A stretch of 64,000 nt of DNA from an uncultured Gammaproteobacteria bacterium (GTDB taxonomy: Bacteria; Pseudomonadota; Gammaproteobacteria; CAVYTG01), in the NCBI GenBank assembly GCA_963771515.1, contig CAVYTG010000001.1, positions 105,820 through 169,819 on the forward strand, written 5' to 3'. Of this stretch, positions 1 to 64,000 are shown piece by piece; positions within the stretch are counted from its first letter, which is position 1; every line of letters begins with the position of its first letter. A program made the translations under genes and the position numbers. The notes beneath the pieces are model-generated. The model searched no databases. It was not told where the DNA came from and saw nothing but the letters and a program-made list of their open reading frames with translations.

Positions 1-855
1 GCATGCGGCAGCGATTTTTCCAAAGACATGTACCATTAACCCCTTGTATGAGCGAACTTTACTTGCAATTTGAATGCCTGTTTTTTCATTAATCCAGTTA
101 AAGAAAGATTCAATAGGCTGCCTAACACTTGCAATAGCAGTTGTTAATAGGGCGTCTGTAGCATCCTTTAAAATTTGCCCTTTTTCCTTTTTTGGTGGGG
201 TATACAAAGTGTAGTGCTCAGACTCAAGTAAAGGCGTATTACCTATTTGATAAGCTTTATCAGCGAAAACTTTTGACTGAACCTCAGGTTCAATCTGTTC
301 ATAAGCCTTACGATCATGCACGCCTGCATGGGTTAGACCTATTTGATTAGGTAAAGGTAATTTTCCTGCTCTTCTGGTCCCTACAACATGAAGCTTAACC
401 CCGTAATAATGCATTTTTTTGGTAGCGCAGTAGCCATTGGCGCTAGCAATCTCTGGAGCTACCTTTGCTTGAAACCGTCGTCCTCTCTGAGCCATGATAA
501 TTGGCATAGAGTCTGTGATATTAATTTTTTCAGATGGCAGTTCACAGAGGGCTTCCCGTTGTATCAATTCTATCACCGGAACAAATACGTCGTACAGTTG
601 GTTGATCCGTGCATCATAGGCCTTATAGCCAGAGAGCTTTGGAAAAAATTCTCGTAGGTGCTGATCTGCATAGCTATGAATCTCTTTGATGCTTCTTCTA
701 CCAGCTAATACGCCAAACAGGTAGACAGTTAACACTTCCTCATCTGTAAAGCTCAGATCAGCATAGTTGCTATGGCGCATGCAATAACCATGCAATTTTG
801 GAAAATGCTTGCATACAAAAAGATACAGTGATATCAGTCTTAATTGCCAGTCCAT
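1..855 (-). mobile_element. IS982-family DDE transposase gene, N-terminal ~285 codons; ORF runs off the left window edge
   Basis: Manual minus-strand translation from ATG (revcomp of 853-855) gives MDWQLRLISLYLFVCKHFPKLHGY...EEVLTVYLFGVLAGRRSIKEIHSYADQHLREFFPKLSGYKAYDARINQL...TDSMPIIMAQRGRRFQAKV...KKMHYYGVKLHVVGT...FADKAYQ. Block order and the D(S/T) and (F)xDK(G/A)Y motifs match IS982 transposases from memory. No stop before position 1. The six-frame track misses it because it is incomplete. Confidence 0.6.
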
Positions 856-912
856 CTAGGCCTCCGTTAAGATTAGCTTTGGTAAAAAAACTATCCTAAC
901 TAATCCTGGGTG

Positions 913-1167
913 GACTTGCAGTTTATGAAGTTAGCTCTGGATTCGCATTTTAGTATAGATACAGATTACTTTAGAGAGTTTTTAGAACCATTAGATGAAT
1001 ATATACAAGAAGTTAGAAATAATAAACAGGAATATCCTAGCTTTAGGCTTTAGATTGAACATTTGATTGATGAATATGTTCAACATTATAATCATGAACG
1101 GCCCCATCAGGCATTGGGAGAATTAACTCCCCATGAGGCGTTTCTTCAGACAAAAATTATTTCTTAA
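913..1167 (+). pseudogene. IS3-family transposase (OrfB/integrase) C-terminal remnant with an in-frame stop
   Basis: Frame-1 translation reads ...SIDTDYFREFLEPLDEYIQEVRNNKQEYPSFRL*IEHLIDEYVQHYNHERPHQALGELTPHEAFLQTKIIS*. The YNxxRPHxALGxxTPxE tail is the conserved end of IS3 OrfB. Only about 85 codons remain and there is an internal TAG at 1051-1053. Confidence 0.5.
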
Positions 1168-1199
1168 TTTAGGACGCTTTTTGTCGGAACCGAAGGGGG

Positions 1200-1480
1200 C
1201 ATTTCACTTATGTGACTTTAATAAGCTTGGGGCTGGATTGCCGCGTCGCTTCGCTCCTCGCAATGACGGAGGCTGGATAATTTTACCTAACAACATAACT
1301 GATGACGGGAAGCGATGTTCAATGTGATGAACACGGTAGAAATCTTCATTGGCAGCAAGCACCTTCGTTTTGCAAGCTTTTTAATGGTTAATCAACAGAC
1401 CCTTGCAAAAAATTTAACCCTTTTTCCTCTTGCAGGCTAATTGTTTCAAGGCTTTTCGAATTCTTCAGAAGCGACTAGCT
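1200..1480. repeat. Composite repeat: truncated family-1 MITE (central hairpin plus right TIR only, 1200-1269) fused to a ~190-bp body; inverted copy of 27770..28133
   Basis: 1235-1269 ggattgccgcgtcgcttcgctcctcgcaatgacgg is the family-1 TIR. The reverse complement of 1250-1477 aligns at ~95% identity to 27770-28000. Confidence 0.6.
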
Positions 1481-1490
1481 ATATTTGACG

Positions 1491-2688
1491 TTAGCGTGAA
1501 GCAGGTGAAGAGACATCGTATGAAATTTGTGCAACTTTGTGCTTGAAAGCTCCTGCCTGACAGATCCACTTCCCTAAACGGATTCCGGGCTTTTCAATGT
1601 AGCGATAACAAAGGTCTGCAATGGGGAGTGTGATTAGGCTTAGGACAAGTCCTAACCCAAGCCCTGCGGTCAGAGAATGATGGGTGCAAAGGTCAGGAAA
1701 ATAAAAGTGCATTGCTTCAATCAAGGGATGTAGACCGATGACATTAAATAAATAAAGGCTATAGCTTATGCGGCCTAAATATTGAGAAAAGGGATGATTT
1801 AAACACCTTATCAGTAAACCTCGCTCATTATAATAGACAAAAGCGATTAACCCAAACACACTCATGCCCTGTAAAAATCTTCGAGCCAGCTCAACCATCA
1901 AGCCTGCATCATAAGGAAAGAAATGCTTTGTGGAGAGTGTGAAAAAAAGAAATAAAAATGCAAAACCAGGAGGAAGCATGGAAAAGAACCGTTTAGCTTT
2001 TGGTAAAAGTACCAGGAAGCCGAAAAAGAAACCCATCAGCCCAATGGGTTGATAAAAAGCAAATAGACAACCGTAGAGCAAGGTCAAAATAAAAGCAGTC
2101 CAAAAAAATCGGTCTTTTTGGAAGAGGCAAAACGCAAAAAATACAAAAGGCACAGCCAGCATTTCAGCTTGTAGGGTCCAGGAGGCTCCGTGCAGCGTTG
2201 TTTTATATAAGAAAAGATTTTCCCATAATGCGTTGATTGAAAAGTGGGTATGAAAGCGTGTAGGAGAAACTTGATGGAGTGCGTTAGAAATCCAGTAAAT
2301 GGCTAAAAGGCAAAAAATTAAGGCAGGGTAAATGCGAAACGTACGTTGTATGGCAAAGCGCACAAAATGTTGGATTTTACCTGAGGATAAGTGTTTTTGC
2401 TGAAGAGAGTGTATGAGTATCGCTCCACTTAATACAAAAAACAGATCTACGGCTGAATATCCATTAAAAATAATCAGGCTGATTTTAGGAAAAATATCGT
2501 GAAGGCGTGTCTAACGCATAAACAGGTTTTTTAAGAAGATCGGTAAATGCTGGGTTTACTCCTAAAATAGAATGGAAAAAAACAACGATTAAAGCCGCAT
2601 AGCCTCGTAATCCATCTAATGCAAAAAGCCTTGAAGACTTCATAAAGATATCCAGGAAAATAAAACACGGAAAACCAAGTTTAAACAA
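1491..2688 (-). pseudogene. Acyltransferase family 3 (OafA/OpgC-like) membrane protein, apparently frameshifted near 2485-2513
   Basis: The N-terminal ORF 2485..2688 reads MKSSRLFALDGLRGYAALIVVFFH... and stops at 2485. The C-terminal ORF frame stays open upstream to 2510 and reads ...ISLIIFNGYSAVDLFFVLSGAILIH...QRTFRIYPA..., which carries the acyltransferase-3 hallmarks VDLFFVLSG and RIYP. The two frames overlap, so a single indel would restore a ~390-aa protein. Confidence 0.5.
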
Positions 2689-2775
2689 GGTATTATTGGA
2701 AGTAAAGAGAGTTGGTGGCTTGGTAGTGGTTTTATCTTGGATTGACTATAAAACTTATGGCTTGGACAGAAAAAT

Positions 2776-3555
2776 ATGTTGGAAAATAAAATTGTTTTTA
2801 TTACTGGTGCTTCTAGTGGTATTGGGTTGGCTTGTGCTGAAGCGTTTGCCAAAGTTGGGGCAAAATTACTGCTTTGTGCAAGACGCCAAAATCTGCTAGA
2901 TGCGTTATCTACCCGTTTGCAAGATGCTTATGGGGTAGAGGTCTATAGTTTTCCATTAGATGTTTCTCAGCCTGCGGCGATTAAATCAGCTTTAGAACAG
3001 TTACCTGAGGCTTGGAAAGCCATTCAGGTGTTGGTGAATAATGCAGGTTTGGCAGCAGGTTTGGATTCGATTCAGGCAGGAGATCCGCAAGACTGGGAAG
3101 CAATGATTGATACCAATATCAAGGGGCTGCTCTATGTCACTAAATCTATACTGCCTCAGATGATAAATCGGAATTTAGGTCATATTATTAATATAGGATC
3201 CATTTCTGGGCATCAGGTCTATCCAAAGGGAGCAGTGTATTGTGCGACGAAATTTGCAGTGAATGCTTTAACACAAGGGTTAAGGATGGATTTGTTAGGC
3301 ACAGACATCAGGGTAACTACCATTGATCCGGGTGCTGTGGAAACACAGTTTAGTCAGGTGCGATTTAAAGGAGATATAAAAAAAGCAGCGGCAGTTTATG
3401 AAGGAATGCAGCCCTTAATGCCGGAGGATGTTGCTGATGCCGTATTATATTCTGCAACACGTCCCCAATATGTCAACATAGCTGAAATCATAATGACGCC
3501 AACTGCTCAAGTATCAGCAACGATGATCGCACGTAAAGGCAAACAGGAAATTTGA
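2776..3555 (+). CDS. Short-chain dehydrogenase/reductase, NADP-dependent (YdfG-like)
   Basis: TGASSGIG cofactor motif at the N-terminus and a YxxxK catalytic region (YCATKFAV). 259 aa. Confidence 0.8.
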   Translation: MLENKIVFITGASSGIGLACAEAFAKVGAKLLLCARRQNLLDALSTRLQDAYGVEVYSFPLDVSQPAAIKSALEQLPEAWKAIQVLVNNAGLAAGLDSIQAGDPQDWEAMIDTNIKGLLYVTKSILPQMINRNLGHIINIGSISGHQVYPKGAVYCATKFAVNALTQGLRMDLLGTDIRVTTIDPGAVETQFSQVRFKGDIKKAAAVYEGMQPLMPEDVADAVLYSATRPQYVNIAEIIMTPTAQVSATMIARKGKQEI

Positions 3556-3574
3556 GAAACGAACAGGAGGAACC

Positions 3575-4024
3575 ATGAATCATGAAGCCGTAGTAGAAGC
3601 ATTAAAAACAGTACTTGCAGACCATTATGCGCTCTACTTGAAAACGCAAAATTATCATTGGAATGTAGAAGGCCCCAATTTTAAAGCTTTACATTTATTG
3701 TTTGAAGAACAATATCAAGATTTAGCAGAAGCTGTTGATACAGCTGCAGAATTGATTCGAGGACTTGGGAAAAAAGCGCCAGGTACTTTTCAGGCGTATG
3801 AACAAATCACCTCGATCAAGCCTGGGAATGAGGATGCAACAGCGGATGAAATGGTAGAGGAACTTACAGGTGATCAGCTGTTAATGGAAAAGAGTTTGCT
3901 TAAGGCGTTGGAAACAGCCCAAAAAGTGGATGATGAGGTGGTCATTGGGTTTATCATTGAGCGTTTAACCGTACATCGTAAAGCTGCCTGGATGTTGAGA
4001 AGTAGTTTGAACTCAAGAGGATGA
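3575..4024 (+). CDS. dps: Dps, DNA-binding ferritin-like protein from starved cells
   Basis: YLKTQNYHWNVEGPNFKALHLLFEEQY is the Dps ferroxidase-site region. 149 aa. RBS aggagg lies upstream. Confidence 0.85.
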   Translation: MNHEAVVEALKTVLADHYALYLKTQNYHWNVEGPNFKALHLLFEEQYQDLAEAVDTAAELIRGLGKKAPGTFQAYEQITSIKPGNEDATADEMVEELTGDQLLMEKSLLKALETAQKVDDEVVIGFIIERLTVHRKAAWMLRSSLNSRG

Positions 4025-4927
4025 TCAAGTTTTGGACCTGTTATATACAAGCTCTGGTCCATAAAGCTCTGCAACTTCTTCATCGCTGATTATTTCGAAA
4101 TTTTCTTCAATATCAATTTGTTCAAGTTTGTTTTCCTGACTCCCTAAGTCGGTTTCAGTGGAGTCAAAAAAAATGCTTTTATGGCTTGAAATATTGAAAG
4201 AATCAGAAAGCTGATAAGAGGTTTTTAAAGATGTGCCCTCCTTGATTAAATTAGAGTCTTCAAGGCTTTTCAGAAAAGCAGTTGCTTCATCCATATTTGC
4301 AAAGGTTAGTTTTGTGATTTTTCCCGGATAATTGTTTTCAGCATATTTCTCACGTTGCGAAGCATCAAGATTTTTGAAGTAATCACTTCTTTGAAATGCC
4401 TCAAAGCTTTCAAACTCAAGGGTTTCAGAGGGATTGGTTTGATTCTGTGAAGCAGATTGATACAAATCTATAATTTGTTGTGAATGTTCAGGTGTTATTT
4501 GGTCAATTTCAAATACTTTTTCCCCAACATTAAGCGCTAGCAAGCAAGTATGATATTCTGCCTTTTGTTTATCATTTTCAGAATCTTGGCTTTGCTCATC
4601 TTGAGCAGTGACCGAAGTGGATTTTATTTGATTTTGAGCGGCTTCTAAAGTATCAAAATAACCATCAATCTGGCCTTTATTATATCCTCTAGTTAGGTAG
4701 AGATGATATTCTTCACCCATATCGGATTTTAGTTGGCGTGATTTTTGATTGATTTTTTCCATATTCTCTTGGTTAGTACCTGATTCAACAGCATCATTCA
4801 ATATTTTTTTTAAATCAGAAAGGGAAGCATTTATTGATTCTAAAAAACCATAATCAATTATTTGGCCTTCAAGCGCTTTAAGCTCAGCCAAAAAATCATT
4901 TATATTAAGTTCATTTAAATCTTTCAT
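4025..4927 (-). CDS. Hypothetical acidic, coiled-coil-rich protein (300 aa), no recognisable domain; effector-like composition
   Basis: Long ORF convergent with dps. Very acidic and Q/E/S-rich with low complexity. No TM segment or signal peptide seen. Confidence 0.5.
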   Translation of the reverse strand: MKDLNELNINDFLAELKALEGQIIDYGFLESINASLSDLKKILNDAVESGTNQENMEKINQKSRQLKSDMGEEYHLYLTRGYNKGQIDGYFDTLEAAQNQIKSTSVTAQDEQSQDSENDKQKAEYHTCLLALNVGEKVFEIDQITPEHSQQIIDLYQSASQNQTNPSETLEFESFEAFQRSDYFKNLDASQREKYAENNYPGKITKLTFANMDEATAFLKSLEDSNLIKEGTSLKTSYQLSDSFNISSHKSIFFDSTETDLGSQENKLEQIDIEENFEIISDEEVAELYGPELVYNRSKT

Positions 4928-5130
4928 GTCTAGACTCTTTTAATTTTTAGTATTGAATATTTTTGACCACTCTTTTATAAGCAGGCTATCAGTGAATTCT
5001 TAACAGAGTCTTAAATGCTTCATCAAATGCAGGCACTCTGGGCTTTGTAGAGGGAAAATTTATCTGTCATTGTTACGGTGTATTCGAACGGTAATATTTG
5101 CGCTATGCTACTGTTTTTGTAGCTATTCAC

Positions 5131-5250
5131 CCGTCATTGCGAGCGAAGCGTGGCAATCTAGGTAGGAGTTTGTATCGAAGAATCAAGCTTATGTGACTTT
5201 AATAAGCTTGGGGCTGGATTGCCGCGTCGCTTCGCTCCTCGCAATGACGG
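5131..5250. mobile_element. Family-1 MITE, complete copy (120 bp)
   Basis: TIRs ccgtcattgcgagcgaagcgtggcaatc ... gattgccgcgtcgcttcgctcctcgcaatgacgg flank a central hairpin aagcttatgtgactttaataagctt. Confidence 0.75.
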
Positions 5251-5288
5251 AGGGCTGTTAATTTGCTCAATAACATAGTTGATCCAGA

Positions 5289-5374
5289 TAGGAGTTTGTA
5301 TCAAAGGATCAAGCTTATGTGGCTTTTATAAGCTTAGGCCTGGATTGCCACGTCGCTTCGCTCCTCGCAATGAC
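5289..5374. mobile_element. Family-1 MITE, left-truncated copy, in tandem with 5131..5250
   Basis: Starts inside the element (ataggagtttgtatc...) and ends with ...ggattgccacgtcgcttcgctcctcgcaatgacggg. Confidence 0.65.
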
Positions 5375-5432
5375 GGGAGGGGTAGCTTCATGTGGTGAAT
5401 AATTATCTGTTTTTTTATGATGAGAACCATCA

Positions 5433-5864
5433 ATGGAAGCGAATCTGTCCATGTTAACAAATACCCAATGGAAAGGATTTTCCTTATTGGAACTTTTGGT
5501 TGTGATTGCTATTGTGAGTATATTTTCAGGTTGGGGTATGCGGTTGTATAGCCAACAAATGATGAAGGTCCAACGATATGCTGCTAAAATAGCTTTGCTG
5601 CAACTTGCTCGTCAATTGGAGCATTTTTATCAACATCACCATACCTATGAAGGGGCAAGCTTAGCAAAATTAAATCTGCCTACCAGTATAGAAACAGGAC
5701 ATTATAGAATTCAGTTAACAAGGTTGGGGAAGACTCATTTTTTTATTCAGGCTGTGCCTGTGCGTAATCAAATACGTGATGTAGAATGTGGAGCATTGGG
5801 CTTGGATCAAGCAGGGAGAAGGCATATGACGGGGCAAGGTTTAGTGACACATTGTTGGCAATAA
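5433..5864 (+). CDS. Type IV pilin / pseudopilin-like protein with prepilin cleavage-methylation domain; likely true start at the internal Met (5451)
   Basis: ...QWKGFSLLELLVVIAIVSIFSGW has G followed by FSLLE and a hydrophobic helix, which is the class III signal. Starting at 5451 gives a typical 8-aa leader. Confidence 0.65.
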   Translation: MEANLSMLTNTQWKGFSLLELLVVIAIVSIFSGWGMRLYSQQMMKVQRYAAKIALLQLARQLEHFYQHHHTYEGASLAKLNLPTSIETGHYRIQLTRLGKTHFFIQAVPVRNQIRDVECGALGLDQAGRRHMTGQGLVTHCWQ

Positions 5865-5881
5865 AAAAGAGGGGTTCAAAA

Positions 5882-7051
5882 GTGAACGATATAACAATCG
5901 TTGGAGGAGGAATCATTGGGTTGATGTGTGCTGCTCGCCTCTCTCTTTATGCAGAAGATTTAGAGATAACTATTATTCAGGATAAAGCGCCGGTGTTAAA
6001 TTGGAAGGCAGATGAGCTGCCTGGCCGAGTCAGTGCGATCAACCGGTTTTCTCAGCGGCTGTTTGAAACGCTTGGGCTTTGGGAGCTTGTATTGCAGGAA
6101 GCTACACCTTATTACCACATGTTGGTTTGGGATAAAGAAAGTGGAGGTCAAGTTGCTTTTGATAGTATGGAGGTAGAAGAACCAGATTTAGGCCATATTG
6201 CAACCAACAGAATTTTGCAAAAGGTGTTGTGGCAATATCTTTCTTCACGTCCACAGGTCTGCTTGAAGACAGGAGAGGTACCGCTTTCATTTAAAATGCA
6301 TGAAGCGTTTGTAGCGCTTGAGCTCGAGAAAAGTACTATCCAGTCGCGTTTGCTGATTGGTGCAGATGGGGCGGCTTCCTGGGTTCGGCGACAGTTAGGG
6401 TTTGAATGCTATGAACAAAATTATGGTCATTCTGCATTGACGGTTTGTGTTCATTTGGAAAAGCCGCATGCATATACAGCATATCAATGTTTTTCTGATG
6501 GAGAAATATTAGCCTTTTTACCACTGAAAGATCCTCATCAAGCATCCATTGTCTGGTCAGCTTCACCTCAGCGTGCAGAACATCTTAAGCAAATGCCTTT
6601 TGAAGCATTTAATGCAGCACTGATGAATGCAATAGAAGGTCGGTTAGGGCAAGTAGCTTGTATCAATGAAAGACTGACATTCCCTTTAAGCATGCGGCAC
6701 AGTAAATCTTACGTGAGGGACCGGGTGGCGTTGATTGGAGATGCAATCCATACCATACATCCTTTAGCTGGCCAGGGCCTGAATTTAGGCTTACAAGATG
6801 CCATTTGCCTGGCAGATTTTATTAAAAAGGCACATGAGCAAAGGCGAGATATTGGAGGTTTGGCTACATTGCGTCGGTATGAACGTGCGCGTGTAGGTGA
6901 GAATTGGAAGATGATTGCAGCCATGGATGGGTTAAAAAGGATTTTCTGCCATCCAGTCAGAGGACTATTGCCCTTTCGGAAATTTGGGATGAAGCACGTG
7001 GATCAAAGTCGCTTGATTAAAAAATATTTCATTCGAGAGGCTTTAGGGTGA
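5882..7051 (+). CDS. FAD-dependent ubiquinone-biosynthesis hydroxylase, UbiH/UbiF/UbiI family
   Basis: The GTG at 5882 is preceded by aagagggg. ITIVGGGIIGLMCA is the FAD-binding motif, and GADGAASWVRRQLG and GDAIHTIHPLAGQGLNLGLQDA are the family motifs. The track ORF from 5786 overlaps the pilin gene and is probably too long. Confidence 0.75.
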   Translation: MNDITIVGGGIIGLMCAARLSLYAEDLEITIIQDKAPVLNWKADELPGRVSAINRFSQRLFETLGLWELVLQEATPYYHMLVWDKESGGQVAFDSMEVEEPDLGHIATNRILQKVLWQYLSSRPQVCLKTGEVPLSFKMHEAFVALELEKSTIQSRLLIGADGAASWVRRQLGFECYEQNYGHSALTVCVHLEKPHAYTAYQCFSDGEILAFLPLKDPHQASIVWSASPQRAEHLKQMPFEAFNAALMNAIEGRLGQVACINERLTFPLSMRHSKSYVRDRVALIGDAIHTIHPLAGQGLNLGLQDAICLADFIKKAHEQRRDIGGLATLRRYERARVGENWKMIAAMDGLKRIFCHPVRGLLPFRKFGMKHVDQSRLIKKYFIREALG

Positions 7052-7165
7052 TCAAACATTGTAACGTTCAATCTTCATTAGTAAAGCGTTGTTAATGCTT
7101 TGTGTTTTCTTTAAAAAAACATAAAAATCAAAAAGTTACTCTCAATTGTTCTATAATTGTAATTA

Positions 7166-7205
7166 CCCTTTCGTCATTGCGAGCAAAGCGCAGCGATGAC
7201 AGGGG
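7166..7205. repeat. Family-1 MITE TIR fragment / hairpin
   Basis: ccctttcgtcattgcgagcaaagcgcagcgatgacagggg. Confidence 0.5.
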
Positions 7206-7263
7206 AGTAGTTATCTATAATTAAAATAATGTGAATAAAAGTGAGGCATTAAGGATGAGATGT

Positions 7264-7767
7264 ATGAATATAAAAAGGATTTTAGGATTTTTTGTATTGT
7301 TGCTAGCACCAGTGACTTTGCTTGCAATACCAGATAAAAAAATATCCGTTAACGATGCGAATACCTCGCTTACGACTAAGCAGGTCCAGCTGGCAGCACA
7401 TGGCGGCGGTCGTGGATGGCATGGTGGCCGAGGTTTTCGAGGTGGTCATGGTTGGCATGGTGCTCGAGGTTTTCGAGGTGGTCGTGGTTGGCATGGCGGT
7501 CGTGGTTGGCATGGCGGTCGTGGCTGGTATAACGGTCGTGGTTGGTATCGTACCCGCGGCTGGCAAGGTGGTTGGCGTGGCGGCTGGATTGGAGGCGTTT
7601 GGTATGCACCGGGTGTTATTCCTCCTGGCTACTATGTAGGATGTAGGAGAGTTAAGGTGTATCGCAGAGTTTGTCGTCCATACTGCTATTGGAGCAATCG
7701 TTACCGTGCTGAACGATGCACTACAAAGTGTACGTCTTACCCTTATTGGATAAGACGTTGTTGGTAA
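7264..7767 (+). CDS. Secreted Gly/Arg/Trp/His tandem-repeat protein with Cys-rich basic C-terminus (hypothetical)
   Basis: The ATG at 7264 follows aagga. Signal-peptide-like MNIKRILGFFVLLLAPVTLLAIP, then about nine copies of GGRGWHG/GRGFRGG, then CRRVKVYRRVCRPYCYWSNRYRAERCTTKCTSYPYWIRRCW with 6 Cys. The overlapping ORFs 7303..7566, 7322..7639 and 7376..7609 are artefacts of the DNA repeat. Confidence 0.6.
   Translation: MNIKRILGFFVLLLAPVTLLAIPDKKISVNDANTSLTTKQVQLAAHGGGRGWHGGRGFRGGHGWHGARGFRGGRGWHGGRGWHGGRGWYNGRGWYRTRGWQGGWRGGWIGGVWYAPGVIPPGYYVGCRRVKVYRRVCRPYCYWSNRYRAERCTTKCTSYPYWIRRCW
7396..7590. repeat. Tandem ~21-bp coding repeats (ggtcgtggttggcatggcggt variants)
   Basis: Visible direct repetition of ggYcgWggHtggcatggYgg units inside the CDS. 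Confidence 0.8.
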
Positions 7768-7776
7768 AGTCCTGAC

Positions 7777-7807
7777 AAGGAGCAGTGACAGGCTGCTCCT
7801 TTTTTAA
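7777..7807 (+). terminator. Rho-independent terminator after the Gly-rich gene
   Basis: caaggagcagtgacaggctgctcct is a GC-rich hairpin followed by tttttta. Confidence 0.6.
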
Positions 7808-7840
7808 TCTGGATTTCGCAGTAGTTTTCAACTGTCGAAT

Positions 7841-8020
7841 CAGCAATTCCTTCCCTGCCGGGCAAGAATTGCTTCTCTTGATTATCGTGGCTCGCAAGCC
7901 AAGCTTTCGATCGTTTTTAAGGGAAAGAATCGCGATTCTCCCTCTTAACATCCCCCATCGCGAATAGAGAAGCGATGCAAGCAATTGATAAATTAAAGTA
8001 TTTCCCGTCGGGAATTGCTG
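7841..8020. mobile_element. Family-2 MITE, complete copy (180 bp), upstream of ileS
   Basis: TIR cagcaattcc...ggaattgctg with nested internal palindromes (gggaaagaatcgcgattctccc, atcgcgaat). About 85% identical to 34057..34236. Confidence 0.7.
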
Positions 8021-8114
8021 CTATCGAATTTAGATCCCAGATTTAGCAATATCTTTCATGACAAACTGATGAGTGATCAGTTAAACTCTTATGACATCCT
8101 TCTTCTAAAAATAA

Positions 8115-17628: not shown

Positions 17629-18825
17629 ATGAATTTATCCAACTATGATGTAGATGAAAAAAGAGGTTTTTTACCTTCTTATAATCCATTAAGAAAATTA
17701 CCCGACAAATATAAAGCTTGGGATGAATGTATAAAGCATTTACCTAAATATTTAATATCGGGGCATGTAAGAAAACATTTAGATTTATTGCCGACTTTAT
17801 CGATAGAAGAACTCGATGATGAGCCTAAGCTAAACAGAGCTATGTTGCTTCTTTCATATTTTGGTCATGCTTATGTTTGGGGAGAAAATAAGGCAGCCGA
17901 TACCATTCCTGCGAATATTGCAAAACCTTGGGTTGCTGTCTCAGAAAAATTAGGTCGTCCGCCTGTATTATCTTATGCTTCTCACGCGCTAAATAATTGG
18001 TATCTTGAAGATAACGAAAAACCTATTGAGCTAGGAAATATTGTGAGAATGCACAATTTTGAAGGGGGATTTGATGAAGATTGGTTTGTATTAATTCATA
18101 TTGCAATAGAAGGCGTTGCTCCGCCAGCGATTAAGGCAATTATTAATTTACAAGACCATGTTAAAACGTCTGATCCGAAATCTGCTTTAGCGAGTTTGAC
18201 AATTTTATCTGAGCAGATTGATAAAATAGTGAAAATCCTTAAAAGAATGCCAGAGAACTGTGACCCTTATATATATTACCATCGCGTTAGAAGGTTTATT
18301 TTTGGGTGGATGGGCAACCCTGTCATTCCTGAAGGTGTTTACTACGATGGTGTCGAAAAATGGAATGGAAAACCTCAACAATTTAGAGGAGAAACAGGGG
18401 CTCAAAGCTCAATTATTCCATGTCTTGATGCTGGGCTTGGTTTAGAGTTTGATCCTAATAGCCCTTTATATAAGCACTTAATAGAATTAAGAGATTACAT
18501 GCCTCCTTTACATCGACAGCTTGTTATTGACCTGGAAAAAGCAGAGAAACAGAACTCTGTTAGGGTATTTATCAAAAATAATGCAAAAAATTATCCGAAA
18601 CTTATTGACCTTTACAATGAATGTTTGGAAGGCATTTATCAGTTTAGGCTACAACATTTAAATTTTGCAAAAGCCTATATAAACATTCAAGCAGAAAGAG
18701 CTTCTAGCCCTGTCAATGTTGGAACAGGGGGCACCCCCTTTATAAAATATCTTGGGGATCATTGTGATGAAGTATTAAAACAAAAATTGACCCATGTTCA
18801 TCAAGATGAATTAGTTCAAGCCTGA
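17629..18825 (+). CDS. Indoleamine 2,3-dioxygenase (IDO)-family heme dioxygenase homologue
   Basis: Collinear with human IDO1 from memory: YDVDEKRGFLPSYNPLRKLPDKYKAWDECIKHLPKYL against [42 protein letters not shown] against MAYVWG; RGETGAQSSIIPCLDAGLG against AGGSAGQSSVFQCFDVLLG; LRDYMPPLHRQ against MRRYMPPAHRN; GTGGTPFIKYL against GTGGTDLMNFL. Confidence 0.75.
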   Translation: MNLSNYDVDEKRGFLPSYNPLRKLPDKYKAWDECIKHLPKYLISGHVRKHLDLLPTLSIEELDDEPKLNRAMLLLSYFGHAYVWGENKAADTIPANIAKPWVAVSEKLGRPPVLSYASHALNNWYLEDNEKPIELGNIVRMHNFEGGFDEDWFVLIHIAIEGVAPPAIKAIINLQDHVKTSDPKSALASLTILSEQIDKIVKILKRMPENCDPYIYYHRVRRFIFGWMGNPVIPEGVYYDGVEKWNGKPQQFRGETGAQSSIIPCLDAGLGLEFDPNSPLYKHLIELRDYMPPLHRQLVIDLEKAEKQNSVRVFIKNNAKNYPKLIDLYNECLEGIYQFRLQHLNFAKAYINIQAERASSPVNVGTGGTPFIKYLGDHCDEVLKQKLTHVHQDELVQA

Positions 18826-18872
18826 TTTGGCGTACCCTAATCTAAAATTGCTTATAGGCTCACAAATAATTT

Positions 18873-19850
18873 TTGAGGTTTATGATGGACCACTATCGTT
18901 CTTTTATTGATACCTGGGATAACTATGCCACGGTAAGATCTAGACCAAGACGGCTAATAGATGCTAACCATGTTCATGAAGTTTATCATTATCCCATTTC
19001 TCGAATGCCTGTTGCTGTGCATCCCATTGTTGCTGCAAAAGGAGATTCTTTTTTAAAGAAAATGCTTGCTCAAGCCTGTGTTTTTTACTTGAAATCGATT
19101 GCAAGTCTTGAAACAGAAGTCATAAATAAAGCTGCTTTAACACTCATCAATGGAAATTTATCTCATATAATACCTGAGCCTTTAAAGCTAGACCTACTCA
19201 GCATAGTTGTAGATGAAGCCTATCATGCGCATGTCGCCAGAGATTATAGTTTGCAGTTAAAAAATTTATTAGATTTACCTGATGTTTATGCAAATATTTA
19301 TTCAGATTTAGGCCATTCAATCACCAAGCATATGAGTGATTTAAAGCCTGACTGTCAAGATGACTTTCTGGTCATAGCCGTATGTATAGGGGAACACACT
19401 TTAACCCCAGAAATAGCGAGTATGGGGCGCGAGGAAAATGTTGCTTCAAGTTTTACTGGCCTGATGAAAGACCATGTTACAGATGAAGGTCGTCATGCAA
19501 CCTTATTTAAGCATGTTCTGAAATTAGTTTGGGCAAACTTAACTCTGATAAAAAAGCAATCTATTTCAAAAGTATTACCTCATTTTGTCAAAGAATATCT
19601 ATCTGAAAGCTATGCTAAAAAATTTATAAAAGATTTGCTCTTACACGAAAAAATCAGTGAACAAGAGGTCGATAAAATCATGAAAGAAAGTTTTCATCAA
19701 TGTTACTTAGGCGAAAACAATAGTTCTTTCAGAAATATTTGTAAATTGTTTCAGTCTTCAAGTTTATTGGATGACCCTTTATTGGTATCAGAATTTCAAA
19801 AAAATCGTATAGACATAGGAATTGAGAAGTGCGTAGACTCAACTTTATAG
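18873..19850 (+). CDS. Ferritin-like diiron-carboxylate oxygenase candidate (AurF/CmlI-like N-oxygenase or heme-oxygenase-like diiron oxidase)
   Basis: Two E-x(~30)-[DE]ExxH pairs: ...LETE...(x33)...DEAYHAH and ...GEHTL...(x28)...DEGRHAT. 325 aa, no TM. Assignment rests on motif spacing only. Confidence 0.35.
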   Translation: MRFMMDHYRSFIDTWDNYATVRSRPRRLIDANHVHEVYHYPISRMPVAVHPIVAAKGDSFLKKMLAQACVFYLKSIASLETEVINKAALTLINGNLSHIIPEPLKLDLLSIVVDEAYHAHVARDYSLQLKNLLDLPDVYANIYSDLGHSITKHMSDLKPDCQDDFLVIAVCIGEHTLTPEIASMGREENVASSFTGLMKDHVTDEGRHATLFKHVLKLVWANLTLIKKQSISKVLPHFVKEYLSESYAKKFIKDLLLHEKISEQEVDKIMKESFHQCYLGENNSSFRNICKLFQSSSLLDDPLLVSEFQKNRIDIGIEKCVDSTL

Positions 19851-22800
19851 TCAGAGGAGAATCAAATTTTACGCTTAGGTGTATCCAGGCGCTCTCTGAT
19901 CTCGGTCATAATATATTATGCCTTGAAACCGAAAATGTAAAAATTCTAGAATTTGCATCTAAAGAAAACATAGATAGTGTTCAGCCTAGTGAGCAATCAA
20001 AAACCCAGGATACAAACAGTATCTATGTTTCAATAGATGCTCTCGGCGACCCTTCTCATCCTTTAAATAATATAGCGTGTCATATTCGACTACATAGGGT
20101 TGAACCTGAAGATAATAAAAATAAAAGCTACTGGAGCGTTGACTTAAAAAATAATGTTTATTTAAAACAACCTCCCCAAGATCTGCTCGCGGATGAAGAT
20201 GAGCTTTTAACAAATTTAGAGTTTATCATCAATCAATTTGCCAGATTAGGACTTCATGATCCTGGTCTAAAAGAAGCAAGTTCAAATAACTTTGTCACAG
20301 AAATCCCTATTGCTTCAGAGCTTGATTATAGATATATATTAGGAGGATTATTATTTTTTATTTCTCTATTTAAAAAAGAAGAACTCATAGAATTAACCCT
20401 TCCTGTCAATGATATGGGTTTCTTCTATCCAGATTTCCAAGGAAAACTTCAAAAAGCTGAAAAGTATGAGATTAATTTAAGCCAAGTACACACCCCTTCT
20501 CATTTGCTTTCAGTCGTAGATCAAACGCTCCAGGATTTTAAAGGAAATCATAATCTTTTTTGTCTCTCCAGTTGCCTATACTTTAAATTCGATGTTGAGG
20601 ATACCCAAAAATTGGGTTTATATCTCTCAACATTTAATAAACTATTTTTATTACATAAGGGGCAAAAAAAACAAGACATACAGAATCTTATCCGCCTTTT
20701 CAGGCTGATTTATGAGGCTATTTCAAGTGTGCAAAACCTAGATTGCTCGCTTAATGATCTCAACTTAGTTGATTTGGATACCATAAAATTTTTAAGTCAA
20801 ATAGGTGGCTTTACTCACTACCACCCGCCCCAAGCAGAAGAAACAATTATTTCTGCTATTTCAAAAAACATTAAAAATTATCCTGATCACATTGCAATTG
20901 AATATAGTGATCAGTCATTAACCTACGAAGCGCTGGGGAAGCTTTCTGTCCATTTATCTAAGCAAATTTCAAAAAAACTAGGTCCCGTAAAATCTGCAAA
21001 GATTATTCTTTGTGTTGAAAGAGGAATTAATCTGGTTGCTACCATTTTAGCAATCTGGCGCTTAGGACATGCGTATGTTCCGGTTGCTTTAGATTTCCCA
21101 GAAGAAAGAATGCTTGAAATTATTCAGCAATTAAACGAACCTCTTATAATTACTGATCATAATCGAGCTGATTTTTTTACACACTATCCTAATTTTATCA
21201 ATTTATCTACGTTAGCATTAGAAAAAAGGAATGATCTTGATTTGAGCCAAGAAGAGCTCATGACAGGAATCTCTGGTGATGATCTTGCTTATATCATCTA
21301 TACCTCTGGTTCTACAGGGGCTCCCAAAGGCGTTATGATGCATCATAAAGGTGCACTTAACATGATACAATGGACTGTAGAAAACTACCCCATTACTTCA
21401 AAGGATAAAGTGATACAAATGGCATCCTTTGCTTTTGATTTTTCAGTCTGGGAAATGATGTCGGCTCTTACCTCAGCTGCTTGCTTGGTTCTCACAGAAG
21501 AGAAAAAATATAGAGATCCAAGGTATTTAGTCAATCTAATAAGAGAAAAACAAATTACGATTCTTGGATGTGTGACTTCTTTGTTTCGATATCTGTTAGA
21601 TGAACCTGGATTCTCTCAATGCACTAGCTTAAAACGAATAGTAGTCGGTGCTGAACCTTTAACTCTTTCTATAAAAAATAAACTGTACGAAATTCACCCT
21701 CATGTCACCTTATATCATGGTTATGGACCAACTGAAACAGCGATAACATCTGTTCATTGGGAATGTCCAAATACTTATAACCATTTAGATATACCGATTG
21801 GAAAGCCCATAGCGAACACCAAAGTTGCTGTAGTCTCTGAATCTCTTAAAATACTACCACCAGGGTTGCCTGGTGAGCTCCTAATTGGTGGCATTGGTGT
21901 AGGGCGAGGGTATCTCAATCAAAGTGATCTTACAAACCAAAAATTTATTCATTTAAATATCTTAGGAGATACCGATTTATTTTATAGAACGGGTGATATC
22001 GTTCGGTGGAGTGGCAATCATTTAATTTTTGTTGGTCGTAAAGATCAAATGATAAAGTTACATGGCCTGCGCATAGAGTTAGAGGAAATTGAAAAGGCGA
22101 TGGAATCTCTAGCTTATATCAAGGCAGCTGCTGTTAAATTTCATAAAAATGAAAAACGAGCTTCGCTTATCGGATATTTTATTGTAGAACCGTCCCAACT
22201 GACTAAAAATGAAAATTTAACCCAAAAGCATTTAAATTTATGGAAAAATTTTTATGATGATTCGTACAAAGATTCACACAATCGACATGAAACAACATTT
22301 AATACCGTTGGTTGGAAAAGCACTTTTACAAATCAGGAATATTCCTCTGATTTGATGAAAGAATGGAGGGATGAAATTGTAGAATTAATCCTAGGATACA
22401 ACCCTAATAACGTTCTTGAAATTGGTTGCGGAACAGGTCTTATTTACCATGCTCTAAAAGGAAAAATCAAAAAATATATTGGAATAGATTATGCTCAAGT
22501 CATTATTGACAGAATGCTGAGCACAGAAGCTGCTGAGATAGAATTAGGAAAAAGCAACTTTTTCCACTGCTCCGCCAATAAGATAGAAAAAATTAAGCCT
22601 CTTTTGGATAATGCGCTCCCCATTGACTGTGTCGTGATTAATTCTGTTGTCCAGTATTTCCCTAGCACTGAGTTTCTAGAAAACGTCTTAGATAAGATTA
22701 TAAAATACATAAATCCTAACTATATTGTTTTAGGAGACATATTGGATTTTAGAACAAACAAACTTTTTTATGAAAAAGAATATTCTGTTAAGAAAGAACT

Positions 22801-25800
22801 GGGGCATATTTCCCTTTCAAAAACAGAGTTTATACAAAATCGCTTAAAGACAGAAAAAGAACTTTTTATTCATCCAGTTTTTTTCATAGACTTTGCTAAA
22901 AAAAATCGTGCACTACAATCCATTGGTCTATTTCCTAAAATGGGTGTTGGAAGTACCGAGATGAATCAATTCAGATATAATGTTGTACTATCCACTCAAC
23001 ATGGAAGCAAGATAAAAGCAAATTCTATACTATGCAAAAATCCTCTGGAAATAAAAAAGCAAATTCAAACCCAAGCACTCATTAAAACGGATAACCATTG
23101 GCTAAATTGTACTGATGGTTCTCATCATACCAGGCGTTTACCTAAAGAAATACAGCTTGAAATGAAACAAAGTGGTCTAGATGTAAATATTGTACTTGAC
23201 CCGTTAACGCCAGAATATCTCTATATCATTAAAGATGAAAATTTTGGTCACTTGCAAAGTCTAGATTCACAAAATCTACGCTCAGAAGGGAAAAATGTTA
23301 TTCACTATTCCAATGTAACTTCTCTATTAAAAGAAGAAGTAATCTCAAAAGTAATATTCGAAGACTTACAAAAAAAATTACCACACTATATGATTCCAAG
23401 CCTTTTTAAACAGCTTGAAGTATTTCCGATGACCTCGAGTGGTAAAGTTGACAAGAAGCGTTTACCTACCATTATAGAACTTGAAGCTGCGCTATCTGAT
23501 AATCCAGAAGAAGCAAAATTACAAAAAATTCTTTCAGAAGCCATCGGAATAAAATCAATAGGAATAGATGAAAATTTCTTCTCTTCAGGTGGAAATTCCT
23601 TATCAGCGATTAATGCAGTGTACAAAATTACAGAAAATTTTGACGTGGATTTCTTTGTTAAAGATTTATTCGAATTTGATTCTGCAAAAAAAGTTGCTCA
23701 ATTTATAAAAGATAATAGAAAAAATAAAGTAACCAAAATAAAAAAGCAGCCCTTTGAGCGTTATTCTGATTTTCTTTTAACCCATGCACAAAATAGGTTG
23801 TGGTTCCTACATAAACTTGATGAGCAAAAATCTAGCGCATATAACGTACCTCTGTTAATAAAATTAAACGGACATCTAAATATTAAAAAGCTTAAGGATT
23901 CCATCAATACACTTATTTCAAAACATGATGCTTTAAGATTAATCTTTATTGATAAAAAAGGAATAGCATTCCAGAAAATTTTAGAGAAATATGAGATTGA
24001 GCTGCCTGTTGTCGACTTTCCTTCCCATCAAGCTACTTTAAAAGGAATCAACGATGTCATTAATCAGCCTTTTAAGTTAGATACAACCCCCCCCATTAGG
24101 TTTACTATATTCACAAAGAATAATTTAGCCCAATACCTGGTTATTGTAATACATAATATCATAACAGACGGTTGGTCTATGTCGTTACTTATTGATCAGC
24201 TTTATAAAATCTATAACGACCAGGAGGAAGCTTTTCAAGCTCATAATCCTTTAGGATTTATACAAGAATATTTACCATTTACTTCCAATAAACCCAAAAG
24301 CTATTACTTAGAAGGCATAAATTACTGGAAAGAATACTTAAATAATTTTGTGGAATTAAACTTCCCTTATCCTTATAAAAACGTAAAAAAAGTAGAAAAT
24401 CATTTAGAGTCAAAAAGGGAAACTTTATCAGGCGAAACGATAAGTAATATATATCAGGTAGCAAGCCATTATAACGTTTCACCTTTTGCCATTATTAAAT
24501 CCACTTTTGCTGTTTTGCTGAATAAATACACGCAACAAGAAGACATTGTTTTTGGTTCAGTATTGTCAAATAGGGAGCTACAGTCTTTAAAAGATGTTAT
24601 TGGATTTATGGTGAATACAGTCGTATTTCGGTATAAACTTGACGAAGCCACGATCTTTAAAGATTTAATAGTTCAGGCTCAAAACTCTACGAGGTTGGCA
24701 TATAGCTATCAAGATATTCCCTTTGAAGATGTTGTTAAACAAGTGACAAAATCTCGTTGCTTGAACAAAACCCCAATTTTTCAATTTATGTTTATTTCAC
24801 AAGACGTGAGTGAGATAAACACCCTGAAGCTTGGAGAATGCTACTGTAAAGTAGTGCCATCAGCGCCAAATCAAGCAATGTTTGCAATGACTTTCAATTA
24901 TGTTCTTACAAAAAAGGACCTAAAGGTTGATATTTACTATGATGCTTCTCTTTTCTCTCCGACTTCAATTGACCATTTTTTAGCAAATTTTTTCCATTTA
25001 CTAAAAACATTGTTAAATAACCCCTTGGGGCTGATCGAAAAGGTTTCTATCGTTTCTGAACATGAAAGGAACTTGCTATTAACTCAGTATAATCCTAAGC
25101 CTGATAGAAATCTCGTCAATAAATTAGTTTACCCCTTGTTTCATGAAGCTGCGTATGAAAATTTAGATAGAATAGCCTGTTTAGATGAAACAGGCAGTAC
25201 TACGTACAAAGCGCTATTATCCCAGGTTAATAAGTTTTCTAATATTCTTTCTGTCCCAACAAATGTTGCTACGGCAGCCATTATTTCGACTCCTGGTATC
25301 TTATCAACCGCGCTTGCATTGGCTTGCTTAAAATGTGGTATTACTATTGTTTTTATAGACCCAAGTCTACCTGCTAGCCGAATAGAATATATGCTTAAAG
25401 CATCCAAAACCGATATTTTATTTTCTCATGAATTAAATAATGCTATAACGATTCCAAAAAACATTCAGTGTTACCATTTTGCTCACGATGAAACAGTAGC
25501 AAGTACAGAAAAAGGCTTTAATATTGTAAAGGAGGTTACACCTGATCATTGCGCATACATTGTGTTTACTTCTGGAACAACAGGAGCGCCAAAAGCTGTA
25601 CAAGTGTTACAGCGTAATCTTGCTAATGCAATTTTGCATTTTAGAAAAGTACTTAATATGGGCCAACTTGATAAAGTATTAAGTATGACACGCCCCAGTT
25701 TCGATATTTTTTATTTAGAGATGCTCCTTCCCATTATATCAGGGTCTAGTGTTCAATTTATGCACCCAGATTTGAGTATTGACCCATCTGAAATCATTAA

Positions 25801-26893
25801 AAATATAAGTAACTTTGAACCCACCCTCATTCAAGCAACGCCCTCTAGATGGGAGTTAATACGCGCTGAATATATTTCGAAAGAAAAAAACTTTCATGTT
25901 CCTAAAATACTAACTGGTGGGGAACCTCTTTCACATCAACTGCTAACATTTTTATACAGTCAATCTGATCTATTGCTGAATGTTTATGGTCCCAGTGAAA
26001 CCACAATCTGGTCAACTGAATATAAATTCGGTAATGTGAGTCAAATTATATCCATAGGCAAACCTATATCAAATACAGAATGTTATATTTTAGATAAACA
26101 CAAGAACATAATACCAATAAATGCGATAGGGGAGCTATATATCGGTGGAGAAGGCGTAACCAAAGGCTATCTGAATGACACTTTAAAAAATAAAGCAGCT
26201 TTTTTCAACATAAGATTAGACAATGAAAATAAATATTTATATAAAACAGGAGATTTAGCTTCTTGGGATGAAGAAGGGAATTTACTATTTCATGGAAGAG
26301 TAGATAAGCAGATAAAAATAAGAGGATACCGTATTGAACCCGGTGAAATACTATTTTATTTAAAAAAATATCCAAGCGTTGAACATGCCCATGTTTTATT
26401 TCAAAAAGATCAGTCAACCTTGTGTGCCTTTATTAAGGTAAAAAAGAGCTATGAAGATCAATTCAATACTTCACAACTGAATGCTTTTTTGAAGCAAGAA
26501 TTACCCGAATATATGATTCCTTCCCATTATTATATCGTTGAAAATATACCGTTAAGTGTTAATGGAAAGGTAGACGAATTTGCTTTGAATAACTTGAGAG
26601 AAAAACAGTCTTATCAAGAGGTAAAAAATATTAAATTACCTTCCAATGATTTACAAAGCAAGCTTTGTACGATTTGGCAAAACGCTTTAAATATAGATGA
26701 ATTTAGCGTAGACAGCAGCTTCTATGAATTAGGAGGACATTCTCTTTTGGCGCCCAAGATTGTCTGGGAAATTAATGCGATATTTGGCTGTGATTTAACC
26801 ATAAGAAACTTTATTACGAACAATACCATAGAAAAATTGGCCATTTTTATAAAAGATAGGCAGGTTACTATGGTTGCCTCTGAAGTAGATTAA
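19829..26893 (+). CDS. Bimodular nonribosomal peptide synthetase: unknown N-terminal ~330-aa region, then A (with embedded N-methyltransferase), T, C (HNxxxDG), A, T; no TE/R domain
   Basis: Module 1 A motifs: LTYEALG, LAYIIYTSGSTGAPKGV, FDFSVWE, YGPTETAI, GELLIGGIGVGRGYLN, YRTGDIVRW, GRKDQMIKLHGLRIELEEIE; MT insert VLEIGCGTGL; then LPHYMIPS and SGKVDKKRLP. T1 is FFSSGGNSLSAI. C has HAQNRLWFL and IHNIITDGWS. Module 2 A motifs: YIVFTSGTTGAPKAV, NVYGPSETTI, GELYIGGEGVTKGYLN, YKTGDLASW, GRVDKQIKIRGYRIEPGEI, NGKVDEFAL. T2 is LGGHSLLAPKI. Its start overlaps the upstream gene by 22 nt. Confidence 0.9.
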   Translation: MRRLNFIVRGESNFTLRCIQALSDLGHNILCLETENVKILEFASKENIDSVQPSEQSKTQDTNSIYVSIDALGDPSHPLNNIACHIRLHRVEPEDNKNKSYWSVDLKNNVYLKQPPQDLLADEDELLTNLEFIINQFARLGLHDPGLKEASSNNFVTEIPIASELDYRYILGGLLFFISLFKKEELIELTLPVNDMGFFYPDFQGKLQKAEKYEINLSQVHTPSHLLSVVDQTLQDFKGNHNLFCLSSCLYFKFDVEDTQKLGLYLSTFNKLFLLHKGQKKQDIQNLIRLFRLIYEAISSVQNLDCSLNDLNLVDLDTIKFLSQIGGFTHYHPPQAEETIISAISKNIKNYPDHIAIEYSDQSLTYEALGKLSVHLSKQISKKLGPVKSAKIILCVERGINLVATILAIWRLGHAYVPVALDFPEERMLEIIQQLNEPLIITDHNRADFFTHYPNFINLSTLALEKRNDLDLSQEELMTGISGDDLAYIIYTSGSTGAPKGVMMHHKGALNMIQWTVENYPITSKDKVIQMASFAFDFSVWEMMSALTSAACLVLTEEKKYRDPRYLVNLIREKQITILGCVTSLFRYLLDEPGFSQCTSLKRIVVGAEPLTLSIKNKLYEIHPHVTLYHGYGPTETAITSVHWECPNTYNHLDIPIGKPIANTKVAVVSESLKILPPGLPGELLIGGIGVGRGYLNQSDLTNQKFIHLNILGDTDLFYRTGDIVRWSGNHLIFVGRKDQMIKLHGLRIELEEIEKAMESLAYIKAAAVKFHKNEKRASLIGYFIVEPSQLTKNENLTQKHLNLWKNFYDDSYKDSHNRHETTFNTVGWKSTFTNQEYSSDLMKEWRDEIVELILGYNPNNVLEIGCGTGLIYHALKGKIKKYIGIDYAQVIIDRMLSTEAAEIELGKSNFFHCSANKIEKIKPLLDNALPIDCVVINSVVQYFPSTEFLENVLDKIIKYINPNYIVLGDILDFRTNKLFYEKEYSVKKELGHISLSKTEFIQNRLKTEKELFIHPVFFIDFAKKNRALQSIGLFPKMGVGSTEMNQFRYNVVLSTQHGSKIKANSILCKNPLEIKKQIQTQALIKTDNHWLNCTDGSHHTRRLPKEIQLEMKQSGLDVNIVLDPLTPEYLYIIKDENFGHLQSLDSQNLRSEGKNVIHYSNVTSLLKEEVISKVIFEDLQKKLPHYMIPSLFKQLEVFPMTSSGKVDKKRLPTIIELEAALSDNPEEAKLQKILSEAIGIKSIGIDENFFSSGGNSLSAINAVYKITENFDVDFFVKDLFEFDSAKKVAQFIKDNRKNKVTKIKKQPFERYSDFLLTHAQNRLWFLHKLDEQKSSAYNVPLLIKLNGHLNIKKLKDSINTLISKHDALRLIFIDKKGIAFQKILEKYEIELPVVDFPSHQATLKGINDVINQPFKLDTTPPIRFTIFTKNNLAQYLVIVIHNIITDGWSMSLLIDQLYKIYNDQEEAFQAHNPLGFIQEYLPFTSNKPKSYYLEGINYWKEYLNNFVELNFPYPYKNVKKVENHLESKRETLSGETISNIYQVASHYNVSPFAIIKSTFAVLLNKYTQQEDIVFGSVLSNRELQSLKDVIGFMVNTVVFRYKLDEATIFKDLIVQAQNSTRLAYSYQDIPFEDVVKQVTKSRCLNKTPIFQFMFISQDVSEINTLKLGECYCKVVPSAPNQAMFAMTFNYVLTKKDLKVDIYYDASLFSPTSIDHFLANFFHLLKTLLNNPLGLIEKVSIVSEHERNLLLTQYNPKPDRNLVNKLVYPLFHEAAYENLDRIACLDETGSTTYKALLSQVNKFSNILSVPTNVATAAIISTPGILSTALALACLKCGITIVFIDPSLPASRIEYMLKASKTDILFSHELNNAITIPKNIQCYHFAHDETVASTEKGFNIVKEVTPDHCAYIVFTSGTTGAPKAVQVLQRNLANAILHFRKVLNMGQLDKVLSMTRPSFDIFYLEMLLPIISGSSVQFMHPDLSIDPSEIIKNISNFEPTLIQATPSRWELIRAEYISKEKNFHVPKILTGGEPLSHQLLTFLYSQSDLLLNVYGPSETTIWSTEYKFGNVSQIISIGKPISNTECYILDKHKNIIPINAIGELYIGGEGVTKGYLNDTLKNKAAFFNIRLDNENKYLYKTGDLASWDEEGNLLFHGRVDKQIKIRGYRIEPGEILFYLKKYPSVEHAHVLFQKDQSTLCAFIKVKKSYEDQFNTSQLNAFLKQELPEYMIPSHYYIVENIPLSVNGKVDEFALNNLREKQSYQEVKNIKLPSNDLQSKLCTIWQNALNIDEFSVDSSFYELGGHSLLAPKIVWEINAIFGCDLTIRNFITNNTIEKLAIFIKDRQVTMVASEVD

Positions 26894-26908
26894 TAATATT
26901 GGTGAAGT

Positions 26909-64000: not shown

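Follow-up and report, generated by a model that had tools for sequence, protein, structure and literature searches.

An indoleamine 2,3-dioxygenase of the bacterial clade encoded within a compact NRPS cluster on a low-GC genomic island

Dioxygenases that open the tryptophan ring have previously been found beside the NRPS genes that use their product. Fungal pairs of an indoleamine 2,3-dioxygenase (IDO) with an NRPS are known from terreazepine (TzpB) and nanangelenin (NanC) biosynthesis, while in bacteria DptJ, the TDO of daptomycin biosynthesis, feeds kynurenine to an NRPS (PMC7448278). The locus described here would follow the same logic, but its host is a bacterium, unlike those of TzpB and NanC, and its enzyme is an IDO rather than a TDO, unlike DptJ. 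IDO and TDO, which an earlier sequence-only reading of this DNA had called unrelated, both belong to the haem-dependent aromatic oxygenase superfamily (PMC11904535). Bacterial IDOs were described earlier (Yuasa, Ushigoe, Ball 2011, Gene 485:22; cited in PMC4217691); the literature reviewed in PMC4217691 reports the Gemmatimonas and Streptomyces scabiei enzymes as active dioxygenases and some recombinant bacterial IDOs as turning over tryptophan very slowly. Also among the known systems closest to this locus are the ham/pvf clusters of fragin, valdiazen and pyrazine N-oxides (PMC5878181, PMC11659414), where, as here, an N-oxygenase gene lies directly upstream of the NRPS gene. The partner set as a whole, comprising a HamC/PvfB-like N-oxygenase, an NRPS of the layout A-T-C(HN)-A(Gly)-T that lacks a release domain and an MFS transporter, has no described counterpart, and our literature search brought up nothing on a Legionella IDO/NRPS and no study in which AurF, kynurenine and NRPS come together.

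Identity, active site and ancestry of the IDO

Within the 64-kb stretch of DNA that was analysed (the window), the gene under study is a complete reading frame.

17629..18825, + strand: IDO gene, ATG to TGA, 398 aa, bacterial IDO clade

Its product matches the Pfam IDO family PF01231 with 327.2 bits (E 1.7e-97; gathering cut-off 26) over residues 3-360, corresponding to profile positions 2-366 of 412. BLASTP aligns it with human IDO1 at 32% identity over 384 columns (E 6e-60), reaching the GTGGT motif, and a phmmer search of the PDB matches residues 2-359 to IDO2 (E 1.6e-58) and human IDO1 (~1e-52). The whole-length similarity to human IDO1 asserted in the sequence-only reading is thus borne out, as are both motifs that it quoted: the GETGAQSS loop (G254-E-T-G-A-Q-S-S261) pairs with human G261-G-S-A-G-Q-S-S268, and G365-T-G-G-T369 pairs with the human GTGGT. 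An AlphaFold2 model (pLDDT 86, pTM 0.86) contains the two-domain IDO fold, with its small and large helical domains, and can be laid over the crystal structures of human IDO1 and IDO2 at TM scores of 0.88-0.94, the rmsd being ~2.0-2.3 Å over ~390 columns (Foldseek). The gene encodes an intact, full-length IDO-family haem enzyme, and the similarity is far beyond chance.

The catalytic residues are also retained. The proximal haem ligand, His343, aligns with human His346 and is invariant in 120/120 bacterial homologues, as is each of Arg221 (human R231), Phe153 (F163), Tyr116 (Y126) and Thr366 of the GTGGT loop (T379). Retention of Arg221, the Trp-carboxylate binder, and of the GTGGT threonine argues for a free amino-acid substrate. 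Three positions depart from the human enzyme: the distal residue is His157 in place of Ser167 of human IDO1, Glu255 replaces Gly262 and His119 replaces Cys129. Because His157 and Glu255 are invariant in all 120 homologues, stand-alone genes included, they are features of the clade rather than adaptations to this cluster, and TDO, which is a genuine dioxygenase, normally has a distal histidine as well (PMC11904535). In line with His157, the entry for the human S167H mutant (6CXU) has a slightly better phmmer E-value than the wild-type IDO1 entries. Human IDO1 and IDO2 structures (PDB 2D0T, 6E44, 9UYY and others) resemble the window enzyme in fold, proximal His, Arg231, Phe163, Tyr126 and GTGGT loop, and share with it the flexible JK and 261-265 loops, where the window model has low pLDDT; they differ in an identity of only 30-32% and in the distal position, which is TDO-like in the window enzyme.

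The nearest relatives of the window IDO are bacterial, at 45-57% identity among >6000 matches spread over more than a dozen phyla; the best 120 of these matches are 47-57% identical, and the named ones are bacterial. Of 599 pattern-matched stretches from species-representative bacterial and archaeal genomes, 561 encode a relative, again from many phyla, and the relatives include Gemmatimonadales, Streptomyces and Micromonospora sequences. In a neighbour-joining tree with one eukaryotic sequence, human IDO1 forms a long branch outside the bacterial radiation. The description of this gene as eukaryotic-type, or as acquired from a eukaryote, therefore gives way to that of an apparently ordinary bacterial lineage, and a recent eukaryotic import is not supported by these comparisons. 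The window IDO shares its Pfam family, two-domain fold and haem and substrate residues with bacterial IDOs such as the Gemmatimonas aurantiaca and Streptomyces scabiei enzymes; in contrast to these, it falls in a small, low-GC subclade that is marked by signature residues and always lies beside one NRPS/N-oxygenase/MFS set.

The island, its operon and the partner enzymes

The IDO gene lies in a ~16-kb island with a GC content of 0.32-0.38, against 0.40-0.45 in the flanks. The island splits the zapA-ssrS-ygfA unit, being inserted between ssrS/ygfA and zapA, and its features and edges are as follows.

11153..11830: 5-formyl-THF cyclo-ligase gene (ygfA), overlapped by ssrS
11726..11909, - strand: 6S RNA (ssrS), 80 bits against a gathering score of 46.4; left chromosomal edge
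12225..13763, + strand: MATE-family efflux transporter; first gene of the island
13941..15521, + strand: 526-aa multi-pass membrane protein; accessory
15524..16375, + strand: mitochondrial-carrier-family (eukaryote-like) membrane protein, PF00153 79 bits; accessory, outside the conserved core
16382..17626, + strand: Bcr/CflA-family MFS efflux transporter; conserved core partner of the IDO
18882..19850, + strand: diiron N-oxygenase of the AurF superfamily, HamC/PvfB-like, PF11583 42 bits
19829..26893, + strand: bimodular NRPS, 2354 aa, with two AMP-binding, one Condensation and two PP-binding domains and an embedded methyltransferase
26909..27757, + strand: stand-alone SAM-dependent methyltransferase (UbiE-like), with an orthologue in locus L082 (43%) and none in L083 or L085
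27960..28097, no strand assigned: one occurrence of a palindromic repeat that is dispersed in this genome, at the right island boundary
28133..28453, - strand: zapA, right chromosomal edge, followed by pepP (29132..) and ubiH (30424..)

We propose that the 16-kb unit arrived in its entirety by horizontal transfer; no direct repeats were found flanking it, and promoter and terminator scans of it gave no signal above chance. The operon runs in the order MATE, membrane protein, mitochondrial-carrier-like protein, MFS, IDO, diiron N-oxygenase, NRPS and methyltransferase. Only 2 nt separate the MFS and IDO genes, the ribosome-binding site of the latter (GGAG, 7 nt upstream) lies within the 3' end of the former, and the N-oxygenase gene extends at its 3' end 22 nt into the start of the NRPS gene; the IDO is translationally coupled within the operon. 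With the NRPS located and its domains identified, the NRPS-cluster setting claimed from sequence stands. For the 526-aa membrane protein, searches of Pfam, NCBIfam, the PDB and PADLOC gave nothing, even at E 10. Neither in the cluster nor in the 64-kb window was a gene for kynurenine formamidase, for kynureninase or for any other step of the kynurenine pathway found; two FAD_binding_3 proteins were considered as kynurenine monooxygenases and rejected, both being UbiH/UbiI-type hydroxylases. Three uncommon features come together in this compact cluster: its IDO, its N-oxygenase of the HamC/PvfB type and a condensation domain of the HN variant.

The N-oxygenase likely starts at ATG 18882, which is preceded by a GAGG site, the mechanical reading frame beginning at TTG 18873. 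All seven iron ligands of AurF (ligand set E, ExxH, E, HxxxExxH) can be aligned, as ETE, DEAYH, GEH and H..DEGRH against the motifs of AurF entry 3CHH. The protein is 30% identical (171 bits) to a Burkholderia cenocepacia hamC-like ORF, taken as hamC from its flanking cupin and NRPS genes in an unannotated record, and scores 28 bits against AurF. An exhaustive HMMER search recovered homologues fused as AurF-A-T and AurF-A-T-C, while a word-indexed homologue search with the N-oxygenase matched only itself. An arylamine oxygenase acting on free kynurenine, an idea resting on analogy with PrnB and PrnD in pyrrolnitrin, was downgraded since the enzyme is HamC/PvfB-like and its homologues are fused to A-T modules; aryl-amine oxidation of the tethered residue is possible. 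The gene product is predicted to be an NRPS-associated enzyme of the HamC/PvfB type that N-oxygenates a carrier-bound amino acid, the substrate of HamC and PvfB being NRPS-tethered valine (PMC11659414). Beyond this likeness the systems diverge, as the ham/pvf NRPSs (HamD/PvfC) are A-T-R whereas that of the window is A-T-C-A-T, the window cluster has an IDO and an MFS transporter instead of HamA/PvfA and HamE/PvfD homologues, and its A1 pocket is aromatic rather than valine-type.

The NRPS has the layout X-A(MT)-T-C-A-T, with a ~345-aa N-terminal region followed by A1 with its embedded methyltransferase, T1, C, A2 and T2; no TE or R release domain was found in it. The N-terminal region likewise had no counterpart in Pfam, NCBIfam, the PDB or PADLOC at E values up to 10, and only its first ~45 residues are weakly common to the NRPS of L082; an early idea that the N-terminus resembles a formyltransferase found no support. 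The condensation domain carries the motif HNIITDGWS, in which the second His of HHxxxDG is missing, so the assembly chemistry may be unconventional. The specificity codes read DFWGVGGITK for A1 and DILQLGVIWK for A2. Judged by its code, A2 looks glycine-specific. The A1 code, DFWGVGGITK or DIWHVGGITK across the IDO-linked clusters, is PheA-like (DAWTIAAICK) with A301G and A322G and could accept a large aromatic side chain; it matched no code assignable to kynurenine or tryptophan, and it was not found in the NRPSs, available as partial sequences, beside IDOs of other phyla.

Conservation of the cluster across loci

At least six further metagenomic loci contain the core of MFS transporter, IDO, N-oxygenase and bimodular NRPS, arranged in one or other of two gene orders. 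L082 shares the MFS-IDO-AurF-NRPS-MT order, L083 and L085 have AurF-NRPS-IDO-MFS, and the truncated contigs L088, L089 and L090/L091 retain NRPS-IDO-MFS. Identities to the window proteins are 42-51% for the MFS transporter (L082, L083, L085, L088), 33-38% for the N-oxygenase, 31-32% for the NRPS and 43% for the methyltransferase. The cluster-linked IDOs group together in the neighbour-joining tree with a bootstrap of only 39%, and signature residues L126, M228, Y281 and S360 occur in 9/9 of them, compared with no more than 11% of the 111 remaining bacterial IDOs. The sister IDOs of L003, L084 and L086 are stand-alone genes, and most bacterial IDOs surveyed are not adjacent to NRPS genes. Several low-GC bacteria, some of which at least look host-associated, thus have this cluster of the peptide-antibiotic type, in which the IDO is a constant component. 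The window's own genome is absent from the GTDB species representatives; a search with its IleRS retrieved relatives at 76-80% and 'Gammaproteobacteria bacterium' MAGs at ~55%, and the organism is taken to be a deep-branching gammaproteobacterium, probably Legionellales-like.

A cousin of the cluster on plasmid pPCS109 of Ca. Megaera polyxenophila (AP017967.1, MPCS_01917-01924) provides a natural comparison. Its N-oxygenase and NRPS are 36% and 34% identical to those of the window, the NRPS repeats the X-A-T-C(HNIITDGWS)-A(DILQLGVIWK)-T layout, and there too a MATE pump and a mitochondrial-carrier-family protein are encoded; the mitochondrial-carrier proteins of the two clusters are non-orthologous. 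In place of the IDO and MFS genes, which it lacks, the plasmid cluster encodes a CmlA-type beta-hydroxylase and a thioesterase. Its A1 domain has the code DTEEIGLMNK, and across the codes compared here, the module-1 code co-varies with IDO presence. Separately, IDOs occur in NRPS clusters in several phyla, the cases being this cluster family and unrelated giant NRPSs in Micromonospora and Gemmatimonadales.

Proposed pathway and alternative roles

On balance, we favor the reading that a small NRPS pathway has taken over a functional haem dioxygenase of the widespread bacterial IDO clade as its dedicated supplier of a precursor. The IDO would convert free L-tryptophan and O2 to N-formylkynurenine, which may become kynurenine by spontaneous deformylation or through an enzyme encoded elsewhere. 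A1, with a PheA-like aromatic pocket widened by the two Ala-to-Gly changes, would load (N-formyl)kynurenine on T1, where the HamC/PvfB-type diiron enzyme may N-oxygenate the bound residue at its alpha-amine, as HamC and PvfB do, or at the new aryl amine. The unusual C domain (HNxxxDG) would then couple the T1 residue to glycine loaded by A2, and the methyltransferases would decorate the product. Because there is no TE or R domain, the dipeptide is probably released by intramolecular cyclisation, after which the MFS and MATE pumps would export it. The supply of a kynurenine or N-formylkynurenine building block, one of the roles raised in the sequence-only reading, is the best-supported interpretation because the IDO-NRPS linkage is kept in at least six other loci and in both gene orders. 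Counting against this scheme are the lack of a kynurenine-pathway gene nearby, the unassigned A1 code, the 39% bootstrap and the C domain without its second His, together with the slow recombinant bacterial IDOs noted in PMC4217691 and superfamily members with other chemistry, such as MarE (PMC11904535).

Other roles for the enzyme have to be weighed against this one. The IDO could instead act in late tailoring, with A1 loading Trp and the ring being opened on T-bound Trp or on a released Trp-Gly (N-hydroxy) dipeptide or diketopiperazine. Various indoleamines serve as substrates of IDO enzymes, the structural matches include IDO2 entries with 5-HT, D-Trp and substituted Trp, the roomy aromatic A1 pocket could fit Trp as well as kynurenine, and the cluster has no formamidase. 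Nevertheless, we consider late tailoring unlikely, as the free amino-acid contacts Arg221 and Thr366 are invariant and the same as in stand-alone bacterial IDOs, and no subclade-specific substitution maps to known substrate-contact residues. It is less plausible still, and in our estimate quite improbable, that the fold supports other chemistry on an indole or aromatic substrate, such as 2-oxindole monooxygenation as in MarE or a PrnB-like rearrangement. The superfamily is functionally diverse (PMC11904535), several characterized bacterial IDOs are poor Trp dioxygenases according to PMC4217691, and His157 and Glu255 stand where human IDO1 has Ser167 and Gly262; yet both residues are clade-wide, TDO normally has a distal His (PMC11904535), and among the relatives are sequences from Gemmatimonadales and Streptomyces, with dioxygenase activity reported for the enzymes of Gemmatimonas and Streptomyces scabiei (PMC4217691).

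That a housekeeping IDO of tryptophan catabolism or the NAD pathway sits beside the NRPS cluster by chance would fit the many bacterial IDOs without NRPS neighbors and the close stand-alone sisters in L003, L084 and L086. We regard such a coincidence as very improbable, given that the IDO keeps its orthologous MFS, N-oxygenase and NRPS neighbors at six or more other loci despite gene-order rearrangement, that the gene is translationally coupled inside the operon and lies on a low-GC island within a conserved chromosomal unit, and that no other kynurenine-pathway gene is nearby. The remaining alternative, a eukaryote-derived effector secreted into a host cell for tryptophan depletion, draws on an organism that looks host-associated (a 2.0-Mb genome, an ankyrin and WD40 protein) and on the mitochondrial-carrier-like gene in the IDO operon. 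The suggestion of a secreted, host-tryptophan-depleting enzyme is not supported, and we give it hardly any credence: the closest relatives come from many free-living bacterial phyla at 45-57% identity against 32% for human IDO1, direct reading of the N-terminus (MNLSNYDVDEKRGFLPSYNPL), which covers Sec and Tat signals, reveals no hydrophobic core of a signal peptide, and the synteny with co-varying biosynthetic partners is conserved. An attractive story of eukaryote-to-bacterium transfer and host tryptophan starvation is thereby corrected, and a concrete biosynthetic hypothesis remains.

If the IDO is indeed a precursor enzyme, a physiological role is suggested for at least some members of the large clade of bacterial IDOs, a clade whose function had been questioned because some of its recombinant enzymes are slow. 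More tentatively, the cluster might represent a hitherto unseen family of natural products confined to low-GC, host-associated bacteria, namely Legionellales-like gammaproteobacteria, with the IDO-less cousin in the Rickettsiales symbiont Ca. Megaera. An IDO-made ortho-aminophenyl ketone side chain, on-line N-oxygenation and HN-type C-domain coupling to glycine could yield an N-hydroxy, nitroso or diazeniumdiolate-like kynurenine-glycine metallophore or signal directed toward the host, with the mitochondrial-carrier-type protein perhaps handling the compound or its precursor at the host or bacterial membrane. Hosts of the cluster are hard to culture, and the MFS-to-methyltransferase stretch (16382..27757, ~11.4 kb) is small enough for direct heterologous expression.

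Identity and ancestry of the dioxygenase

The sequence-only reading had proposed an indoleamine 2,3-dioxygenase (IDO) homologue at 17629-18825, and the ORF listing contains one ATG-initiated ORF of 398 residues occupying exactly 17629-18825 (+), with a GGAG site 7 nt upstream of its start, inside the 3' end of the gene before it. Residues 3-360 match Pfam PF01231 (IDO) with 327.2 bits (cut-off 26, E 1.7e-97), and a PDB-wide phmmer search matched only entries of IDO2 (E 1.6e-58) and IDO1 (about 1e-52), so that the claim stands after the family and structure searches that had been set beforehand as its refutation test. BLASTP aligns human IDO1 with the window IDO over 384 columns (32% identity, E 6e-60); the human sequence used agrees with the PDB alignments and with the 30-31% identities from structure comparison. 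Both motifs quoted in support of the proposal are present, GETGAQSS (254-261), which pairs with GGSAGQSS of human IDO1, and GTGGT (365-369). An AlphaFold2 model built from 21 homologues (pLDDT 86, pTM 0.86) can be superposed over both domains on crystal structures of human IDO1 and IDO2 (TM 0.88-0.94, rmsd 2.0-2.3 Å), and its only low-confidence stretches, 256-258 and 354-369, correspond to two mobile elements of IDO1, loop 261-265 and the JK loop.

The active site was compared in an alignment of the window IDO, human IDO1 and 119 homologues from bacteria (human residues are prefixed h). The proximal heme-ligand histidine, on which the homology claim also hung, is present as His343 (hHis346) and is invariant in 120 of 120 bacterial IDOs, as are Arg221 (the carboxylate-binding hArg231), Phe153 (hPhe163), Tyr116 (hTyr126) and Thr366 of the GTGGT loop (hThr379). 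The bacterial clade as a whole differs from human IDO1 in carrying His157 for hSer167, Glu255 for hGly262, Thr256 for hSer263 and Gly257 for hAla264, while hCys129 is replaced by His119 in the window IDO and by His or Tyr (56 and 64, respectively) among the 120 bacterial sequences. A distal His is found in TDO (PMC11904535), and the slightly better phmmer E-value of the human IDO1 S167H mutant entry (6CXU), relative to wild-type IDO1 entries, fits with a TDO-like distal His157. None of the active-site differences sets the window gene apart in this alignment, and the identification as an IDO is solid and unsurprising.

Acquisition of the gene from a eukaryote, also raised by the sequence-only reading, is, as a recent event, contradicted by its relatives. 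A large-database search gave 6320 significant matches among 8000 candidates scored, the best non-self match being 57% identical and the named ones all bacterial (Longimicrobium, Micromonospora, Bacteroidia, Planctomycetes, Thermodesulfobacteriota). In a one-genome-per-species bacterial and archaeal collection, 561 of 599 pattern-matched stretches encode a relative; the best 80 of the 561 (44-55% identity) come from Legionellales, Coxiellaceae, Gemmatimonadota, Actinomycetota, Chloroflexota, Bacteroidota, Armatimonadota, Myxococcota, Bdellovibrionota, Cyanobacteriota, Acidobacteriota, Chlamydiota and others. In a neighbor-joining (NJ) tree, human IDO1 lies on a long branch outside all bacterial IDOs; with this one eukaryotic sequence, the tree excludes a recent transfer and does not address the deep history of the family. 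The phylogeny thus indicates that the window IDO is not of recent eukaryotic origin. PMC4217691 cites an earlier description of bacterial IDOs (Yuasa et al. 2011); it lists the enzymes of Gemmatimonas and Streptomyces scabiei as active and describes an IDO phylogeny in which three branches mix bacteria and eukaryotes.

An inserted operon

The IDO gene belongs to a run of eight plus-strand genes that overlap or lie no more than 177 nt apart, the majority of the gaps being 2-16 nt.

Genes of the run and its flanks (window positions)
11153-11830 (-), 5-formyl-THF cyclo-ligase, left of the island
11726-11909 (-), 6S RNA (80 bits), left of the island
12225-13763 (+), MATE pump
13941-15521 (+), 526-aa membrane protein without family
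15524-16375 (+), mitochondrial-carrier-family protein (PF00153), co-operonic with the NRPS cluster
16382-17626 (+), Bcr/CflA MFS pump
17629-18825 (+), IDO
18882 (likely ATG start)-19850 (+), AurF-superfamily diiron protein
19829-26893 (+), NRPS
26909-27757 (+), UbiE-like methyltransferase
28133-28453 (-), zapA, right of the island, followed by pepP and ubiH

GC content is 0.32-0.38 over 12-28 kb and 0.40-0.45 in both flanks. The E. coli chromosome has zapA, ssrS and ygfA in a single unit that is divergent from pepP-ubiH; here a 16-kb low-GC block on the opposite strand separates the 6S RNA (11726-11909) and ygfA from zapA (28133-28453), and this splitting of the unit identifies the block as an island that has been inserted.

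Two kinds of repeat were also observed. Sixteen arm matches (0.03 expected by chance) reveal a palindromic repeat, REP/MITE-like and dispersed through the window, whose arm is CTCGCAATGACGG; one copy (27960-28097) lies at the right island edge, between the methyltransferase gene and zapA, and further arm copies lie at 1257, 5131-5376, 7171, 39277-39396, 42096, 47744-47860, 55483-55520 and 63617-63656; the positions compared with the ORF list are intergenic. Between the MATE and 526-aa membrane-protein genes, a 167-nt near-perfect palindrome (13765-13931), with 49-nt arms that are 90% complementary and a nested perfect inverted repeat of 18 nt, occurs once in the window.

Cluster conservation and assembly-line specificity

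The gene set recurs on other low-GC contigs (0.34-0.38) that carry the most closely related IDO genes: L082 has the order MFS-IDO-AurF-NRPS(A-T-C-A-T)-MT, where MT is a methyltransferase; L083 and L085 have AurF-NRPS-IDO-MFS; and L088, L089 and L090/L091 have NRPS-IDO-MFS, their contigs ending there. Orthologous partners share 42-60% (MFS), 33-38% (AurF-like), 29-40% (NRPS) and 43% (MT) identity. The cluster-linked IDOs group together in the NJ tree with a bootstrap of only 39%, within a clade supported at 88%, and all nine carry L126, M228, Y281 and S360, residues found in at most 11% of the 111 other bacterial IDOs. The next-closest IDOs, from a Legionellales MAG (L003) and from L084 and L086, have no cluster partners, and a survey of 171 IDO loci placed the AurF-like partner in this cluster family only. 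What emerges is a conserved cluster that includes the IDO.

Elsewhere, in a Micromonospora sp. (L175), a Gemmatimonadales MAG (L176) and a high-GC metagenomic contig (L087), an IDO adjoins an unrelated giant NRPS (>4700 and >6600 aa), with a PPTase, a tryptophan halogenase, an Asp/Glu-racemase-like gene or a CmlA-like hydroxylase nearby. Such pairings in other phyla suggest that bacterial IDOs have been recruited to peptide clusters more than once.

Stachelhaus positions were read by alignment to GrsA-PheA, a reference validated by recovery of DAWTIAAICK. The A2 code, DILQLGVIWK in the window, L088 and the Ca. Megaera cluster described below, with close variants elsewhere, may be compared with the glycine code DILQLGLIWK. 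The A1 code, DFWGVGGITK in the window and DIWHVGGITK in L083, L085 and L088, matched no assignable proteinogenic code; the pocket it predicts is PheA-like and aromatic, and roomier because Gly replaces both Ala301 and Ala322. In the C domain, HNIITDGWS (around NRPS residue 1442; identical in L082, L083, L085, L088, L089 and L092) has Asn in place of the second, normally catalytic His of HHxxxDG. Neither a TE nor an R domain was found in the window NRPS, which ends with T2.

A natural control is offered by L092, the pPCS109 plasmid of Ca. Megaera polyxenophila, a symbiont in the Rickettsiales. Its sister cluster shares the N-oxygenase (36% identity), MATE pump and NRPS (34% identity), the last with the same layout, HN motif and A2 code, and also includes a mitochondrial-carrier gene. 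Unlike the window, it has no IDO, encoding a CmlA-type beta-hydroxylase and a thioesterase instead, and its A1 code, DTEEIGLMNK, is quite unlike that of the window. The residue that module 1 selects thus appears to vary with the precursor or tailoring enzyme; no other in-silico result points as strongly to module 1 handling the IDO product, or at least tryptophan. The two mitochondrial-carrier proteins (15524-16375 (+) in the window, 8483-9430 in L092) are no orthologues of each other, their best BLASTP match having E 0.006. A eukaryote-type carrier thus accompanies this type of biosynthetic cluster in two intracellular-type bacteria that are not related.

The diiron protein keeps the ligand motifs of AurF (3CHH) in alignment, yet scores only 28 bits against it; a Burkholderia cenocepacia ORF scores 171 bits (30% identity, E 7e-54). 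A cupin gene and an NRPS lie on either side of this ORF, a context matching the described hamB-hamC-hamD arrangement (PMC5878181), from which the ORF is presumed to be hamC. An exhaustive HMMER search of 1.84 billion proteins gave 605 representatives at E <= 1e-3, a small family in which the homologue can be the N-terminal domain of an NRPS (AurF-A-T in P0245; AurF-A-T-C in P0275, P0276, P0283 and P0287). HamC and PvfB oxidise valine tethered to their own NRPS (PMC11659414), and by this analogy the window enzyme most likely acts on the residue held by T1. A Fischerella sp. NIES-4106 plasmid (plasmid2, L094, 11977-19092) pairs an AurF-like protein (35% identity) with a bimodular NRPS (A-domain codes DASTIAAVCK and DLYNMSLIWK) that lacks the HNIITDGWS motif of the window family; downstream of this pair are genes for a histidine decarboxylase and a tryptophan halogenase.

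Proposed pathway and its host

We propose that IDO converts free L-Trp to N-formylkynurenine, possibly on to kynurenine, and that A1 loads this product on T1. The diiron enzyme would N-oxygenate an amine of the tethered residue, either the alpha-amine, following the HamC/PvfB precedent, or the aryl amine, for which a side-chain amine in the Megaera substrate may be a parallel. The HN-type C domain would couple the residue to Gly-S-T2 and, since there is no release domain, intramolecular attack would free a product that, in some members only, embedded and stand-alone methyltransferases would methylate; MFS and MATE pumps would export it. As a whole mechanism, from IDO through loading, N-oxygenation and glycine coupling to release and export, we judge this moderately probable.

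Its main rival, in which IDO acts on the tethered or cyclised dipeptide, is unlikely, as the retained Arg221 and Thr366 would grip the free amino-acid end of tryptophan and so favour the free substrate. Non-canonical chemistry by the IDO is a distinctly slim prospect. That the IDO is a housekeeping gene fortuitously adjacent to the NRPS cluster seems very improbable, and the sequence-only suggestion of a secreted, eukaryote-derived effector depleting host tryptophan is hardly credible: the protein has no signal peptide, and both the phylogeny and the conserved operon speak against it. With the exotic readings of the IDO refuted, a compact, conserved cluster with a clear experimental path remains.

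Fungal IDO-NRPS pairs (TzpB, NanC) and a bacterial TDO-NRPS pair (DptJ) are known (PMC7448278), as are HamC/PvfB-NRPS pairs (PMC5878181, PMC11659414). Each element has precedent; our literature search found no description of an IDO combined with a HamC/PvfB-like oxygenase, A-T-C(HN)-A(Gly)-T and MFS, as seen in these low-GC bacteria.

Of the low-GC bacteria with this cluster, the window organism, at least, looks to be host-associated. Only metagenomic proteins match its IleRS at 76-80% identity, and Gammaproteobacteria MAGs reach about 55%; it is a deep-branching gammaproteobacterium, with its genome in a 2.0-Mb contig. A 630-aa protein (59395-61287 (+)) joins ankyrin repeats to a WD40 beta-propeller, a eukaryote-like architecture typical of host-associated bacteria. 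Five ORFs of 178-363 aa, 1491-2363 (-), 4025-4927 (-), 7231-7767 (+), 35932-36669 (+) and 36737-37828 (-), have no Pfam, NCBIfam or PADLOC match and lie among housekeeping genes (ileS, hemA, hemF, gyrB and the atp operon).

Follow-up and report, generated by a model that had tools for sequence, protein, structure and literature searches.

An intact two-module non-ribosomal peptide synthetase with an embedded N-methyltransferase and an orphan N-terminal region on a gammaproteobacterial genomic island

Introduction

What could be made, and how could it be let go, by a peptide synthetase that begins with some 330 residues of no recognisable kind, carries a methyltransferase inside its first adenylation domain and stops just after a carrier domain? 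The question is raised by a gene in a stretch of 64,000 nucleotides from an uncultured Gammaproteobacteria bacterium (CAVYTG010000001.1:105820-169819), which we analysed whole and call the window; positions are counted from its first letter. An earlier note on this DNA had described these features from the sequence, and here we follow them up.

Results

The open reading frame of the non-ribosomal peptide synthetase (NRPS) occupies 19829..26893 on the plus strand, begins with GTG and encodes 2354 amino acids in the order N-terminal region (residues 1-335), A1 (motifs a1-a8), M, A1 (a9-a10), T1, C, A2 and T2. Pfam places AMP-binding from residue 346, a methyltransferase at 844-1004, Condensation at 1316-1751, a second A domain, and PP-binding at 2278-2340. 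AMP-binding is found in two copies (E 1.6e-135), TIGR01733 scores 652 bits against a cut-off of 317, and PP-binding (E 3.3e-23) covers two stretches, with GGNSL at 1254 and GGHSL at 2302. A core-motif search that covered a1 and a3-a10 located a3 and a5 to a10 by pattern, and a1 and a4 by pattern in A1 only; the a4 of A2 (FDIF) was recognised by eye. The A, T and M core motifs searched are intact in both modules. An independent gene call in a second assembly (L001) has the same start and an identical protein sequence. The ORF is a real, intact two-module NRPS, and even its best relatives over the full length are only 27-37% identical.

The first part of A1 (a1-a8, residues 336-786; 20834..22186, plus strand), detected by Pfam AMP-binding and TIGR01733, has a1 LTYEAL at residue 364, close to the 360 codons at which the earlier note had set its first core motif, LTYEALG. 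It is followed by a3 TSGSTGAPK at 492, a5 YGPTE at 632, a7 YRTGD at 719 and a8 GRKDQMIKLHG at 736, and AF2 models this part with pLDDT 85-95. The C-terminal part of the domain (23324..23473, plus strand) contains a9 LPHYMIP at 1184 and a10 SGKVD, whose Lys1206 aligns with Lys517 of 1AMU. The earlier note had also proposed extracting the specificity codes of both A domains. That of A1 reads DFWGVGGITK and had no match among the codes known to us or found in the literature. Since both Asp235 and Lys517 are present, A1 would take an alpha-amino acid; its pocket is hydrophobic and, with Gly at 278, 301 and 322, enlarged, and may thus accept a bulky residue derived from tryptophan or kynurenine.

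An insertion between a8 (736) and a9 (1184), with VLEIGCGTG at 862-870, interrupts the domain just where the earlier note had put it. This insert (residues ~787-1165, ~379 aa; 22187..23323, plus strand) begins after an A/M boundary marked by LIGYFIV at 780, is matched by Pfam methyltransferase families at 844-1004, and has TioS (5WMM) as its best solved relative (E 7e-31), aligned from the first residue of the insert. Backbone N-methyltransferases of type I are 390±21 aa long and share six motifs, mb(a8-a9)i-vi (PMC8341866). All six are present here in order: GWKS (828), VLEIGCGTG (862), KYIGIDYA (882), DCVVINSVVQYFPSTEFL (933, spanning residues 933-950), EKELFIHPVFF (1009) and EMNQFRY (1044), with deviations of T/F for (S/N)Y, A for S and H for D/A/S. 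The six motifs and the TioS match uphold the N-methylating module that had been proposed, and by these marks the insert is predicted to be of the backbone N-methylating type.

Carrier domain T1 (approximately 23516..23704, plus strand; Pfam PP-binding) has Ser1257 in GGNSL. Next comes the only condensation domain (residues 1316-1751; 23774..25081, plus strand; Pfam Condensation, E 2.8e-78), with an LCL-like start, AQNRLWFL, and 5U89, 2JGP and 6P1J as relatives in the PDB. Its active-site motif at 1442 is HNIITDG as against the usual HHxxxDG, a substitution that the earlier note did not pick up. HH is found in 135 of 141 sampled C domains, and HN in a single one, the domain described here. The second His of the motif is required in some C domains and dispensable in others (PMC11546977), so an enzyme lacking it could be impaired. 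A2 (residues 1766-2250; 25124..26578, plus strand), matched by Pfam AMP-binding and AMP-binding_C, has the code DILQLGVIWK, identical at 9 of 10 positions to DILQLGLIWK, which we take to be the canonical glycine code, and its predicted substrate is glycine.

The last segment of the gene (26660..26893, plus strand) encodes T2 (residues 2278-2340, Ser2305 in GGHSL), a 14-aa tail and the stop codon. The PP-binding match to T2 covers model positions 2-66 of 67. Pfam reports no Thioesterase, NAD_binding_4 or second Condensation match in the NRPS and nothing after T2; the protein has no thioesterase (TE), reductase (R) or terminal C domain. The earlier note had described it as lacking a TE or R at its end and as stopping about 50 residues past the second carrier serine (49 residues follow Ser2305 of LGGHSLLA). 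Release domains in cis are common in NRPSs and not obligatory. Docking domains are larger than the 13-14 residues past T2, which therefore leave no space for one at the C-terminus. No gene for a TE, R, C, PPTase or MbtH protein was found across the 64-kb window, and the genes for the PPTase and for a trans-acting thioesterase, if there is one, must lie beyond it. For a neighbouring enzyme, one of the release routes suggested earlier, the window encodes no candidate; release as a diketopiperazine is possible. Because the methyl group would sit on the N-terminal amine of residue 1, a cis peptide bond is not itself favoured, and cyclisation would be feasible without any special promotion by N-methylation.

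The N-terminal region consists of residues 1-280 (19829..20668, plus strand) and residues 281-335 (20669..20833, plus strand). The earlier note had allowed that it might be a spurious extension. That possibility is rejected by the coding signal: over 340 N-terminal codons there are 0 stops in frame 1 and 19-40 in the other five frames (P = 1.4e-11 for a stop-free run of this length by chance), and GC by codon position is 0.48/0.28/0.27 versus 0.43/0.31/0.27 over the remainder of the NRPS gene. The frame is closed by a stop two codons before the GTG, and downstream no other start is available until codon 196. The region is real coding sequence.

Its identity has withstood profile, exhaustive-sequence and structure-prediction attempts alike, as the earlier note's word "unexplained" would have it. 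Residues 1-340 matched no Pfam family and no PDB chain even at E<=10, nothing in a word-indexed search of 5.8e9 proteins, and only themselves in an exhaustive phmmer search over 1.84e9 representatives. For residues 1-280, AF2 gave pLDDT <50 in both runs, and modelling them together with the A domain yielded no confident fold either. Comparison of these residues with the C-lobes of condensation domains gave p = 0.13-0.28 when HMM scores were set against shuffles, Smith-Waterman z-scores that did not exceed those of decoys, and a glocal z of 0.39 once the terminal columns were removed; the HHxxxDG region is absent from the extension. A weak in-register alignment of 49 residues, which 50 of 2000 shuffles reached, links residues 9-58 to the beginning of the formyltransferase-like domain of P0046. 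A formyltransferase (F) loading domain of the LgrA or P0046 type, with the Formyl_trans_N fold and its catalytic Asn/His/Asp, was considered and rejected, there being no Formyl_trans_N match at E<=10 and no PDB match; an INxH-type motif is also absent, as read from the sequence of the region.

Residues 281-335 match the end of a C domain weakly, but at exactly the right position. In many related NRPSs the protein starts with just the C-terminal lobe of such a domain, and in P0095, P0092 and P0046 it is detectable over the last 70-100 residues only. This stretch is most likely the usual C-domain end and C–A linker, a probable vestige of the last helix and the A-domain leader, and on that reading the truly unexplained part shrinks to about residues 1-280. 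The N-terminal region as a whole is most likely non-catalytic.

The gene lies in a low-GC island of ~16 kb (11910..28132; 32-38% GC versus 40-46% in the flanks) between ssrS (6S RNA, 11726-11909, minus strand) and zapA (28133-28453, minus strand); in E. coli, zapA, ssrS and ygfA are usually adjacent. All of the following genes are on the plus strand. The island opens with a MatE efflux pump (12225-13763), a 526-aa multi-pass orphan membrane protein (13941-15521), a mitochondrial-carrier-family protein (15524-16375) and a Bcr/CflA MFS efflux pump (16382-17626), and the gaps among the membrane-protein genes from 13941 on are 2-6 nt. A eukaryote-like indoleamine 2,3-dioxygenase (IDO) comes next (17629..18825; Pfam IDO, E 1.7e-97), which matches mammalian IDO2 and IDO1 at E 1e-58 to 1e-53. 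One of its histidines aligns with the His of the 'rsyH' stretch of IDO2, presumably the heme-proximal His of IDO1, and the enzyme looks intact in sequence. An AurF-like di-iron oxygenase (18873..19850; Pfam AurF, E 7.6e-11) shows DEAYHAH and DEGRHA motifs and resembles AurF (3CHH/2JCD, E 1.5e-5) and CmlI (5HYG, 0.011) in the PDB, and a word-indexed search returned no homologue for it. The end of its gene overlaps the start of the NRPS by 22 nt, and the two are translationally coupled. Starting 15 nt past the NRPS stop, a stand-alone class-I SAM methyltransferase (26909..27757; Pfam Methyltransf_31/25/11, UbiE-like matches) follows. The NRPS gene belongs to a single, closely spaced operon on a foreign island. 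The same gammaproteobacterium encodes an ankyrin–WD40 protein. The bacterium is probably host-associated.

Discussion

Taken as a whole, with its product, release and N-terminal region, the explanation that we find fairly likely is that of an intact, probably functional dimodular NRPS. A1 would load an amino acid bearing an alpha-amino group, perhaps one derived from Trp or kynurenine and provided by the neighbouring IDO, and the embedded M domain would N-methylate it on T1. The C domain, with its HN variant, would couple the N-methyl residue to Gly-S-T2, and the product should be an N-methyl-amino-acid–glycine dipeptide. N-methyl-X–Gly would leave without a dedicated release domain: either the N-methylamine attacks the Gly thioester to form a 1-methyl-2,5-diketopiperazine, or an enzyme whose gene lies elsewhere hydrolyses the thioester. 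Tailoring of substrate or product may fall to the AurF-like oxygenase and the downstream methyltransferase, and export of the product to MatE and the MFS pump, perhaps with the two other membrane proteins. From gene adjacency we infer that the IDO and the AurF-like enzyme belong to the NRPS pathway. In the N-terminal region, residues 281-335 would be a decayed condensation-domain end with the C–A linker, and residues 1-280 either a lineage-specific scaffold or the fully decayed remnant of an ancestral N-terminal domain, which may have been the truncated C* found in many loading modules, the formyltransferase-like domain seen in P0046, or both.

Other readings of the N-terminal region have to be weighed against this. 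Residues 1-280 might be a new functional domain, a platform recruiting the AurF-like oxygenase or the IDO, or a new catalytic domain. The X domain of glycopeptide NRPSs recruits P450s in this manner. About 280 residues have stayed free of stops and protein-like in a gene very rich in AT, with no detectable similarity to C-lobes or to anything else; the oxygenase gene runs 22 nt into the NRPS, and AurF homologues have been proposed to act on carrier-bound substrates (PMC11659414). However, no conserved catalytic motif is visible, a single sequence carries no conservation signal, AF2 gives no confident fold even alongside the A domain, and a decayed domain would equally be an orphan; we regard a new domain as unlikely. 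Its most far-reaching form we hold to be improbable: an unseen NRPS domain docking the AurF-like oxygenase, and perhaps the IDO, on the loading module, where on-line cleavage of the Trp ring and N-oxygenation of the arylamine or alpha-amine would give a new class of N-methyl, N-oxygenated kynurenine-type dipeptides or diketopiperazines from a host-associated gammaproteobacterium. That the extension is an annotation artefact, with translation beginning just before the A domain, is scarcely credible. The GTG start, with its modest Shine-Dalgarno-like GGA/GAG upstream, and the lack of homologues would suit it, but besides the stop-free frame (P ~1e-11), the matching codon-position GC and the identical start in L001, there is no ATG, GTG or TTG from codon 317 to the A domain. 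The nearest alternatives are at codons 196-316, and translation from one of these would turn 0.6-1 kb of stop-free sequence into 'non-coding' DNA amid an operon that otherwise has no gaps.

The activity of the enzyme and the fate of its chain can also be read differently. If the synthetase were a relic on foreign DNA, decaying or already inactive, this would account for a C-domain motif unique in the sample of 141, for the lack of a TE, R or C-terminal domain and for an orphan, degenerate N-terminus; it fits poorly with an uninterrupted 7-kb ORF in DNA of 33% GC, intact adenylation, M and T motifs in both modules, an identical protein in the second assembly and tight, coupled operon spacing. 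Nor do all C domains need the second His (PMC11546977). We think a relic rather improbable. Alternatively, T2 might hand the chain on to a further synthetase, or to a stand-alone C domain, whose gene lies elsewhere, and the protein would be the first subunit of a longer line. It does end in a T domain, as non-terminal NRPS subunits typically do, but neither the island nor the 64-kb window holds a further NRPS, PKS or C-domain gene, the 14 residues past T2 are too few for a C-terminal docking domain, and the island seems self-contained, with tailoring and export genes of its own. Such a hand-over is improbable.

The assembly-line logic is standard, and the architecture alone is no surprise to a specialist. 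What is unusual is the presence of ~280 translated residues with no relative among 1.84 billion representatives and no predictable fold, the combination in one operon of a eukaryote-like IDO, a mitochondrial-carrier-family protein and an orphan AurF-like oxygenase, and HN for HH in the sole C domain of a protein with such distant full-length relatives. An active cluster would be expected to yield a small metabolite derived from Trp or kynurenine, N-methylated and possibly N-oxygenated, which, if true, would be relevant to natural-product discovery and to host–microbe tryptophan metabolism. Should the N-terminus be a docking domain for a tailoring enzyme, it would offer a new module type for NRPS engineering.

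Among known systems, the family-1 interrupted A domains (A8-M(I)-A9; TioS(A4-M-A4), 5WMM) likewise carry M between a8 and a9, with six motifs. The present insert is close to their published size (~379 versus 390±21 aa) but deviates from the type-I consensus at several motif positions, and TioS aligns to its first ~264 residues only, the last ~110 being divergent. LtxA/TleA (A-M-T-C-A-T-R) and AusA (A-T-C-A-T-R), grouped here as dimodular N-methylating NRPSs, have the A(-M)-T-C-A-T dipeptide core in common with our NRPS, which scores highest against AusA among the NCBIfam models (917 bits, far under the 2500-bit cut-off of that model); the present protein differs in both specificity codes, in having no terminal reductase and in its extra N-terminus of ~335 aa. 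Loading modules with a C* also have an extension of a few hundred residues before the first A domain, as in ThdA (thermoactinoamide), whose N-terminal condensation domain (C*) is truncated and probably inactive (PMC7253712). The last ~55 residues of our extension resemble such a C end and linker. In most relatives a C* is easy to recognise, generally with E between 1e-15 and 1e-51, but residues 1-280 show no statistically detectable resemblance to a C-lobe. PvfC and HamD are single-module A-T-R enzymes, unlike the A(M)-T-C-A-T enzyme here, and the present cluster lacks the other pvf and ham genes. The oxygenase, which matches AurF at E 1e-5, is compared with PvfB and HamC by AurF family and gene order. 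In PvfB/PvfC and HamC/HamD, as here, a gene for an AurF-family di-iron enzyme lies directly upstream of an NRPS gene and is coupled to it, and the AurF homologues HamC and PvfB have been proposed to act on NRPS-tethered amino acids (PMC11659414).

A divergent dimodular synthetase

The single long open reading frame in the window (19829-26893, + strand, GTG start, 2354 codons) encodes a dimodular NRPS that follows a known assembly logic and is strongly divergent, set apart by an orphan head of about 280 residues, an atypical condensation-domain motif and an unusual gene neighbourhood. The domain annotation advised in an earlier note, done here with Pfam and NCBIfam, gave an adenylation domain (A1) from residue 346, several class-I methyltransferase models at residues 844-1004, a condensation (C) domain at 1316-1751, a second adenylation domain (A2) ending in AMP-binding_C (2179-2247), and two PP-binding domains, the second (T2) at residues 2278-2340. 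The motif strings that the note had read by eye are all present: LTYEAL of A1 at residue 364, matching a first core motif placed about 360 codons in, VLEIGCGTG at 862, DCVVINSVVQYF at 933 and GGHSL at 2302. The protein ends 49 residues after Ser2305, the second carrier serine, where about 50 had been estimated. The note's reading is thus borne out in full, and its interpretation is supported. The protein is a singleton in clustering at 90% identity and is found in the NCBI/ENA record, on a 2.0-Mb contig, and in one SRA assembly.

A1 was said to be interrupted by a methyltransferase, and VLEIGCGTG does lie between a8 (GRKDQMIKLHG, 736) and a9 (LPHYMIP, 1184). The insert, of about 379 aa, follows the boundary LIGYFIV at 780, and the alignment with its closest solved relative, TioS(A4-M-A4) (5WMM, E 7e-31), begins at the first residue past that boundary. 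Lundy et al. characterise type-I backbone N-methylating domains inserted at a8/a9 by a set of six motifs and by their length, 390±21 aa (PMC8341866). All six motifs are found here in order, GWKS (828), VLEIGCGTG, KYIGIDYA (882), DCVVINSVVQYFPSTEFL (933), EKELFIHPVFF (1009) and EMNQFRY (1044), and neither the O- nor the S-methylating motif sets fit the insert. Since motifs, size and the lack of fit to the other sets agree, the assignment goes beyond resemblance to membership of the described type, and supports a predicted backbone N-methylating function.

Substrate specificity

We extracted the specificity codes of both A domains, as the note had proposed, by alignment to a GrsA-PheA fragment that was itself checked by internal consistency only. 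DAWTIAAIC falls at the offsets expected for this fragment, and the 1AMU alignment gave independent confirmation of Lys517. The A2 code, DILQLGVIWK, agrees at nine of ten positions with DILQLGLIWK, which we take to be the canonical Gly code. For the A1 code, DFWGVGGITK, we know of no match; the nearest by sequence are Ser-type domains (DVWHxSLxDK). Compared with these, A1 has other residues in place of the polar His278 and Asp331, and Gly occupies each of positions 278, 301 and 322. From these changes the A1 pocket is predicted to be hydrophobic and enlarged. A literature search on the two codes found neither string.

Condensation and release

The sole C domain is of normal length (E 2.8e-78) and opens with an LCL-like motif, AQNRLWFL. 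At the active site HNIITDG stands in place of HHxxxDG (residues 1442-1448, window 24152-24172); in a sample of 141 C domains from relatives, 135 have HH, and HN is seen in this one only. There is debate over what the second His does, and in some cases activity survives its mutation (PMC11546977). We regard HN in the only C domain as a flag and not as a verdict.

The proposed absence of a thioesterase or reductase at the end of the protein holds, and Pfam detects no terminal C domain there either; T2 is followed by 14 residues and nothing more in Pfam or NCBIfam, a tail too short for a docking domain. Family scans of window ORFs of at least 140 aa (presumed smaller atp-operon genes excepted) found no thioesterase, reductase, free C domain, PPTase or MbtH. 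With no release domain in the protein and, by these scans, none in the window, release is non-enzymatic or due to an enzyme encoded elsewhere: of the routes suggested earlier, in trans and spontaneous release stand, and the window scans gave no neighbouring enzyme. Diketopiperazine formation is plausible, given the flexible Gly at position 2; the N-methyl group would sit on the attacking amine and not on the peptide bond, so that the cis conformer is not itself favoured.

An inserted island with eukaryote-like genes

The NRPS gene is one of eight + strand genes in a row (12225-27757), in a 16-kb block with a GC content of 32-38% against 40-46% in the flanks. This block lies between the 6S RNA gene ssrS (11726-11909, - strand) and zapA (28133-28453, - strand). 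In the usual arrangement zapA, ssrS and ygfA are contiguous; the separation of normally adjacent genes, together with the GC contrast, marks the block as an inserted island. The stretch that separates ssrS from the first island gene contains a strong hairpin with a 13-bp stem (12039-12068). No convincing direct repeats were found flanking the island.

By family scan the run opens with a MatE gene and closes, after the NRPS gene, with a class-I methyltransferase gene. The gap behind MatE is filled by a nested palindrome (13765-13931; 49-nt arms 90% complementary, inner perfect 18-nt arms) with no other copy in the window. Next comes a 526-aa orphan (13941-15521), with no Pfam or NCBIfam match at E<=10, in which many hydrophobic, membrane-spanning-like stretches and acidic, serine-rich termini can be seen by eye. 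Then follows a mitochondrial-carrier (Mito_carr) gene (15524-16375), 2-6 nt from its neighbours; this normally eukaryotic family is thus encoded inside a bacterial NRPS operon. A Bcr/CflA MFS gene, assigned by family scan, separates it from a gene (17629-18825) for an indoleamine 2,3-dioxygenase (IDO) that matches mammalian IDO2/IDO1 at E 1e-58 to 1e-53. Its GETGAQSS aligns to GGSAAQST of IDO2, and we take its histidine to be at the position of the heme-proximal His. No NCBIfam model matches this protein, and a scan of metagenome contigs gave no match. Between it and the NRPS gene lies that of an AurF-like di-iron protein (18873-19850) with two ExxH motifs, which matches AurF (E 1.5e-5) and CmlI at E 1e-5 to 1e-2 only and found only itself in a word-indexed search of 5.8e9 proteins.

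AurF and CmlI oxidise arylamines, and the IDO would yield an arylamine precursor from tryptophan, which would make a substrate of kynurenine type a reasonable guess for A1. In the ham and pvf systems, the proposed role of AurF homologues is the oxidation of NRPS-tethered valine (PMC11659414). A literature search on Legionella NRPS with indoleamine returned nothing relevant.

Host organism and repeats

Among the best 80 GTDB representatives listed for GyrB, which come from many gammaproteobacterial orders, identity does not exceed 65%, and closer relatives may lie beyond this list. Within it, MAGs of Legionellales, Coxiellaceae and Berkiella (62-63%) show no greater similarity than Vibrio or enterics. 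PepP had no relative in a scan of genome contigs. A 630-aa protein (59395-61287) combines ankyrin repeats with a WD40 beta-propeller and weakly matches two models of Dot/Icm effectors, AnkH and AnkY; this would fit an intracellular or host-associated lifestyle. Taken with the eukaryote-like island genes, the protein suggests a host-associated gammaproteobacterium.

The window also holds seven copies of a 34-nt repeat, CGTCATTGCGAGGAGCGAAGCGACGCGGCAATCC, with 0-2 mismatches (at 1235, 5216, 5342, 27970, 39278, 47745 and 63595; none expected by chance). Six of the copies were compared with the ORF list, and all six fall outside any ORF of 90 aa or longer. The copy at 27970 belongs to a nested palindrome of about 138 bp (27960-28097) on the island's right edge. 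The repeat looks like a REP/MITE-type element.

A coding but orphan N-terminal region

The region ahead of A1 could be a spurious extension, with the true start just before the A domain. Alternative start codons do occur further in (codons 196, 226, 262, 301 and 316), but none immediately ahead of the A domain, and an in-frame stop lies two codons 5' of the GTG. The first 340 codons contain no stop in frame 1, against 19-40 in each of the five other frames; with GC at 34%, the probability that a frame of this length stays open by chance is 1.4e-11. Codon-position GC is alike in the N-terminal region and the rest of the gene (0.48/0.28/0.27 vs 0.43/0.31/0.27), the first 22 nt from the GTG overlap the 3' end of the gene before it (other operon gaps being 2-47 nt), and the gene call in a second assembly, made independently, has the identical start. 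Together these results dispose of the spurious extension, and the region is genuinely coding.

That it was unexplained has been upheld. Residues 1-340 match no Pfam family and, by phmmer, no PDB chain at E<=10; a word-indexed search of 5.8e9 proteins gave no match to the N-terminus, and no paralogue was found within the protein or the window. Exhaustive phmmer of 1.84e9 representatives returned self only, at a cut-off of E ≤ 0.001 that by our estimate needs some 45 bits or more, so that very remote relatives may escape. AlphaFold2 modelled residues 1-350 by themselves at pLDDT 39; for residues 1-800, with an alignment over the A domain only, 335-795 reached 85-95 and 1-334 stayed below 50.

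By eye, 'SYW' (100-102), a hydrophobic helix (167-181), 'MGFF' (196) and a terminal amphipathic helix recall a degenerate C-lobe over residues ~95-335. We reject this idea for most of the region, as shuffles and decoys match its scores. With a custom HMM built from 140 C domains the E-value was 0.034, but 255 of 2000 shuffles (13%) did as well; with an HMM of the N-termini of C* domains (truncated, probably inactive C domains), 563 of 2000 (28%) matched or beat the real sequence. The hhalign comparison gave P 0.09-0.52, and Smith-Waterman pairwise z-scores were no better than those of reversed or decoy sequences. A global profile alignment reached z = 5.2 with end points picked post hoc; a fair glocal alignment (profile-global, sequence-local) was matched by 1 of 400 shuffles, and its signal vanished (z = 0.39) without the last 45 profile columns. 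Support is therefore limited to residues ~281-335, probably the final C-domain helix together with the C–A linker; HMMER and hhalign both place residues 280-337 on C-profile positions 414-469. Residues 1-280 remain an orphan.

There is precedent for a reduced C domain at this place. Many of the 120 best relatives begin with the C-lobe alone (profile positions ~190-492), and in three, P0095, P0092 and P0046, just the last 70-100 C-domain residues are still detectable. A truncated, probably inactive C* domain has been described in the loading module of ThdA (PMC7253712). Residues 9-58 align in register, weakly (p about 0.025), with the region where the formyltransferase-like domain of P0046 starts. 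As a lead only, this alignment hints that the ancestor may have carried an F-type head, but the N-terminus shows no Formyl_trans_N signal and no formyltransferase catalytic motif. P0046 itself, an unrelated NRPS (locus L002, 10001-16615), has a Formyl_trans_N head, about 180 unassigned residues, a detectable C–A linker and then its first A domain, an arrangement that is a possible less-decayed analogue of the one studied here.

Follow-up and report, generated by a model that had tools for sequence, protein, structure and literature searches.

The hydroxylamine, nitroso, nitro and diazeniumdiolate groups through which natural products acquire metal-binding, signalling or antibiotic activity are introduced by diiron N-oxygenases. 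In AurF of the aureothin pathway and CmlI of the chloramphenicol pathway, an extra histidine ligand is the hallmark of the metal site, and the substrate of AurF is a free arylamine. To our knowledge, the characterised members of the AurF family (PF11583) are all N-oxygenases, and those that have been studied in association with an NRPS are of the pvf/ham type only. These are PvfB, from the pvf cluster of Pseudomonas entomophila, and HamC, from the ham cluster of Burkholderia cenocepacia, each encoded directly 5′ of an A-T-R NRPS (PvfC and HamD, respectively). Both enzymes reportedly act on valine tethered to a carrier, oxidising its amino group (PMC11659414, PMC10194917); for HamC the substrate is L-valine tethered to HamD (PMC11659414). 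In vitro, purified HamC in addition turns p-aminobenzoate into p-nitrobenzoate (PMC5878181).

In the fungal terreazepine and nanangelenin pathways and in that of daptomycin, an IDO or TDO encoded within the NRPS cluster supplies kynurenine (PMC7448278). The terreazepine pathway uses a dedicated IDO to feed kynurenine to the NRPS, and N-formylkynurenine deformylates spontaneously (PMC7448278). The window described here, by which we mean the whole 64,000-nt stretch of DNA that was analysed, likewise places an IDO homologue with an NRPS, but the fungal and daptomycin pathways lack a diiron N-oxygenase, and their organisms and NRPS architectures are unlike those of the window.

Eight co-directional genes lie between positions 12225 and 27757, overlapping or separated by gaps of at most ~180 nt, in the order MATE, 526-aa protein, mitochondrial carrier, MFS, IDO, oxygenase, NRPS and methyltransferase. 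These genes and the principal features of the oxygenase are as follows.

12225..13763, + strand: MATE efflux transporter that opens the low-GC block
13941..15521, + strand: 526-aa protein with several hydrophobic segments, no family match
15524..16375, + strand: mitochondrial-carrier-family protein inside the operon (PF00153, 79 bits)
16382..17626, + strand: MFS efflux transporter of Bcr/CflA type, conserved among the cassettes
17629..18825, + strand: indoleamine 2,3-dioxygenase (IDO) homologue, 398 aa (PF01231, 327 bits)
18882..19850, + strand: predicted non-heme diiron N-oxygenase of the AurF superfamily (PF11583), 322 aa (Pfam, ligand alignment, predicted fold)
19110-19112, 19215-19217 and 19224-19226, + strand: oxygenase ligand codons E77, E112 and H115
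19392-19394 and 19473-19475, + strand: oxygenase ligand codons E171 and H198
19485-19487 and 19494-19496, + strand: oxygenase ligand codons E202 and H205
19829..19850, + strand: 22-nt overlap of the oxygenase stop (TAG 19848-19850) with the NRPS GTG start
19829..26893, + strand: NRPS, 2354 aa, leader-A1(M)-T1-C-A2-T2
26909..27757, + strand: stand-alone SAM methyltransferase, with a 43%-identical homologue in contig L091

Reading frame, metal site and fold of the oxygenase

The oxygenase ORF is intact within 18873-19850 (+). Its mechanical start is the TTG at 18873, but the true start is likely the ATG at 18882, which is preceded by GAGG at 18875-18878; from this ATG, the 322-aa product is identical in sequence to one database protein. 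A sequence-only reading of the locus had recognised two E/[D/E]ExxH ligand pairs, and all four of the motifs that it quoted are present in the 322-aa translation: LETE (aa 76-79), DEAYHAH (111-117), GEHTL (170-174) and DEGRHAT (201-207), with spacings of 35 residues from E77 to E112 and 31 residues from E171 to E202.

That reading had proposed a ferritin-like diiron oxygenase of AurF/CmlI type, to be sought with a Pfam search and a predicted structure, and family match, ligand set and fold all agree with this assignment. The Pfam AurF model PF11583 matches residues 31-239 at 42.2 bits (gathering threshold 29.6; E 7.5e-11). The NCBIfam AurF equivalog NF045603 scores 28.7 bits, far below its cutoff of 620, so the protein belongs to the AurF superfamily but is no AurF orthologue. 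A phmmer search of PDB sequences finds AurF (3chh/2jcd, E 1.5e-5) and CmlI (5hyg, E 0.01), and in the alignment E77 and E112/H115 fall on AurF E101 and E136/H139, while E171 and H198/E202/H205 fall on E196 and H223/E227/H230. The metal site, seven residues in the pattern E, ExxH, E, HxxxExxH with the extra histidine among them, is therefore that of AurF and CmlI. The seventh ligand, H198 within “HVTDEGRH”, was absent from the list drawn up from the sequence alone. All seven ligands are invariant across an alignment of 36 homologues that are 20-37% identical to the target, as are W12, R19, D111, Y114, D201, G203 and W217.

An AlphaFold2 model built on the 36-homologue alignment (pLDDT 92.4, pTM 0.91) has a four-helix bundle core, with the ligands sitting on four long helices (55-89, 99-130, 156-182 and 189-219); from the sequence alignments, the seven side chains are expected to converge at one site. 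Foldseek comparison of this model with the PDB places CmlI (5hyh, TM 0.75/0.84) and AurF (2jcd, TM 0.77/0.79) at the top, followed by acyl-ACP desaturases and RNR-R2 at TM 0.3-0.45. The fold is thus held in common with AurF and CmlI at TM 0.75-0.84, whereas sequence identity to them is 14-18% and phmmer scores are about 18-28 bits. Another difference lies at AurF Arg96, the substrate-anchoring, carboxylate-binding residue, which is not conserved: its position is occupied by Ser72 in the target and mostly by Asp in the clade. AurF Tyr93 aligns with Tyr69.

The protein might instead not be a diiron enzyme of this kind, its ExxH pattern having arisen by chance in a non-metalloprotein or belonging to a heme-oxygenase-like diiron oxidase (HDO), an alternative that had also been raised from the sequence. 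Nothing but a weak, sub-threshold DUF445 match (26.3 bits, cutoff 33.8) speaks for such a reading. Pfam finds no Haem_oxygenas_2 or HamA_HO-like match for the oxygenase, and Foldseek matches it to ferritin-like proteins only, so that HDO identity is rejected. Together with the Pfam E-value, the invariant ligands and a confident model resembling CmlI and AurF, this leaves the non-diiron reading effectively refuted, with a probability close to nil. The protein has the AurF fold and is a predicted diiron oxygenase.

Kinship with PvfB and HamC and coupling to an NRPS

A word-indexed search with the oxygenase returned 68 relatives, the best non-self matches being just 36-40% identical. An exhaustive HMMER scan covering 1.84 billion representatives returned 604 with E ≤ 1e-3, 51 of them with E ≤ 1e-30, and the full-length representatives come no closer than 36-37% identity. 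A scan of GTDB species genomes, in which the search pattern required YHA[YLF] where the target reads YHAH, gave identities of 28% for P. entomophila pvfB, 30% for Burkholderia hamC and 37% for Legionella quateirensis. By phmmer, members of the target's own clade score 194-210 bits, HamC-type proteins 161, PvfB 135-136 and Streptomyces diiron oxygenases 86-91, whereas AurF and CmlI, for which partial core sequences were used, score 27 and 18.5. The target is thus nearer to PvfB and HamC, its nearest characterised relatives (28-30% identity, 135-161 bits), than to the partial cores of AurF and CmlI.

The same relationship appears in a bootstrapped NJ tree, in which the target groups at 100% with sequences from Legionellales, Rickettsiales and Francisella, the PvfB/HamC clade lies beside this group and AurF/CmlI form the outgroup. 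The oxygenase accordingly belongs to the NRPS-coupled branch of which PvfB and HamC are the studied members, sharing with them the Pfam family and the seven ligands, although its clade is separate from theirs and well supported as such. It is a deeply divergent new member of a known enzyme kind. Within its own clade, the target sits on a long branch whose placement has bootstrap values of 10-48. The wider clade that the searches expose, with 51 representatives at E ≤ 1e-30 and many natural oxygenase-A-T-C fusions, comes mostly from Legionellales, Rickettsiales and Francisella, together with other host-associated bacteria related to them.

In this branch the oxygenase is genetically tied to NRPS starter modules, unlike AurF with its free arylamine substrate. 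Among 90 related loci searched by tblastn with the window proteins, 86 contain an NRPS adenylation domain, mostly directly 3′ of the AurF-like gene (L006 has its NRPS on the 5′ side), and the other four are truncated contigs. The gene for one of the relatives, P0048, forms part of an operon of HamA-HO-like, AurF, A-T-R NRPS and polyketide-cyclase genes, which is the pvfABCD/ham arrangement. Physical fusions also occur: L. quateirensis carries a single 917-aa ORF comprising AurF-like, A and T segments, and six more long relatives from the HMMER scan are AurF-like + A + T + C fusions, bringing the natural fusions to at least seven. The partner NRPSs, including PvfC and HamD, have in common an N-terminal motif, M-x-x-L-x-hhhh-G-x15-G-H; among 15 such proteins M1 and H27 do not vary, and conservation of G10 and G26 is at least 90%. 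The earlier suggestion that the oxygenase modifies the NRPS substrate is strongly backed by the conserved synteny, by the natural fusions and by the relationship to PvfB and HamC.

In the window, as in pvf and ham, the oxygenase gene is directly 5′ of an NRPS gene bearing this leader motif. The overlap of 22 nt noticed in the sequence-only reading is supported, since the NRPS start codon, GTG 19829, falls exactly on Met1 when 14 homologous NRPS N-termini are aligned with it; AGGA occurs 8 nt 5′ of it. With the start codon thus backed by homology, translational coupling of oxygenase and NRPS is plausible.

The NRPS itself departs from the pvf/ham type in its architecture, leader-A(M)-T-C-A-T as opposed to A-T-R, and in its A1 code, DFWGVGGITK as opposed to DALFVGIVLK. 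Furthermore, IDO is present in the window cassette but missing from pvf and ham, and homologues of PvfA/HamA (HDO) and PvfD/HamE (cyclase) were not found in the window by tblastn at E ≤ 0.01. The leader of ~345 aa has no family match, and a homology search with its 345 aa found nothing. A profile of 15 leaders gives a weak match to a KtrA/TrkA-N Rossmann-like PDB entry (E 2.6e-4), which we regard as a lead and not as a finding, and a single-sequence AlphaFold model of the leader reaches a pLDDT of 41. A methyltransferase is inserted into the A1 domain; among solved structures, the one most closely related to it is the backbone N-methylating TioS A-M-A (5wmm, E 1.3e-29). T1 carries its serine at position 1257, and the C domain reads HNIITDG in place of HHxxxDG. 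The A2 code, DILQLGVIWK, is of glycine type. No TE or R domain was found in the NRPS, the last domain of which is a T domain.

A recurring cassette with an IDO

The IDO homologue noticed beside the oxygenase is borne out by its Pfam match and is presumed to supply N-formylkynurenine or kynurenine. Bacterial homologues of IDO are common, and the closest, P0072 (57% identity), resides in the same kind of cassette; so do P0074 (55%) and P0078 (52%). A set comprising IDO, an AurF-like oxygenase, an A-T-C-A(Gly)-T NRPS and an MFS transporter, with or without a methyltransferase, recurs in four metagenomic contigs, L091, L092, L095 and L096. The order in L091, MFS-IDO-AurF-NRPS-MT, is that of the window. 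L096 reads IDO (cut by the contig end)-AurF-NRPS-MT, with the methyltransferase gene at the position equivalent to that of the window. In L092 and L095 the order is AurF-NRPS-IDO-MFS, with the MFS gene 3′ of IDO, and L092 adds a 520-aa gene. Identities between the window and L091 and L092 are 52-57% for IDO, 35-36% for the oxygenase, 43-51% for MFS and 36-43% for NRPS A1. The oxygenase thus belongs to a recurring IDO-containing cassette, and the pairing is not accidental.

This pairing is limited to a subset of the oxygenases, since IDO occurs in none of the 90 loci fetched via the oxygenase. IDO homologues also occur outside the cassette, in a housekeeping context (L093) and in a different NRPS cluster (L094). 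The NJ tree does not establish whether the IDO-linked oxygenases are monophyletic.

The A1 codes of the five IDO cassettes are related to one another, conforming to D[FI]W[GH]xxGITK: DFWGVGGITK in the window, DFWGKAGITK, DFWGICGITK and, twice, DIWHVGGITK. The A2 codes are of glycine type (DILQLGVIWK and variants). The window code DFWGVGGITK matches no assignable known substrate; it resembles a scaffold of threonine type in which the pocket residues are smaller, as would be compatible with a bulkier substrate. Of the five IDO cassettes, only that of the window has the methyltransferase insertion in A1.

A further comparison is with clusters on a plasmid of Candidatus Megaera polyxenophila and in a Legionellales MAG, which contain AurF-like, CmlA-like, thioesterase and MATE genes together with an A-T-C-A(Gly)-T NRPS. 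Their oxygenases are 36-37% identical to that of the window, and their NRPSs have the same architecture, glycine-type A2 code and HNIITDG motif; they have a MATE exporter as the window does, and the Megaera cluster has a mitochondrial-carrier gene next to it. However, a CmlA-like β-hydroxylase and a thioesterase stand where the window has IDO, and their A1 domains have the acidic pocket code DTEEIGLMNK or DVEEVGLINK. Conversely, homologues of the CmlA-like protein and the thioesterase were not found in the window. The HNIITDG motif is present in L091, L092 and L095 and, together with a glycine-type A2, in the CmlA-type clusters L001 and L003; on the basis of these common features, the NRPSs of the IDO and CmlA-type clusters are probably orthologous, such that starter specificity and supply enzymes alone would differ.

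No description of the cassette was found in the searchable literature under IDO + N-oxygenase + NRPS or Legionella + IDO + NRPS. The cassette represents a novel version of NRPS-coupled N-oxygenation, and the window defines it, in five places, as a second NRPS-coupled cassette comprising IDO, oxygenase, dimodular NRPS and exporters.

Candidate substrates and genomic setting

The oxygenase most probably N-oxygenates a kynurenine-type residue that IDO supplies and the carrier holds, at either its α-amine or its aryl amine. The reading that we favour, though tentatively, is that the oxygenase acts in the manner of PvfB and HamC, N-oxygenating the α-amine of a kynurenine-type, IDO-derived starter bound to T1. 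The oxygenase would be translated together with the downstream NRPS, and IDO would convert tryptophan to N-formylkynurenine or kynurenine, one of which would most likely be loaded on the first carrier domain. The diferrous centre of the oxygenase would then activate O2, and the free α-amine of the thioester-bound starter would be converted to a hydroxylamine and possibly oxidised further, by analogy with PvfB and HamC. The modified starter could be condensed with glycine by module 2, then methylated and exported. Fold, ligands, family, synteny, fusions and the recurrence with IDO are shown by the analysis, whereas we infer which substrate is used, that it is oxidised while tethered and at which nitrogen this happens. 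A kynurenine-type starter is suggested by the recurrence of the IDO cassette, the related A1 codes and the fungal precedent for IDO-NRPS pathways; loading by A1 itself we infer from the IDO neighbour only.

The α-amine is favoured on two grounds. It is the site attacked by the nearest characterised relatives, and it is the sole amine common to the varied starter residues across the clade, in which the partner A1 codes are Val/Leu-like, Phe/Tyr-like, Thr-like, acidic-pocket or of the IDO type. Several observations run counter to this model. The target occupies a long branch with low in-clade bootstrap values, the PvfA/HamA and PvfD/HamE partners are absent from the window, kynurenine has a second, aromatic amine, and the embedded TioS-like N-methyltransferase would compete for the same α-nitrogen.

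In a second reading, possible but on balance doubtful, the oxygenase behaves like AurF and CmlI: its substrate would be kynurenine, either free or bound to the carrier, and the aromatic amine would become a hydroxylamino, nitroso or nitro group. Retention of IDO with the oxygenase in five independent cassettes points to an aryl-amine residue as the likely distinctive substrate, and the α-amine in the window pathway is probably methylated by the M domain, although that domain is missing from the other four IDO cassettes. The full ligand set includes the extra histidine typical of arylamine oxygenases, and the turnover of p-aminobenzoate by HamC indicates that arylamine chemistry exists within the branch (PMC5878181). 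Against this, the phmmer scores for the partial AurF and CmlI cores fall far below those for PvfB and HamC, the residue at the AurF Arg96 position is Ser or mostly Asp, and the NRPS starter residue of most clade members lacks a side-chain amine. The earlier proposal that the enzyme oxidises the aryl amine of kynurenine is strengthened by the recurrence of the pairing with IDO in four other contigs, but it is not the one that phylogeny favours.

Action at a later stage or on another atom is distinctly unlikely; it would entail N-hydroxylation of the dipeptide amide to a hydroxamate, as in LitN, or carbon hydroxylation or desaturation. Characterised PF11583 members are, as far as is known, all N-oxygenases, and the natural fusions, in which the oxygenase precedes a starter A-T module, suggest action on the first residue and not on the finished product. 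The AurF-like LitN is, however, proposed to oxygenate an amide nitrogen (PMC10616846), the ferritin-like diiron class performs C-H hydroxylation and desaturation, with desaturases among the distant fold matches, and the unusual HNIITDG C domain hints at non-standard assembly-line chemistry. Between the α-amine, which we continue to favour, and the aromatic amine, the cassette constitutes a defined test of whether the branch can switch its site of oxygenation.

The GC content of the eight-gene block is 32-38%, as compared with 40-45% in the flanks, and the block lies between 6S RNA/5-formyl-THF cyclo-ligase (11.1-11.9 kb, -) and zapA (28133-28453, -). In gammaproteobacteria these flanking genes are normally adjacent, and the block therefore looks like an inserted island. 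The bacterium carrying it appears to be Legionellales-like and to share little with genomes sequenced so far. It could be, although we consider it rather unlikely, that the cassette is an acquired low-GC island, mitochondrial-carrier homologue included, whose oxygenase no longer attacks the α-amine of carrier-bound kynurenine but its aromatic amine. The product would be an aryl ketone with a hydroxylamino, nitroso or nitro group, and with it a new class of N-oxygenated kynurenine-glycine metabolites. In eukaryotic cells, tryptophan/kynurenine metabolism is central to host defence, and the cassette predicts a kynurenine-derived metabolite in bacteria living inside such cells; if the re-targeting reading were true, the mitochondrial-carrier homologue may link the cassette to manipulation of host tryptophan/kynurenine metabolism.

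The remaining gene of the block encodes the 526-aa protein, which was considered as a formamidase or other hydrolase and rejected as such for its lack of a family match and its several hydrophobic segments. It is probably membrane-embedded, and it is weakly related to the product of the 520-aa gene in L092 (22% identity, E 5e-6).

The NRPS and its junction with the oxygenase

In the window the AurF-like diiron oxygenase is followed by an NRPS (19829-26893, + strand) with the order leader-A1-T1-C-A2-T2, of which three segments deserve comment.

19829-20866, +: N-terminal leader (NRPS residues 1-345)
~22190-23380, +: N-methyltransferase embedded in the interrupted first adenylation domain, A1 (residues ~790-1180)
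~24149-24169, +: condensation-domain active-site motif HNIITDG (residues 1441-1447)

A search for a family match to leader residues 1-345 returned none, and a leader profile gave a weak match to the KtrA/TrkA-N Rossmann-like fold (E 2.6e-4). Its first ~30 residues (M..L.hhhhG...GH) are common to 14 NRPSs encoded after AurF-like genes, PvfC and HamD of the pvf and ham clusters among them (alignment A2, of NRPS leaders), and the leader may be a docking domain for the oxygenase. Elsewhere, AurF-like oxygenases are naturally fused to NRPS A-T or A-T-C modules in single polypeptides (L011 9959-12712, P0213, P0214, P0219, P0220, P0223 and P0225), one of these fusions being that of Legionella quateirensis ATCC 49507.

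The domain embedded in A1 is a TioS-like (5wmm) backbone N-methyltransferase with the SAM motif VLEIGCGTG, an insertion found only in the window among the versions of the IDO-oxygenase-NRPS cassette. In the condensation domain, asparagine replaces the catalytic second histidine of HHxxxDG; the HNIITDG motif is also kept in three other cassette loci (L091, L092 and L095) and in the sister clusters with a CmlA-like gene, L001 and L003.

Genomic setting of the eight-gene block

The NRPS resides in a block of eight genes (12225-27757) whose GC content is 32-38%, as against 40-45% around it.

11153-11909: 6S RNA/5-formyl-THF cyclo-ligase, flanking
13941-15521, +: 526-aa protein with several hydrophobic segments, without family match
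15524-16375, +: mitochondrial-carrier-family gene (PF00153), within the operon
28133-28453: zapA, flanking

Because the two flanking loci are normally contiguous in gammaproteobacteria, the block has the appearance of an island gained by horizontal transfer and placed between them. The 526-aa protein, which may be a dedicated membrane component, has a weak counterpart (22% identity, E 5e-6) in the 520-aa product of the gene that closes the L092 cassette (10162-11724). On the plasmid of Candidatus Megaera polyxenophila, a second, divergent mitochondrial-carrier gene (L001 6513-7460) adjoins the related cluster. A eukaryote-type carrier recurs beside NRPS clusters of this kind.

Elsewhere in the window, three ORFs (245, 363 and 300 aa; 35932-37828 and 4025-4927) are without Pfam match. 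GC content falls to 34.7% at 36-38 kb as well, so that this stretch, too, may have been acquired.

Related clusters

At L094 (10001-21176), the neighbours of another bacterial IDO (53% identical) are a CmlA-like β-hydroxylase, a tryptophan halogenase, an Asp/Glu racemase and a multimodular NRPS. No AurF-like gene is visible across that interval; the locus is a separate kind of biosynthetic cluster that also includes an IDO. The A1 codes of the CmlA-type sister clusters L001 and L003 (DTEEIGLMNK and DVEEVGLINK, respectively) specify an acidic pocket and resemble ornithine-type codes, a likeness that would imply a side-chain amine in those pathways too.

Follow-up and report, generated by a model that had tools for sequence, protein, structure and literature searches.

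Condensation (C) domains of nonribosomal peptide synthetases (NRPSs) carry an HHxxxDG motif, the second histidine of which was called invariant in C domains by Rausch 2007 (PMC1894796), and a C domain with another residue at this position raises the question of what it does. Such a domain, reading HNxxxDG, had been noticed in a first-pass annotation of a 64,000-nt stretch of DNA from an uncultured gammaproteobacterium (hereafter, the window). It was proposed there to be inactive or structural, to use an alternative catalytic arrangement or to have a specialised activity, on the premise that the second histidine is the catalytic base. This premise is debated, since the residue has been regarded as a general base, a transition-state stabiliser or a substrate positioner (PMC11546977, PMC10510592); reviews note that some C domains stay active after its mutation and now favour substrate positioning (PMC10510592, PMC11546977), and Cy domains lack it altogether (PMC10510592). 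We found no paper on HNxxxDG or HNxxxD.

The domain is part of a dimodular NRPS of 2354 amino acids (positions 19829-26893, forward strand, as are all genes and features below), for which translation of the open reading frame and Pfam gave the architecture Nterm-A1(MT)-T1-C-A2-T2. The A1 adenylation domain (20864-23467), made up of a core (20864-22192) and a C-terminal subdomain (~23369-23467), contains an inserted methyltransferase domain (~22358-22840) and is followed by the carrier domain T1 (23516-23728, matched by the Pfam PP-binding profile in two stretches), with an intact GGNS attachment motif at residue 1254. The C domain itself spans residues 1316-1751 (23774-25081) and matches PF00668 with 264.1 bits (cut-off, 30.6) over profile positions 6-456 of 456, which places it in this superfamily. 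It is followed by A2 (25136-26581) and by T2 (26660-26848, GGHS) at the end of the protein. Neither a TE, an R nor a terminal C or E domain was detected by Pfam in the window NRPS. Specificity codes were extracted by alignment to GrsA, a procedure that recovered GrsA's own code DAWTIAAICK as a control; they read DFWGVGGITK for A1 (split alignment over residues 337-788 and 1181-1213) and DILQLGVIWK, which is glycine-like, for A2, which supplies the C domain with its acceptor substrate. Asp235 and Lys517, typical of alpha-amino acid substrates, are retained in both A domains. The N-terminal extension of ~345 residues (19829-20863) had no match in Pfam or NCBIfam even at E=10 and none among 279 NRPS proteins, so that no family was detected for it, and its AF2 single-sequence model reached a pLDDT of 36. 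Its first ~50 residues are common to the orthologues described below (40% identity over 42 aa with the N-terminus of L003), and the first 30 may be similar to the beginning of a formyltransferase Rossmann fold.

The translation confirmed HN in place of HH within the C3 motif I-H-N-I-I-T-D-G-W-S (24149-24178); as annotated, the one Condensation domain that Pfam recognises contains no other C3-type motif. The codons had been read correctly as CAT and AAT, while their coordinates (24153-24155 and 24156-24158) were one base off: His1442 is encoded at 24152-24154 and Asn1443 at 24155-24157. CAT and AAT differ by a single base and the host genome is small (~2.0 Mb), as would suit a sequencing or assembly error, or a decaying gene that was recently inactivated by mutation in a reduced genome. 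Against this, a Logan assembly made independently from run ERR11718636 matched window positions 13895-27815 (13,921 nt) without a mismatch, and five further orthologous loci from other samples carry AAT or AAC at the asparagine codon, so that an assembly error is effectively excluded and the CAT CAT that re-sequencing might have revealed did not appear. Decay is contradicted by an open reading frame that stays open over 2354 codons in AT-rich DNA, with the A-domain core motifs and both carrier serines intact. Error and decay together therefore have next to no probability and are refuted by the independent assembly and the orthologous loci.

The asparagine occupies the position of the second histidine in all alignments, with the first histidine kept, as had been claimed. 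Asn1443 fell in the second-His column of a MAFFT alignment with 12 homologues (12/12 HH) and of phmmer alignments to three C domains of solved structure (5u89, 6p1j and 9rde). In an HMM alignment with Escherichia coli EntF, it paired with His138, and EntF Arg278 paired with Arg270 of the domain, both controls being correct. An alignment placing a different histidine in the catalytic position, which the first-pass annotation had named as counter-evidence, was not found; no alternative histidine of the C domain is conserved across the six-member family introduced below. The motif reads H-N-I-I-T-D-G and lacks the second histidine of canonical LCL, DCL and starter C domains.

Among 1135 comparison C domains, 1129 have histidine and none has asparagine at this position; asparagine was likewise absent from a set of 862 C-type domains, and 80 metagenome loci contained 174 HH motifs and no HN motif. 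Judged by these counts, the substitution is far beyond chance. Searches with the whole NRPS and with the C domain (a word-indexed search of 5.8 billion proteins, a scan of GTDB genomes and a HMMER search of 1.84 billion representatives) detected no HN domain, and their best matches had ~32% identity. In the search of representatives, single-domain relatives would be buried under the summed scores of the multi-C-domain megasynthases that dominated its output. The metagenome loci came from a scan with a three-member alignment; saturated by the generic C1 pattern [HF]AQ[NQI]RLWF, it yielded ordinary C domains in all 80 cases and added no HN member to the family.

Relatives of the locus were found only by way of a neighbouring gene, that for the indoleamine 2,3-dioxygenase described below. 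The NRPS gene belongs to a tightly spaced row that begins with a predicted membrane protein of 526 aa with hydrophobic stretches (13941-15521), which has no Pfam or NCBIfam match; in L086, the MFS gene is followed by one for a 520-aa protein to which it is weakly similar (22% over 132 aa, E 2e-6). It continues with a mitochondrial-carrier-family protein (15524-16375; PF00153, E 1.8e-22), which is absent from the gene lists of L003, L004 and L086 and was seen in the window cluster only, and with an MFS transporter (16382-17626; Pfam), 42-51% identical to those of the other cassettes. The next gene encodes a haem enzyme of the indoleamine 2,3-dioxygenase (IDO) family (17629-18825; PF01231, E 1.7e-97), whose homologues at 52-57% identity adjoin the orthologous NRPSs. 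Directly upstream of the NRPS lies the gene for an AurF-like diiron N-oxygenase (18873-19850; PF11583, E 7.6e-11), the end of which overlaps the NRPS start by 22 nt in a translationally coupled arrangement; the protein is 33-36% identical to its cassette orthologues and conserves seven residues of metal-ligand type (E82, E115, H118, E174, H201, E205 and H208). Downstream of the NRPS, a stand-alone UbiE/COQ5-like SAM methyltransferase is encoded (26909-27757; Pfam, NCBIfam), a homologue of which (43% identity) also follows the NRPS in L003. The only RNA genes in the window are those for 6S RNA and one tRNA.

Inspection of the neighbours of IDO homologues revealed five other contigs that carry an MFS transporter, an IDO, an AurF-like diiron N-oxygenase and an NRPS of A-T-C-A-T type. 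Together with the window they provide six NRPSs, each from a different assembly and each containing HNIITDGWS. Their C domains are diverged, with 27.5% identity between the window and either L003 or L004, 36.5% between L003 and L004, and 54-59% among L004, L086 and L087, and the codons for the motif differ by synonymous changes (CAT/CAC, AAT/AAC, ATC/ATT/ATA, ACA/ACG/ACC, GAC/GAT and four Gly codons). Pairwise identities across the cassettes are 33-66% for the AurF-like protein, 42-63% for MFS, 52-59% for IDO and 43% for the methyltransferase. The family also shares the A1 code D[FI]W[GH][VK][GA]GITK and a glycine-like A2 code, DIL[QA]..[VL]IWK, with DILQLGVIWK, DILALGVIWK, DILAIVVIWK and DILQ-GLIWK in the orthologues. 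The complete set of features, that is HNIITDGWS, an aspartate at C-domain position 347 (see below), A1 code D[FI]W[GH]..GITK, glycine-like A2 and adjacent IDO, AurF-like and MFS genes, is present in the window, L003, L004 and L086, and L087 and L089, which are partial loci, have all of those that fall within their span. A release domain is absent from the NRPSs of the window, L003, L004 and L086; those of L004 and L086 are shorter than the window protein, at ~1800 aa. IDO similarity alone does not define the cassette, because two IDO homologues (P0295 in L005 and P0300 in L090) have no adjoining NRPS. In pairwise BLAST, the window C domain matched the other five no better than it matched ordinary LCL domains; the argument for common descent of the HN state is therefore one of synteny and shared characters, not of a tree. 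As far as can be judged from sequence, HN marks a small group of LCL-type domains within this cassette. We found no description of such a cassette (IDO, AurF-like, NRPS, MFS; Legionella) in the literature. It occurs in low-GC bacteria that are probably host-associated, and the window host looks like an intracellular gammaproteobacterium.

Because divergent versions of the cassette all keep the asparagine, HN is a selected variant and neither an error nor the mark of a dead gene. The proposal of an inactive domain, understood as decay, has become unlikely, given a motif that is invariant at 27-59% identity, its synonymous codon changes and the intact state of the other motifs. [quoted passage not shown]

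We then considered to which type of C domain it belongs. Its AF2 model (pLDDT 80.4, pTM 0.80) places strand 122-130, the motif loop and helix 136-150 in succession, as in the two-lobed chloramphenicol-acetyltransferase-like fold, and superposes on solved C domains, catalytic LCL ones included, with TM scores of 0.80-0.83. The best solved relatives by phmmer are DhbF, Txo2, BacC, TycC6 and SrfA-C, of which we take the DhbF, Txo2, TycC6 and SrfA-C elongation domains to be LCL. With the LCL domains of TycC6 (2JGP), SrfA-C (2VSQ), DhbF (5U89) and Txo2 (6P1J), the window domain shares PF00668, the two-lobed fold, the placement between T and A, recognisable C1, C2, C5, C6 and C7 motifs, and the Asp, Gly, Trp and Ser of C3. 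It differs from them in the asparagine, in an aspartate replacing the Asn that ends the FQVMFxLQN strand and in a degenerate C4; an LxxDxxRP-like sequence, comparable to the LPxDxxRP that LCL domains have after C4, is present in L003 and L004 but degenerate in the window as well. The family does not vary at Asp135, Gly136, Trp137 and Ser138 of the loop; at R58, H130, D135, G136, W188 and R270 it is likewise invariant and has the majority residue of the 1135 C domains. The residues assigned structural or folding roles by Rausch 2007, namely Arg62 and Arg67 (TycB1 numbering), the first His, Asp, Gly, Trp202 and Arg263/278, were found in the domain (PMC1894796). Arg11 of motif C1 is also family-invariant and is assumed to be the equivalent of R2577 of fuscachelin synthetase FscG, an arginine that blocks the acceptor channel and contacts the acceptor phosphopantetheine arm (PMC8097023). 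Cy domains carry DxxxxD in place of HHxxxDG and have Cys, Ser or Thr as acceptor; the window domain is distinguished from them by the histidine at its first motif position and by the glycine-like acceptor A code. By fold and sequence, it is LCL-like.

The second histidine has been lost naturally, with retention of the C fold, in the glycopeptide X domain (HRxxxDD), in I domains, in the MxgE C domain (HPxxxDG) and in the LovB CON domain (HRxxxDG), several of which are associated with trans-acting oxygenases (PMC1894796, PMC13638107, PMC13492342). P450s are recruited by X domains, and beta-hydroxylases by I domains (PMC1894796, PMC13638107); by analogy, the HN domain might be a non-catalytic scaffold under selection that brings the IDO or the AurF-like oxygenase to a substrate bound to a carrier and makes no peptide bond. 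Consistent with this, its AF2 model superposes on X domains with a TM score of 0.83, and oxygenase genes always adjoin (L003, L004, L086). In sequence, however, it is far nearer to catalytic LCL domains (E-values of 1e-41 to 1e-33) than to X domains (1e-13 to 1e-14). X domains also replace the motif glycine (PMC1894796), and the X and I domains have lost the remainder of the loop; here, the loop Asp, Gly, Trp and Ser, the C1 arginine and the structural residues are invariant, and the active-site nonapeptide HNIITDGWS is the most conserved block of the domain. MxgE and LovB CON keep D and G, but the histidine is replaced by Arg or Pro in these cases and not by Asn, and the domains occupy special places (before a TE, before the A domain of the hydroxylated residue or in a PKS) rather than forming the sole link between modules. 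The HN domain lies between two modules with neither a P450 nor a TE, and its glycine-like acceptor could not be beta-hydroxylated as in I-domain systems, in which the domain, from a clade of its own, is paired with a dedicated hydroxylase. All members have this one C domain alone to connect two complete modules, and the conserved glycine module would lead nowhere if no condensation took place. We therefore regard a purely recruiting function as improbable, and the selected, non-catalytic role implied by the word structural in the first-pass annotation is less likely.

A second family-specific change in the active-site region is Asp1659 (GAC, 24803-24805), at C-domain position 347 at the end of the strand FQxMFxxQ-D, this strand being E341-346 in the AF2 model. 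Aspartate occupies this position in 6/6 family members, while the 1135 C domains have Asn in 68% and Asp in 8%, so that this candidate helper is not unique to the family. In an HMM alignment via EntF, its Asn350, which presumably corresponds to VibH Asn335, fell three residues before position 347; this position is at most a tentative equivalent of VibH Asn335. The glycine acceptor as such was ruled out as the explanation of HN: the other glycine-accepting C domains in the set are HH in 50 of 50 cases, and Asp347 shows no more than a roughly twofold enrichment there (8/50 versus 76/996).

Two characterized systems bear on whether an amide side chain could serve at this position. [quoted passage not shown] ORF18 differs in consisting of C and PCP domains, in using the aminoglycoside streptothrisamine rather than a carrier-bound amino acid as acceptor and in the replacement of the glycine as well (DM) (PMC11546977); the likeness is one of motif and does not imply homology to the HN clade. 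Modified motifs are commoner with small acceptors (PMC8097023). FscG C3 (HHxxxDE; PDB 7KVW, 7KW0), among the best structural matches, accepts glycine, the amine of which is oriented with the help of an extra carboxylate (PMC8097023); unlike the HN domain, it keeps the second histidine, and its carboxylate is at the motif glycine and not at position 347. Its H2697Q variant, the one test in a glycine-accepting C domain and with Gln as the nearest analogue of Asn, retains ~1% activity (PMC8097023). An asparagine by itself may thus catalyse poorly if nothing else in the domain makes up for it.

Based on these comparisons, we consider it reasonably probable that HNxxxDG is a selectively maintained variant of an LCL-type elongation domain that still joins residue 1 to glycine. 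In this model, an amide bond would form between the T1-bound residue and the T2-bound glycine, whose unhindered amine would be oriented by the carboxamide of the asparagine instead of by histidine; Asp1659 may act as a replacement hydrogen-bond acceptor or base. The donor residue in the window would probably be N-methylated and possibly derived from Trp or kynurenine. Since no release domain is present, the dipeptidyl thioester would probably leave by spontaneous diketopiperazine formation.

The two substitutions could alternatively be adaptations to a different nucleophile or to a second reaction, for instance to an N-oxygenated nucleophile or donor supplied by the AurF-like enzyme (a hydroxylamine or an arylamine-derived group) or to cyclative release of the dipeptide. 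Asn at the motif and Asp347 strictly co-occur with the IDO and AurF-like cassette, and this pairing is missing from the 50 other glycine-accepting domains; the AurF-like protein keeps its seven residues of diiron-ligand type and is translationally coupled to the NRPS, and the family lacks a release domain. Relatives with altered motifs (Cy, CT, E and dehydrating domains) perform non-canonical reactions (PMC10510592, PMC13638107). On the other hand, the remainder of the domain is of the ordinary LCL elongation type, Asp235 and Lys517 are kept in both A domains, no feature of the sequence calls for another nucleophile, and spontaneous diketopiperazine release requires no catalyst (PMC11942691). 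We consider such specialised chemistry unlikely. Of the options first proposed for the motif, the alternative catalytic arrangement and the specialised activity both remain, and the two are inseparable by sequence alone.

The pathway logic of the preferred reading, condensation of residue 1 with glycine, has a parallel in fungi. Aspergillus aculeatus AacA, acting with AacB, is a minimal A1-T1-C-A2-T2 NRPS without a release domain that forms the kynurenine-containing diketopiperazine aspkyncin, which is released spontaneously; a stand-alone methyltransferase takes part, and homologous clusters include an IDO that supplies L-kynurenine (PMC11942691). The terreazepine cluster is another that combines an IDO with an NRPS (PMC7448278). 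These systems are fungal, lack an AurF-like N-oxygenase and use N-methyl-Ala rather than a Gly-type partner, and the likeness is one of pathway logic and not of homology. As a tentative hypothesis, somewhat against the odds, the HN domains would be natural elongation domains without the second histidine, whose centre, rewired with Asn and Asp, coevolved with an IDO and an arylamine-type N-oxygenase in a pathway to an N-oxygenated kynurenine-glycine diketopiperazine-type metabolite of intracellular Legionellales-like bacteria.

Evidence on the second histidine comes almost entirely from laboratory mutants, whereas HN is a naturally selected replacement in an otherwise ordinary elongation domain. 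The NRPS is close to the smallest two-module synthetase and exists as six divergent orthologues, which makes it a compact experimental system. Genome-mining tools for which the absence of the second histidine marks a C domain as inactive would misjudge this cluster family, and our analysis flags an undescribed cassette of IDO, AurF-like N-oxygenase, NRPS and MFS. If elongation without the second histidine does occur here, the family would be a natural test case on which the long debate over the role of this residue could be settled.

Translation of the ORF at 19829-26893(+), which encodes a 2354-aa NRPS, confirmed that its C domain carries HNxxxDG, as the first-pass annotation had claimed. The segment I-H-N-I-I-T-D-G-W-S is encoded at 24149-24178; the codon positions annotated earlier were one base too high, and CAT (His1442) lies at 24152-24154 and AAT (Asn1443) at 24155-24157. 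Using Pfam, we found A domain 1 (residues 346-696) with an inserted methyltransferase (residues ~844-1004, window 22358-22840 (+)), T1, the C domain (residues 1316-1751, 264 bits), A domain 2 and T2 (residues 2278-2340), and no thioesterase, reductase or terminal C domain in the NRPS. In a MAFFT alignment of the query and 12 homologues, all sequences had the first His of the motif, and all but the query, which has Asn, also had the second. Likewise, phmmer paired 'hniitdgws' with 'HHMIVDGWS' of DhbF (5u89), 'HHIVSDGWS' of Txo2 (6p1j) and 'HHILLDGWS' of BacC (9rde). An HMM alignment placed the Asn opposite E. coli EntF His138 and Arg270 of the C domain opposite EntF Arg278, a register validated by the fact that both EntF residues carry literature numbering. 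None of these alignments placed another His in the catalytic position, and among the other twelve His of the domain only His130, the first of the motif, is conserved among orthologues.

A Logan assembly of run ERR11718636 (13,921 nt) matched window 13895-27815 with 0 mismatches and thus reproduced the AAT codon; together with the Asn found in five other loci, this rules out a sequencing error. An AF2 model of the C domain, built on a 13-sequence alignment (pLDDT 80.4, pTM 0.80), gave TM scores of 0.75-0.83 against the catalytic elongation C domains of Txo2, DhbF, TycC6, SrfA-C and FscG. E-values were 1e-41 to 1e-33 for these domains and 1e-13 to 1e-14 for X domains. Since, in addition, no E domain precedes it, the domain is predicted to be LCL-like. 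As background, we examined the alignment column of the Asn in all C-type domains of the NRPS proteins returned by our searches, a sample skewed to the query's relatives and for that reason relevant. The column held His in 858 of 862 C-type domains and Asn in none; among the 1135 domains that aligned over 350 positions or more it was His in 1129, Pro in 2, and Ser, Glu, Ala and Tyr in one each, again with no Asn. A further 174 HH motifs and no HN were present in 80 metagenomic loci. The second His has been called invariant in C domains (Rausch et al. 2007, PMC1894796), and we found neither HNxxxDG nor HNxxxD in the literature searched.

Searches with the C domain and the whole NRPS returned no match above ~32% identity. 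Homologues of the adjacent IDO (indoleamine 2,3-dioxygenase) gene led to five further contigs: L003 (SRR9179562; MFS, IDO, AurF-like, NRPS of 2047 aa, methyltransferase), L004 (SRR26329229; AurF-like, NRPS of 1801 aa, IDO, MFS), L086 (JGI 3300068172; AurF-like, NRPS of 1803 aa, IDO, MFS, unknown protein of 520 aa), L087 (SRR32456875; partial NRPS, IDO, MFS) and L089 (ERZ27272697; partial NRPS, IDO). All five NRPSs read (Q)HNIITDGWS, so that the nonapeptide HNIITDGWS is identical in 6/6, at C-domain identities of 27.5% (window vs L003 or L004), 36.5% (L003 vs L004) and 54-59% (among L004, L086 and L087). Its codons vary synonymously (CAT/CAC, AAT/AAC, ATC/ATT/ATA, ACA/ACG/ACC, GAC/GAT, GGT/GGG/GGA/GGC, TCT/TCA), and the unchanged peptide therefore indicates, at the sequence level, purifying selection on the motif residues including Asn. 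The same pattern across six divergent NRPSs rules out gene decay.

Orthology of the cassette is supported by shared synteny, by pairwise identities (AurF-like 33-66%, MFS 42-63%, IDO 52-59%, methyltransferase 43%) and by conserved A-domain codes: A1 reads DFWGVGGITK, DFWGKAGITK or DIWHVGGITK, and A2 reads DILQLGVIWK, DILALGVIWK, DILAIVVIWK or DILQ-GLIWK. Applied to GrsA as a control, the extraction gave the known code DAWTIAAICK. In BLAST comparisons, the other five are no nearer to the window's C domain than ordinary LCL domains are, so the single origin that we infer for the HN state rests on synteny and shared characters and not on a tree. The Asn is a selected feature of a small and hitherto undescribed group of C domains that goes with a conserved cassette. 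The L087 contig has been recorded in at least 20 sequencing samples, so one family member is common somewhere. Near the L086 cassette lies a gene with a Legionella collagen-like C-terminal domain (Lcl_C; L086 13423-13740). The N-terminal ~345 aa of the window's NRPS (19829-20863) matched no Pfam or NCBIfam family and no other NRPS searched. Its first ~50 residues are common to the L003 orthologue (40% identity), and the NRPSs of L004 and L086 show a comparable N-terminal pattern (LNFxVxGxN...GH); the extension measures ~395 aa in L003 and ~150-170 aa in L004 and L086. The inserted methyltransferase occurs only in the window's NRPS, A1 of L003, L004 and L086 aligning uninterrupted to GrsA.

Arg11 of motif C1, which presumably corresponds to FscG R2577, is retained in the family. 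FscG R2577 contacts the acceptor phosphopantetheine arm (PMC8097023), and the structural and folding residues of PMC1894796 (R58, H130, D135, G136, W188, R270) are all kept. Five family members agree at 65 positions, and at just two of these is their residue rare (<10%) among the 1135 C domains: Asn131 (Asn1443 of the ORF; 0%) and Asp347 (ORF residue 1659, GAC at 24803-24805; 8%, with Asn there in 68%). Asp347, also present in L089, stands at the end of the strand FQxMFxxQ-D, which AF2 modelled as residues 341-346. Its position is probably that of a conserved Asn (VibH Asn335) listed as catalytically important by Rausch et al. (PMC1894796), although in the HMM alignment EntF Asn350, the presumed equivalent of that Asn, falls three residues upstream.

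The genes at 13941-27757 share one strand and are separated by 2-47 nt, except for one 22-nt overlap; their order is unknown protein with hydrophobic stretches, mitochondrial-carrier-family protein, MFS, IDO, AurF-like, NRPS and methyltransferase; a MatE gene lies upstream. The overlap, between the AurF-like ORF (18873-19850) and the NRPS ORF with its listed GTG start at 19829, suggests translational coupling. The whole cluster sits in a low-GC block (~12000-28000; GC 0.32-0.38 vs 0.40-0.45 in the flanks), between ileS, a 5-formyl-THF cyclo-ligase gene and 6S RNA (8115-11909) and, on the other side, pepP and a ubiH-like gene (29132-31596). Because this flanking arrangement presumably matches that of gammaproteobacteria, the block suggests an island inserted in a conserved gammaproteobacterial neighbourhood. 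The 6S RNA (11726-11909 (-), 80 bits) overlaps the 5' end of the cyclo-ligase ORF (11153-11830 (-), TTG start), whose listed start is probably too far upstream. Elsewhere in the window, the ATP synthase beta remains a singleton in the protein collection at 90% identity, and a 630-aa protein (59395-61287 (+)) has both ankyrin repeats and a WD40 beta-propeller, a eukaryote-like architecture characteristic of intracellular bacteria, for example Legionellales.

Within the gene row, 15524-16375 (+) encodes a eukaryote-type transporter of the mitochondrial carrier family (Pfam Mito_carr, E 1.8e-22), absent from the L003, L004 and L086 cassettes. The first gene (13941-15521 (+)) encodes a 526-aa protein without a family match, whose hydrophobic stretches suggest a membrane protein; since L086 carries a distant 520-aa counterpart after the MFS gene (10162-11724; 22% over 132 aa, E 2e-6), this gene may belong to the cassette as an accessory. 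In the AurF-like protein, seven residues of ligand type are retained (E82, E115, H118, E174, H201, E205, H208), a set in keeping with AurF and other arylamine N-oxygenases. The cassette product would be a residue1-Gly dipeptide or diketopiperazine, in which residue 1, for which the A1 code gives no confident assignment, would derive from Trp or kynurenine; its arylamine would possibly be N-oxygenated, and in the window's version residue 1 would be N-methylated. In fungal NRPS clusters, a cluster-borne IDO can supply L-kynurenine, and an A-T-C-A-T NRPS lacking a release domain yields a kynurenine diketopiperazine that is released spontaneously (PMC11942691, PMC7448278).

The first-pass annotation had left the domain as inactive or structural, alternative in its catalysis, or specialised. 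With decay excluded, we lean towards a domain that still condenses, in which Asn1443 would position the substrate in place of the second His, perhaps with Asp1659 as a helper. Several C domains remain active after mutation of the second His, which is absent from Cy domains, and current opinion favours a role in positioning (PMC10510592); in streptothricin ORF18, HQxxxDM supports activity (PMC11546977). Altered motifs occur more often where the acceptor is small, and in FscG C3 an extra Glu aids glycine orientation, while FscG H2697Q retains ~1% activity with a glycine acceptor (PMC8097023). Asp347 is only about twofold enriched with glycine acceptors (8/50 vs 76/996); a glycine acceptor as the sole cause of HN was rejected, all 50 other glycine-accepting C domains of the set having HH. 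Specialised chemistry appears unlikely, and slightly less likely still is a scaffold role, as in X and I domains, non-catalytic recruiters without this His (PMC1894796, PMC13638107). The family provides a natural setting in which to test the disputed role of the second His, and it is a caution for automated calls of inactive C domains.
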